DNA of 63,993 bases, filler included, from Vannella sp. (lineage: Eukaryota): the NCBI GenBank assembly GCA_023345925.1. It is 7 parts of 7 records of this genome, joined end to end, with 100 filler letters (N's around TTAATTAATTAA, not from the genome) between each part and the next. Parts side by side here need not be neighbours in the genome. Positions count along the whole stretch, not along the records: positions 10,126 to 17,456 come from JAJQQN010000534.1; 6 more parts are not named here. One strand, written 5' to 3'. The notes under the pieces are model-generated. The model was not told the DNA's origin. It searched no databases and saw only the letters and a program-made list of their open reading frames with translations. Below are positions 1-63,993 of the stretch, in pieces. The position numbers and the translations under genes were made by a program. How positions within the stretch are numbered: position 1 is the first letter of the stretch; each line of letters opens with the position of its first letter.

Positions 1-183
1 GATTCCGGCATAAAGGAGAGTTCCTCCCGGCCTCTCCGCTTTTCTGTGCCTGATATGATTCGTGCCAAGTGATGACTCTTGTGCCCGTTAGAGTTGGGAA
101 TGGAATGTGACGTTGGATAAGGATGCTCTCTCACAAGGAATAGCTTCTCCCTTCCCATTGGTGACGAGGGGATCAATCTCTGT

Positions 184-1011
184 TTACTTCTCTTTGTACA
201 AGCATGCTTCTTGATCTCCTAATTGACATGCGCGTTCGAACATGGCTCGGGCTTGAGCAGGCTGGTTCAAAGTGGCGTGGATCCAGCCGGAGAGAGCGAA
301 AGGCTCGCTCTCCTCCAAACCGTGAGCCTTTTCGACAGCGGTAAGCGCTTCATTGTACTTCTTGGACGCTACTAGAAGTGTTCCATAGCTCAGACAGCCC
401 TCTGGAGATCCTAAATCGCACGATTGTCGGTACGCTTCCTCAATCAAGGCGTCCTTCTTGGGCTCTTGCGATTCAAGAACAGCAGCATAGCTCAAGCATC
501 CATCAGAGTTCTTTTGATCGCATGCGTAGGCCAGTAGCTTGATCCCTGCCTCTTGATCTTGATGCGGATGTTCATCAGAGACGAGAATACTTCCCGCTTG
601 CACGCAGCACGCTGAGTCGCCATCTGCACACCCTTGCTGAAGAGCAACCACTACCCTAGGTATCTCCTCCTCCCCAGCAGAGAGGCCGTTGGCAGCGTAG
701 AGCATACACCCTGTTGGATCATGCGCTTCCATGCACTGCCGAAGGAAGCACTCTTGGGAGCGGTTGAGAGCCTGTAGTGCCTCTTCAGGATGCCCAGCGC
801 TCGTATGGAACGCAGAGATCATCAGGCAGCTCCTTCCAGAGGCTTTATCGCACCCAATACCAAAGTACCGATGAGCAAAGGTGGGATTAGCTTCCACACT
901 CCCTCGTCCTAGCATGTACAGCTTCCCCAGCTGGTAGCAGAGATCACCATCACCTTCCTTACACGCAACATGAGAGCGCTGAACCCACTCGTACAACTCT
1001 TCTTCCTCCAT
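184..1011 (-). CDS. Sel1-like/Hcp cysteine-rich repeat protein (COA7-like)
   Basis: Repeated ~36-aa units of the form AC..GD...C..LG..Y (ACKEGDGDLCYQLGKLY, GCDKASGRSC, ACDQKNSDGC, SCDLGSPEGC, ACQLGDQEAC); ATG at 1011; no intron needed. Confidence 0.75.
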   Translation of the reverse strand: MEEEELYEWVQRSHVACKEGDGDLCYQLGKLYMLGRGSVEANPTFAHRYFGIGCDKASGRSCLMISAFHTSAGHPEEALQALNRSQECFLRQCMEAHDPTGCMLYAANGLSAGEEEIPRVVVALQQGCADGDSACCVQAGSILVSDEHPHQDQEAGIKLLAYACDQKNSDGCLSYAAVLESQEPKKDALIEEAYRQSCDLGSPEGCLSYGTLLVASKKYNEALTAVEKAHGLEESEPFALSGWIHATLNQPAQARAMFERACQLGDQEACLYKEK

Positions 1012-1155
1012 CCCCAAAATGGCTCCCCTCGGTCGACTTCCCTCAACTTCCTCTAAAAAAGAATTTAAAACTTGTTCCGTTGGAAGCAGAATTAATTGCT
1101 TGTTATCCTAGAAATTCGTGATTCTTGGGCATTTCCTTGGACACCCTTGCGGAAC

Positions 1156-4100
1156 ATGGGGTCGCCTCCGCCTTGGTCAGGGGCGTGGGGAGATGCCCGG
1201 TGGCTTCTTGTGCTGTTGGTACTGATGACAGAAACGATGCATCCCACCTGTGCAGAGCACGGAGACCATACCATGGACACCTTCAAGGACTCTTGGTACG
1301 AATGGCCTTTGCAGGGTAAGCGAAGGGCTCCTCGTGTTGGCCGTCACATGATGGACGGACTTCATGAACCTGGCTCATTTATACCTTCTAGATATGAAGG
1401 ACGTGATCGATCGTATCCGGGAGGCCGAGAATGAACGGGTAAATGGCTCGACTCTCTTCAACACCTTCGATGTGTTCCCCAACATCCCTGATTACCAAGA
1501 GAACATCTTCTACACGCTATACAGGTATGTATTGGAGTGTATTCAGCTTACTTTAGGCCGCTAACACCACAATAGAACCTACTTTGAGGATCTGGAGCGC
1601 AACAAGTACGTGCAGCGGAGCCTGATCGAGCCCTTTGACTACGAGCCAACGACGTACACTCAGTTTCAGTTCATTCCACCTGTTCTCGACTTTGGACAAC
1701 GGTAGGAGGCTCCAAAGAGCACCAGAGTTGGTGGTGACAGGGAAACGTAGGACTATCTGCATGGCTGTGATCCAGAACGTGACCATGAAGAACATGCTTC
1801 TTGAGGAAGTCGAAATCCACAGTATTTCGGCCCGCACGCCCAACTTCATTGTCCCGCCGCCCTCCAAGAGCCTTTTACGTCCAGGTGATGATCTCCTCAT
1901 CGAGGTTGCTCTGCTTCCACGTGTACAGGACCGTCTAGAGGATGTTCTGGTGATAGAGACAAGTGCAGGAACTTACTTTTATCGGTTGTCCGCCACTGTC
2001 GGTCACAATCCTTACCTCCTTTCGCCCCTCATCGGCAAACACATCTCTGTGGACCACGCGTACACTCCTAGTATTGAAATGTTCAACTCTCACCCTGAAG
2101 TACTTCAAATAGGCAAAGTATTCACCTCCGGGGGCTTCTTGAACTTGCCCTATCAAGGAGACACGCCTTTGGAGTTCTGGCAAGTCAATTCATTCGAAAC
2201 TCGTTCTATTATTCGTTTGAACTTCCTTTCGCCCGTCCCTGCTTCGTTCCGTGGGATAGTGAACATCATGACTCAGCACAATACGGTTATTACTTTGCCT
2301 GTGGAGATCTTTGTGCATCAGGGGGAGCTCGTAGCGAATCCTCTGGCGATTGACTTTGGTGTGCAGCTCTCTTGGCAACACCAGCTCTCGCGGGACATCA
2401 TTTTGTTGAATTCGCAAGCCTATCCTGTGAATGTTCTTCAAGTAGCAACCACGCGTGATGACTCTTCGATCTCCATTAGCTCAAAGCCAATCACCTTAAG
2501 CCCTGGTGAGAGTGTTGTCATTGCTGTCATCACTCACACGGCTACGAAGGTGGGCCCATTCTCAGGAAGCATTTCGATTATGACAGATGATGTCAACCTC
2601 CGGTACAGCGAGATAATCATTCCCTACTCTGGAGTTGAAGTCTCTGGGAAGTTGATTTACAATCCCCGTGATACAGCTTTCCTCCTTCGAGCTACGGGAT
2701 ACTCTGAAACTCGCTCTGTTGCCCTTTTGCATCACTTTACCCAACCGCTCAAGGTCTACTCTGCTTCAGTGGTCTCGGAAGCATTCCGAATTGCCAGTTT
2801 TGAAGCTGGTGCTGTCATACGGCCTAATACTCCGTGGAGTGGGTTAACTCTGCAGTTCTCGGGTCGGGCTCCGCGGTTTGGTTCTGAAGCGGTCGTTCGC
2901 TTGGAAACTAATCTGACAACATTGGAGGTTCCTCTGACTACATACCATGGACGCTTGGAGGCCCGAGTCGTGGACCAGCAGGCTGCTTTGACTGCAACTG
3001 TGCCAACCCTGGATAGTGTCACTCGGATTGACTTTGGAGTTACTGTGCTCAATGAGATTGCCACTCGGGTCTTGAACATCAGCAATCCCAATCCCCTGAC
3101 AGTGCAGGTGAGCTCTATCTCCATCACCCTGCCAAAGGTGCAGATGCGCCTCGAGGGAGTCTATGATGCCTTTGGGGTTCGGCAGGATGCGGCTCACTTT
3201 CATACCACGCACTTTGCACTTGAAGCAGGGCAGTATGGACTCTTTCTAGTGCAAGTCATCTGTTCTAAAGAGGAGCTGGGTCTTGGATTTGTTCATTTCC
3301 ACTACAACACCAACTCTGCTCTTCCAACTGAATCACTGGATATCCCTATTGCCTATCATGCCATGCGTGGTACTTTAAATCTGTTGCCTGGTCAAATCTC
3401 CTTCTCCCCGTCATTCCCCGGAAGAGTGGTTACGAAGAGTATCACTGCAAAGAGTACTTACTCCAAACCGCTCACGATTCGCTCTATTCAATCCAGCGAC
3501 CCTCGCATCATTCCTTTGATTGTCAATGCAACGATTCCTCCTCACAGGCGAATGGAGATAGCTACTGTGACGTTTGATCCAACATTAGGACCTTCTGAAG
3601 ACAACTATATGCTCTCCGTGTCCACTCAAGTGCAGCAGACATCCCATGAGATCGACAATTTCGCTGCCCAGATTGACGCTCGCAATATGGCTGCCCGTGA
3701 TGAGGTGTGGGACCGCCTGGAACAACAGGGGATGGATATGATTAGTGGGTCGCTCATAATCAATACGGACGTTGTCAGTGGGCATATCATCTCCTTTCGA
3801 GCTCCCCTGACTCGCCCCTCCGTCATCGCGGGGAATGATATTGAATTTCCTCTCACCCAAATTGGAGGGACAAGCGAGCTCTTAGTTCCAGTGATTAACC
3901 CCTCCGACAGACCCTTGCAAGTCCAAATCTTCTGTGAGATAATCCAAGAGAGTGGAGAGCGCACCAACTGCCCTCCCCACTTCTTGCTGCCTCCCACGGC
4001 TGAGGACCGCACGTTTGTGGTGTCTCCACGCTCTGCATCAAATATTGGGCCCATTTACTTTGCTCCCACGGACAGTCAGCCCTGTTATGCTGTCCTGCAC

Positions 4101-6398
4101 CTGAAGAACAACCTCACCATCTCTGAGTCCATCAATCTGTTTGGACAAGGAGGAAGCGGTCATTTTGTTCTTGAAGGGGGCGAACTTGCTCTTCGTGTGA
4201 CTCACAGCGAGCTGGAGGAATGCTCAAATGTCACTCGCTTGCCTCTTGTCCTTCACAGGCACTTTGTGGGACACAACGCTGGTAACTTGCCCGTGAGAGT
4301 GAATGGTATGAGTCTAGGTCGGGGAGGCTGCAAGGAAGGTGGATTCCTCATTGAACCTTGCGAGCCCTTCTCTTTGCAGCCAGGAGAAAGCCGCAAACTT
4401 CACCTTTTCTACCAGCCAGACTGGCGATCCGGGTGGATCCAACGGTCATTGCGAGTGGCAACTCCCCACGGAGACATCAACATACCGATGGTTGTAGAGC
4501 TTCCTATGGACTCTTTGCCGCTATGTGCAGCTACCCATCCAACCTCTCCTCTCCACCAGTCCCATCGAAGTGGAATAATCACTTTTGCTCTAGTCACTTC
4601 CATCCTATTTGCAGTGTGGACTTGCTACGAGCTGTTCATGGCCAAGCCAAGGAGCTCTCTCTCTCTGGAACTGTCCGTGGAGAATAGGGGCCGAGATTAC
4701 TCCAAAGGCACTCTTCCGTTGTACCTCCATTCATTCCATGAGACTCCTTCTCCTCCCCCGCTTCCGCTTGCTTTACCCGAAAAGGCATCTTGCAAAGCAG
4801 AAATCGATGCCTTTGTGGCCTCACTTCCTCGTGGGGCTCCCCTCAAATGCCCCAAACACTTTGAAGTCAAATCAATCGCTCCTTCATCGCCTCCAAAGCA
4901 AGAGGATCCCTCCGCCTCGCTTTCTGTACCAGTTAGCGTTCCACTCTCTCCTGCTAGTGTTCAAGTTATCCCAGTCCAAGAGGAGGTGAAACCGCCCGTT
5001 TCTACTAACCCAGTCGTGGTAGCTGCACCCGTGTTCCTTCCTTCCTCCCCGCCAGGAGAAAGGAGGCCACGGAAACCTCGGGTCAAGATCAATCCAGTTC
5101 CAGAGGTGGCTTTAATCCCCCTACCAAAGGAAGCAAAGCCACAGGCACTCCCGGAGAAGAAAGAGAATCCAACTCCTCCTGCTCTTTCTACTCGCGCTCC
5201 TTCTCCTCCTACTCCTCCCGCCCCCACTCTCCCCCCTCCTATTGTCTCTCCTGTTGTAGTTGAGGTAGTAGCCGAAAGGCCAGTGCCAGAACGTGGGAAT
5301 GGCCGGAAGCCTCGCGAAGAGAAGGCAAAACTGTCCCTCAGAAAGAGTGATCCGACCCGTTTACTCAACGATAACCCTCTTCGCCATTCTATCCCGACCA
5401 CGCAGCCAACAGTCCATTTGAAGAAGATTGTGGCAAGTGGCAACAGGGACACCAAGGGCCTTCGGAGTACATCAGATGCTATTCAGACTCTGCCCGTGGG
5501 AGAGTCTCTGACAGTCACTGACAAGCTCCCCTTGGAGTTGACTTCGCCCAGAAACAGTATTCCTCCTCGCGTGCCACGAGAGACTGCCTCGAAGGAAGAG
5601 CCCATCATCTCGAAGAAGGCCCCGCATTCGGTTCGGGCGCCTGTGGAAGGAAAGCTGGGAAAGGGGAGAACCCCCGCAACTCGTGGGGGAAAGCGGCCAG
5701 AGATAGGGGAACGTCCCAAACTTGTTTATGTCAAGAAGGCTGCACCCGTTCCCGCACCCCCGGAACTCTCTCCCGAACCGCCTCTTCCCCCTCTTCGCAT
5801 CCTTGCTCGCCCCCAGCAAGTGATTCCGTCAGCCAACTTCATTCCTCGGCCACCGCAAGTGCTTCCCACTCCTGTGGAAGTCCCCTATCGACCTCCCTCT
5901 CCCCCCAAGCAAACAGCCCTCCCTTGGGAAGTCCCCTCTCCCCCCTCCAGACACATTCATGCCACAAGAAAGGTGTCAGATGGGGTCAAGGGCATTGGAA
6001 TGCTCCGTTCCGATGCAGACTTGATGGTGCACGAGCATGAATTGGCTTATTGCAGTCAGCATGGCGCTATTGGAGAGCCCACTAGGCCCTTTGGCTCCTC
6101 TACAAGCCCTTCTCGATGGAATGATCCTTTCGCCTTGCCCAACCAACACTATCCGATGGCGTTCCCCCCCAATGCCCAACCGGACCGAGTCGATCCCTGG
6201 CTAAGCGGAGGCAGCTTCTTGATGCCCCCAGAGCCTTTCTTTAGCAATGTCCCTCCTTCGGCGTATGTACCGCATCAGCATCCGACGGACTACCACACCT
6301 GGGGAGCCCCTCCCCAGTCTCCAGTGCCTTCTTCCTCTCCTCAGTACAGAGCTGCCCCCACTGGCGAATCCCGCTCTCCCACCTATCAGCTCTTCTGA
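1156..6398 (+). CDS. TMEM131: Transmembrane protein 131 homolog (multi-Ig/ASH domains, TM helix, Pro-rich disordered tail); several short 5' introns
   Basis: Signal-peptide-like start (RWLLVLLVLM); family motifs GHNPYLLSPL, LKNNLT, HNAGNLPVRVNGM...C...GF...CEPFSLQPGES...FYQPDW; TM GIITFALVTSILFAVWTCY; donors gtaag ~1316, gtatgt ~1525, gtacgt ~1607. Confidence 0.85.
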
Positions 6399-6479
6399 GG
6401 AAGGAGTCGCTCATAAAGTAGCCAAGAAGCCATAACCATAACGAAGCTTGTTGGGACCTTCAATTGGGAAGCGGACGGC

Positions 6480-8543
6480 TTAGTCGACAGTGACGACCTT
6501 GGCGAGGTGTCTGGGGTGGTCAGGGTCATTTCCACGGAGCAGTGAGAGCTCGTAAGCGATCAACTGCAAGGGCAACACAGCGAGGAGAGCAGTGAGAGGG
6601 CCGTTGCTGGGAATAAGAATGTTCTCGTCCGCAATGTCAAGAGCGGGGTCGTTCGTGATGGCAATGGTGAGAGCGCCACGTACTTTAACCTCCTCCAGCG
6701 CAGTCTTCATCAAGTTGCGATGTTGGTCGTTGAGAACGATCAAGATGACGGGGGTTCCCTTCTCAATCAGAGCGAAAGGTCCGTGCTTGAGAGCGCCACC
6801 AGGATACCCCTCAGCATGGAGGTAAGTGATCTCCTTGATCTTCAGAGCTCCTTCGCGAGCAATGGCCTCCGCAAAGCCCTTCCCGAGCACAAAGCAGCTG
6901 TGCTGGTGGAGCATCATCTCAGCCACACGCTTGCACTGATCGCGAAGGCGGTTCACAGTCATCCCAATGTTAGTGGGAAGGCGATGGAGAGCATCCACCA
7001 GCTGCTTGCGGCGTTCAGCCTTTGCAGCATTGCCAGGGCGACGTGCAGAGAACCACAAAGCCACCAGTGCCAGGACAGTCACTTGGCAAGTGAAAGACTT
7101 GGTGGAAGCCACCGCCTTCTCACGTCCAGCGTTAAGGTAGACACCGCAGTTGGTCGTACGAGCAATCAGCGAGCGCACCACGTTCACAATCGAGAAGGTA
7201 GGGATGCCTGACTCTTCAGCAAGAACCAAGGCACGGTGGACATCCTTGGTCTCTCCACTTTGGGAGAGAACCAGCATGCCAGCGCCGTGCTGGGGGATAG
7301 AATCGTGGTTGAACTCTGAAGCGTCCTCCACAATGACTGTGTTGAAAGAGGAGAGCCAGCTCATCATCTTCGCACCGTATAACGACGCAAAGTACGAAGT
7401 TCCGCACGCCGCGATGACGAGGTTCTCGATGGAGAGCATTCGGTCACTGTTCGCGTCCAGACCTCCCAACTTGGCGTTGGAGTCACCAACCAGACGTCCT
7501 CCATAGTTGAGGGCCTTGCTTACAGCGTGGGGCTGCTCGAGGATCTCTTTGATCGTCCAATGCTCGTACGGGGCGGGGGTCAGCTCAATCACCTCATCAG
7601 GGGCCAACTCAACGCGGGAGATGTCCAGAGAACACTTGTCTGCATTCACAACAGCTACTTCACCATCCTGCAGGGCGATGAACTCCTTTGTGTGTTGAGC
7701 AAAGGCAGAGGGCTCTGATGCAACAAACATGCGCCCTTGGCCGATACCCAAGAGCATGGGGGAGCCGTTCTTCACTGCGATAATTGTTGTGGGATCCTCA
7801 CGATCGATTACAGCCAAGCCCCAAGTCCCCTGAAGGCGCTGTTGTGCTCTTTTGACAGCCTCAAGAGTGGTCTCACCGGTCTTCACGTAGTAGCCAATCT
7901 AACGAGGCTTATAAGTCCAACGTACACGTTCCAAGAGGTTGCTTACAAGCTGCGCGATAACCTCGGTGTCTGTCTCGCTGAGGAAGACAACCCCCTTTGC
8001 TTGAAGCTCCTTCTTGAGCTCTGCGTAGTTCTCAATCACTCCATTATGACTGTAAAAAGTGAGTAAGAGGTTGAGTAACTCAGGAAGAGCTGCAACCTAC
8101 ACAACAGCGATGCGGTTGTCGTTATCGTGATGAGGATGAGCGTTGGCGTCGGTCTTTCCTCCGTGAGTAGCCCAGCGAGTATGTCCAATACCAATGGTAT
8201 GTCCAGCATGACGAGCTACACATAAAGTCAGTATTACCTTTCAAAAAGAGGGCGAGCACAAACCAGGAGCGAGTTGGCTGAGCTTGTTCATAGAGTCCGA
8301 GGTGGTATCATCAGAAGCATACTTGGTGCACACAAGAACCTTCTCCGGAGCGATAGTCGTGATACCAGCAGAGTCATAACCACGGTTCTCAAGGATGCGA
8401 AGTCCGTCCAACACATAAGAAGAAGCCGTCCCACTCCCAACATAACCAATGATCCCGCACACCTCGGACGTGTTCACAGAACTATCCAATCTCGCAGTTG
8501 CAAGATGATTCGACAAACTCGCCAAGCGCCTCTGTGATGACAT
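6480..8543 (-). CDS. GFAT: Glutamine:fructose-6-phosphate amidotransferase (GFAT/GlmS), 4 exons, with a 28-aa N-terminal extension
   Basis: [47 protein letters not shown] and C-terminal [13 protein letters not shown] introns at about 8266-8217, 8098-8051 and 7945-7899. Confidence 0.95.
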
Positions 8544-8582
8544 GTCCGGTAGAGAAGGCTTTCGGCAGAAATGGAATTCCCG

Positions 8583-8603
8583 CCTAAACTAAACCCTAAC
8601 CCT
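8583..8603. promoter_or_regulatory. Degenerate telo-box (CCTAAACTAAACCCTAACCCT) in the divergent promoter between GFAT and the NBR1-like gene
   Basis: AAACCCTAA core in the ~170-bp head-to-head intergenic spacer. Confidence 0.45.
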
Positions 8604-8713
8604 CTCTTTCGATCTATTCAGAATCGATCGAAAGAGATGAAACGAGATTTCAAGTTGACTGTTTACAAGGCTCATTCTTAAACAGTCGCGGGGTGCAAAC
8701 TGGCCGTCTGACG

Positions 8714-9636
8714 ATGGGGACTCTGATTCCTTCTGGGGCGCTGGTGTCGCTGAAGGAGAAGGAGTGGAGTGCGCCATTGTGCTACAACGATCTTAAACAG
8801 ATGTTACAAAAGGTGGAGCCTGGCGAACTTCAGCTTTACTATATCGATGATGAGAGCGATCGTGTTGCATTTAGCAGTCAGGAGGAGTACTCCAGTGCTT
8901 TCCAATGGCTGTCAAAGCCTAAGAGGATGGAGATTGAGATCGTTGTCACAAACCCCCAGCCAGAAGCAGTTGCGAAGACAATACAACCGCTTCATGAGCA
9001 GCCAACTCTTCCAACGGTCCCTAAGTCCGGCCACCTTGGTGAGTACTCCTCAGTCCTCGTTCTTAAGAGCGCATTCACTCACTGAGTGTAGTGTTTCACC
9101 TCTCAGCGCCGGTGCCAACAAAAGAAAAGATGGTCGAAGAAAAGGAAGCGCTGGCTGCTTGCTTGTTCAGTGATCTCCCTAGTGACGAACCCAAACAGCG
9201 AAGGAACCGAGTTCTGACGTAAGTAGCGGTCTCTGGTGGCGCAGATCGCTGATACGCCCTCAGATCGAAGCCGAAGATTGGCAAGAAGACGATGGCAGTG
9301 TTCGCTGGACATCTCACTGTCTCTGACATGACTCCAATACCCGCTGGCATGACCTTCAGGAAGTACTGGAGAGTAGAGAACCATGGGACGAACCGATGGC
9401 CGATAGGAAGTCGGCTGGTCTCGGTGGATACGACTGGATCAAGCCCTGACAATGGAAAGACAATCACCATTCCCACAGAGGACCTTCCCTTCCCCGGGTT
9501 CTACGCAGATGTCTGGGTGAAGCTGACAGCCCCCTTGCAACCAGGCGTATACACCAGCTACTGGCGCATGGCAGACGCTGAAGGCAACCGCTTTGGCGAG
9601 CGATTCCGTGCCAAGTACCAGTCTGTGGTAGCTTGA
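8714..9636 (+). CDS. PB1 + NBR1-type Ig/FW domain protein (minimal NBR1/ILRUN-like); 2 introns
   Basis: PB1 acidic motif LYYIDDESDRVAFSSQEEY; FW domain FRKYWRVENHGTNRWP...LTAPLQPGVYTSYWRM...GNRFG; donors gtgagt ~9039 and gtaagt ~9219. Confidence 0.8.
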
Positions 9637-9802
9637 AAAGGGAGCCTGCATTCCAGCCTGTGTGGAGGACGACCCAACTTGACCAGAAGAATGTAAAGCC
9701 TGGGGACTCGGCAACAACCCATGTAAACAATGCTAAATAGCCGCAGATTGACCTGCGATATAAATAATCCGAGAATATAAATAAACCCTCACATGACGAC
9801 CG

Positions 9803-9824
9803 TAAACCCTAAACCCTAAACCCT
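9803..9824. repeat. Interstitial (TAAACCC)3 plant-type telomeric repeat / telo-box
   Basis: taaaccctaaaccctaaaccct read directly. Confidence 0.85.
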
Positions 9825-9847
9825 GACTTTCTTGGAGGCACTTTGTG

Positions 9848-10025
9848 ATGAGCTGGGAAAGGGGGCCAAGTCGCCTGCGAGCCTCCGAGGACTTGGAATG
9901 GGTGGAACGCCGTCTGAATCTCCTCCCAGAGGATCTGAACAAGGTACTGTCCCTGATTGGGGACACCTTCCACAGAACTCACCGTTTGGCGTTGCTTTTA
10001 GTTGGTGAGGAAGTGATCTCTCCCC
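9848..10025 (+). CDS. 5' fragment of an unidentified gene, truncated by the contig end
   Basis: ATG 9848 (MSWERGPSRLRASEDLEWVERRLNLLPEDLNK), donor gtactg ~9944, acceptor cacag ~9975. Confidence 0.4.
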
Positions 10026-10125
10026 NNNNNNNNNNNNNNNNNNNNNNNNNNNNNNNNNNNNNNNNNNNNTTAATTAATTAANNNNNNNNNNNNNNNNNNN
10101 NNNNNNNNNNNNNNNNNNNNNNNNN
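10026..10125. other. Artificial contig linker (N-run, TTAATTAATTAA, N-run); identical linkers at 17457-17556, 31850-31949, 41751-41850, 51049-51148 and 59933-60032
   Basis: The same 100-nt structure, with stops in all six frames, occurs six times. Confidence 0.98.
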
Positions 10126-10153
10126 GGAGAGTCTGACAGGAATGATGTTTCAG

Positions 10154-13100
10154 GCATTTACCAAATAACCGTTTGGAGGGCGCTATTCCAGAATCTATTT
10201 GCCGCCTTGTCAAGTTAGAAGAGCTGTACGTGTAACCACTTATGAGAAGAGAATCTCACTCTCCCTCAAGATATTTGGCTCATAATCGGCTTTCTGGATT
10301 CGCTCTCGACACTATTGGGGATCTCACAAGACTGGTTGAATTGTAAGCTGTTGTATCAGCTGTTTCGAATGGGTCTGACTTCCAGTAGGGATCTGTCGGA
10401 CAACCAATTGCAAGGGCGTTGCCCCGACTCTCTCAAGGATCTGAACCTGATTTACTTGTATGTAAATCTCACTGATCTGACCCATTAGCTCACCAAGTGA
10501 TAAGGAGCCTGAAGAACAATCAGTTTACCGAATTCGTCCCTGAGTAAGTCTGGCTTGGACTGTAATTGCTTTCACCCATTCACACTCTTGGCTCAGGATC
10601 ATCCCTGAAGAGCAGTTCATGCACAATGACGAGTTCCAAGAGGCTCGCGATTCCTTTTCGGAAATGGGCACTCGAATTTGCGGGAATGGCAAGTCTGACT
10701 CAGAAATAGGTCTCGAGCTGAGGCGATGCGGAGTTAAATTGAGGGAATTGGGACTCTTCAGCGATGCAAAAGATTACCTCCGCAACGCCTGTGCGCTACT
10801 CTCAGAAGTGGCACTCGAACTACAAGGAAAGTGGGAAAGAGCGGAAAAGCCTCATGTGGATGCTTGGAAGGACTACCAAATCGCCAATTTGCATCAAGTT
10901 GTTGCAAAAAGAGAAATGGCAATCGCAATGGTGAAGAGTGACGAGTTGAAGGAAGCAGAAACCCTTCTGAAAGAGTCTCTCAAGATTGTCACCAATTCAG
11001 AAGAAGAGGCAAGGCTTCACATGTACTTGGGCGTGGTCTACACCAAACTCGGAATTGTTCAAGATGCGCGAGATCAATTTGAAAAAGCACTGGAAGAAGC
11101 ATTGCTGCTGGCACCAACCCACACAGGTGCTGATGAGCCCCAGAATCAAATCTGTGGGGCAGTTTTGGACCACTACGGAGATTTCGACCGGCACATGGGA
11201 AATCACCAGGAGGCCTCCTCCAAATATGAAAAAGCCAAGAAACACTTCCACAAAGACAAGAAGCGCTACCAATTACTTCATGGAAAAGCTGCTTTTGAGT
11301 TGATTGATATTGGGAAGTATGGACTTGGGCGTGACCAATTGACTCTCTCGGTTGATCAAATCACCATTCCGTTCATCCTCCAAATGGGAAGCCGTTTTTT
11401 ACCTATCCTGCTACAAACCATAACTGGAGATCCTCAACAGAAACTCCTCAAAGAGCTCTCTAATGCTCTCACTCCCAAATCGGGGCTATCGCTTACTTTT
11501 GGATCCCTTCAAACCTATCTAATGGTTGTAGACCAACTTTTGTGTTTCCCAAAAGAGAATTTATTCATCACCGAGGCTTTCAAACAGGTCAGCAGCTTTT
11601 TCCTGCAACACGAGAACTGCCATTCTCTCTACCGCTTCTATAATCGCCAGTGGAAGAAACGGTACAATGAATCGCTTCCATCGGAGGATAATGGAGATAT
11701 GAGTGCATTTGATATCACTAAGCCTCTCATTACTGGAGATTGTAGCATTGACAGTTACGAGATAAGAAATTTTGGGATCAAGACATCTCTCGAGTTTGCC
11801 GTGAGGGAATGGGACCGCATCCAGAGACTTCTCCACCGGACTAACGGAACCACCAATCAAGTGGAACTACGGAACTTGGTGGCGGAGCTGATTGTTCTTT
11901 TGAGCTCCATCCTGGATCACAGTTTGAACAACCTTCTTTCGTCTCTGCCCGGTAAACTCCCCGATAAGGCAACGATTTACTTTCCAGTCACTAAGGAAGC
12001 CTTTGAAACCCATCTCACTTGGCTCAAGAAGAACAAAATCGACTTTGTTGATTGCAAAGATTCGTACAATCTTATGATGCTCTTGTTTAGGAAGCGTGAG
12101 TGCGGCTTGCTCGAGCAAGTGAGGCTTCTTGCAGACGATTGCAAACACATTCGGCTCGTCCCACACACCGTGACAAAGAAGTTGCACAGTCAATTTGGCC
12201 TTATTCCTGAACAAACAGTGGAGTTCACAATCGACTTCTATGACTCAAAGATGACTGTTTCGACCATCTACAAGGTCCTGGCATCCTCCCACTTGCAATC
12301 CATTGGTGAGACCAAACTGGAAGAGCTCTCTCGTCAAACAAGACTGTTCCTTCTTGGCCGCATTCAAGAGAGGTCAAATCAGATTATACCCAAATGGAAG
12401 GCTTACATGAAAAACCTCTCCAAGGACTGCATTGTGTCCCACAAGCTTCTGGAGGGCACTGTCTCTCGAGAAAAATTGATTATCCAGTTGCAGAAAGACA
12501 TTGAAAAGCATGACCAACAAGCAGAGACCTTGAGCGGCAACATACCAAGCCTTTTGGAAGGACTGGAGGCGAGAGGGATCGAAGAGGTTGCTGACTTCCT
12601 CATCAAAAGATCTAATCAGACCTCTTCAGTCAACCCAGACATCTCATTGAATCTTGCAGAGTTCATTCCCACAGCTCTGAAGGAAGTGAACCGCATTGCA
12701 AAAACGTTTGACCGTGATTCCAAAAAGATACGCAATCCTGATACCTCGCCCCAAATTCCAGGTGCTGCTCGATCCTCGGATTGTGTGAACACTCTTCGCA
12801 CTGCATTCAGAAAATCTGCGAAGGCTCTGTTGGACGGCAAGCCCTGTCAGTCCATCCAAGAATTGAAAGCTGACAACGAATCATTTAAGACTGGGGATGC
12901 TGAGGAAGACGACAGAATCACAATTTTGTTCTTGCAACATTCTCTCAAAGTGCTGCGTTTCGGCGATCGGGATTGCTTTAATCTCCGATGGGGAATCACC
13001 AAAAGTCTCTATGAGAAGTATGTGCTTCAGGGTTTCTACCTTCCTGCTGTGGACCTCTTACATGCGTGCCATTCCTTGCTTCCCAATCACATTATGGCGA

Positions 13101-13759
13101 AAAATTGGGACCGGAAATGGAGAGAATCAAGAGACGAACAACTTCAGAAGATGGATTCACGCAAGCTACATAAGGACATTTTGGAACAGTGGGTTCATGC
13201 ACGACTTCAAATCATTCGGATTCAGAGGATGGAACTGAAAGCTGCCACTGTTGCCGATTCTCGCGACATTCTTTATCGAGGTACAATTCTAGCCAATCAA
13301 GTTGCCATCAAACTTCGCCATTTGCTCGATCAAGCCATCTTTCGATTTGCTCGCGAGTGCATTAACCCTTCTTCTGAGCCCGTTAACTTCCCAAATTGCT
13401 GGGAAAAAAGTCTCAGTCTCAAAGCAAAAGCTCTCTACCCAGGGGCTGGCTTGAGTATCAAAGACTTCAAAATGGAGGGAATTCTCAATGACTTCTTAAA
13501 GAAATGCCCAGAGTGGTTCCAAAAGCTGAACCTCGTGACCAATGAGGCCAAGCATGTGCAAATTCCACTTCCTGATGCTTCAAAGATGATCTCTAAGACA
13601 TGGCCGAATCATTCCATTCTCCTGTTCCTTCACAAGAAGGGAGAGAAAAATCACGCCACTTGGGATCCGGCAGTGCCTTTCTTGCGAGAAGTTGCAGAGG
13701 AAGTTATGATTTTGCTCGAAGACTTCAGTAAAAAAGAACGGACAGACAGTTCTCCCTAA
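10154..13759 (+). CDS. 5'-truncated LRR + TPR + tandem HEPN-like protein; exons 10154-10225, 10271-10342, 10389-10457, 10505-10543, 10597-13759
   Basis: Splicing at GT-AG sites gives HLPNNRLEGAIPESICRLVKLEELYLAHNRLSGFALDTIGDLTRLVELDLSDNQLQGRCPDSLKDLNLIYLSLKNNQFTEFVPEIIPEEQF, in frame with M at 10619; TPRs (ARLHMYLGVVYTKLGIVQDARDQFEKAL); duplicated L..LD / FP / KH module. Confidence 0.8.
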
Positions 13760-13940
13760 TGAACCAGACAAGTGACTTTCTGATAAGAAGAACACAATAC
13801 AATGACTTTTCCTCTCACAATACTAATACAATCAAATGAGAGTCCGAACGGAGGAGGGCGCATACCCTGAATGTAACAGATTATGAAGAGTGTATTCTCT
13901 CCCATTCAACAACAAGAGCTCACTGGGACAGATAGAAAGG

Positions 13941-15107
13941 TCAGGAAGGTGCCAATTGGACGCCCATACGGGAGCTCCTCTTTTCCAGCTGGATACCTGA
14001 CTGAGAGAAGCCCTGACTGAACCTGGAGAAAGATGCAGAGTCATCTTCGTTGTCTGTGTCACTTTGGAAGGCTTCTGCTTCAGGAGTATTCGGCCATTGT
14101 CCTAGAGAATCGCCTCCCCGCTTCTCTAGGTTGATTTTGTAGTCGAGAGCATCCCCTGGTGCTCCTGGAAGCTCTCTGTCATATGCATAGGCTCCCATCC
14201 GAGCTGGATTGAACACGCTGCCCTCATACGAAGCCACAGACGCTCCAGTTGTTGCGAAGACTCGCTCGTGGTTCGTCAGAAGTCGGCTAAATAGAGAGTT
14301 ACAGACCACTTGCGCTTGGTAGTCTCCAGGTTCCGTCTCCCAGCTGTGGAAGAGGAGCCTACCGAACACTTTGCTCAACCTCTCGATGCTATTCGAGAGT
14401 GGCGCATTGCACACGCGCTGCTGTTCCTCGCAGTACGACGAAAGGAAGGTTATCAAGCGCTTGACTACTCTCAGGTTCACGTCAGGCAGTTGGAGCAGCT
14501 GATTGCGCATTGCCTCGATCCACTTCTCTACATTACCCTCCTGGTAGGTCTGGACGAAGTCCTCATAGAGCACGAATGTGCACAAAGGCTCTGGTAGATC
14601 ACTGATGTACTGAAGTAGCAGAAGAGCCACGTCTTGTGGGTCTTCCTTCTCGAGAGAAAATGGCTTCTTCTCAGAACCTGCTCCCGTCTCCGTCAGTAGC
14701 CCATCTAGGGCCTCCGAACATGAGATGTGCTTACATGTATCATACATTTGGGCCAGTTCCCCAGCGCGCAGCAAAGCACGAGACAAACAGAACAAGTTAT
14801 CCGCTTCCAGGCCTATCCCAAGCTATATTGAGGACGGAGCCAGACGTACGATCTCATTATACGCACCATTGTTCTCCAACCAAGTGATGCAGAGGTCAAA
14901 GATGAGAGGAAGCTCATTCTCGCTTAAAGAAGTGACATCTTCAAGATGCTCTCCAAACACGGTTTGCTCCTTTCCCTCGCGCTTCTTCCTCCTCTTGTTC
15001 TTCTTCTGTCTGCGTTTGTACGCATAGGCAGATGCTCCTGCCAATGCTGCAGCTCCTCCAGCGACCGCCAGCCCTCCGCCAACCAACAGGACGCCTCCGA
15101 GGATCAT
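13941..15107 (-). CDS. RhoGAP domain protein with an N-terminal hydrophobic anchor
   Basis: VFGEHLE, LPLIFDLCITWLENNG, DVALLLLQYISDLPEPLCTF, LPDVNLRVVKRLITFL; hydrophobic N-terminus followed by a basic cluster; short introns. Confidence 0.85.
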
Positions 15108-15154
15108 CGGAGGCCAATAAAATGGTTTCCGGCGAATGGGAATTTAATTGTGGC

Positions 15155-17380
15155 TTACAAAAGCTCGGTGGGATTTGTTGCCCAAATTTGAATTGAATTG
15201 GCGTCCACCGTGCACAGATAATCTGGGCCGCTTTGGGAGCTTCGCCTGCGCTTGCCAGTGAGCTGAAGAGAGTCACTTTGTATGAAAGACTTGATATCGA
15301 TGGTTTCTGCGTGTGGGATGCTTTGGACAGTGACGCCTCTCGAGATATCCCAGATTGTGGTCCTGCGACCCTCATTGGCAACGAGAAGAGACCAAGGCTG
15401 GGGTGATTGAGGAGTTAGAATATGAGAACGGGAGAGTAAAGCTTGATTGAAAGTGCTATAAATGCTCCGCACCGGCTCCGGGTGAGGAGTCAACGCATTC
15501 AATTCGAAAATCTGTGCGTCAAGTCAGTCACTGTTGCTCCTTCAATAAGCTTTGTTTGGTACACACCGCATGAGAACTGCGTGAATATTCGTTTGTGGAC
15601 CGATATGATGCCACGCACAAGGAAGACGTTGGATGAGCCTGAGAGGAAATACACTTTCCGCCCAACCCTCCCATCACTTCATTAAAGGAGTGCTCTGCGT
15701 TCCCTTCATGCATGACTCTGAGAACGCCAACCCTTTCCATACTCCCACTCAGTAAGATGTCTTTGGTCTCCTGCGGAGTCTCATTGGCAGACAGACAATG
15801 CAGGCTATGGCAGGGCTGGTGGCCACCTTTCAATAGAGTCTCTATCTCTTGCCCTGGCTGTCTGATATCAAAGACTTTCACTTCGCCCGTCTACCAGTAT
15901 GGGTTAGTAACTCTCTCTCTTCCACTGGATCTCAAAAGGACAAACTTACCCGCAAGCCCACATAACAATGACTGCTCTCTGCATTACTCCAGGAACAAGA
16001 CCAAGCGGCCACACCAGTTCGAAACGATACGACTTGCTGCATATTCTGTGCGTCAACAATGGAGAGTGTTTGATCAAATGAGGCGCAGAGAATCAGATTG
16101 TCTCGTTGTTTCACATCGCGAATAGAGTCGCTGTGGAACCATGCTTGCTCACAAATACTCGTGTCCAAGAGGGAGACCTTGCAAATGCCGCTTCGTTTAC
16201 TTAATCTCTCACTGCAACTTACCACCACAGCGTGAGATTGAGGGAGGAATTCAGAGACTCTGGCATTCTGGGGTTGTGTGAGCAGTATTTAGTGCTCCTT
16301 TGAGTCCTCTTACATGAACAGGAAGAGTTGTTTGGTGACGGAAAGTCAAGTAGCCTTTTGGAATCTCTATTTCCTCGTGTTTGTGGTCGATTTGGTTGTG
16401 TTTTGGAGACTGAATAGTCTCTTCACTTGTAATGGGAAGTGATGCGCCGAGATGCCCTGCTTGGTGAGCTGAAACTGCTCCCAGGGGTGACATTGGACCT
16501 TCCCGAGGGAAATTGCGGGGAATGGGAAGGCTGGGAGGATCTGGTCTGGTGTAACTTAGTGTTGCCAATCGCCTAAAATCAGTTAGATTGGTCCTCCTTC
16601 TCCCAGAAACCTACTTGAGCCGCTTTACTTCCTCCTCGAGCATGGCTACCTGCTTTTCTCGCTCTGATAGCTCCCTCCGCAGCTGAGAATTGAGTTTCCT
16701 TTGGTTCTTCAACGTTTGTATCAGTACCTATCGCCTAGCTGCCCTGTTGACCTACGTCGCGCTCGTACTGGGCGGTTTTCCATCGATCATTGATCAGATC
16801 GATCTCGGAGCTGTTCACAGCGTAGACGTCACCCACATACAAGTTGACAATGTCGTTCTTGTAGATGGACTGTTGGCACATGGGACAGGTGGGACGGGGG
16901 TTCTGCAAGCACCACTGGCGAATGCAAGAGAGGCCGAACAAATGTCCGCACCGCAACGTGCAGACGCGGTGTGACCCTGCTGCACTCCAGCGCTCGAAGC
17001 AAACAGGGCATTTGGCTTTCCTCTCTTCATCGTCTGGGATCGGTGGAAGCGTGGGGAGCTTGGGAGGAAGGCGGGGATGTTCTGGCTCTGCTCCAAGCAA
17101 AGAGATTGAGGTTCTTTGGAAGACCTTCGGGTTGAACATCTTCTCTTTGATAAGTATGGTACCTCATAGCGCCTCAGAAACCTACTCCAGCATTGGGAGG
17201 AGGAGAAACAAGACAAACCACTTCGTCTGCCTCTTCTCGTATCCTGCTCCCATCATTTGACAGTGAAGCGCTCCTCCGCTGGGTTCTATTAGGAGCAGAT
17301 CCCCTTTGAGGCGCCAATATCAACACATCTTCCCCCTCTTGAGAGCCACTCAACCCTCTACTTGAGCGCAACTCGCACAT
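15155..17380 (-). CDS. RFWD3: RING + coiled coil + WD40 E3 ubiquitin ligase RFWD3; multi-exon
   Basis: CPVCFERWSAAGSHRVCTLRCGHLFGLSCIRQW...CPMC; WD40 segments HSDSIRDV, AAWSCSW, VKVFDIR, LLSRSHI. Confidence 0.88.
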
Positions 17381-17556
17381 TTAATGATTGCACTTATCAT
17401 GGAACTCCAACAACTCTCGTCCTCCCCAAAAGCGATTTCCCTTCGTTCAGAATGGTNNNNNNNNNNNNNNNNNNNNNNNNNNNNNNNNNNNNNNNNNNNN
17501 TTAATTAATTAANNNNNNNNNNNNNNNNNNNNNNNNNNNNNNNNNNNNNNNNNNNN

Positions 17557-20500
17557 TCATTGTCTCTGATGGCTCAGTCATATTCAAAGAGAACTCTTCC
17601 TTGGTAACAGCCCGCGGAACCGCGCTTGACATTCGCGGTTTACTCCGATTGACTGACAGAGTGTGCTTTGGAGTAGATGGCGTTGCGTTCATCATCTCTG
17701 GGAGAGTTTTGCTCGATTCAGACAGTTGCTTTAGCTTGAAGAAGAGTACTCTAGATGTTTCCGGAGATTTAAAGACCTCCCAGAACCACAAATTGACAGT
17801 TATGGACTCGAACATCAAGATATCGCGAGGTTCCGTCCTCTTCTCTGGTACTTCCGCCAGTTCAACAACTCTCCTTCGAAGTAACTTGACTTTGGAGTCT
17901 GGAGGGACTTTCACTGTGGCCGAAAGGACGTCTTTTGCTATCTCTGCAGGGGCAGTCACTGTCAAGGCTGGCACTGCCGCCATCACCGGCAATGCAACTA
18001 CTTCTTGGAGCAGTGCAAAGTTACTGGTAAGCTCTGGATCGGTCTCATTCCAAGACAGCACGGAAACAACCCTCACTGAAAGCGAGATTTCTGTTTCCGG
18101 CGGAAGCTTCTTGATTGGACAGTCCGCTGCGTTGGCGGGTGCAAATACGCATGTCTCTGTCAATGGAGGAAAGGTGGCTTTGTCTGGTAACTGCGCTGTA
18201 AAACTTTACGCGGGATCCCTGTTAGAGGTGATCTCGGGCTCGATGTTGGCATCCCAGAGTGCTTCCTTGAATATGGCCGACTCCCCAATGAATGTGGCTG
18301 GCAACGTTCATTTCAGCGACTCTGCCAAACTCACTTTGTCGAACTTGCCAGCCTTGGTAACTGGCGATGTTCTGTTCTCAGGCTCTGCGGCTGTAAAGTT
18401 CAACTCCAAGGTTCTCCTGACCATCAATAATGGCAGCTTCCAGGTCAAAGGAGATGCTTCTTTCACCACCCAGTCTGCGGATACCATCTCAGTGAACAGA
18501 GGGGGCTTCATAGTGAGCGACCGAGCCGCCATCACTTGGAATGGCGCCAAAGTAAGTGTGATTGAAGGGAGCATGTTGCTGGACCAAGCGTCTGTTCTTC
18601 GTGTGGACCAATCTCAAGTGACTGTGACTGGAGGAGAATTTAGCCTGAAGAACGACGTTGTTCTGAAAGCCTCTAAGAGTGAGCTGTCTGTTCTTGGAGG
18701 CTCTTTCTTGGCGAGCGAGCGGGTTCAATTGGACTTGCTCGAGACCCCTTTCACTGTTGCTGGCAAAGTCATTCTTTCTGGCACTTCTGCTAGCAGTTAT
18801 CGCCTCAAGTCTTCCCCTTTGACCGTCCAGAGAGGCCAAAGTACTTCTGGATCAGTAGAAGCCAAGGAGTCAGCCTGTCTGATTCTGGAAGACTCTCCGC
18901 TTCTTCTCAGTAATGGGCAAATCACTTTCCAAAGTAACACTTGCTTGCAATCCACTAACTCTCCTATTCGCGTCCGTTCTGGTGGAGTCCGGTTCTCGAA
19001 CAATGCCACACTTTCCTTGAATGCTCCATCGCCTTCTTTAGAGATTCAAGGAGGCGATTTGGAACTACTTGACTCCGCAAAGATGCTGACTGTTCCAGGG
19101 ACATCTCTCAATGTCTCTGGTGGAGGAATGATTGTGAGTGACTCCGTCAAACTGAATTTGGACCGCGTCCGTCTCAGCGTTGGCGGATCCGTTGGATTTT
19201 CTAAAAACAGTGGCCTCTCAGCTGTTGCATGCGCAATTGACATCGATGGAGGATTATTCAGCATTAAGGATGATACGGTTGTCAGCGCCACCAACAGTTC
19301 TATCTCCTTGACCAAAGGAACATTCTCTTCGTCGGAGCGAGTCAAGTTCGACTTGGAATCAACGCCGTTTACCGTGGAAGGCGCAGTCATCTTTGCTGGC
19401 GAGGAGTCAAGCCATTACAGCTTGAGAAACTCTCCTCTGACTGTGCAAGGGACTTCAAATTCTGGATCCATCTTGGCAAAGGAATTTGCTTGCATTGTCC
19501 TTGAATCCTCCCCTCTGACACTTAAAAATGGTCTGATTGACTTCCATGATAACTCATGTCTCAAGGCTACGGATTCTTTGCTCGAAGTAGAGGCTGGAAG
19601 CGTCCATTTCTCCAACAACGCACTTCTCCAGTTGAACGCGCCCTCTCCGTCTCTCATCATTAACGGTGGAGACCTCCAGTTCGCTGATTCAGCGCGCTTT
19701 GTGACATCGATTGGAACTGCTATCGATGTATCTCAAGGCTCTCTTCTCGTGAAGGACAAAGTTCTTCTCCACTTTGACCAAGTCACGTTGAATGTGGGCG
19801 GAAATGTGAAGTTCTCTGAAACTTCGGGACTGGCGGCTGCTTCTAGTAACGTTACAATTGGAAGCGGAATGTTCAGTATCAAGGATGATGTGGTGATTCG
19901 AACTGTTGGAAGCAACTTCCATGTTGTTGGAGGATCCTTCACAGCGAAGGACCGAGTTACCTTTGACCTCCTTGACACTCCTTTAACGGTGGAGGGTGAA
20001 GTGCTGCTTTCAGGGGAAGCTTCATCAATCTATCACCTCAAACAATCCCCCTTGGTGGTTCAAGGATCCACCGCGTCTGCTCTTGTGGAGGCGCGCGAAA
20101 GCGCTTGCATCATTCTAGAGAGCTCTCCTTTGACAGTCAGGAGCGGCTCTGTCCGCTTGAACGATAACGCATGCATCCGAGCGTCAGATTCACCCATTCA
20201 AGTCTCACTGGGAAGTATTACTTTCTCTGATTCCAGCAGCTTTGCCTTACAAGACGCCAAATCCCCACTTACCGTTGATGGTGGAGATTTGATACTTTCA
20301 GACTCAGTCCAATTCACAACCGCACCTGGAACTGTAATCGACGTTTCTTCTGGTAACTTGGTCGTCAGTGATCTGGTGCAACTGAATGCGAATCAAATTA
20401 CTCTGACAGTTGGCGGGAGTGTGAGTTTCTCTGGTGCGAGTTCCTTGAGTGCTCTGAACTCGACCGTTATTCTTGAAGGTGGCAACTTCATCTCTGCCGG

Positions 20501-23500
20501 TGAATCTCGGCTCTCTTTCACAGAAAGTGTGGTTTCTGTGCGGGGCGGAGGACTTCTTTCCACCACTGATGAAGTGAGCCTTTCCATTGTTTCCAGCTCA
20601 ATTACAGTGGATGGAGACATTCTCTTGAATGGGCGGCCCGCTGGTCCTCACGTTATTCTCGACTCAAAGCTTTCCATTAATAACGGAGGAAACCTCCTTC
20701 TTGCTGGAGACGTTAACTTCCTGGTCAATCACACACAAACTACAATCTCTGATGGCTCCTTGCGCTTAGCAGAAGACAGTCAGATGACCATTGCGGACGG
20801 CTCTTCTACTCTCCTTGATGGAACAGGAACCATTGCAGCCGGAGGGAACGCCCATTTGCTGATTACAGGATCCTCTCACTTAAACGTGGAAACAGGAGGA
20901 GCAACCGTCAATTTTGGAGACCAGAGTTTGCTCGAGGTGGTGGACCAGTCCGGATTCCACGTGACCGGAGGGAGCGTTACCTTCCAAAGTTCTGCTGAAA
21001 TCAACCTCTGGGAGGGAACAAACTTCAACGTACTAGATGGCAATTTCGTTATGGCTGGTAACTCAAGGATGACAGCCTACCCCAACACGGAAGGCACAAT
21101 TATTGGTGGAGACTTCTTCATCCAAGACCAGGCGCTTGTTGTGTTCATCCAGTCCAACATCCGGATTGTAGGGAGCTTGAACAATAACTCGACATTCCCA
21201 GTACAGTTCCTCAGTGGTACGAACATCGCTATTGACGGCGCTCCCATCCGCATGTCCGGCTCGGGGACTTTCAACATTAACACGGGGACCGATTTGACTG
21301 TCAGTAACGGAAGTATTTCGTTGTATGATCGTTCCAGCATCCAGTCCTCAAACGGCACCGTCACTGTTGCGGGAGGAAGTATTTTAACTTATGAGGATTC
21401 CTTTTTAGTCGCTCGGGATCAAGCGAATGTCCGAGTGACTGCCGGAAACATCACTTTGCGTGAAGATTCCTCTTTTTCTGTCCTTTCCGGGGCCCAAGTC
21501 ACTGTTTCAGGATCAGGACAGAACTCTCAAGGTTCCCTTTTTGCTCAAGATTCTTCCTTGCTGACAGTCAGAGACTCTGGAAGAGTCGTAGTCTCCGGCG
21601 GGAACTTTGAGCTCTCTGAGCAGAGCAAATTGGAAGCCTCTGATAATGCTCTGATTCGTGTAGTTCGTGGAAACGTGGTCGTCACTGATAACGCCAATAT
21701 GAATGTCACCCGTCGCTCTCACGTCGAAGTGCTCGAAGGCGGCAACCTGATTCTTGTGCAAAACACCCAGCTATCTCTGGATAGATCTTCAGTGCTTGTT
21801 TCAGGCTCCGGAAATGTTCTTGCTTCTGGTGAAGCTTCTGTTCAGACGGCAAATGGAGGGAGTCTCCAAGTCACTAATGGTGGTTCCATCCGCTTCCAGA
21901 ATAGCACTTCCATGTTGACTACTTCCAACTCTTTGGTCCAAGTGAGTGGAGGAAGTATTGAGTTCTCAAGTGCAGCCACTTCCGTTCTCTCAAGATCATC
22001 GCAAATGGAAGTATCTGGCGGCAACATCCAATTCAGCGGCTCTTCCACCCTGACTTCAATGGAATCCAGTGTTGTAGTCTCAAGCGGAGACCTTCGATTC
22101 AGTGGTGCTGCTTCCCTCACTGCTCTTAACTCACAGGTAGAAGTGTCTGGAGGCAACATTCGAATCACTGAAGAAGTTATTGTTACCCTTCAAGCCAGCT
22201 CTGCCACTGTGAGTAGCGGCGACTTTGAGACAGGCCTCTCATCAATAATCCATCTCTTTGGAGAGTCCTCCTTCTCAGTGACAGGCGGCAATGTGATTGT
22301 TGGTGACATCTCTGTTGTTGACTTAACAGAAGGCTCCGCCTTCGCCGTTACCAGCGGCAGCCTGAACGTTGGAGACTCTTCAAGAGTTGATATCAGCCAA
22401 ACCTCGGTCTTTTCTGTAACTGGTGGCAACGTCAACGTCGATGGAGCCTCTACTATCGATCTAATTTCCGGCTCCTTGCTGAGTGTCGATGGCGGAAACG
22501 TGAATCTCAGTGGGACTTCGCTTTTGAGTCTCACAGAGGCATCCGCCTTTACTGTGACAGGAGGGAATGTTGCTTTGGGAGAGACTTCGAATCTTGACTT
22601 AAACCAAAACTCACTTTTGACTGTGGCTGGCGGTGACGTCGCTTTGTTTGGAGCCAGTGTATTGGCAGCAGCACAGTCTACTTTGACAGTTACTCAAGGA
22701 AACTTGCTCTTGAATAACACAGCTCGTGCCATTTTGGCAGATAGCCAGCTTTCCGTTTTTGGTGGAGATCTCCTTTTTGATGGAGAATCGACTTTGCTTG
22801 GGTCCTCTTCTCGCATCAATGTTACCTGTGGCCGTGTTATATACGATGGCCAATCTCTGTTTAGCGTTGAAGCGACTGATATTGTTGTGGACAGCTCGAA
22901 TTGCGTTGGCATTCGCCTTCCTTCTCCCATCTTCCAAGATGATTTGATTGTGGTCGGAGGAGAATCCTTCTTCTTGGCCAGTCAGAGCACTCACATTAAG
23001 GTCATTAGCGGGAACTTTGCTTTTGTTGAAGCCAGTCGCGGAGAAGTCAGAGATTCAGGAATCACAATAACTGGCGGTAATCTCAATTTGGGTGGAGCCA
23101 GTTCTCACCAATTCATCCAATCCACGGTTTCCCTTCTATCTGGGTCTCTCACTGTCAGTGACACCAGTAACGCTCTCTTCACTGAAAACGTTGCTATTGT
23201 AATTGATGGCGGGGATCTGATTCTTCGGGACGAGGCCACTCTCTCTGTTGAGGACTCGAGTGTTTCTATTGTTAGTGGAAGTGCTCGCTTCATTAATGGC
23301 GAGGCGAATTGGCTGCGTTCCTCCCTCACGATCGACAGTTTTGGCAACATTGAATTCAATGATCTCAACGCTGCACTCTTCAAGGACTCTAAAATTAGCC
23401 TTGCAGGATCTGGCCAAATCCAATTGAGTGGCTCAGCCATCGTGAACGTCCAAACCTCCATTATTTCTGTACTTGGAGGCACTTTCACGACTGAAGGTGA

Positions 23501-25976
23501 CGCCAAGATGGACGTTCTTAGCTCTACGTACGCCATTAATGGAGGTGACACCACCTACAAAGGCTCTTCAGTAGTCAATATCCGCGATTCCCTCTTCTTT
23601 GTCACAGCTGGAAACGTTATTGTCGAGGGAAGCAGCTTCGTTACCTTGAGCCAAAACTCGATCTATAGTGTCACTGGAGGTGATGTGAATTCTGCTGGTC
23701 TCTCCAGGTTGACTTTGACTGAAGGATCGTGCTTCAATCTCGAGGAGGGCTCTGTAAGTTATGGTGGTATCAGTACCATATCACTTTCTTCCTCTTGCTG
23801 GAACATTTCAGGAGGAAACGCTGTCCTTAGTAATAACGCACGCTACCTTCTTACTGATAAGAGTTCCTTGCACATCACCCGGGGCTCATTGTTTAGTCAG
23901 AATAGCGCTTCGCTATTTGCTGATAACTCAACCATCCTCATTGACGGCGGAAGCTTGACTGGACTAGATCAAAGTGTCCTTCGCTTCCAAAACCAAGCTG
24001 AGGTTGAGGTCAAGAGTGGAAACATCATCTTCACTGGTGAAGTATTGGCAACTGTAGACGCTTCCAGCTTCTCAGTGACTGGAGGATACGTCGAATTTGC
24101 CGGAAACGCAACTCTCACATGGAGCCAGTCCGACCTCCACATTCAGGAAGGAGACATGGTCGTCAAGGGTTCCTCTCTTGTGAACTTTGACGAGTCCTCT
24201 ATTCGAATCACTGGAGGCAGTCTTCGTTTCCTCGACCAAACAGCCGTCCAAGTAGCCGAAAGCAATGTGAGAGTGACAAACGGAAACATCAATTTCCAAG
24301 GCAAGTCTGAAGTGACATTCACTGGTGGGCGAACGGACATTCTGAAAGGGTACATGCAGTTTACAGAGCAAGCTTCTGCAGTCTTCCGCGGTTCTCCTGT
24401 TTACATTGCTGGTCAATTAGGTTGTCTTGGGAGTTCCAGTGCCCGCTTTGAGGCATCTGATGTGACGATTGACTCGGGAGATCTTTTTGTTAAAGATCAG
24501 TCCGCCCTTCACTTCCAGCAAGCTCAACTTCGCATTCACGGGGGCTCATTCCATTCCGAAGAGTCCGCTATCGTGTCTTTTGAAGACGCTCAGATCCTCC
24601 TCAAGCAAGGAGACATCTTCATCAACGACCAAGGGTCCTTTAGCATGCTGCGCTCTCGATTGGTAGTAGAAGGAGGCAACTTTGTGGCCTTCAATCCCTC
24701 TTCTCTCCGAAAGACTCTCACATTTACCGAATCAGACATCAGTGTCCTGAAAGGTCCATCTAGCGGTAATAGTGGCAACATGAAGATCCAAGAGAGCGTG
24801 GAAGTCGTCATGCGTTCCACTAACGCTATGATTGACGGAGATCTGATTTTGATTGGGTCTGCCCGTCTTGCTGTCCTCGAAGAGTCATCCTTTGTCATTG
24901 GAGAAGGCGTTGTCAAAATGGATGCCTTAGCGACTATTGAAGTGGAAGCAAATTCTGTGTTCCTGAATAAGGGCCATCTGACTGCTCCAGGCAGTATCCG
25001 AGCCCCTGCTGGCTCTTCACTGACAAACTCCGGAGTGATGGAAGCTGATCATGACTTGAACGCGAACTGCTTCTCTGACCTTTTGGACAGCCAAGCCCTC
25101 GAGAATATCGGATCTTTCCGTCTGGGCTCAGCCGGAAGAACCCGAGCGCTTCTTGCCTGTGTCGATTCGTTAGAGCACAGCGGGCTCTTGCAATTGTCGA
25201 ACGCAAATGTCACTTTCAATCGCGTTAGGACGACCTCCACTTCCACCACCACTTTGGGGCAATCCACCATTATCATGCCCCTCGGAGAGTCCTTTGGGAG
25301 CGAGGGTAGTCTGGGAGGGACTGGCTCTATCCTTGGAGGGTTCGTGAACAGCAATTCCGCAGTTCTGATGGCTCATGGCGAGGAAGGACCAACCCGTCTT
25401 CACGTCCAAGGCAACTTTAGCAACAGCGGAACCATGTTCTTCACTGTAAACTCTCGCAATAGCTCAGATCCCAACGCTATCAGCCAAGTATCTGCCGGAA
25501 ATGACGTTTCCCTCATTGGAGGGCGCGCGTGCGTCTGTTTCAACCCTGACGTGGTCTTCAAGAAGGGAGATAGCTTCGATCTAGTAACCTCCCAAACCAG
25601 TCTATTTGGCCGGTTCGATCAAGTCGAGTTCGACTGTCTGGAATGTCCTTTCCGATCAGCAAAGTCCGTCGCCTCTTACGATCGTTCTTGCAGGCCCGGG
25701 GCAAGCTACGGAGGAGTCAACTTTGCCATCATTCTCGGGGCATGTGGAAGTGGAAGTTACCTGGAGCGTATCTCCCCACCGTGGTACGTGGTCTTCCCCA
25801 CAGCCATTGGGATCATCTGCTTGCTCATCATCGTCCTTGGTGGCGGGCTCTTCCTCGACGAGCAAGTGCGCAAGAGAAGGTTCAATTCACAAATGCGACG
25901 TAAACGAAGCATCCTTCTCGAAAAGATCAAGAGAGAGGCATCTGATGCCGTTGCGGTGTCCGACAGAATGGCATAA
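17557..25976 (+). CDS. Giant (>2,790 aa, 5'-truncated) intronless parallel beta-helix surface protein with autotransporter-passenger-like C-terminal region, single TM helix and basic cytoplasmic tail
   Basis: Uninterrupted 8.4-kb ORF of ~21-25-aa Gly/Ser-rich repeats (xxVxGGxxxx); LGGTGSILGGFVN...LHVQGNF...GDSFDLV...GRF; TM WYVVFPTAIGIICLLIIVLGGGLFL followed by RKRR. Confidence 0.8.
18600..20450 (+). repeat. Three ~205-aa super-repeats within the beta-helix protein
   Basis: FSLKNDVV / FSIKDDTV / FSIKDDVV start at 18639, 19257 and 19872 (spacing 618 and 615 nt); each is followed by ...TP(F/L)TVxG...SPLxVQ...(S/F)AC. Confidence 0.85.
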
Positions 25977-25981
25977 AGTGG

Positions 25982-26005
25982 CCCTAAACCCTAAACCCTA
26001 AACCC
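25982..26005. repeat. Interstitial (CCCTAAA)3 telomeric-type repeat between convergent stop codons
   Basis: ccctaaaccctaaaccctaaaccc starts 6 nt after the stop at 25976. Confidence 0.85.
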
Positions 26006-26039
26006 ATCTCCTGAAAATGAAATAAACTTTATTTCCTGT

Positions 26040-29000
26040 TCATCCGTGGATTTGAATGCCCTTTTGGGGCCCTCTGGAGGTGCTGCTGCGAGCGTGGGGG
26101 TTTGGGTGATTGAGGGCCAAGAAGGTGTGAATGCCCCACGTGAATTGAGTTTGCTTGTCTGTGTCTGCCACCACTGTTCTGTCTTTGTAATGGACAATAA
26201 CGCACTTCCAATCCTCCATCGCTTCGACAGATAACTCCAAACGAAGGCGAATGCGTTCTCGGACCACTTGGAAAGGCTCATCCTTTCTCCAAAGACAGCG
26301 GAATGGTCTTCCAAATGGTCTAGGAGCCAGTAGGGCATCAGGGCCACCGTAAGCATGGGACACACAGAGCAGTCGGTCACCCTCTTGCTTGTCAGCTTCC
26401 TCAGGGCGAACTTCTTGGGCAACGAGAGTTCCCGTCAGTTTCGTGCTGGCGGGACATGACCTGGCAACAACGCGAGAGATTTTGCTTTCGACCACTTCAA
26501 ACAAGACAATTCCACGTTTCAGTTCCAATGGGGCCTTCTCCTCAATTTTCTTGCAAACCGAATCAAATCGCGCGTTCCGAGAGACAAGGATCTTCAAAGT
26601 CTGGTGCAGTTGAGTGTTTTGACTTTGCCACTCAACAAGGAGGAGTAGTTTTGTCTCCAACTCGTGCAAAGGCAAGTCCAGAACTTCATAGTAAAGGCAA
26701 GGTATCAATTCGTCCTGTTGGGTCGAGAGAAGATCTTCTAAAAGTACCTTGCGGTTTTCAGAGCGTATGATTGGGCGACTTTGAGGCCCGCTTCCGCTGG
26801 GAGAGAGGTGAGAAACGATTCAGCTTACTGCATCAGACTTCCTTACTTTGATCTGGTGAACCGAACACAACCTGGAAGGCATTCAAGCTTCTCACTCAGT
26901 GTCTCCTCCAAATCGCGATAACGCATTGCCTTTGAAAGCTCCAGGTTGAATGTTCCGTTCGATTGTTTGCCCTCGACTGACGCATCGAAAGTGTCATCAA
27001 TCTTCATCGCATGATCGTCCGAATCCTCCACGAAAGGATTTGGGAGCGGTTTGAAGGTGACAACGATCCGGTCACCAAAAAACTGATAAAAGTCCCGAGC
27101 AGGTGGATACCGCGATGGTTTCTGAGCGACTTCAAACACAATAATATCACCCGATTGAATATCAAGGTTGTTGAGCGTTGTGTGCGCTTCCAATGGTGCT
27201 AAGGTTTGGGGACTAATCTCTTCAAAGAGATTCAAGTCGAGAGATTGCCCAACGGGAAGCTTGAAGAAATGACGAAGAATAATCTCCTCGATGTCATCAC
27301 GCACTAACTGGCAAGAGCAGATGTGAGAGTCGATAAGCTCCACTTTCTGTTCAATCGCGTCAAAGTACTTGAAGAACAAAGTTAAGTTCTTCTTATGAGC
27401 GTTAGCTGTGTGGAACACCCGAGAATTTGCTTGTTGGAGAGTGAGTACCTCCAAGTAGATTTGCCAATTACTCTTTCCCTTGCTCGCCATCTTCAAAGTG
27501 ATGTGGTCTTGGTCAGGGAGGAAGGGTCTCTGCAATCGGAAAGTGTCATTTTGCCTATCAATCCATTGCCAAATACGGAGCTGCGCCAGCGGTAAGTCAT
27601 AAAGCTCAGCTGCGGTTTTCTTGAAGTGCGCGAGTGTTGCATCGCGCCTCATTCGAATGGATCGATAAGGAGCAGGACCTTCAGCTTGGAATCCGAACAG
27701 ATCAAAAGAAGGGGTCTGAGGATAACGTTGAAGGTCCTCTAAAGTGGCGATATCAACATTCAAGTACTTTTTCTCCTCGCGCTTTGCCCTTCGAACGGCA
27801 GATAGGACTTTGGCCTCTTCGTCAAAGCGTTCCTTCAAGTGAGCAGGAATAGTCAAAGTGCCTGGCTCCAGTAGGATATCAGAAACACAAGACTCTCGGA
27901 TGTACACAAGAAGATACGCGTTCGCGCTCGAGTTTGTCCCTCCATAGTTGGCTTCAATAGCGTCCTTACTCTGAACCATACTGACCATGTCGTCGTCGAA
28001 GCGGAACCATTGGGAGGCCTCGCGAGGCCGAAGGAAAGAGTAATAGTGTCCTGCGTTGACGCTGCCGTTATGCACTAACACACTGAAGAGTTTGTAGGTG
28101 CATGAGGACCCACCAGCATCCTCGCTAGAGAATGGAGAGAGATCCAGTTCTGCGGGATACTGATACTTATCATTGATCTACACAAAATAGTGAGCTTAAG
28201 TCTCTTTCCACCCATCAAGCTGACCTTTGTCATTCCCTCTGTGGCGTAATCGAACTCGAAGCGCTTCAGATGAATAAACAGAACAGGTGGGAAGACCAGG
28301 AAGCGGATGCCCTTCTCGGCCCGCTGAAGTCCATGACCTTCCGCCATGTACTTGTTGTCTCCATCCATCACTTCGACCTCCAAATACTGTTTAAATGAAT
28401 CCTCTAAGCTTGCACACCCTCTAACATTCAAGGAAATGTCTTTTGAGAGGTCAACAGCAACTCAAAAGGCTCTAGAGACAGTTACGAACCATAAAACTCC
28501 TCTTTCCGTTGGCTCTTGAAGTCCAATTCGGTGCAATTGATGAAAGAAAGAGACACGCCTTTGAAGAGATCTCCAATAATGTTCCCAGTCCCACTAGCCT
28601 TCATCTTTTCCTCCAAATTGTCGCAAAGCACGCGATTCAGCTCTTGAACGTCGTGTTGGGTGAAGGATTCAGAGTCCTCCCACCCAAACGACTGAGTCAA
28701 CTCCAAAGTCTTCACGCTCCTGCTTCCAAATTCAAGATTGAAGAAGAGCCTTTGAAGCGCCAAGCAGATGGGCGCCTTCTGAGCACTTAGGTCGTCGTCC
28801 GTTGGCAAAGAATAGACAGCCTGGCGGAATGCGCCGATGTGGAAGAGAGTCTGAAGCAGCGAGTTCATGTAACACGTAGCGCCTTGGTTCTTCAGCCCCA
28901 CATAACCTGTCTCCTGCTTGGACTCATCGCACGACGAATCAGCAGCGTCTTCCTCCGGCTCAGTTCCTTCCTCGATAGTAACTGCGAACTCCAAAGCGTC

Positions 29001-29479
29001 ACGGACGCCTTCTACTTCCTTAGTATAGGACTGGAGCTCTTCAAACGTCGCAATCTGCTCAAAGCCCCAATCATCCACCTTGGTAGTGAACCGGAACTGT
29101 GTTTCTAGGACCAGTGAGTGAACACTCAAAGGATCAAGGCGCAAACGAACCAAGGAAGATGTTCTCCACCGGATCAGAGGGATGGACGAGCGTGATGTGA
29201 AGGGCAGCGCACACTCCAGACGCAGGGAGGCTTTTAGAGTCCTCCACACAGACGAAGAGAGAGTATAGCTCAGCCGATCGGTTGCATTTGACGTGCCTGA
29301 AAAGGAATGAGGACTCCCAGTGCCAACAAGGAAGAGAACGGAAGAACGAACCACGAGCGGCCCAGCGCCTCAAAGCTCTCACTACGAAACGAGGAAGATC
29401 CAAAGGACACCTTGAAACAGATTCCACCAAAAGCTGATGGCGTGACATCTGATGGCCGGCGCCTTTCTCTCGTCCTCAT
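26040..29479 (-). CDS. USP7: Ubiquitin-specific protease 7 family (MATH + USP catalytic + UBL domains); multi-exon
   Basis: MATH DWGF; Cys box GLKNQGATCYMNSLLQ; QHDVQE; His box VHNGSVNAGHYY; WFRFDD; C-terminal activating-type tail KGIQIHG. Confidence 0.93.
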
Positions 29480-29673
29480 GAAAGGCCACCAGGAGAGGAA
29501 CCAAGCCAAGATGGACTAAAAAGTGTCCCAACTGCCAAACCCTTTACTCAACAGAATTGTCCTTTGAATCATCATCTAATTACTTTATACCGGCTTTATG
29601 GCAGAGGACAAGGAAAGTTAGTGAAATGAATTTTTCCAAGAAAAGCGATTTTGTTGTGGCATTCTTTCTTGAG

Positions 29674-31849
29674 ATGTTGCGGGGTGCTGCAGCAAGAGTG
29701 GCGTCTCGGCAAGTTCCCTTGATCGCTGTGCGGTGTTGTGGGTCATTTGAGCCGTTGGATCGCTTCTCCTTGCCGGAACGGCAGTGGGACGTGACGAGGC
29801 TTCGCCATGTTGTCACTGGAGCTGAGGTTCTTCATGTCAAGTGTCCTGACCCAGAGAATACCTTTGGTGTGATCTTTCGAACGCACCCGGATAGTACAGG
29901 AGTCGCCCATATCCTCGAACACACCACTTTATGTGGGTCCGAGCGCTTCCCCGTCCGTGATCCTTTTTTCAACATGCTCAAGCGCTCGCTTAACACTTAC
30001 ATGAATGCTTGGACTGGTAAGTCATCACCAGGGATCCAATGAAGCTAACGAGAACTGGCAGGATCGGACTGGACGGCTTATCCTTTCTCCACGCAGAACC
30101 CGAAGGACTTCCGCAACCTCCTTGAGGTCTATCTCGATGCCACCTTCTTCCCTCGCCTCAACAAGCTTGACTTCTTGCAAGAAGGCCACCGCCTCGAGCT
30201 GGAAGATCCTGAGAAGCCAGCAACGTCTCCTGTGCTTCTCAAGGGCGTTGTGTACAACGAGATGAAAGGGGCGAACAGCAGTCCAGACCGCCAGATCCAA
30301 CAGCGGTTGCATCATGAGCTCTTCCCTCCTAACGTGACCTATCACTACGACTCTGGCGGGGACCCCGCTTGTATTCCTTCCCTGACGTACGATGCCCTCA
30401 GGTCTTTCCAGAAAGCCAACTATCACCCAAGCAACGCTCGTTTCTACATCTACGGGGACATGCCCCTGCAGCCCACACTGGATTACATCGAGGAGGCGGT
30501 GCTCAATCGATTCCAGCCCACTTCCCCGACCCCTCCTGTCCCTAAGATTGAGAGAGCAACCTCCTCAAGACTTGTTGAGGCCACCTACGCTCCCCTTCCA
30601 GGAGTTCCTCTTGAGTCAGCCAACAGTGAGTGATCACACTCCCTTTCCCACTGACTCTCTCGTTGCTCTTCTCATTTACTGACCCATATCTGCAGCTGCT
30701 TTGGTATCATATCTTACCAATGATGTCTCTGACGTTCACGAGAGCTTCGCTTTGGAGATTCTTTCGTCGCTTCTCCTGAAAGGCTCTTCGTCTCCGTTTT
30801 ACCAAGCTCGCATGGCCTCCGTGCCTGGCGGACTTGGTCAGGACTATTCCGTGGGAACAGGATACGATGATAGTACTACGGAGGCCACATTCGGGTTTGG
30901 GCTTCAGGGTCTCACTGAAGAGCAGATTCCAAAGACTTTTGAGTTGATCCAAGCAACTTTAGAAGCAGCAGCTCGTGAAGGCTTCCCACCCTCGCGGATC
31001 GAAGCAGTTCTACATTCAGTAGAGCTCGGGAAGCGTGAGACTCCCAGCAACATGGGACTTAGTCTCTTCGGGATGTTAACTTCCGTTTGGTCGCAAAACG
31101 TGGACCTCCACAAGTTCATGAACCTCGACGCTCTCGTCACTTCTTTCCGCCAATCTCTGGTAGAAGATCCTCAATTCCTGCAGAAGAAGGTTTCCAAGTA
31201 CTTTTTGGAGAACCAGGTGTGCTGGATTACCCTTCTCTCTCCTCATTGTGTTCTAACTCCAATCTAGCACTCAGTCAGGTTGATCTTCCGCCCTGATCCT
31301 GACTTCTCTGTGAAGCGAGACCAAGAGGAAGCGGTAATGCTCGACAAAATGGAAAAAGCCCTGGGCCCAGAAGATCGAGAACGGATTGCACAAGAGCAGA
31401 TCGCCTTGGAGGAACATCAAGCCCAAGAACAAGATCCCGACCTTCTTCCTCGGATGACTTTAGCTGATGTCAGCCCCAATGCCCCTCCTCCAGCACCTCT
31501 TCTGTTTCGCCCAGCACGTGCAGGAATGGTACCTGTCCAATACTCTCCGCAGCCAACCTCTGAATTGGCCTATGTCCGAGGGTTTGCAGGATTGGACTCT
31601 CTACCAAAGGAACTCCAAAGTTATCTTCCAATCTTTGCAAGTACTTTTGGCGCGATGGGAACCTCCCAATACTCCTATGGTGAGCTCTCGCATCGAATTC
31701 AGAACTTTACTGGAGGGTTATCCTCGTCTTGGGTGGTTCACAACCATTTTTCAAAGGAGGACGCACCCTCCAGTACAGTTCTGAATTCGATGCGAGAGCT
31801 CACCATAGGAGTATTGGGAGGTTCCCATCGCGCCAAAAGTACTTGCAAA
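29674..31849 (+). CDS. PITRM1: Mitochondrial presequence protease (M16C), 3'-truncated
   Basis: Inverted zincin HILEHT, RDPFFNMLKRSLNTYMNAWT, KGVVYNEMKG, YHPSNA; Arg-rich presequence MLRGAAARVASR. Confidence 0.93.
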
Positions 31850-31958
31850 NNNNNNNNNNNNNNNNNNNNNNNNNNNNNNNNNNNNNNNNNNNNTTAATTA
31901 ATTAANNNNNNNNNNNNNNNNNNNNNNNNNNNNNNNNNNNNNNNNNNNNAAAAAAGAC

Positions 31959-32094
31959 ATTTTTATGTCGGAAGTTGAAAACTTTTTCATGTGACACATG
32001 AAAATGAAATCCAAGATCTGTCTTAAATTTTGTTGAGACAAAATTCGCTCCAACTTCTCCATTTTTATGTCGGAAGTTCGAAAGTTTTTCATGT
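31959..32094. repeat. Pair of ~34-bp direct repeats (ATTTTTATGTCGGAAGTT..AA..TTTTTCATGT) in AT-rich noncoding DNA
   Basis: Copies start at 31959 and 32061. Confidence 0.7.
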
Positions 32095-32279
32095 TTCCTT
32101 TCATGTTTAAGCAAAAAACAGTTGATTTGAAGAAGTCAAGAAAGTTTCCAATTCTACTGAGGTCCCGGGGAAAACTTGATTTCAACACCAAGTTTAACGA
32201 AAAAAGATTTATCTCGGGAGGCCAACGTCATTTGAGCGAGTAAGCGTTCTCCACCTTCTTTCCCCATGAGATCCAAACC

Positions 32280-33500
32280 ACCATCTAAGTTCTCTGAATC
32301 TGTTTACTCAGTGACCCCGCCAATCCCAAATTCTGCCTCGGAGGCTTTGAAAGACCCCAGGTAGAAGACGGCTATGGACAACGATTGACGAATATCAACT
32401 TGAAAAACCAGTGTATGTTCACCCTCTAATTGGGTCGTGTGATAATTTGAAGCTCGTTTGGTAACTTAGGAAGTCACTTTATGGACTAAGGCAATCCCCC
32501 AGAACGTGGGATGTGACCCTTCCGGAGCATTTGAAGACGTTTGGCTTAGCACAACTTTGCAAGCTGACAATTTGAAGACCATCATGTATCTGGTCCCGTC
32601 ATCTCCTGTTGGTGAGAATGGGCCAATAACATCCATGCTGACAACCTGGCCAGTTACCGTTGCTTGACTGTCGATAGTTGACTAAGGAAGGGGCTTCTGC
32701 CTACTATTAGACAAGCTGCAGACCTCGCACACACAATCAACTTGATGCTGAAGGTCTCGAAGCATCTTGATGCTCTGGTGACCAAACCTTTGATGAAGAA
32801 GGCTTGTGGTAGTGACAGCAAGAGACTTGTTGAAGTCCAGGGTGTTGTCTACCATCAGAGGAACAACTGTACCATTGGGTAAGTGCAGAGATGGCAACTT
32901 CCCACTGTTGCTGTAGCTTATGTGGTATGCTTGGCCGAACGGAGAGCTGATCGCCATTTATGTGGTCGAACAAATTTTCGCAAACTTGCGGAAGAAGTTC
33001 AAAACCAAGAATCTTGCTCCTGTCAAGCATCTCCTTTGTATGGAATTCACTAGAGATCGACCCCAGAAGAGACTCTTCGTCTCTCAAAGTGCTTACGTTT
33101 CTGAGATTCTGTACGTTTTCAATCTTGAAAATTGTGTTCAAAGTGTTTCTCCGTCTGACTAGTCGATTATACTGTCGGAAACTGATTCCCTCAGACTGAG
33201 GAAGAAAAGAGTGCAATGGCCAATGTTTCCTATCACAAAGCGGTTAGCAAAAATGCTCAACTGGCCATGATGACCAGACCCCTCCTCATCTTCATCCTGG
33301 TGTCGAGAGGGACGCTTCACTTTTCTTTCCGCATGAAGGCCCTTTATTTCAGTAGCGGTTTTCACTAGCGAGACGTTGGAAGGGATAATAGCGTTGAGTG
33401 AGGACGTACCTGAAGGTGTGGTTCGAGTGTTGGAGTAGCGGAGAACCTCAACTTCCTCGGTCATGAAAAAATGATGAGCTCCTTCACCGAAAGGAGGTTT
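32280..33500. mobile_element. Scrambled Ty1/copia fragments in alternating orientation
   Basis: + strand RT entry (PNSASEALKDPR*KTAMD, ~32320); - strand GAG-pre-integrase LLHQRFGH...CEVC then SMDVIGP (~32600-32920); + strand RT middle (KFKTKNL...LFVSQSAY, 32920-33250). Confidence 0.75.
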
Positions 33501-33649
33501 CGATCACTCTTTGGACTTGGAGAAGAGGAAGGGGGTAAGATCATCGGTGTCAGGGGGCTTGCTTTGCTTCTTGTGACGAGGAGACGTGGTCTAAACGTAC
33601 CAAGGAGACTGTTCTCCTCTGAGATGAGGTGCTCCCGGATGTAAGTCTT

Positions 33650-36537
33650 TCGTTCGGACAAATAAAGCTCTGAATGATCGTAGCTTGACTGGGATCTCTA
33701 GCCCATCCTGCATCGTTGACGGATCCGACGTACCCATCTGGGAGGAAGATGAACACGCGTTGGTTGAAACGCGCTTGGACAAGTAATAATAGTAAAATGG
33801 CAGAGTCCAAGGTTGCCTGTGCCTATCTATCAGCGACAACCAATTATTCTACATAATGGAGCTTGGCTCTGCCAAGGCCAGTTGGATTACCTTGCGACAG
33901 CGGCTAGGCCAAAAAGCGATTTATAACAGATATGCTTTGCGCCTACAGCTGTACACGGAGCGTATGGGATCTGAATCGGTTACAGTCTTTATGTCGAGTA
34001 CACGAGAGCTTGTTGAGCCTACGCAAGGCTGGTCACAAGATGCGATTCAGTTCGGTCATCGCGATGCGGAGAGATGATTCATTCGGATATCTGTGGTCCA
34101 ATTACTCCCCAATCTATGGGTGGAAGTTGCTATGTTCTATCATTTATTGATGACTTCTCTCGATATTCTTACGCCATTCTGCTCCAACACAAATCAAAAA
34201 TTGTGCGCAATGATTCTGAAGTCACCACGGTGTTCGAGTCATGAAACCTGTCAGTGACAATGGAGGAGAATTCAAAAGTCGACGTTTTGAGTCCTTTTGT
34301 GGCGAGGTTGGAATATTAACTCAGGTATATACTGTCCCAGACACGCCTCAACTTAATGGAATTGCCGAGCGCTTTAATCAGACCTTGTTTACAAAAGTGA
34401 GAGCTATGATGCTCACTGCTACCTTCCAACTTGTGGGGAGTGTCACAGCTACCAACCACTTGCGATGCATTCTCGAGGAATTTGGTACCAACTCAGAAAT
34501 ATCTGCCAAAAGCTGAAAAGCTGACTCACACAGGAGTGAACGAAGAAATGACTGGTTATCATCTAGTTGACTTAAGACCCAGAAAGTCTTTGTGAGACGT
34601 GGTGTGAAGTTCTTTGAGAACTCGTTCAGTTTCGAGACTACTGCTCAGAAAGACAAGTTCTTCCGAAACATGCCCAAAATCAATCTCGAAGACTGTGATT
34701 ACCATCTAGGCGATGGCCATCAAGTAATGATCATTTTGATCAGAAATTGGTTCCTGATGTCCAAGTAGATAACCTCATGGAGGTTGAAAATACTGTTGAC
34801 AATCTACTTGATTTTGAAGACCTTGTTCTTCAAGAAACCCAGAGAAGGTCATCCCGAAACGCTCCCGCAGTGGACGGAGTAACAGTAGAAGGATGAATTC
34901 AGGACGAGCCTCTATGGCTGATTTTCTGGATGAAGCTGACCCTGAGACTTACGCTCAAGAACTCGCCCCATTGTGCAGAATGGTTGGTTGCGATGGATCT
35001 TGAAATCCAGTCACTGGCTGAAACAAATTGCCGAACTACCCCTGGATCTAAGGCGATGAGAGGAAAATGGGCTTCAAAACTAAGCTCAAATCTGACGGTA
35101 CTGTTGAACGGCGAAAAGCTAGGCTGGTTGCACTTGGGTATCAACAAGTACAAGGAATTGATTTCCATGACACTTTTGCTCCCGTCGTCCGTTTTGACAC
35201 TACTCTTGCAATCTTATCAATTTCCCACTCACGGAAATATCAAGTCCATCAAATGGATGTTGTCACTGTCCTTTATGGCGACCTTGAGGAGGAGATTTAC
35301 ATGAGAGTCCCTGAAGATGTCTCCGCTGAGCACGGAAAAATGTGGCGTTGGCGAAAATCACTTTATGGTCTGCGACAGAGTCCCCGTCAGTGGAACTTGA
35401 AATTGGTGTCATCGCTTTCAGCTTTGGCTTTGAAGCCTCCAAGTATGATCCTTGCCTCTATTTGAAGAAGGATGTTGAGCTGTGTATGTTGATTGATGAT
35501 TTGTAAATCTGTGGTACTGATATTGCGCTAATCTCGGAGGTGAAGAAGGATCTCTCTGAGCAATTTAAGTTGAAAGATCTTGGCATTGTTTCGTTCTTCC
35601 TGGGTGTGTCGATCTCCCACAACAAAGACGAAATGTTCCTCCATCAGGAGAAGTACGCAAGGAGAGTTTTGGTGACTTATGATTTGTCTCCTGAGAATTG
35701 TTGGACTTGCAGTATTCCTATGGATCCTGGTATTTACAAGGATTTGTTCAATTCTGATTCACCGTTAATGGACGCGACTGTTTACCGACGTGCCATTGGA
35801 CAACTAATGCATTTAGCTGTGCGAACGCGCCAAATCAGGCGGTCTCCAAGTTGTCTCGGTTCTTGTCGGAACCCAGAGAGATACACTGGAGGCACTGGTG
35901 AGGAGTCTCAGATCGGTTATGCCGATGCTGATTGGGCTGGTCGCCCGAAAACCAGGAGGTCGACATCAGGATTTATTGTGACACTCGCTGGCGCACCAAT
36001 TGATTGGAAGTCTTCGCTGCAGGGCCTGACTGCTCTTTCAACAATGCAGGCGGAATAAGTTGCTTGTGCCTGCATTGTTGAAAGGATATTCTCTGGTTGA
36101 GAGGACTCCTGGGGGAGATCGGAGTTTTACTCGAGGGGCCGACTATTATCTACGAAGATAATCAGTCATGCATCGCCTTCTCAGAATCCCCAGCTGGCAC
36201 TGTGAAATTGGTTTATGTTCAGAGTTCTATTCAAAGAGCTGACATGTTGACAAAGCCTCTGCCAAGACAAGCTTTTGAGCGTTGCTTGGATCTAACCTTC
36301 CATCGGGTTTTAGGGACAGGAGGAGTGATGAAAGTATCCCAACACCCGTTTCCAGGAAGAGGAAGCTCGAAGCTTCCAAGGACACTAATTGATTGGGTGA
36401 TAAATAATCATCCGATCAATGAGAGGGTTCCTGCAAAGGAGCAATTCCTGCCCTTTTATCAACACTCACTATTTCACTCATCTTCCTTCCTGAAAGTCTC
36501 CAACAGTTTATCACCTTTGTCTTTGTCTGTCATAACA
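33650..36537 (+). mobile_element. Degenerate Ty1/copia LTR retrotransposon (gag, integrase, RT, RNase H, PPT, probable 3' LTR)
   Basis: gag RYALRLQLY; integrase SDICGP, FIDDFSR, SDNGGEF, PQLNGIAER; RT KARLVALG, HQMDV, KSLYGLRQSPRQW; RNase H YADADWAG, IYEDNQ, QRADMLTKPL; purine tract GGGACAGGAGGAG followed by TG at 36326; many frameshifts and stops. Confidence 0.92.
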
Positions 36538-36539
36538 TA

Positions 36540-37198
36540 GGAGATATTTGGGAAGGCTTTTCGAGGATGAAGATCCTGAGGGACTCAACAAGCTCAAGTA
36601 CGATTTTTTCAATATGCATTTATGTGTTGCAGTTCTGCCATCTGGATGTGCCTTGCCTTGATGGCAGCCATGCGAGGTATCTCCTCCGGGTCAGTCTCCT
36701 CATCACAGTGTTGCCCCCGCTATTTCTGGTGCAGTTCGTGATCTGGTGCTTGCTGTTTGTCCAGGCGTACTGCCACGAGAAGAAGAAGAGTTTTTACTCC
36801 AAACTTACGAGCGCAGAGGTAAGAGCCTGCCTGCTTTAGAGGAGGAAGCTGCCAAGAATCAAGATGAGCAGCGCCTCAAGCTCAAGATGGAGAGGATTTG
36901 CCAGGAGCTATGCCAGCTGCATTTCAAGAACAAGGTACTTCAAGAGACGATTATCCCCGACAAGAGGCACAAGGTGCACATCAATAAGGCCATCTGCGGG
37001 AAGAGGAACTCTTTCCACAGAGAGGATCAAGCGCAGAAGAAGAAGAGGCGCGAGGAGCTTCTCGCTGTCGACTCTTCTCCTCGCGGAGCATCACCACCAC
37101 TTCCTCGTGCTCCTCCTGTTCCTCCTACTGTATCAACTTATACAGAGAGAGTGAGAGCGAGCAGGTCGACTGCAGCCAACCAGGCCAGTCTTGGCTAG
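36540..37198 (+). pseudogene. 3' fragment of an unidentified gene next to the copia LTR
   Basis: Open frame 36746-37198 and plausible splice sites (gtacga ~36598), but no recognisable motif and no start. Confidence 0.3.
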
Positions 37199-37359
37199 GC
37201 CTTCTCCGTTTGCTTCTGTTTTTGCCCTCTAAGTTCTTGAGGTTTGTTTTAAGCAGAAAACACATCTTTCCTTTATTTTCCTCCTTTAACAAGCAGAAGG
37301 AGTAATTCAGAGACCAAAATGACCAAAAATAAAAAACTAATCATGATAAAAATAGGGAA

Positions 37360-37402
37360 TGGCTATGTGCACTCCCCGGATTTGGGCTATGCGCACTCCC
37401 GG
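37360..37402. repeat. Tandem ~19-bp repeat GGCTATG(T/C)GCACTCCC(C)GG, a possible element terminus
   Basis: Two copies about 25 bp apart, preceded by GACCAAAAT x2. Confidence 0.6.
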
Positions 37403-37436
37403 TCTCGTTTCCTCGAAGCCAAAAAATTGATACGTA

Positions 37437-37760
37437 TCATACAAATAGCTGACTCATGGTCATTGCGACTAATGGAATGAGGGTAGATCCCCGGTCAGAA
37501 TCACCAAATTTGACCCGAGTCATTTCCTGATTTCTTTTATGGATCACTGGCCGCATAATTTCATACTCATTTGTCTGGACAAGTCTGGCGATTGTGTCCA
37601 GTCTTTTTGCAAATTCTGCACCTTCTGCCTGAATCTCCAGAGATTTCAAAGGCGGAGGGGTCTCTCCTTGTCGAATTTGTAGCTCCCCGAGGTCTGCCTC
37701 TTGTTCGGGCAACAAGCGGACTGGTGGTGGACTGTTCCTTGCCAGGGCATCCAAAATCAT
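37437..37760 (-). CDS. Orphan ORF (~107 aa) in the virus-like region
   Basis: ATG at 37760 (MILDALARNSPP...), intronless, head-to-head with the + strand ORF at 37769. Confidence 0.4.
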   Translation of the reverse strand: MILDALARNSPPPVRLLPEQEADLGELQIRQGETPPPLKSLEIQAEGAEFAKRLDTIARLVQTNEYEIMRPVIHKRNQEMTRVKFGDSDRGSTLIPLVAMTMSQLFV

Positions 37761-37768
37761 GAATAAAG

Positions 37769-38157
37769 ATGGCGAACTTACCTGCAATGACCCATTCAGC
37801 CCCAACAACTACTCGATACTTCTACTATGGTAATAATACTTTATTGTAACTGGATACTGCATCACCTTCCAAAACTGGGACGACTACGGCGATTTTCATT
37901 ATTACTACCGCGTCCATAACGACTACAAATCTTTCAAAGATGAGGATGACCTAATCGACAGCATCAGGCTATCTTTCCCCGAGTTCGAGATGTTTGAGGA
38001 AAAGGAGTATGAAATGGGCCTGATCTTCCACAAAACTCCAGAGGGTATGACAGCCCAAGAAAATCTTGATAGATTGGAATCCATAGTGCCAGACAGAAGA
38101 TCGACAGAGAATCCTATCATCCACTCTATGACAGACACTCGCCATGACTGGACGTAA
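37769..38157 (+). pseudogene. Frameshifted orphan ORF, absent from the ORF track
   Basis: MANLPAMTHSAPTTTRYFYYG then a frame change into YFIVTGYCITFQNWDDYGDFHYYYRVHNDYKSF...TRHDWT*. Confidence 0.45.
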
Positions 38158-38343
38158 TTTACTTTATAAATTTGATGCTTAGATATAAACCCATGTTATC
38201 GGCCTCGCGTAAGAATCGCCGGTGAGAATCCATTCGCCAGGGCAGCAAACTATTCCTTAGAAGATTTTTTTCACGAGTATTATCTCCAGTATGAGGATGA
38301 AGATTTGTATTATGCTGGAATAAAAAAGATTATCACTCCAGTA

Positions 38344-40333
38344 GGAACGAGTGTTGTGGGTCTGCGATTGCCCTGGGTCTGCTACGAATTTTCCGACTTC
38401 GTGGTTGTGTTTCAATTTTGCAATTATGTTGTGATAAACACTCTTTATGGCGGACTCGCGGCTGGCAAGACCTCTGCTACCGGCGGAAAAGCGCGTCCTG
38501 ATCTGCCAAGCGGCCGATGCGTGCGCTGCTTACCGTGCGGAGAACGAGAAGAGCACCAACGCTTATTGGTTCAAGAACGTGATGCCGATTGCGTTCCATG
38601 GCGCCTCTCTCTCCGCTTTACAGAAGGAGCTGGCAGCGCGCAACAAGGGCCGCCGTCTTGCCCACGAGGTGGAGTGCCTACACTTGCGCCGGAGGAGTAC
38701 GAGAAGCTCGACAAGCAACTGGATGACCATCTGCGACTGATGGGACGCTTTCCCGCAAGATCATCATCGCTGAAGTGCAGGCGGTGATCCTGTCTTCCAA
38801 TCGCACCGCTCAGCGGAAGGCGACCGCCTTTGACGCGTTGCAGGGATCAGGTGGGTCCGAGACTTCACTGCCACCCGCGAAGTGTTGCGGTGCCACCTCT
38901 CCCTTCCCCGGTGGCCTTGGGTAGAACCAGTAATTGGACTGTCACCCCGTTCATCAATGCAGCTGGGCAGCTGATCCTAACCACACTGATTGTCCGGGGC
39001 GACAGTGTTGCTAATGAGTCACTGGCAGACATGGTGGCCTTCAGCGCGCACCTGGACTCTGACATCGGCATCTCAGCCACCAAGAAGGGATCTACCGACG
39101 ACGAGGTGTTCTACAACACCATCGCTGGTCCGGGAGGGCTGGTGGAATGCCTTGAGCGCCGCATGCTTTCACTTAAGTGTCCGGAGATGTTAATATTGGA
39201 TGGTCATGCCTCCCGTTTGACAGACAAGCTGTCCAAGTACTTGGCGAAGCATTCGCTGTATACCATTATTATGCCATCCCACACCTCGATTGCCCACCAA
39301 GCCTGCGACAACGGAGCCATGAAACTACTGGAGGCCAGTTTCAGCCGGTTGTACTCATGGCACGCTCGACTGGAGGGAACAATTAATAACCGGGAACGTG
39401 TGAAATTTGTTTTTTAGCGGTGGCAGAATTGGCTAACAATACCGAAAACTTGGTCAGTTGTTGGAAGCGGGTTGGTTGGAGCAACGGCCGCATCAGCCCT
39501 GGATCGATCAGCTTGAATACTTACGCAGTTGGGACGCGCTACCGTGATGCCTCGTTGCCCGATGTGAATCAAGCGCTGTTGCAGGCCCTCTTCTCTCTGG
39601 AGAACCTCATTCGAGAGCCATCCGCACCAAATCCTGTCCCCGTGGTGAGGGGGGCGGATGGAAGAGCGCAAGCAGTTGCAGCCGCACAAGCGCTAGTATC
39701 GACACATGCCGCACTCGGCTCCCCCACGAGCGTCATCACTTTGTCCAAGACCCGGGATGCCGCAGCGACGATGAGCTCGTTTTGGCTGACCGCGAGGATG
39801 AACGGTGCCGGAAACATGACAGCAGTTACCCAGCTCCTGGCCAACACTGAACTGCAGGCAGATAATGTGTTCGGGGAGGCGGAGGAGGTGCTGCGTGGGG
39901 CAGCAGGACGAATTTCAACTGCAAACGGCTTTACGCTCTTTGTCAGTGCCTCTAGAGTGCTCTTGCAAGAGCGCCGTGCAGCCAATCCTCAACGACAACA
40001 GTTGGCAGTCCAAAACTGCTGTTAAGAGCGAGAAGGCGTTGTTAGAGTATCCGGTTCGGAAGGTTTTGACTGACCACGGCTACTGTACCCAAGAGAAGAT
40101 GACCAGCAAGCAAATGGACCACTTTGCGACTTGCAATGACTTGGAGTGGAAGACCACATGCGGATCCTTTTCAACGGGAACGATCCTGTCGAGCCCACCA
40201 TCTATCTGAGAAATCCACTATTAATAAATGTATGGTGCAATCCCTTCATTATGCTTCAAAAGTTGGAACACAAACACAGGTCGGAAAATTCGTAGCAGAC
40301 CCAGGGCAATCGCAGACCCAGGACAACCGACCC
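38344..40333 (+). mobile_element. Full-length pogo-type (Tc1/mariner superfamily, DDE_1) DNA transposon with 54-bp TIRs, TA target duplication and a disrupted transposase
   Basis: 38357-38397 is the exact reverse complement of 40280-40320; outer 13 bp imperfect; TA at 38342-43 and 40334-35; transposase motifs TVTPFINAAG, LILDGHASR, PSHTSIAHQACD; frameshifts present. Confidence 0.92.
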
Positions 40334-40465
40334 TAGGCTTCGACACACCAAAATTTGTCAGGAATCTGAATCTATGGAAGGACTCACCATCATTGACAAA
40401 TAGCCAGAAAACTTGGCTGCAAGAGGCCATCACAGGTTAAGGAGGAAAACTTATAACAGCCATTG

Positions 40466-41278
40466 TTAGTCTTGGTATCTTGCCGGTTTAACAATAATCC
40501 TTTTTTCTCCCACTGATTTAGAAGCCTTGGGAACTATAATCTCACCTGAGGAATCAACGTCCAGGATATCGCGCCCTATCGCGACTTAGGATCCTATAGA
40601 CTTGATCCGACCACTTCTGCTCACGGGCGCCTTTGGGAAACGGCCCTGGCATGTGCGGCTTCCGGACATAATCACCGATCGAGAATGGACCCACCAACAT
40701 TTGCGATGGAAAAGAGGAGTGGATTGGCTTATCTTCGTTTTTTCCCGCCACTACAGCGTCTATCACATCATGCCATACATGCATCCCGCGGTGTCTCATA
40801 ATTTTGAAAAAAGACCAAATTGGTGCGGCCTTTGATAGACGATAGCCATTGTTGAATATCTTTTTCTTCCAGCCATTTCTTCACCACACTTTTGAACTCG
40901 CCGTCGTCCGTTGTGAACGTCTTAAACTTATAAGTCTCATAAATTTTCTGCCCCACACTTTCTGGCTTTTTGTTCTTGATTCCAAACGCCCAGCCATGCC
41001 TAGAGCCAACGCCCACAACAGTGAGTATAAATAAATAGCTAAGATTTGCCTAGAGAACAAACTTATATCAACCAAGTCAGCCATCAGTCGATACTGCCCT
41101 CCAGAATATGGAGGTTAGAATATGCCGGCGCCGAATATAGCTGGCTAGTGGCCTGCCTAACAAAGTATTCCTTGGCAGATTTCCTACTATGGCCTGCGGA
41201 GACTGAAATCTTTTTGAAGTGCTCCCTGCCTCTGAAGCTGGTTTTAGGATCATAAAATAATTTTTCGAGAGAGGGCAT
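40466..41278 (-). pseudogene. Maverick/Polinton-type retroviral-like (rve) integrase, multiply frameshifted
   Basis: LEKLFYDPKTSFRG, ADLVD, SRHGWAFGIKNK, TDDGEF, FSIGDYVR...FPKG...KWSDQVYRI, C-terminal KPARYQD*. Confidence 0.85.
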
Positions 41279-41338
41279 TATATGATGTATAAAAAGATAA
41301 AATTTAGTATGGCCGCCTCTCGCCAGGAATAAGTTGCC

Positions 41339-41629
41339 TTACTCAAGATTATCTACGGCATTATTCTGACGATTGCCATCCTTGTGATAAACATAGAAAG
41401 ATAGATCGTATTTTCTGGTAAAAGGTATCAAATGGTTGGCAGTCAGGACATGGGGAAAATAATCAAGCATCCGCCAATGCCTCTTGAGCCTGACGATGAC
41501 AAATCCCTCAGAATTTATAACTTTTTTCGCCAGTCGATACCTTTTCTTATGAAAATAGCGGACTTGGCCATCAGCGTAGATAAAATATTTGTACCGGTAG
41601 CCGGTCAACGGTGCGCGGTGGAGAGACAT
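41339..41629 (-). CDS. Small HNH endonuclease (NUMOD4-like + HNH_3)
   Basis: YFIYADGQVR, GFVIVRL, VYHKDGNRQNNAVDNLE. Confidence 0.8.
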   Translation of the reverse strand: MSLHRAPLTGYRYKYFIYADGQVRYFHKKRYRLAKKVINSEGFVIVRLKRHWRMLDYFPHVLTANHLIPFTRKYDLSFYVYHKDGNRQNNAVDNLE

Positions 41630-41850
41630 GATATATTTTTAGCAAGAAAAAAGAAGCTTCAAATAAATAGAATATGATTAAACCAGATTTCTATTGTGGA
41701 ACCAGTGGAGCTGCCACAACTGATCCTCAGCATCAAATTGTCTGTTGGGTNNNNNNNNNNNNNNNNNNNNNNNNNNNNNNNNNNNNNNNNNNNNTTAATT
41801 AATTAANNNNNNNNNNNNNNNNNNNNNNNNNNNNNNNNNNNNNNNNNNNN

Positions 41851-42860
41851 GGTTTGGTAGTGATACCGGTTGGGTGGGGAGCGGGCCTTGGCTCCTTCGC
41901 CATCGGACAATTGATCGTAAAGGCTGTTTTGGAACTCGGCCACGCGAGTGGCTTTCCACAGCTCCCTCCAAATGAAACAGATCTCCACCACCACGGGGAC
42001 AGTGTCAGGCACCCAGTAGGCCAGTACCTCGAAGACTTGGTCACTAACAACATCACTAAAGATGAGAGATATCGAGAACATGATGGCTCTCAGAACGAAG
42101 CACAGAACGAGGATGGCTGTACGAAGAGCATTCTAAACAGCCCACACTAAGTAAGCCGCCATTCTGAACACCGGGCACACAAGACAAAGAGCTTACCAAG
42201 ACCATTTCCCTATGCCGGAGGAACTCAGAGGAAAGGCGAAGCTTTTGGAGGCGGAACAACCCCACGATGCTGAAAAAGATGGCCATTATCAGGTTGTAGG
42301 TGAGGAGGGTGCCCATGTCAAAGTGCTTAAGGAAGTAGTATCCGTCATCGTTATCTGCTAGGTATTGAAAGGACATCAAGGCGCATACAACCGCCTCGAA
42401 TCCCAACACGAGGAGGATGACCAGTCCTACACAGACCACATACTTCCTATTCGCTTTGCGTTTCTCTCCGAACGGACGTTCAAGATCCTCTAATCTAACG
42501 AGGAGTAAGTTGCCGCACAGGAAGAGGGAGGGGACGAACTGCATGAAGAGGATGACGAGGAAGGCGCTGAAGAAGACGGCAAGCGACACTCTGTTTGTAA
42601 TAGTCCGGGCGAGGCCAGCAGGCATAAAGTGTAGAAGGGACCAAATCACCCGCACTAGGTACCAATGAACACAGAGAGAAGAGAACGAGGCCTCCGATCT
42701 CACTTGCAAACATCACCAGCACCAACATATGAAAGAGCTGCGTCCACAGGAACCGCTGGTCCGCAAACCTGGGCCAAAAGTGCATCACCAACGACACCAA
42801 AGCAGCGACAAAGGCCGGCCCATACACACCGGTCTCCAGCAGCGCCCAAGCCACTCCCAT
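41851..42860 (-). CDS. Multi-pass membrane protein of TOM1/THH1/GPR137 type, 3'-truncated, with introns
   Basis: About seven hydrophobic segments; LFHMLV, VRVIW, NRVSLAVFFSAFLVILF, YWVPDTVP. Confidence 0.55.
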
Positions 42861-43014
42861 TAATGAATGACTTTTCTACAAATCCATTATTCAAACGATT
42901 CATGTGAAACCCATTTTTTCGACCCAGAAAGTACGAGACCTTCTCCACCAATGAGAAGGGCGGATTGGGCACCGGTCCCTGGCGAGGTCATTCTTGTTCT
43001 GTCGCCACCCCGCC

Positions 43015-44478
43015 ATGGCGGACCATAAAATGGACGTGGAGGAGGTGGAACGTAGTTATCCCTTCAAAACCGAGGAGGAAGAGGCGGCTGAGATCAAGTT
43101 CCGATGGATTGAAACGGTTCTGTTCTGCGCGCTTACCATGCTCATGGAGGTGTTCATTGTTGTCATCTTTGCGGTTTGGTTCGACTATCCCACTTTGGAA
43201 GATGCAGACTTTGAGTTTGATCACCTCTATTACCTGTACCGCGACGTGGCAATCATGATCTTCGTCGGTTTCGGTTATCTTATGGTAAGTACTTCTCCCC
43301 CTGGCCCCCATGTGCCTCCCAAAGAGGGACACTTCATTCTGTTGATGCAAAGACTCATTGAAAACTGGGTTTAGACCTTCCCTCGACGCTATGGCTACTC
43401 CGCTGTTGGTATGACCTTCGTCATCTCTGCCTTCGTCGTCCAGTGGTCCATTCTCTGCGAAGCACTATTTGAAGCTATCGACGAGCCACACTACTTTACT
43501 GAGCGCTACCCCGTGGGTATCCTCCAGATCCTCAATGGAATGTTCTGCGCTGGAGCGGTGATGATCAGCTTTGGGGCCATCCTCGGCAAGACACACCCCC
43601 TCCAACTCATGGTTATGGCTATCATCGAAACGTTCTTCTACTGGCTGAACTTCTTCGTCAGCGGACTGAAGCTCGAAGCTGTCGACATTGGCGGTGGCTA
43701 CTTCATCCACATCTTTGGCTGCTACTTTGGCTTGGCGGTTTGCTTCTTCGTAACCAATGCACATGCCAAACAGCATCCTGATAACATCTCGTGCTATACG
43801 AGCGATCTCTTCGCGTTTGTTGGGACGCTGTTCTTGTGGTTGCTGTGGCCTTCTTTCAACGCAGCTATCGCTCCTACAGGTATAGAGAGAGTACGGGCAT
43901 CCGTGAACACGTTACTATCGCTTACAGGCGCAACGGTGGTGACATTCGTCGCCTCCCGTCTTCTCTGCCACACTCGCTTTGACCCTGTCCACATCCAGAA
44001 CGCTACTTTGGCAGGGGGAGTGGCCATGGGCATTGCTGCTCACTTGAACATCTACCCCGCCACTGCCATCGCAGTGGGAATGATCGCCGGGCTTGTCTCC
44101 ACTTTAGGGTACGTCTTCCTGACCCCTATCATGGCTCGATTCCTCCACATGCACGATACCTGTGGTATCAACAACCTCCACGGCATGCCTGGCATCATGG
44201 GAGCGATCGTCTCCATCTTTGCCACCCTCGCTATCTCCCAGCGCGAGAAGGACTACGTTCCCGAGTACCCACACGGTGCCTATCAACCACTCTTCCAGCT
44301 CGCTGCTTTGGGAGTCACCCTGGGTATCGCTCTCCTGTCAGGGATTGCAACAGGCATCATCCTTCTCTCTCTCTCCTACACACGCCCCATCCACAAGCGC
44401 GATTACTTCAACGATCGAGAGTTCTGGGAGCTCCCCAGTGACTACGAGAAGTTTGCTGAGAGCAAAGACCACTTCTAA
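43015..44478 (+). CDS. Rh-family (Rh50) ammonium transporter; intron ~43285-43374
   Basis: YRDVAIMIFVGFGYLM/TFPRRYGYSAVG, DIGGGYFIHIFG, GTLFLWLLWPSFN, HIQNATLAGGVA, DTCGINNLHGMPG. Confidence 0.95.
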
Positions 44479-44550
44479 CTCTCTCTCCTTCCCCTTCCTG
44501 TGCTAAGGGCGCCTTCTCCTCTTCCTCCTGTATTCATAAACCGCTGAGTC

Positions 44551-46307
44551 TCAAAGACCCTTGTACAGGGACTGCTGCCAAGTGTGAACACGCTGGTACT
44601 TGTCAGCGCGGTCACACCACTCCTTCATGGCCTCCCGAGGAGGTCCTTCGAGGCGATCCAACGCTTTCAGGGCTTGGGACACTTGACCACGATCCAAGTA
44701 GAACTCAGCCCGGGCAATGAGGGCTTCTGTATCATCTCCTGAGACCTTGCCATGCAAAGGGACTGTGATCGCGCTGAAGAGGCTCGCCACCAACCGGTCT
44801 CGCCATTCTTCTCGCCCGTTTGCGGGTAAGAAGGAGCGACGGCGGGCTTCTGACTTGGCTCGTTCATAGTCAGACGTTAACTGTAAGAGGCTGTACTGCG
44901 TAGTACCCGAGGAGGGTAACTGGTCCAAGAGAAGGGCGAGGGGCGAGCCCGGCTCTGTTCTTTGTCGCAGGGCGGCAAGAGGAGCCGTCAGATCCTCCTG
45001 CATTCGAATACGATCACTCAGGCGCAACAAGTAGAGGTTATGCAGTTGCTGCTTGCTAGCGCGCGTGTGAGTGGCGCCCGTAGCTTCGACAAGTTTGCTC
45101 ATTTGAGTGAGTCGAGCCGCCATCTGCTCGCGGAAGTGCGTTAGGTGGTCTAAACGTTCAACCTGATCTTTGAGAAGGGCCTCAGAGACTTGGTTGAGAC
45201 TGTCACGAGCTTGTAGTGTCAGAAGAACCTCTGCATCCTTCAGTCGGAGGCCGAGTTGGCGATCAAGCTCTTCCTGGTGAGCCTCGATGATCTCCTCCGC
45301 TTCTTTCTCGAGTGCATCGATCAGATAGACAGTGGTTTCCACCATCACAGCCTCAAGCTCGGGGAGAGAAGGAAGGGAAGCCACAATGGCCGCTTCTTCC
45401 TTCTCCAAAGAGACGAGCGCTTCGTCAAGCTGGAGCTTTAGCAGCCCGCTGGCTTTGTCAAGCTTCTTTCGGTACTTGGTATCAATCTTCTCCTCTAGCT
45501 TCATGAGCTGGTCTGCAGAGAGAAGCTCTTTCTCTTGAAGCAAGGTCTCCTGGAGGAGTTGAAGGATCTTCGCCTTCTCCTCTGCGTTGGTGGCCGTAGA
45601 GGGAGGCTCAGTGGTTCCTTTTTCTGTCTCTGAGGAGAAGATCGTTTCTTCAGCTTCTTGTTCAGCAGCTGGAAGAGCATCAGCTTGAAGAGGATCCTCT
45701 TGCGGTTCTCCTCCAGCCTCCTGCTGCTCCAAGGAGCCACTAACATTATCAGCTTCAAGTTCTACAGCTGGAAGAGCATCAGCTTGGGCAAGATCCTCTT
45801 GGCCTCCTGCTTCCTTCTCAAAGGCGCCAGTCTCATCCTCGGCTTCCACTGCCCAAGATCCTGCTTGGGCAAGATCCTCTTGTGTATCTTCAGCTGCCTG
45901 CTTCTCTTGAGTGTTGGTCACATCCTCAGCGCCTGCAGCCGCTGAAGGAGCATCAGTTGGGAGCTTGCTGTCTTCAATGGACTGGGGAGAGGGAAAGGTG
46001 GCGCCGTTGTCTTCCACAGACTCCTCCGGAGGGACAGAGGGCGTGGTCGCATCGAGAATACCCTCTACCACTCCTGAATCTGACGGAGGAAGGAGGAGGT
46101 AAGGACTATGGGAGATGACGTCCTCATAAATCTCCTCGAAAGTCTCCTCACGCGCATGGAACCGCTCCGCACGGTAGCAGACCGCCCCTACACTCACTAC
46201 ACCACCCACCATCATACCCTACACCCTCATTAGCCCCCACCACACCCCAGCCCCCAACAACCCACCTTCCGACCCAAAGTCAAAGCCGCCCTCCGGCACG
46301 CCATCAT
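44551..46307 (-). CDS. MIC60: MICOS subunit Mic60 (mitofilin)
   Basis: Presequence-like exon 1 (MMACRRAALTLGRK), TM GGVVSVGAVCY, acidic linker, coiled coil, mitofilin domain DTEALIARAEFYLDRG...LEGPPREAMKEW. Confidence 0.85.
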
Positions 46308-46419
46308 CACACAGCACCTCCAAAATGATATCTAAAGGCCAGCCACACACGTCATTTGGCCTTGGAAGGTAAGAGGAGGAGTCGAGGGACCGACCGGGCG
46401 GCCTAACGATGGAACAGGG

Positions 46420-48028
46420 ATGGCAGCGTTGGATAAGAAGGTGCTGAAGGCCTTAGAGAAGGGGGATGCGCTGTCGCTTAGCAAGTTGGTCTCGTCTGGG
46501 CTGTCTGTGCAGGGCGTGGACAAGAAGGGCAACAACGCCTTGCACTTAGCGGCGGCGACCAACTCGATTGAGATCTGTGTGCTATTAGTAGCTCAAGGCA
46601 TTGATGTGCGTCAAAGAAACAAGAAGGGAGAGACTGCAGCGGCCATTGCGGACTCGAAGAAGAAGACGAAGATCTTTGCCTATCTGAAAGAAGAGGAGGT
46701 CAAGGCGGCCTCTGGTGGGGCATCAAGTAGCCCTTCCGCAGCTAAAGCTGCTGCTGTGGAAGAGCCCGTGGCGGTGGCGAGCTCTGCTCCAGATGATAAC
46801 TTTGGTCCTCCTCGAAGCGCGCAAGCTTTAGTCAATGTTCTCACGTACAACCTGGATGCGGGCGCTTGGGAAGCTATCGCAGAGGATGCTATCTTGTCGC
46901 TACACTTTACTGCAAGGCCCTACCAGTTTGCGCTCTCTGCTTCGGATGAGAACGGGAAAGTAGGTAAAGTCCTCCTGTTAGAAGCGAGGTTACTTATCTG
47001 GGGGCTACCTAGATGAGCTTGAATGATGTACTTGATGACACCTTTGTATTCAGCAAGTCAACAGACGAGTTCTACAACTACCGAGTGCGTGGACGTTCCT
47101 TTCGACCCGTTTGTGTCTCACTTTTGTTGTTTAGTTGGGAGATGGAGCTATCTACGGGTTCCAGTTCCTTTCCGATGATCTCTCTTCCTTCTGTGACGTG
47201 ATGGATCATGTTCTTGGCTGGATTCAACGTGAGTTGACCTCCGCTTCTCTGCGTCCGAACTCACACTCCGGCTGCGCCTCAGATCCTGTTGAAGTCGAAG
47301 TTGAAGAGGAAGTTACACCTCAGAGTGAAGACGTGAGCCGAGGCTCAATCCCTGAGCCCCCTGGCGCTCCTGGTGGACCTCCTCCACCTCCTGGTGGCGG
47401 CCCTCCTCCACCCCCTGGTGGCGGACCTCCTCCACCCCCTGGTGGCGGCCCTCCTCCACCTCCTGGAGGACCTGGTGGTCCACCACCGCCTCCACCACCT
47501 GTTGCTCCAGCAGCGAATCCATTTGGAGGACCAGGGGGACTGGCAGCAATGCTCAACTCCAAGAAGGCGAACTTGGCTGACTCCTCTGTTGAGAAGCCTC
47601 CTTCAGCTACTGCTGCTCCTGCAGAGGGAGGAAATATGATGTCTGAGCTTGCCAAGAGGCTTCAGCGCCGTGCAGCCGCCGCTGAGGAAGCGCCAGCCAA
47701 GCCAGCGGAAGAATCAGCCCAAGACGGGGAGGAAAGCGGCTCATCTAGTCGAGCAGTGGCTTCTCCTACCAGCCCTGCCATTGAACAAGCTAAGACCCTT
47801 ACACCTTCCTCATGGGTTCCCAAGAGTCAACGAGCTCCAGCTGCAGAACCGGTTGCCGAAGCGGCACCCGCTCGCAAATGGGGCGCTAAAGGCGCTGCCC
47901 CTGGCTTCAGCGAAGCCGAACTGGGTCTGTTCAAGAGTGCTTTGCTCACTGACTTCCGCGCAGAGCTGGGAGCAGTCAAGCAGGACATTATCGCGTCCCT
48001 TCGCCAAGAGATTGCCAATCTGCCTTGA
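46420..48028 (+). CDS. Ankyrin-repeat + EVH1 + poly-Pro + EVH2 protein (Ena/VASP-like); 2 introns
   Basis: ANK GNNALHLAA, GETAAAIA; EVH1 VLTYN...AWE...EFYNYR...IYGFQF; GPPPPP repeats; GAB-like GLAAMLNSKK; FAB-like GGNMMSELAKRLQRR; tetramerisation-like FKSALLTDFRAELGAVKQDII. Confidence 0.82.
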
Positions 48029-48115
48029 GCGTCCATTTCACTTCAAATAAGGTTATTTTAGAATCCCTGTACTCTCCAAACCTTCCTTTGGGAGATAGGG
48101 AATGAAAATAAGGTC

Positions 48116-50342
48116 TTACTTGTGGCGAAGAGCCGTCCCAAGTGCCCAAATGGGAAAAATGTTCTTGTACCCGCTGTAACTGATGGCACAGTTGGCATTG
48201 AACACTCCTGAGACTCCTTCTTGAACCCAGTCTCCGTTGGGGAGTTGCATTAGACGGAGGTAGTCCAAGCCGCGGTCGATGGCTTGCTTGTTGGGGTGTT
48301 TCGCCATTTGCAGAGCCAAAAGGGCCCACGCTGTGTTGACAACTTGACTTCCGTCGACATGTGGTACCCATTCCATTTCTACACAGGACTGGAAGCTTTC
48401 TCCCCATCCACCGTCTTCATTCTGCTTGTCCAGAAGGAATTGACAAGCGTTCCGCATTTCTGCGGACTGGGAGAGGGTTTCACCAACTGCTACCATCGCT
48501 TCCACTCCAAACCAAACTGCATAAGTGAAGCAGACGCCCCAGCTTCCCTTCCAACTTCCATCGGGTCGCTGGATGCTCTTAATGTAAGTCATCCCAGTGG
48601 CGATGGCCTTCTCTATCTCGGAAGTGCGATGCTCTGGATAGTTCTGCTTGAACGCAGTTAGAGCTTGCACGCATGCTGATGTACATTCCACGTAGGGATA
48701 GTCCACCATGATACCGTGGAAGGTTTCTGAAGGGTTGATAGATTCGAGCCAGCCGCCCGTTCGCATGTTCTCATAGGTTGCCCATCCACCCGAGCTTGGA
48801 TTCTGTAGTGTGAGGATGACGTTGGCAGCATTAAACAGCCTTTCATCCGCAATGCGGCGTTTCGGGCTGAACTGGTCTTTGGGAAGATTGTGCAAGCTCA
48901 GAATGGTTTTGAGGCCCTCTGCAGTACAGTCACTAATAGGCCATCCATGGTCTCTGGTACTAAATGGCCAGGCACCAACGGAGACGTGGCGATAATAGCG
49001 ATCTGGATTCGGCACTTCCTCTTTGACTTGAGTGACATCCAAAAAGTCGTATAGCTGCTCCATCATGGGCTGATACTTTGATACAACACCACTATGGATC
49101 ACTGCTTGCGCGCTAAATGCTGTATCCCACATCTGCGAGCCGTTGTAGCCTTGCATCTTCATTCCATCCACTCCCATCCACAAATAATCGTCCAAGCGAT
49201 CCTCGTGGCGCTTGAAAGCTTCACTGTCACTCCCTGAATCGTAGAACACACACAGCATGTTCAGAGTCTTGTTCACGGGCCCAATGCAGATGTAGTTAGT
49301 GTTATGGTCTTCCGCCTTAATCTGCTCCATCACCTCCACACACGCCTTGTTACGGAGCCAAGTGCTATGATAGGACTCATACATACGCAGCACCACTTTC
49401 AAGAATGGTTAGAGGGCCAGCAAACGGACAGGGGAGTGCCTACTGTGCTCGAACTTGACCAAAGGAGTGTGAGGAGTGTAGATGTCAATCGGGCAGACAT
49501 GGTTACCCATACTAGCCCAGTCCAGTTGGTCGTATGAAGCTCCTTCGACCTGATAGAGCTCCTCACGGAGCTGCTGGGTCAAGGTATTCAAAGGCATCGA
49601 CGCCTTTTTGCCATAAATGTAGCCCATCGGCAGGTACACCATGCGACAGTGGCACCACCACCTTCCTGGATGAACAGGGGCCCAGTACGGAAGCAGCCAG
49701 AACTCAGGCGGGATCGGATTAACGCCAGACCACTCGTACACGCCGAGCGCTGCCAACCAGAATTTGCCCCACGAGGGCGTGCCCTGCGCTCCTCCTAGAG
49801 GATGGAGGGTCAGATGCTTGCCTGAGAGAGTCAAGGAGAGGCTCACCGTTGGCTGTAATCCATTGTCGAGCTGCGATGATGGCAGGGTCATCGCTTGCTA
49901 CTCCCAAGAGGCGTAGGGTGACGTAGGTAAGAGCAGAACCGAACATGGTTGAAGGAGACTCTATGTGGAGTCCCCAACCTCCATCCTTACGCTGCATGTG
50001 GCGCAAGTAGCGGATCATTTGCAGTTTCTTCTCCGCAGCGAGCTCAGAGCCAGTGATGAAGCAGGTTATCACTAAACCAGGTAAAAGGAACATAGGTCCA
50101 CCATAGTCATTGCCCCAGTGCCCATCAGAGAGCTGCAGCTTCGAGTAGAAGCGAATAGCTTGGTGCAACTTCTCCTCCGGGGTACTGTTGGGCAAGGCAG
50201 CCTCTTCTGCCGAGTCAGAAGGCTTATCCACGCCAAGAAAGTACTTCTCCGCAAAGCTCTGCTCCCGCTCAGGCGCCTCTTCGTACGACCAGACCTGGCG
50301 CCCTTCCGTCGCTGTCAGACGCCACTTGCTCAAGTCCGCCAT
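48116..50342 (-). CDS. CAS1: Oxidosqualene cyclase, cycloartenol synthase type; 2 introns
   Basis: [52 protein letters not shown] repeats. Confidence 0.93.
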
Positions 50343-50745
50343 CAGAATGGTCTGAATGTCCGCTCTCCGAAGTCTTACTAAACGTTGAATCATACGAAAA
50401 CCACTCTCTGTCGATTGGGACTTGCTCTAGACCAGCTCCTTCCTCCTTCCCTTTCCCCCTTCCCCTTCTCCGTCCCCTTTGAAGGAGAGCTCCATCAACG
50501 ATAAAACAGTGATGATCAACCCTTTAAAAGGCTGATCCAACGAGGAGGCGGTGCTGGCAGCGCGACATGAAGAGATGATCGTTCTTAGTCTTCGCGTTCC
50601 CTCGCTGGATCTGCCCGAACGCGGAGAGACAGTGCCTTACAAAGAGGTTCCCAGAGTGGGAGCAACCTTCTTGCTTTTGCTCTTCCTTTTGCTCTTCCCT
50701 CCGGTAACTGCTCGAAGTGGGACTTGCTGATTGAGATGCTTTTCG

Positions 50746-51048
50746 CTAAACATTGATTGTATTCAAGCTCTGTGCGCTGCTGCTATCACATGAAGGTGTA
50801 ACTGGTCCAAGGGAGCTTTCACTGGAGGAGGTAAAGCTTGGCGTACCCACTGAAGCAGGTCTATGAGCACTAGTGAGAGAGTTCACTCTTGCTTGAAGAA
50901 GGAGAGCTTGCTGTGTGCTCTCACTGCTGCTCAGAGATGGTATTGCTGGTACAAGCTCTTGCACAGGAGGATGGGAGCAAGAAACGTATCCGCTGCTGCT
51001 CGAAGAAGGCGTTGCAGAGTCTGAGGCAGTACCTGAACCAGTCCAACA
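50746..51048 (-). CDS. 3' end of an unidentified Ser-rich protein
   Basis: Frame is open from the contig edge to the stop at 50746. Confidence 0.35.
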   Translation of the reverse strand, partial: CWTGSGTASDSATPSSSSSGYVSCSHPPVQELVPAIPSLSSSESTQQALLLQARVNSLTSAHRPASVGTPSFTSSSESSLGPVTPSCDSSSAQSLNTINV

Positions 51049-51512
51049 NNNNNNNNNNNNNNNNNNNNNNNNNNNNNNNNNNNNNNNNNNNNTTAATTAA
51101 TTAANNNNNNNNNNNNNNNNNNNNNNNNNNNNNNNNNNNNNNNNNNNNGTCTAGACAGTATCAGCTAAGAAGCATCTGAAGTAGCCGTTGTCCTCCCAGA
51201 GGGTGTGAGACCTCAACCCATCTCCCTGATAGAAATGGAACTCGGGATACAGAATCCATCCTTCTCTTACACGGACCTGATGACCTCCATCTCTCCAGGA
51301 TAAGCTTTTGGACTGATTTCATTTTTTCACTTTTTGGATGCTTGAGGACCCAACCCAAACAAGGGGAAATGCCCTCGCCGCTAATGACTTCCCTCTGTTG
51401 ACGTGGTTTATGTAGCAATGAACTCTCCTCTTCCGATTGGTCACTTCGTGGGATTCGCGGGTTCGAGGCTTTTATGGCAATCAAGCTGCAATTATTGCCA
51501 TTATTACGGAGG

Positions 51513-51878
51513 ATGGAGCAAGCTACAGCTGGAGGTGACGCGCCTGAGCAAGGCGAAACTGGTGTCATCAAGTTGTGGATTCGAGCTTTCAATGTGACTA
51601 AGAAGGAGGTGGAAGGAGCAGCGATGCTCGTCTATCGACCTATTCGAAGAGCTCTCGGAGTTTACGGATCTTTTGTGAGCCAGCATGCTACTACAGTTGG
51701 TGTTGCCTCTATCTTGGTCATCGCTCGCAACAACGATTGGACCCCTGACAATGCTATGCAACTCTCCATACTGGCGGCTCTCGGATACAACTTGCGAGTC
51801 TTCGGGCCCGTCCTCATCCCCCTCGCCCTTCTCTCGTGTCTCGCCCCTCGGGGACGCTTTGGACCATTCTCACGTTAA
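51513..51878 (+). CDS. Small hypothetical membrane protein
   Basis: ATG-initiated ~120-aa ORF with hydrophobic C-terminal segments, lying in a gap between genes. Confidence 0.45.
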   Translation: MEQATAGGDAPEQGETGVIKLWIRAFNVTKKEVEGAAMLVYRPIRRALGVYGSFVSQHATTVGVASILVIARNNDWTPDNAMQLSILAALGYNLRVFGPVLIPLALLSCLAPRGRFGPFSR

Positions 51879-51928
51879 CTGAACCCTTTACACTCCATGA
51901 CTGCGCCACTCTTGACTGACAATCCATT

Positions 51929-51949
51929 CCCTAAACCCTAAACCCTAAA
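51929..51949. repeat. Interstitial (CCCTAAA)3 telo-box ~80 bp upstream of the ELP1 ATG
   Basis: ccctaaaccctaaaccctaaa read directly. Confidence 0.85.
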
Positions 51950-52030
51950 TACTCTTCACCCTTTGTTTCTGGATGCTTGGGGCTATAAATCCTCTGAGAT
52001 CGTTATGATGCTCTTCGTATTATCATTCTT

Positions 52031-55000
52031 ATGCGGAACGTCCACCTGCTGCAGGTCCGAGCGGCCCGCCTGGAAGAGGAGGCCTTGCGGGCCCCTTTCT
52101 CGGTGGAGGGAAGCTCGCGAGTGTTCGTTGTAGGAGAGGACAATACCTTTTATGTGTGGAGCCTGGAGAGCAATCAGGTGGGCGCGTCTCCCTCTGTCTT
52201 GGCGTTGGAAGTGAAGAGCGTTGACTGATCTGTCCTGTAGGAAGAGTACGCGATGCCTCTGGAGGGGGATGAGCTTCTCAGTGCTGGATCGATCATCAAT
52301 CAATGTCAATTTGTCCCAGAACTAGAGGCAGTGTGCCTTACAACTACTTCTGGAGACATCCTTGTCTATGACATCGCCTCTCGCCAAGCAGAGGTTGTTG
52401 GAAGCCTCGATTCAGGCATCATTGCGATGAGTTGGAGTCCTGACTACGAGCTAGTCCTCTTTGCTACCACAGGCGGCTCTCTTGTTCAGATGACGAAGGA
52501 ATGGGACCTCGTTTCAGAGGTTCCAGTCTTCCCTGATGCCGAACAAGCTCCCACAGGATACTCTGTCACTCTCAGTTGGCGAGGGGATGGAAAGGTCTTC
52601 GCCTGCCTTGCAAACACCACTCCCACAACCGCCAGGCTGGCTATCTTCGACCGAGCTTGCGTCAGGGAGTCCCTCAGCGACGAGAAGATCGCCCTTGAAC
52701 CAGGTAACTTAGCATGGCGTCCCACTGGCTCCATCATCGCCTGTACCCAGAGACTCCCTCAGCGCTATGACACCGTCTTCTTCGAGAGGAACGGACTCCG
52801 CCATGGCGAGTTCACCTTCCGTGATGCTTGCCAGGTGAAGGAGATGGCTTGGAACGCTGCTTCAGACCTTCTGGCTGTGTTGATCGAGCAGATCGAAGGC
52901 ACAAAGCGATCAAACGCTGTTCAGCTTTGGCATATGAACAACTACCATTGGTACTTGAAGCAGGAGATCCAGTGTGGGGAGGATCAAGCTCTGGGGTTCC
53001 GCTGGGACGAGGAAGACCCGTATCGGTTCACTCTGCTTCGCCAAGGAGGACTGGTGCAACAGTATCTGTTCCATTGGGACTGCGATGTCTCTCAGGGACT
53101 AGTCCCTAAAAATCAGAGCATTGCTGCCGTTATTGATGGAAATCAGCTGCTTCTGACACCTCTACGACGACTTGTTCCTCCTCCTCCGATGGCAGCGGCG
53201 ACTCTGGTGACTTCTGGGTCTGTGAATCAAGTTTTCTTTGCATCTGGGAGCTTTAACATCTTTGCCGTCCACTCTGACTCGACAATAAGTTGCTATAGGA
53301 CCATGCAGCTTCCTGCCTTTGCCCCTCCTGTCAGACAAGCGGGTCGCAAAGGGCTCGTTGGTCAGGGAGAGCCGCCCTCATTTGAGCATTCTCCAGAGCT
53401 ACTGGCAACACTCAGAAGCCAAAGGGCAGACTTGGACGTGAGTGCGTTCCAGCAATGGACCTTTGTGGATGAACGTCAGCTACTGGCTCTATCAGGCCAA
53501 GTCAATGAGATGACCGGCACACCTGAGAATAGAATTCAAGTGCTGGAGTACTCTCTAGAGAAGGGAACCATCTCTCAAAGTCATTCAATTCTGCTGGATA
53601 ACGCACCGCTTCGGTTGTACAGGAACGCAGATTCAGGGTCGATTTATCTATCTATGAGTAACGGGAATGTTCTCAAACTCACACTCCCAGACACTCTCAC
53701 CTTAGAGCATACTCTCGTGGTCCCTTGTGCCACAGTATTCAGTACGCGTTTCGGCAAACTGGCTGAAGAGCAGGCGGATGCCTTCGACTCACTGGATGAT
53801 CTCGATATTGATGGTGAGGGAGACGTTGACAAGCCTGAGGAGATCGTTGTCGCCCTTAGCGAGCGTTACAGACTCTACGTGAATGGGATTGAAGTGTCTC
53901 GTGAATGCAACAGTGTCGCTGTGCATGAGAGATATCTGCTTTTCACTACGTTGACTCACAAGCTTCGATTTATCGACCACTCTTTCCCCTTTTCTCCAGA
54001 GCTGCTGGAGACTACGCCACAACACACTTATGATGTTTGCAATCGCGAGGTGGAGCGGGGTGCTAGCCTTGTCGCTGTTGTTCCGTTTGATACCAAAGTT
54101 GTGCTTCAGATGCCCCGAGGTAACTTGGAGACAATCTACCCAAGGGCGTTGTTGTTGTCTTATTGCCGTCAGTTGCTGAAGAACATGGAGTATCGAGCAG
54201 CCTTCTTGGAGATGCGTCGGCACAGAATTGATCTTAACTTGCTTCATGACTACAATCCTGACCAGTTTATGGAGCATGTGGACCAGTTTGTTAAGGACCT
54301 GAGTAGTCCCAGTTTCCTTAACCTCTTCTTGTCTTCTCTTGTGGATGAAGATGTCACTGTAACCCTCTTCCCACAACGAGAGCGCGTTTCTTCTCTCACT
54401 TTGCCTTCCTATCTTCTTGGGGAAGAACAAAAACAAGGAAAGATCAATCGGATCTGCTCTGCGGTTCGCCAGGCATTGGAAAGGGATGCCTCAAATCGCT
54501 ACCTTCTTTCTATCCTGACTACTTTGGTACGTTCTTCTCCCCCTCGTTTCGGAGAAGCATTGGAGATGGTACGAAGCTTGCGCCGAGGGGAGAGTGCCAG
54601 TGCAGAGGGCATCACAGCAGAAAGTGCATTGGACTATTTAGTCTTCCTTGTTGACGTGAATCAGCTTTACAATGTGGCACTGTCTCTCTATGACTTTGAG
54701 CTGACCATTATGGTGGCTAGCAAGTCACAGAAGGATCCCAAGGAGTATCTGCCTTTCCTTAAGTCACTCCATGACCTCAGTCCGGTAGAGTTACAGCGAT
54801 ACCAGATAGACATGCACCTACAGCGATGGAAGAGCGCTCTTCAACACATCAGCAAGCTTTCAGAGGAAGAGAGTTATGCCAAAGCGCTGTCACTTATTCG
54901 CCAGGAGGGGCTCTATGCAGAAGGCATTCGCTTATACTCTTCTTCTCCAGCCAGAAGCCAAGAGATTCGGACCCTTTACGCAAAGCATCTGTTTGATAAT

Positions 55001-55945
55001 GGAGCTTATGAAGAGTCTGCACTGTTGTACCAACAGAGTGGCGAGTTAGAGGGAGCTCTGGAAGCCTATTTGCAGACTGGGCAATGGGCGATGGTGTTTG
55101 CAATTGCAGCTCAACTCAAGTATGATGAAGCCCGGACGAAGCAACTTGCTGTAGATCTTGCTGCCAGCTATCGCAACATGGGCCGCTTTGAAGAGGCAGC
55201 TCAAATGCTCTTAGAGTATGCAGATGACTCTGAAGAAGCTATTCGTTGCCTAGTTCAAGGCGGTGTGTGGGCCAATGCCATCCGCTTGTGCCATCGCTTC
55301 AAGAAAGCAGACTTGATAGACGATTTAGTGATGCCTGCGGTCACTGAATCGGCTGGAATCCTGATTGAAGTGTTTGAAGGGAAGAGTGACATATTCTCCC
55401 GTCAGCTAGTCCGTTTGAAAGTGGTCAAACGCACCAAATTACTAATGCCGACCGTCATCGCGCTACCCGTTGACCCCAATCTTGGTGACGTTTTCTCTGA
55501 GACCAGTTCATTTGCTTCTTCACGCAGCTCCTTCTCTTATGTCAGTATGAGTGAGGGCGGGACAAAGCAGAGAAAACGGAAAAAGAAGAAAAGGCTTTCT
55601 GGCAAGGAAGGGAGCCAATACGAGGAAGAGTTCCTCATTGAAGCGCTGAAGAAGCTGATCCCTTCTAATGACGACCAAGACGAAGTAGCTACCCTTTTGC
55701 GAGTACTTTGCCTTTTGGGGGCCCAAGAAGATGCCGAGCAACTCCAATCTGTCTTTGCAACGTTCGTAGAGCAAGTCGAAGCTGGATTGGATGTCCTCAT
55801 TGCCCCAATTACCTCCCTACCCGGCCATGAAGAGGAGGAGGAAGAAGATCGCCAAATGCGAGAGAAGATTGCAACCAAAGAGCTCCTCGATCGTCTCTTC
55901 GTTTCTCGTCCTTGGAAGTTGACATGTCTACTTCCTCCTCTTTAA
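52031..55945 (+). CDS. ELP1: Elongator complex protein 1 (IKI3/IKAP); one 5' intron
   Basis: MRN start, WSPD, SWRGDG, FFERNGLRHGEF, NYHWYLKQ, VPPPM, REVERG, LQMPRGNLETIYPR, SQKDPKEYLPFL. Confidence 0.97.
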
Positions 55946-56045
55946 GGCGTTCCTCCTAAACTCTGCTCTTATCGCTTTCTATGATACAAAAGAGCCCATT
56001 TGCAGAGATAGCATCCGCTAAGAAGGAAGGGAAGAGTGAAGAAAG

Positions 56046-58013
56046 TTAATTCTTCATGGCAAAGAGGCTGACCCCAGAACGGGCCTTTTCCACTGCGACA
56101 CGGAGTTGTTGAGATTGCTCTTCGGTCCAGTTGGGCTCATTTTGTTTCTCTTTCCAGAGTCTGAAGAAAACGGGTGAGAGGCTACAAGATGGTAAGTGAA
56201 TGCAACTGACCGGCTGCATTGGTTCATGTCGGCTTGTCCGGAAGTGACAATAAGGAATGAGTTTTTGGGAAGGCGTTGGTAAATGGATGCGATAGATTGG
56301 TCAATGGATGCCAGGACTTCTGGAAAAGCAGGGAGGGGACAATCTGATTCCTCCTGGCCGCCTTGAAGTGAATGTGAGTTCCTAACCTGTGACAACTCTG
56401 GGACTAGTACTTACTCTGGACCCGGTAGAACGATGTCAACTCATGCAGTTGCCCATAAATGAAACGAGGTGCTTGTTCCTCCTCGGTCAGGTTCAGGACA
56501 GTTCCTAATTGCCCTACAAGGTCCGCATCATTGTTGCAAGCAACTCCTCCATTAGGACAGTGAGCTGTAATCAAACCTCCACGATCCAGCATCACTGAGG
56601 GAACACCGGAGCTCTTGAGTTTCTCGAAAATACTGTTTTCGTTGTTCTGGTAGATGCCAAAGGCGGGTCCCTTCAAGATCTTCAACTTGGCCAACTCTAA
56701 AGCAGCCAGGGCATCTTCAGCACTGTCATGATTCCCTGACTGAATAGCACGGTGCAAGTGCTGCTGTACAAGCCCCCGAAGAGAGTTCTTTGTGGGAGGG
56801 CCAGCATGATGAGGGAAAAGAATGGAAGTGTCCAGTACCCGGAAGTGACAAATCTTCAATGCCTTAAAGTCATTATCCAAGGAGTGCCCGACAAGGATAG
56901 TGTCCCGATAAATCAAGTGAGACAGGTGCTCTTGAACGTCTTCCAATCGAGTTGTGACAGGATCCAGCATCTCCTGGGTGATACCTGAGTATCTGGTCAC
57001 ATAGTCCAAGATAGGGCGGTCTGGCTTCACTAGTTGGTCATAAATGATGGCGCCGTTGATGTCAACAAGAGTGACTCGTGTCAATTCGCTGCCAGCCTCT
57101 GTCAGACACATCTCACAGTCCATTCCAATCATCTCTTGAGCTGGATTCGGCTCTTCTGGTGTCTCTCGATAGGTTCTATGGAAGGGCAGAGGTTCGTAGT
57201 CAACGTGAGTGGTCGTTTCGCCCCCTGGAGGGCACATTTCATGCATGCTCTGCGTCGTTTCAGTAGGATTCTGCCGTTAGAATGGCCTGAGAGGTGGCTT
57301 ACTCTGATACGCAATGGAAATCCATTACTCATGAGCTGGTGGAGGGAGTGAAGGTAGGTGCTGGCTGGAACAGGAGCCTTCTCTTGAATGTCGGTGGCTG
57401 TGATGACCTTTGCAGGCTTCTTCTTCTTCTTATCACTAAAGTACAAGAGAGATTGAAGAGGAGAGTACACCTTGAACTCTGATCCAGGTCCTACAGTGAT
57501 CTTGGCCGCTCTGGAAGCCAAAACAAGTCAGATCGACTGCGGGATGAGCATTTCTCTTACTTGTGGAATAGAGAAGCCATCTGGGACAAATGAGACGCAT
57601 TCTCCTTCCAAACATCATACGTAAGACCTCCAACAGCGATCACCACGCACTTGCTGATGAGGTTCTTGTGCTTTTCATGTTCGAGTGAGGCGAGAGGGCG
57701 ATCAGGACGAAGAGAAGCGTACCTTGAGCATGATCCAAGGAAGGTTAGCTCCTTTATCATACACCCAGAACAGTAAGGACTGCAGATCCTGCACAGAGAT
57801 GCCATCCGGATGCAAATGGCGCGGTTGCTTCTTTGTCTTCTTCTTTGAAGACGTTCTCAGCTCGAACGAAGGCTCCGGTAGATCCAAGTTCAACATCATT
57901 CCATCCTCTTCTTCCTCCTCCTCTCCCTTGGCCCGCTTCGGTGGAGGAATCAACTTTGCAGTTCGAGCGCGCTTGTCCCCCACCCGGACCGTCGTCCAGC
58001 CCTCGTCTCCCAT
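56046..58013 (-). CDS. DEDDh RNA exonuclease, REX1/REXO1-REXO5 family; multi-exon
   Basis: [42 protein letters not shown]. Confidence 0.9.
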
Positions 58014-58086
58014 CAAATGACGCTTTCCTCGCTTTCCTCTCTCCACTCCCTCAGAGAGAGAGAGGACACAGCACCTCTACGCAAGC

Positions 58087-59141
58087 CTACCCAGCTTCTT
58101 CTCTCTCCTTGCCCCTCTTGAGAGCATGTTTGGGCGTTCTGCGATGTCTGGAGGGGGTGAGGAGGTGGAGCAAGGCTTCTAGCAGCCTCTGGATCATAGG
58201 AGAGGAGTCAGTTGTTCGGGATGTCGGCGGAGGAACATGGAGAGGAAGTGGTTCGAGGGGGCAAGTCTTTGGGACCTCCTGGGACGGCGCATGTGTTGAT
58301 TGTACTATCTCTGGTGACGTATGCAAGTATCTACTGGTTCCTGTTCTCTTGTATCCCTGTTCGCGATGAGTAAAGGCGAAAACAAGTTGAAAAGTAGCTT
58401 TATAGAGTACACTGAGGTCGCTACCTCCTGAGGGACCTCTCACATGTCTACAAGCATCAGATACAATCGAATACAAGAGCTTTTCATGTCCAGCGAGGTC
58501 AGGTTCTCATCCAAACAGCCAACTTCTCTCCACATAGCACGTTCGCCAGTCGATGATGCCTACGTAGTCCACGCAGAGGGGCTGTAGTGCTGGCAAGGTC
58601 ACTGGAGCAGACGCGAAAGGTCCTGTGTTGGGATCTGCACTTGCAGGCTTGCTTTCGCTGCCCGGAGGGCCTCGTTCGCACCAAAGGAGGTACAGATTGT
58701 CTGGAGTGTGAGGAGAGACGATGTCGTAGAGCCATAAGATGCTTGTAGTAGGCTTCTCAGGGCGGTTCCTGCGGTTCTTCCTCGCGTGCATCTTCCAAAG
58801 AGTGACGAAAGTGTCTGGGGTGAGCTGTACCTTGACTTTGCCTGCGCTTTGACTCCATCCCCACATCATTCCGTGCGGTAGACGTTCAAAGCGGTGATAA
58901 GAGAAGCGGAGGAAGTCGCTCTTCAAGTCCTCCACTGTGAGAGGATCCTCCGACATGAGCGACTCCCAGCGCTCCAAGTTCGACGAGAGCACACTCAAGG
59001 CACACTGCTGTTGCGGCGGTAAACTGCTGACGCCTAACACTCTCTCACCACTCGCCATCCAACTAGTGAAGCCGGAACACTTTGATTGGATGGCCGGACG
59101 AACAGTGCCTATGTTTAGGATTTGCAATCTTACTTCCCACA
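58087..59141 (-). CDS. Hypothetical protein; boundaries approximate
   Basis: Two adjacent globular-looking ORFs (58507-59172 and 58087-58476) occupy the whole gap between CSE1 and the exonuclease. Confidence 0.5.
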
Positions 59142-59305
59142 TAGACTTTCTTTCAGCATAAGAAAGTCTCAAGGAGAGACAAGGCCAACAAACGAAGAAT
59201 TAACGCCCAAGGCGATTGGATCCCTTCCCCTTTTGGAATTATTCTTTGAAGTGACCGTAAACTGTTGGAGGGGACGGAAAAGTTGGTTTATCAACGGAAG
59301 AGGGA

Positions 59306-59932
59306 TTAGACGAGTTCAGCGCAGAGTTGGGAGCCGAGCTTGTCTTTGGCAACTTCTTGAAGGGCGGGTTGGATGCTGGGGCCCATGCTCGCTTTGAGTT
59401 GGCGAAGTTGAGAAACAGCAAACTCATGCTTGTTGATCAACAGCACTTCGTTCAAGAAGCGATCAGCAGTGACTTCCGTTGCCGAGTGGACCAATTTGGC
59501 AAAGGAGGTGGCCAACCCAGACTGCCGATTGGCAGCTTGCTCAGCAAAGAGGTCATCTTCTGGGACCAGTTCGGCTGTCTTTCTTAGGAACAGTATTTGA
59601 GCAACTCCTACAGTCAAAGGAGCCCAGTGCTTGGCCAAGTCACCTTGAACCATCAACGGATTGTTAAGTATCTGGGAGGTGACAATTGTGGCCACTTGAA
59701 GCTCCTCTGCAAGTTGCAATTGTGGTAACACAGTCACCCACACCTTCATGACGTTCGTAATGATTCCAGGAGAGATGGCTGTGAGGATGTCTAAGAGCTG
59801 TTGAAGAGAGTACTTGTGAATGAATCGGCACAGGAACAAGACAAATTGACTGCAAAGCTTGTTCGTCTTCTTCTTGGTGAGTCGGGTGAAGATGAGACTG
59901 AAAATCGTTCCGACTAAGGGAGAGAGAGTGTC
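59306..59932 (-). CDS. CSE1: Exportin-2 (CSE1/CAS) C-terminal part, 5'-truncated
   Basis: IFSLIFTRLTKKKTNKL, helical repeats, acidic loop then GLATSFAKL, as in the CAS/CSE1 C-terminus. Confidence 0.7.
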   Translation of the reverse strand, partial: DTLSPLVGTIFSLIFTRLTKKKTNKLCSQFVLFLCRFIHKYSLQQLLDILTAISPGIITNVMKVWVTVLPQLQLAEELQVATIVTSQILNNPLMVQGDLAKHWAPLTVGVAQILFLRKTAELVPEDDLFAEQAANRQSGLATSFAKLVHSATEVTADRFLNEVLLINKHEFAVSQLRQLKASMGPSIQPALQEVAKDKLGSQLCAELV

Positions 59933-60055
59933 NNNNNNNNNNNNNNNNNNNNNNNNNNNNNNNNNNNNNNNNNNNNTTAATTAATTAANNNNNNNNNNNN
60001 NNNNNNNNNNNNNNNNNNNNNNNNNNNNNNNNGTGGACCATTTCCTTCCGACACC

Positions 60056-61373
60056 ATGCAGTGTAACATCCCATCACGTCGCGTGAAGATGTTCGTCAGT
60101 GTATTGCAATGTCTCTCTCACCTCGGGGAGTACATGAATATCGTAGGGGAGACAGATTCGGTAAGGTCCCCGCTTTCGTTCCCTCCTTCCCACCAGCTCA
60201 TCTCTCTTAGGTGGAGTTGCAAACTTTCAGTAGTGCTCGATCGGCTTTCGTATCCATCAAGCTCAGCAGACAGTTCTTTACAGAGTACCTTGTGGAGGGA
60301 GACTTTGGCAACATCAGAGTTCCTCTGAAGCCCTGCATTGCTGTCTTCCGCAACCTGGCCACAATAGAGAGCTGCGATATGATCGTCGACTCGAATGAGA
60401 ACAAGCTCATCTTTGACATTGAGGGAAAGTTGGGAAGGCGCATCTACAAACTGTTTTTGGAGGATTACGATGCCATCCAACCCACCTTTCCGAGGGCTCA
60501 ACAGAATGTTCTGACTTTCAAACCAAACCTCCTACTCTCTTTGCTCGAGAACTTTGCGAAAAACGTGGAAGAGGTCACCTTGACCATAAGGAGTGACCTT
60601 GTTAGAATCAGCAGCTTCATCGATGAAACTCGGTGTGAGTCCGCCTGTCATCGCGGATCATCTGTGTTCTAACTTGTTGTAGCGAATGCAAACAAACTGC
60701 TAGTGACTAATGTGACTGTCCTGCACTCTGAGTTTCAGTCCTTTAACGTGGTCAAACCAGAGTCTCTGACAGTCTGCCTCAAGGAACTCAAGTCCATGCT
60801 TTCATTTTGCAAAGAAACCGGCTCGGCAGCCACTCTCTCGTTCGCGAAAGTAGGAGATCCTGTCCTCATGAACTTGAACTTTTCCGGCATTATCGTGGCG
60901 GAGTTTGTCCTTGCGACAGTCATGGACGAAGGATCTTCAGGACAAAGCGTATCTCGTAAGTTCTTGTTACATCTGAGGTTCTTTTCTGACTTTTCCAATC
61001 CATCACAGCGACTCCCACCAGGTCTAGAAGGTCCACTGATGTTCCTTCTTCCTTCAGCTCTGCCCCTTCCATGACACCCACGCAAGGTACTTCCTACCTT
61101 TCTGGAGGGACTTCCCCCTCGGCATCCCTCCAATTCAAAACGGAAGACCGAGACTTAGACCCGTACGCCATTCCCAGTTCCTTGACCAATTTCAAGTACT
61201 CCAACAACCCAACATCCACTCCTGAAGCAGCCCACTCTCCCTTCCTCACAGCCGGATACGTTTCCGGCAGCGACGAAGAAATGGACCAGCCCATCAGCTC
61301 CCGCCAATCTGGCCTCGGGGAGAACCGGCGCCCTCTCTTCACCAGCGACTACCAGCAAATGGATTCAGAATAA
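60056..61373 (+). CDS. RAD9: 9-1-1 checkpoint clamp subunit Rad9; 3 introns
   Basis: VKMFVSVLQCLSHLGE, SSARSAF...FFTEY, TVCLKELKSMLSF, GDPV, AEFVLAT; disordered tail ending in YVSGSDEE. Confidence 0.9.
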
Positions 61374-61478
61374 CCGCATTCCAAGGTACCTCGTGACAGG
61401 GTGGTCCATCAAAGGGGGCCGTTGTTTGGGCATTCTCTTGCGTTCGGGTGGGAAGGGAGTCCGTTGGTAAAGGGACTC

Positions 61479-63962
61479 ATGGAACCATCTCGCCTGTCTC
61501 CACCTGCCCCTTTGGAGTCAAGGTCAAGCTCAGGGAACATTCGGGGGTTTGCGGTGAGTGCAGCGCATGAGATACAGCGGAAGGAGACCAAGAAGGAGAA
61601 GCCTGTGGAGGAGGACGACTGGGCAGCCGACCACCGGATGGCTCGTGTCATTGCGGTGATGCCTCGTGACGAAGAATATGAGTTCCGTGATGATGGCACG
61701 GAGTCTTGGTCTGGGGATGAACTGTTTGGGCCCACGCCAATTGGTGAGTGGAGGGCTTCGCCCTTCCTTCCTTCCCTTCTCACGCCTCTTCTACAGATGC
61801 ACTGGAACGAAAACAAACACCAATAGAAGAAGGTTTCACTCAAACTATGGACCCTAAGCCAGCAAGGACAAGCTTAAAGAGCTCGAAAGGATCCATGAAG
61901 AAGCGCAGCAGGTCGATCTCCACCAAGGCCCCTAAACCCAACAAGATGATGACGATAGCTTCCACTAGAAAGTATAAGACTGTGGGTCGTACTATCAAGC
62001 AAGGAGACAAGAGCTACGAGCTGATGTTTGACATGCTTCTCGGCATCCGCATTTCCGTCTCTGGCGTCTCTGCCAAGAAGAAGGCTGCTACCATCTCTCA
62101 TAGTGATGTCACTGAAGTTTGTAACTATGTTGTACCAAGGTATGGAGCCCTATTCATCTCTCCTTGATCTGTTGGAGTGGAAGCTAACCTGAAACGGCAG
62201 TGCTGGGACCATGTACACTCCTGCGCATCCAGGGAGAGACTTCCAGTTCAGTGACTATGCACCAAAGGTCTTCCGTGATCTGCGAGAGCACCACGGGATC
62301 GATTCTGGAGATTATCTCATCTCCCTCACAGCGGACTATGTTCTCTCCGAGATTGTTTCACCAGGGAAGAGTGGGAGCTTCTTCTACTTCTCACACGACA
62401 CCAAGTACATGCTCAAGACCATCACAGCTTCTGAAAAGCGATTCTTCAAGCGCATTCTGCGTGCTTATCACCAGGTGAGGGGTTAGATAGAGGATTACTT
62501 CCTCTGGCATTGCTCGTGCTCAACCAAGTCTTCTAGCATGTCATCAATAACCCAGATACTCTTGTTATCCGCTTCTATGGGTTCCACATGGTCCAGCCAC
62601 ACGGAGGTTCGAAAATGCACTTTGTGGTGATGGGCAACATCTTTGCACAAAGCCTCGAAATCCAAGAGCGCTACGATTTGAAAGGCTCTGTAGTAGGAAG
62701 GACGGTTGGAGAAGAGAAACTGAAGAATCTCAAGTCCACTACAATTCTGAAGGACCTCGACTTCCACAATGACTTGATTTTGGGCCCGCAAAAGCGTGAT
62801 TTACTCTTTAACCAGTTAGATATTGATTGTGAGTTCCTACAAAGGCAAGATATTATGGACTACAGTCTTCTTCTGGGTGTCCATTCCCGAACGAAAGCTC
62901 TCCACAATAACGAGGAAGTTCAAGATGATGAGACAGTGTAGGTTTAGTTCCCATTTATCAACGCTTGTTGTATTCCAATGATTGACTTTCCGCTCTAGCA
63001 ACCGGACAACTGCATTTACAAAAGATTTTGGGGGTTTCTGTGCCACTGATGAAGGGGATGAGCCCTTGCCTATCATCTATTTCTTTGGGATTATTGATAT
63101 ACTCCAGCCTTACAACTTCTCCAAGCAAGTGGAGCACAACTGGAAATCTGGTGTGTTGCGGCTCAACAAGAACGACATCTCTTCGGTATCCCCCACGGTT
63201 TACGCGGAGCGCTTCCTCAAGTTCATCAAGAACCATGTAAGCACACAGGCGGCAGAGGACGTGAAGAAAGAGTACAAGAGGGAGTGTCGGGAACAACGCA
63301 GGCGAATCCGGCAGGAGCGGCGCGACAATCGGTCGAATCGATTAAGGGAGAGGCAGGAACTCAGTTCCCGACGGAACAAAACAGATCGAAACACTTCTCT
63401 TCTGGATAGCATAACGAACGATACGGAGATTTCCGAACACGAATCCGTTCGGAGTTTAAGGAGGGTCTCCTCTCCTCTCACAGCTGCCCAGGGCTCCTCT
63501 GAAGTCTCTCAAATCAAACCTTCCATCCTCGCCCTTACAAATAGCGATGCATCCGAGGGGGAATGCACATCCCCTCTCCCAGGCAAGAGAGTCTCAATGC
63601 AGAAGACGGAGATCAAAGAGGAGCCAAAGAGAGTCTCAATGCAGAATTTGGAGATGAAAGAGGAGCCAAAGAGAGTCTCAATGCAGAAGATGGAGATCAA
63701 AGAGGAGCCAAAGAGAGTCGTCGGGTTCTCCCAAGCACCAAGTAATGGGACTGTTTCGAGATCAGAAGCAAGCCTACCAGTGTCCTCCTCTCAGAACCTG
63801 CCAATCCATGCCAGTGCTCCCAGTGTATTTGATCATTGCCAAGATGAAATGGATCAAGTTCCTGAGGAAACCCTCGACGACCCTCTCCTTGATGTCAAAA
63901 AGGCACCCAAAAGAAAAAGGACCAAAGAGAAAAGCCTCCTAAACCTCCACGCCCTCCGCTAA
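61479..63962 (+). CDS. PIP5K: Phosphatidylinositol-phosphate kinase (PIP5K family); multi-exon
   Basis: FSDYAPKVFRDLR, SPGKSGSFFYFS, YDLKGS, LKDLD, MDYSLLLG, GIIDILQ, YAERF. Confidence 0.95.
63585..63719 (+). repeat. Coding 42-bp tandem repeat, ~3.2 copies (KRVSMQKxEIKEEP)
   Basis: Unit aagagagtctcaatgcagaa...aaagaggagcca repeated three times plus a partial copy. Confidence 0.95.
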
Positions 63963-63993
63963 TCCATTCCGGACTCCAAAATGTACGATAAAC

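Follow-up and report, generated by a model that had tools for sequence, protein, structure and literature searches.

A predicted LRR-TPR protein of Vannella with two HEPN-like modules and relatives in Dot/Icm-bearing bacteria

In the genome of Vannella sp. (assembly GCA_023345925.1) one gene is predicted to encode leucine-rich repeats (LRRs), TPRs and two HEPN-like modules in a single chain. The fold, the duplication and the conservation of the modules are supported, while their pairing, catalysis and gating and the immune role of the protein are what we infer. The reading adopted here, in which the two modules form a composite site upon ligand binding and the protein would be a sensor-gated single-chain RNase, is proposed tentatively and held at a little under even probability.

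The window, that is, the whole analysed stretch of 63,993 nucleotides, consists of contigs strung together via N-TTAATTAATTAA-N linkers, and contigs neighbouring in it need not adjoin in the genome; at the join at 59933 an exportin C-terminus stands opposite another gene, in line with this. The window is eukaryotic, with housekeeping genes for TMEM131, ELP1, USP7, mitofilin, oxidosqualene cyclase and a RhoGAP and with short introns, and its sequence was matched in biofilm metagenomes. Elsewhere it contains a small gene with PB1 and NBR1-like Ig domains (8600-9636, upstream in the preceding contig), an open frame of some 2800 codons that lacks introns and encodes a G8 domain (17557-25976), a Copia-type reverse transcriptase fragment (35507-36055) and a DDE_1 transposase fragment (38788-39414); at 31400-31849 a contig end repeats part of an M16 peptidase gene in inverted orientation, probably as an assembly or amplification artefact.

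The gene of interest lies on the plus strand and begins at the contig end, 10126, its 5' end falling outside the contig, and more exons are probably present upstream past this point. By predicted splicing four short LRR exons and a 3163-nt last exon give 1138 residues, stop-free and in frame. The LRR exons are located at 10154-10225 (72 nt; L..N.L.G.IP register), 10271-10342 (72 nt), 10389-10457 (69 nt) and 10505-10543 (39 nt, a half repeat), and the last exon, at 10597-13759, is open for 1053 codons. The four predicted introns are all GT..AG, measure 45, 46, 47 and 53 nt and share one position within the LRR repeat; the fourth (10544-10596; GTAAGT..CAG) links the LRRs to the last exon. When exons were scanned singly with Pfam, a weak LRR_1 match was obtained for exon 3 only (E 0.036; 1/3) and no LRR match for exons 1 and 2. 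A stop-free chain is not unique, as 35 such chains can be built from 31 candidate introns; the present one was chosen because it keeps the 23-24-residue LRR spacing, not because it is free of stops. The in-frame joining of upstream LRR exons to the last exon, put forward in the preliminary description, is borne out as a prediction by the GT-AG introns and this spacing, and the LRR exons are very probably spliced in this way.

It is very unlikely that two adjacent genes are present instead, a small LRR gene ending at 10547 and a TPR-HEPN-HEPN gene starting from the ATG at 10619. Such an arrangement would agree with the unspliced reading of intron 4, which gives Pro-Glu-stop (stop at 10545-10547), with the in-frame ATG 71 nt on, at 10619, which is the start of the database protein P0001, and with the lack of LRRs in the relatives, but the stretch 10544-10596 is bounded by a donor and an acceptor that fit the consensus and resembles the other three introns in phase and size, its size also fits the candidate introns of the neighbouring GFAT gene (44-53 nt), the gap between the two genes would be 71 nt only, and the LRR would stop mid-repeat. 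Upstream, the contig end at 9804-10025 carries AAACCCTA repeats and an ATG at 9848 with a short open frame, and the LRR gene may have its first exon here; this ATG was left out of the gene because the gap at 10026-10125 is not bridged by contigs of runs X1-X3. In the same runs 9836-9985 occurs a second time, in a version that has 16-19 differences and other sequence upstream, which would reflect a small gene family or a second strain.

Within the last exon the TPR region extends over 10700-11340. Pfam matches at 10904-11098 (ORF residues 121-185) confirm the TPRs proposed previously, and the remainder was assigned by alignment with TPR-bearing relatives. HEPN-like module 1 (11789-12709) starts with helix 1 at 11789 and carries the motifs SILDH (11906-11920), IYFP (11975-11986) and DDCKH (12134-12148), and its predicted helix 4 (12635-12709) comes after a long insert, some 160 residues in length. 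Then comes a helical spacer (12860-13110), similar to the stretch preceding module 1 and apparently TPR-like by alignment with relatives, and HEPN-like module 2 (13175-13726), with helix 1 from 13175, the motifs RHLLDQ (13316-13333), VNFP (13382-13393) and NEAKH (13541-13555) and helix 4 predicted at 13667-13726. Both motif sets are found where the preliminary description had placed them, but it had drawn the modules too short, since they really end at about 12709 and 13726. The last exon contains no transmembrane segment (maximum Kyte-Doolittle 19-mer 1.37) and no match to a NACHT or NB-ARC ATPase, the part of the gene 5' of 10126 being outside view. A single-sequence AlphaFold model of 11744-13756 reached pLDDT 35 and was not used for the fold. 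Between 11011 and 13510 the X1-X3 contigs and P0001 show several coding differences from the window, mostly amino-acid changing and several of them in the TPRs, which at low depth is a weak hint of polymorphism.

The two modules had been described as an internal duplication, and this view holds when homologue profiles are used, though the duplication is invisible pairwise: in direct alignment the modules are not significantly similar (715/2000 and 103/1000 shuffles were equally good). Profiles of modules 1 and 2, compared as cores trimmed around the motifs and with module 1 of P0009 excluded, matched with an HH probability of 99.6% (E 1e-23), or 99.7% without the window rows, and both modules of the window protein were matched by a module-1 HMM from which that protein had been left out (E 1.5e-6 and 3.4e-8; 469 window frames searched). 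When 11600-13756 was searched with phmmer, 1.84 billion representatives yielded, besides an allele of the protein itself, 10 relatives with E values from 4e-23 to 7e-4, a patchy occurrence of 11 proteins in a 50% representative library. Seven of the relatives are long (1121-2003 aa), each with two KH motifs and both modules, while P0002, P0003 and P0007 contain module 2 alone and appear partial; TPR matches are present in six of the ten, and LRRs in none. The relatives align colinearly through module 1, helical spacer and module 2, and at this level of comparison TPR-module-spacer-module is a unit conserved in other organisms. The KH motif, whose conservation in homologues had been named as a point to check, is kept in 8/8 first modules and 11/11 second modules. 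P0011 carries a MYND finger, which suggests a eukaryotic origin, and P0009 is fused to a glutamate dehydrogenase fragment, possibly by chimeric assembly. Word-indexed protein searches returned nothing or the window protein alone, PDB sequence searches gave no match, and a metagenome scan yielded one phage protein, which was spurious; no match came from tblastn searches of phages and plasmids with module 1 and P0007, nor from scans of viral contigs for tandem relatives.

Module 1 of the window protein is degenerate: the helix-2 Arg is replaced by Ser, the Trp kept in 7/7 relatives is replaced by Leu, QP[FY] is missing, and its branch is the longest (4.03 against a median of 1.03). In one bacterial relative (L397:6960-10136) a single full module is accompanied by a mere trace of the second, and the common form of the family is a standalone single-module protein. 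These observations would suit a protein in which module 2 alone is catalytic, module 1 has decayed to a scaffold, an RNA-binding unit or an inhibitory one, and clustering of the repeats brings together the module 2s of two chains, between which the site arises. This is judged unlikely; module 1 retains the Asp, FP, Lys-His and the Arg following it, and both modules bear KH in all seven long relatives.

The assignment of the modules to HEPN was approached through bacterial proteins. In the Atlas, which served for leads only, module 1 adjoins bacterial proteins that are unnamed and 226-241 aa long (0.91), module 2 adjoins a cluster named RiboL-PSP-HEPN (0.92, a feature similarity), and the two nearest Pfam-bearing clusters are identical for both modules. 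A search at the DNA level for the LD and FP motifs, with KH not in the pattern, detected 29 loci in viral contigs, nine of them in frame (two near-identical) and all nine with KH downstream. Later patterns including KH led to 137 HMM matches among 5415 frames, or 117 after removing partial and duplicate rows; these members stand alone, measure roughly 200-330 aa, come from many bacterial phyla and share the invariant residues R75, D79, P102, K153 and H154, and one strict pattern matched about 270 stretches among species-representative genomes. Because the search patterns were derived from the motifs, the link between modules and family was examined by non-circular tests. When built with neither bacterial nor window rows, a module-2 HMM matched 20/5415 frames, all belonging to the family (the loci being family-enriched, 137/5415), and with 13/13 pattern columns masked module 2 scored 31.5 versus 19.3 for the best decoy; module 1, masked in the same way, was not above decoys. 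QP[FY] and the last helix, which lie outside every pattern, are common to the modules and the bacterial family. Compared directly by HMMER, the bacterial family gives a weak match to the window ORF (E 0.18), so that the link depends on the relatives as intermediates, and by these profile comparisons the modules are distantly related to the standalone family.

The model of one bacterial relative, L018, is confident (pLDDT 96) and shows a four-helix up-down fold made from two alpha-hairpins, an insert lying between helices 2 and 3, and HEPN domains make up 9/10 of its best structural matches and many lower ones among 48,161 chains. The invariant H154 stands at the end of helix 140-154 (helix 3) and the invariant D79 in helix 61-90 (helix 2), and both residues are retained in both window modules. 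Foldseek returned two unnamed viral proteins from BFVD and no PDB match at E<=0.001, and tblastn of L018 in phages and plasmids gave one weak Gordonia phage match. Carried over from L018 by profile homology, a HEPN fold is likely for the window modules, in support of the HEPN-like fold suggested initially. That the modules are four-helix bundles of a kind not related to HEPN, serving in some other enzymatic or binding capacity, is highly improbable in view of these structural matches, the HEPN-like positions of the family His, helix-2 Asp and helix 2-3 insert, and the Atlas cluster names.

Concerning catalysis, the window motifs LADDCKH and VTNEAKH have no Arg 5-7 residues before the His; the early remark that the canonical Arg is off its usual spacing was correct and extends to the whole family, from which the Rx4-6H Arg is missing. 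Section 6 of PMC3710099 mentions other HEPN families without this Arg, and for this reason its absence lowers the case for a canonical HEPN RNase but not for the HEPN fold; given the missing Arg, RNase activity of the modules is assigned here as putative, by analogy. No module matched the Pfam, PADLOC or NCBIfam HEPN profiles (RiboL-PSP-HEPN, Cthe_2314, DZIP3, LA2681 and Abi types) at E<=10, the 10 relatives matched no named HEPN family profile, and the 117 bacterial members, single stray matches apart, matched neither a Pfam nor a PADLOC family, in scans of a Pfam library without the Pfam 38 family DUF8310. A description of the family was not found in the literature outside subscription journals, and the alignments of Additional file 1 of PMC3710099 could contain it. 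Probably, this is a HEPN-fold lineage with a Lys-His motif that has no Pfam, PADLOC or NCBIfam model.

The surroundings of the standalone bacterial relatives are in part defence-like or mobile, which supports the initial interpretation. In a scan of family loci alone (38/45 loci, 148/179 neighbouring ORFs) mobile-element Pfam domains occurred at 15/38 loci, including IS1595 transposase at 8, and defence or toxin domains at 9/38, with one or the other at 19/38. Neighbours at loci L271-L350 include IS1595 transposases and type I restriction, TIR, Abi and PIN genes, and at L306 two family genes lie within a type I restriction operon, between hsdS and hsdR.

The TPR-plus-module relatives are found in a different setting. 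The module-2 HMM detected them in 3/1,583 sampled bacterial genomes, all of one class (3/390), and the tandem-family HMM gave 0/401, 0/401 and 0/391 genomes in three other groups. These three genomes are small (1.9-2.7 Mb) and all have IcmK/DotH and IcmL/DotI above the cut-off, versus 0/14 controls (the comparison being with these controls and not with all 390 genomes); a DotA search matched nowhere and is uninformative. Dot/Icm is a mark of Legionellales/Coxiellales-type intracellular bacteria. The genes lie amid bacterial housekeeping genes, not in defence islands; the G1013 gene is truncated where its contig starts, the G1070 gene contains a single full module, and in the Dot/Icm-bearing G1082 (L395:6753-11290) the TPR-module-module gene is broken into several overlapping frames and may be a pseudogene or reflect assembly errors. 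The bacterial TPR-module proteins may be injected into hosts, and the tandem family is probably common to protists and probable protist-infecting bacteria. In PMC11696984 a Legionella effector of different architecture is listed with one HEPN domain. In an unrooted tree with 24/117 bacterial rows, from which the direction of transfer is not readable, tandem modules split from the standalone family (98/100), module 2s cluster (93/95), and the window module 2 is nearest to P0002 and P0003 (99/92).

Because its close relatives occur in Dot/Icm-bearing bacteria, the gene may be a captured effector and not a native receptor. In its full form, an effector-like gene captured from a Dot/Icm-bearing intracellular bacterium and now serving RNA processing, binding or another non-immune task, possibly as a non-nuclease, this explanation is quite unlikely. 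The IcmK/DotH and IcmL/DotI distribution, the housekeeping neighbours of the bacterial relatives, the absent Rx4-6H Arg and the repeated recruitment of eukaryotic HEPNs to housekeeping, as noted in PMC3710099, speak for it, but Lys, His and Asp are invariant across standalone and tandem forms, suggesting catalysis, and the gain of one-repeat-per-exon LRRs together with fast divergence, as well as the patchy occurrence, fit a conflict gene.

Among known systems, the HEPN RNases of Abi and toxin-antitoxin systems (AbiV, HepS, HepT/SO_3166, LsoA) are alike in the predicted four-helix fold, the helix 2-3 insert, the His closing helix 3 and the helix-2 acid, and also in setting, the standalone family being often found by transposase, restriction and Abi genes; the AbiV motif RNHKSKH, as given in 10.1101/2024.05.05.592566, likewise ends in S-K-H. 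Unlike them, the present family has N-x-[DSA]-K-H without the Rx4-6H Arg, an insert, beta or helical, that separates helices 3 and 4 and no Pfam or PADLOC HEPN profile match, and it is tandem and repeat-fused here. Cas13 contains two HEPN domains in one chain. Csx1 (MJ1666) is entered in a table of PMC3710099 as a HEPN dyad in one polypeptide, and the window protein would resemble both in having two HEPN units per chain, potentially with one site. In contrast to them it has no CRISPR link, guide-RNA lobe or CARF and carries TPR/LRR instead, its module pairing being putative; the last exon matched no Cas profile, and the gene is eukaryotic, intron-bearing and placed amid housekeeping genes.

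In the DZIP3/hRUL138-like (presumably PF18738), LA2681 and C6orf70 families the repeat fusion is similar, but Rx4-6H is kept and the HEPN unit is single, and their Pfam models did not match the window protein; the table in PMC3710099 gives HEPN fused to TPR or LRR for these families, in eukaryotes or bacteria. RNase L/Ire1 (KEN) may be compared in that a sensor or repeat domain gates a two-unit HEPN-derived RNase, whereas KEN is circularly permuted and dimerizes between chains, and the window protein has no kinase domain. The brown-algal ROCO and NB-ARC-TPR candidate receptors, as presented in PMC3341825, also have one LRR repeat per exon with lengths in multiples of three, which suits shuffling; the window protein differs by the absence of a ROC-COR or NB-ARC switch and by its HEPN-like effector, and exon shuffling is only a possibility for it.

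According to the mechanism proposed for the sensor-gated single-chain RNase, the LRR/TPR repeats would keep both HEPN-like modules from acting as long as no foreign or damage ligand is bound. The modules would then pair like a HEPN dimer, which forms one RNase site as described in PMC13043305, to give a single composite site within one chain, where Lys-His and the helix-2 Arg/Asp may stand in for Rx4-6H, and the cutting of tRNA, rRNA or pathogen RNA would stop the infected cell. As to its history, a standalone bacterial HEPN may have been duplicated behind TPRs, the tandem may have passed between Dot/Icm-bearing bacteria and protists in either direction, and the Vannella lineage would have gained one-repeat-per-exon LRRs. 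The lack of the Rx4-6H Arg, the decay and long branch of module 1 and LRRs in 0/10 relatives count against a simple receptor-RNase picture. The wider proposal of a Lys-His HEPN lineage, comprising a standalone bacterial conflict protein and a TPR-gated tandem RNase of Dot/Icm bacteria and protists, which became here an LRR receptor-RNase switch without ATPase or kinase, is regarded as doubtful.

The effectors of protist immunity are almost unknown, and a sensor and an RNase in one chain would be a directly testable candidate for such an effector. The same architecture in Dot/Icm-bearing bacteria hints at a weapon swapped between intracellular bacteria and their hosts. Apart from the window gene, the widespread and unmodelled bacterial HEPN-fold family with a non-canonical motif is a candidate anti-phage or toxin family.
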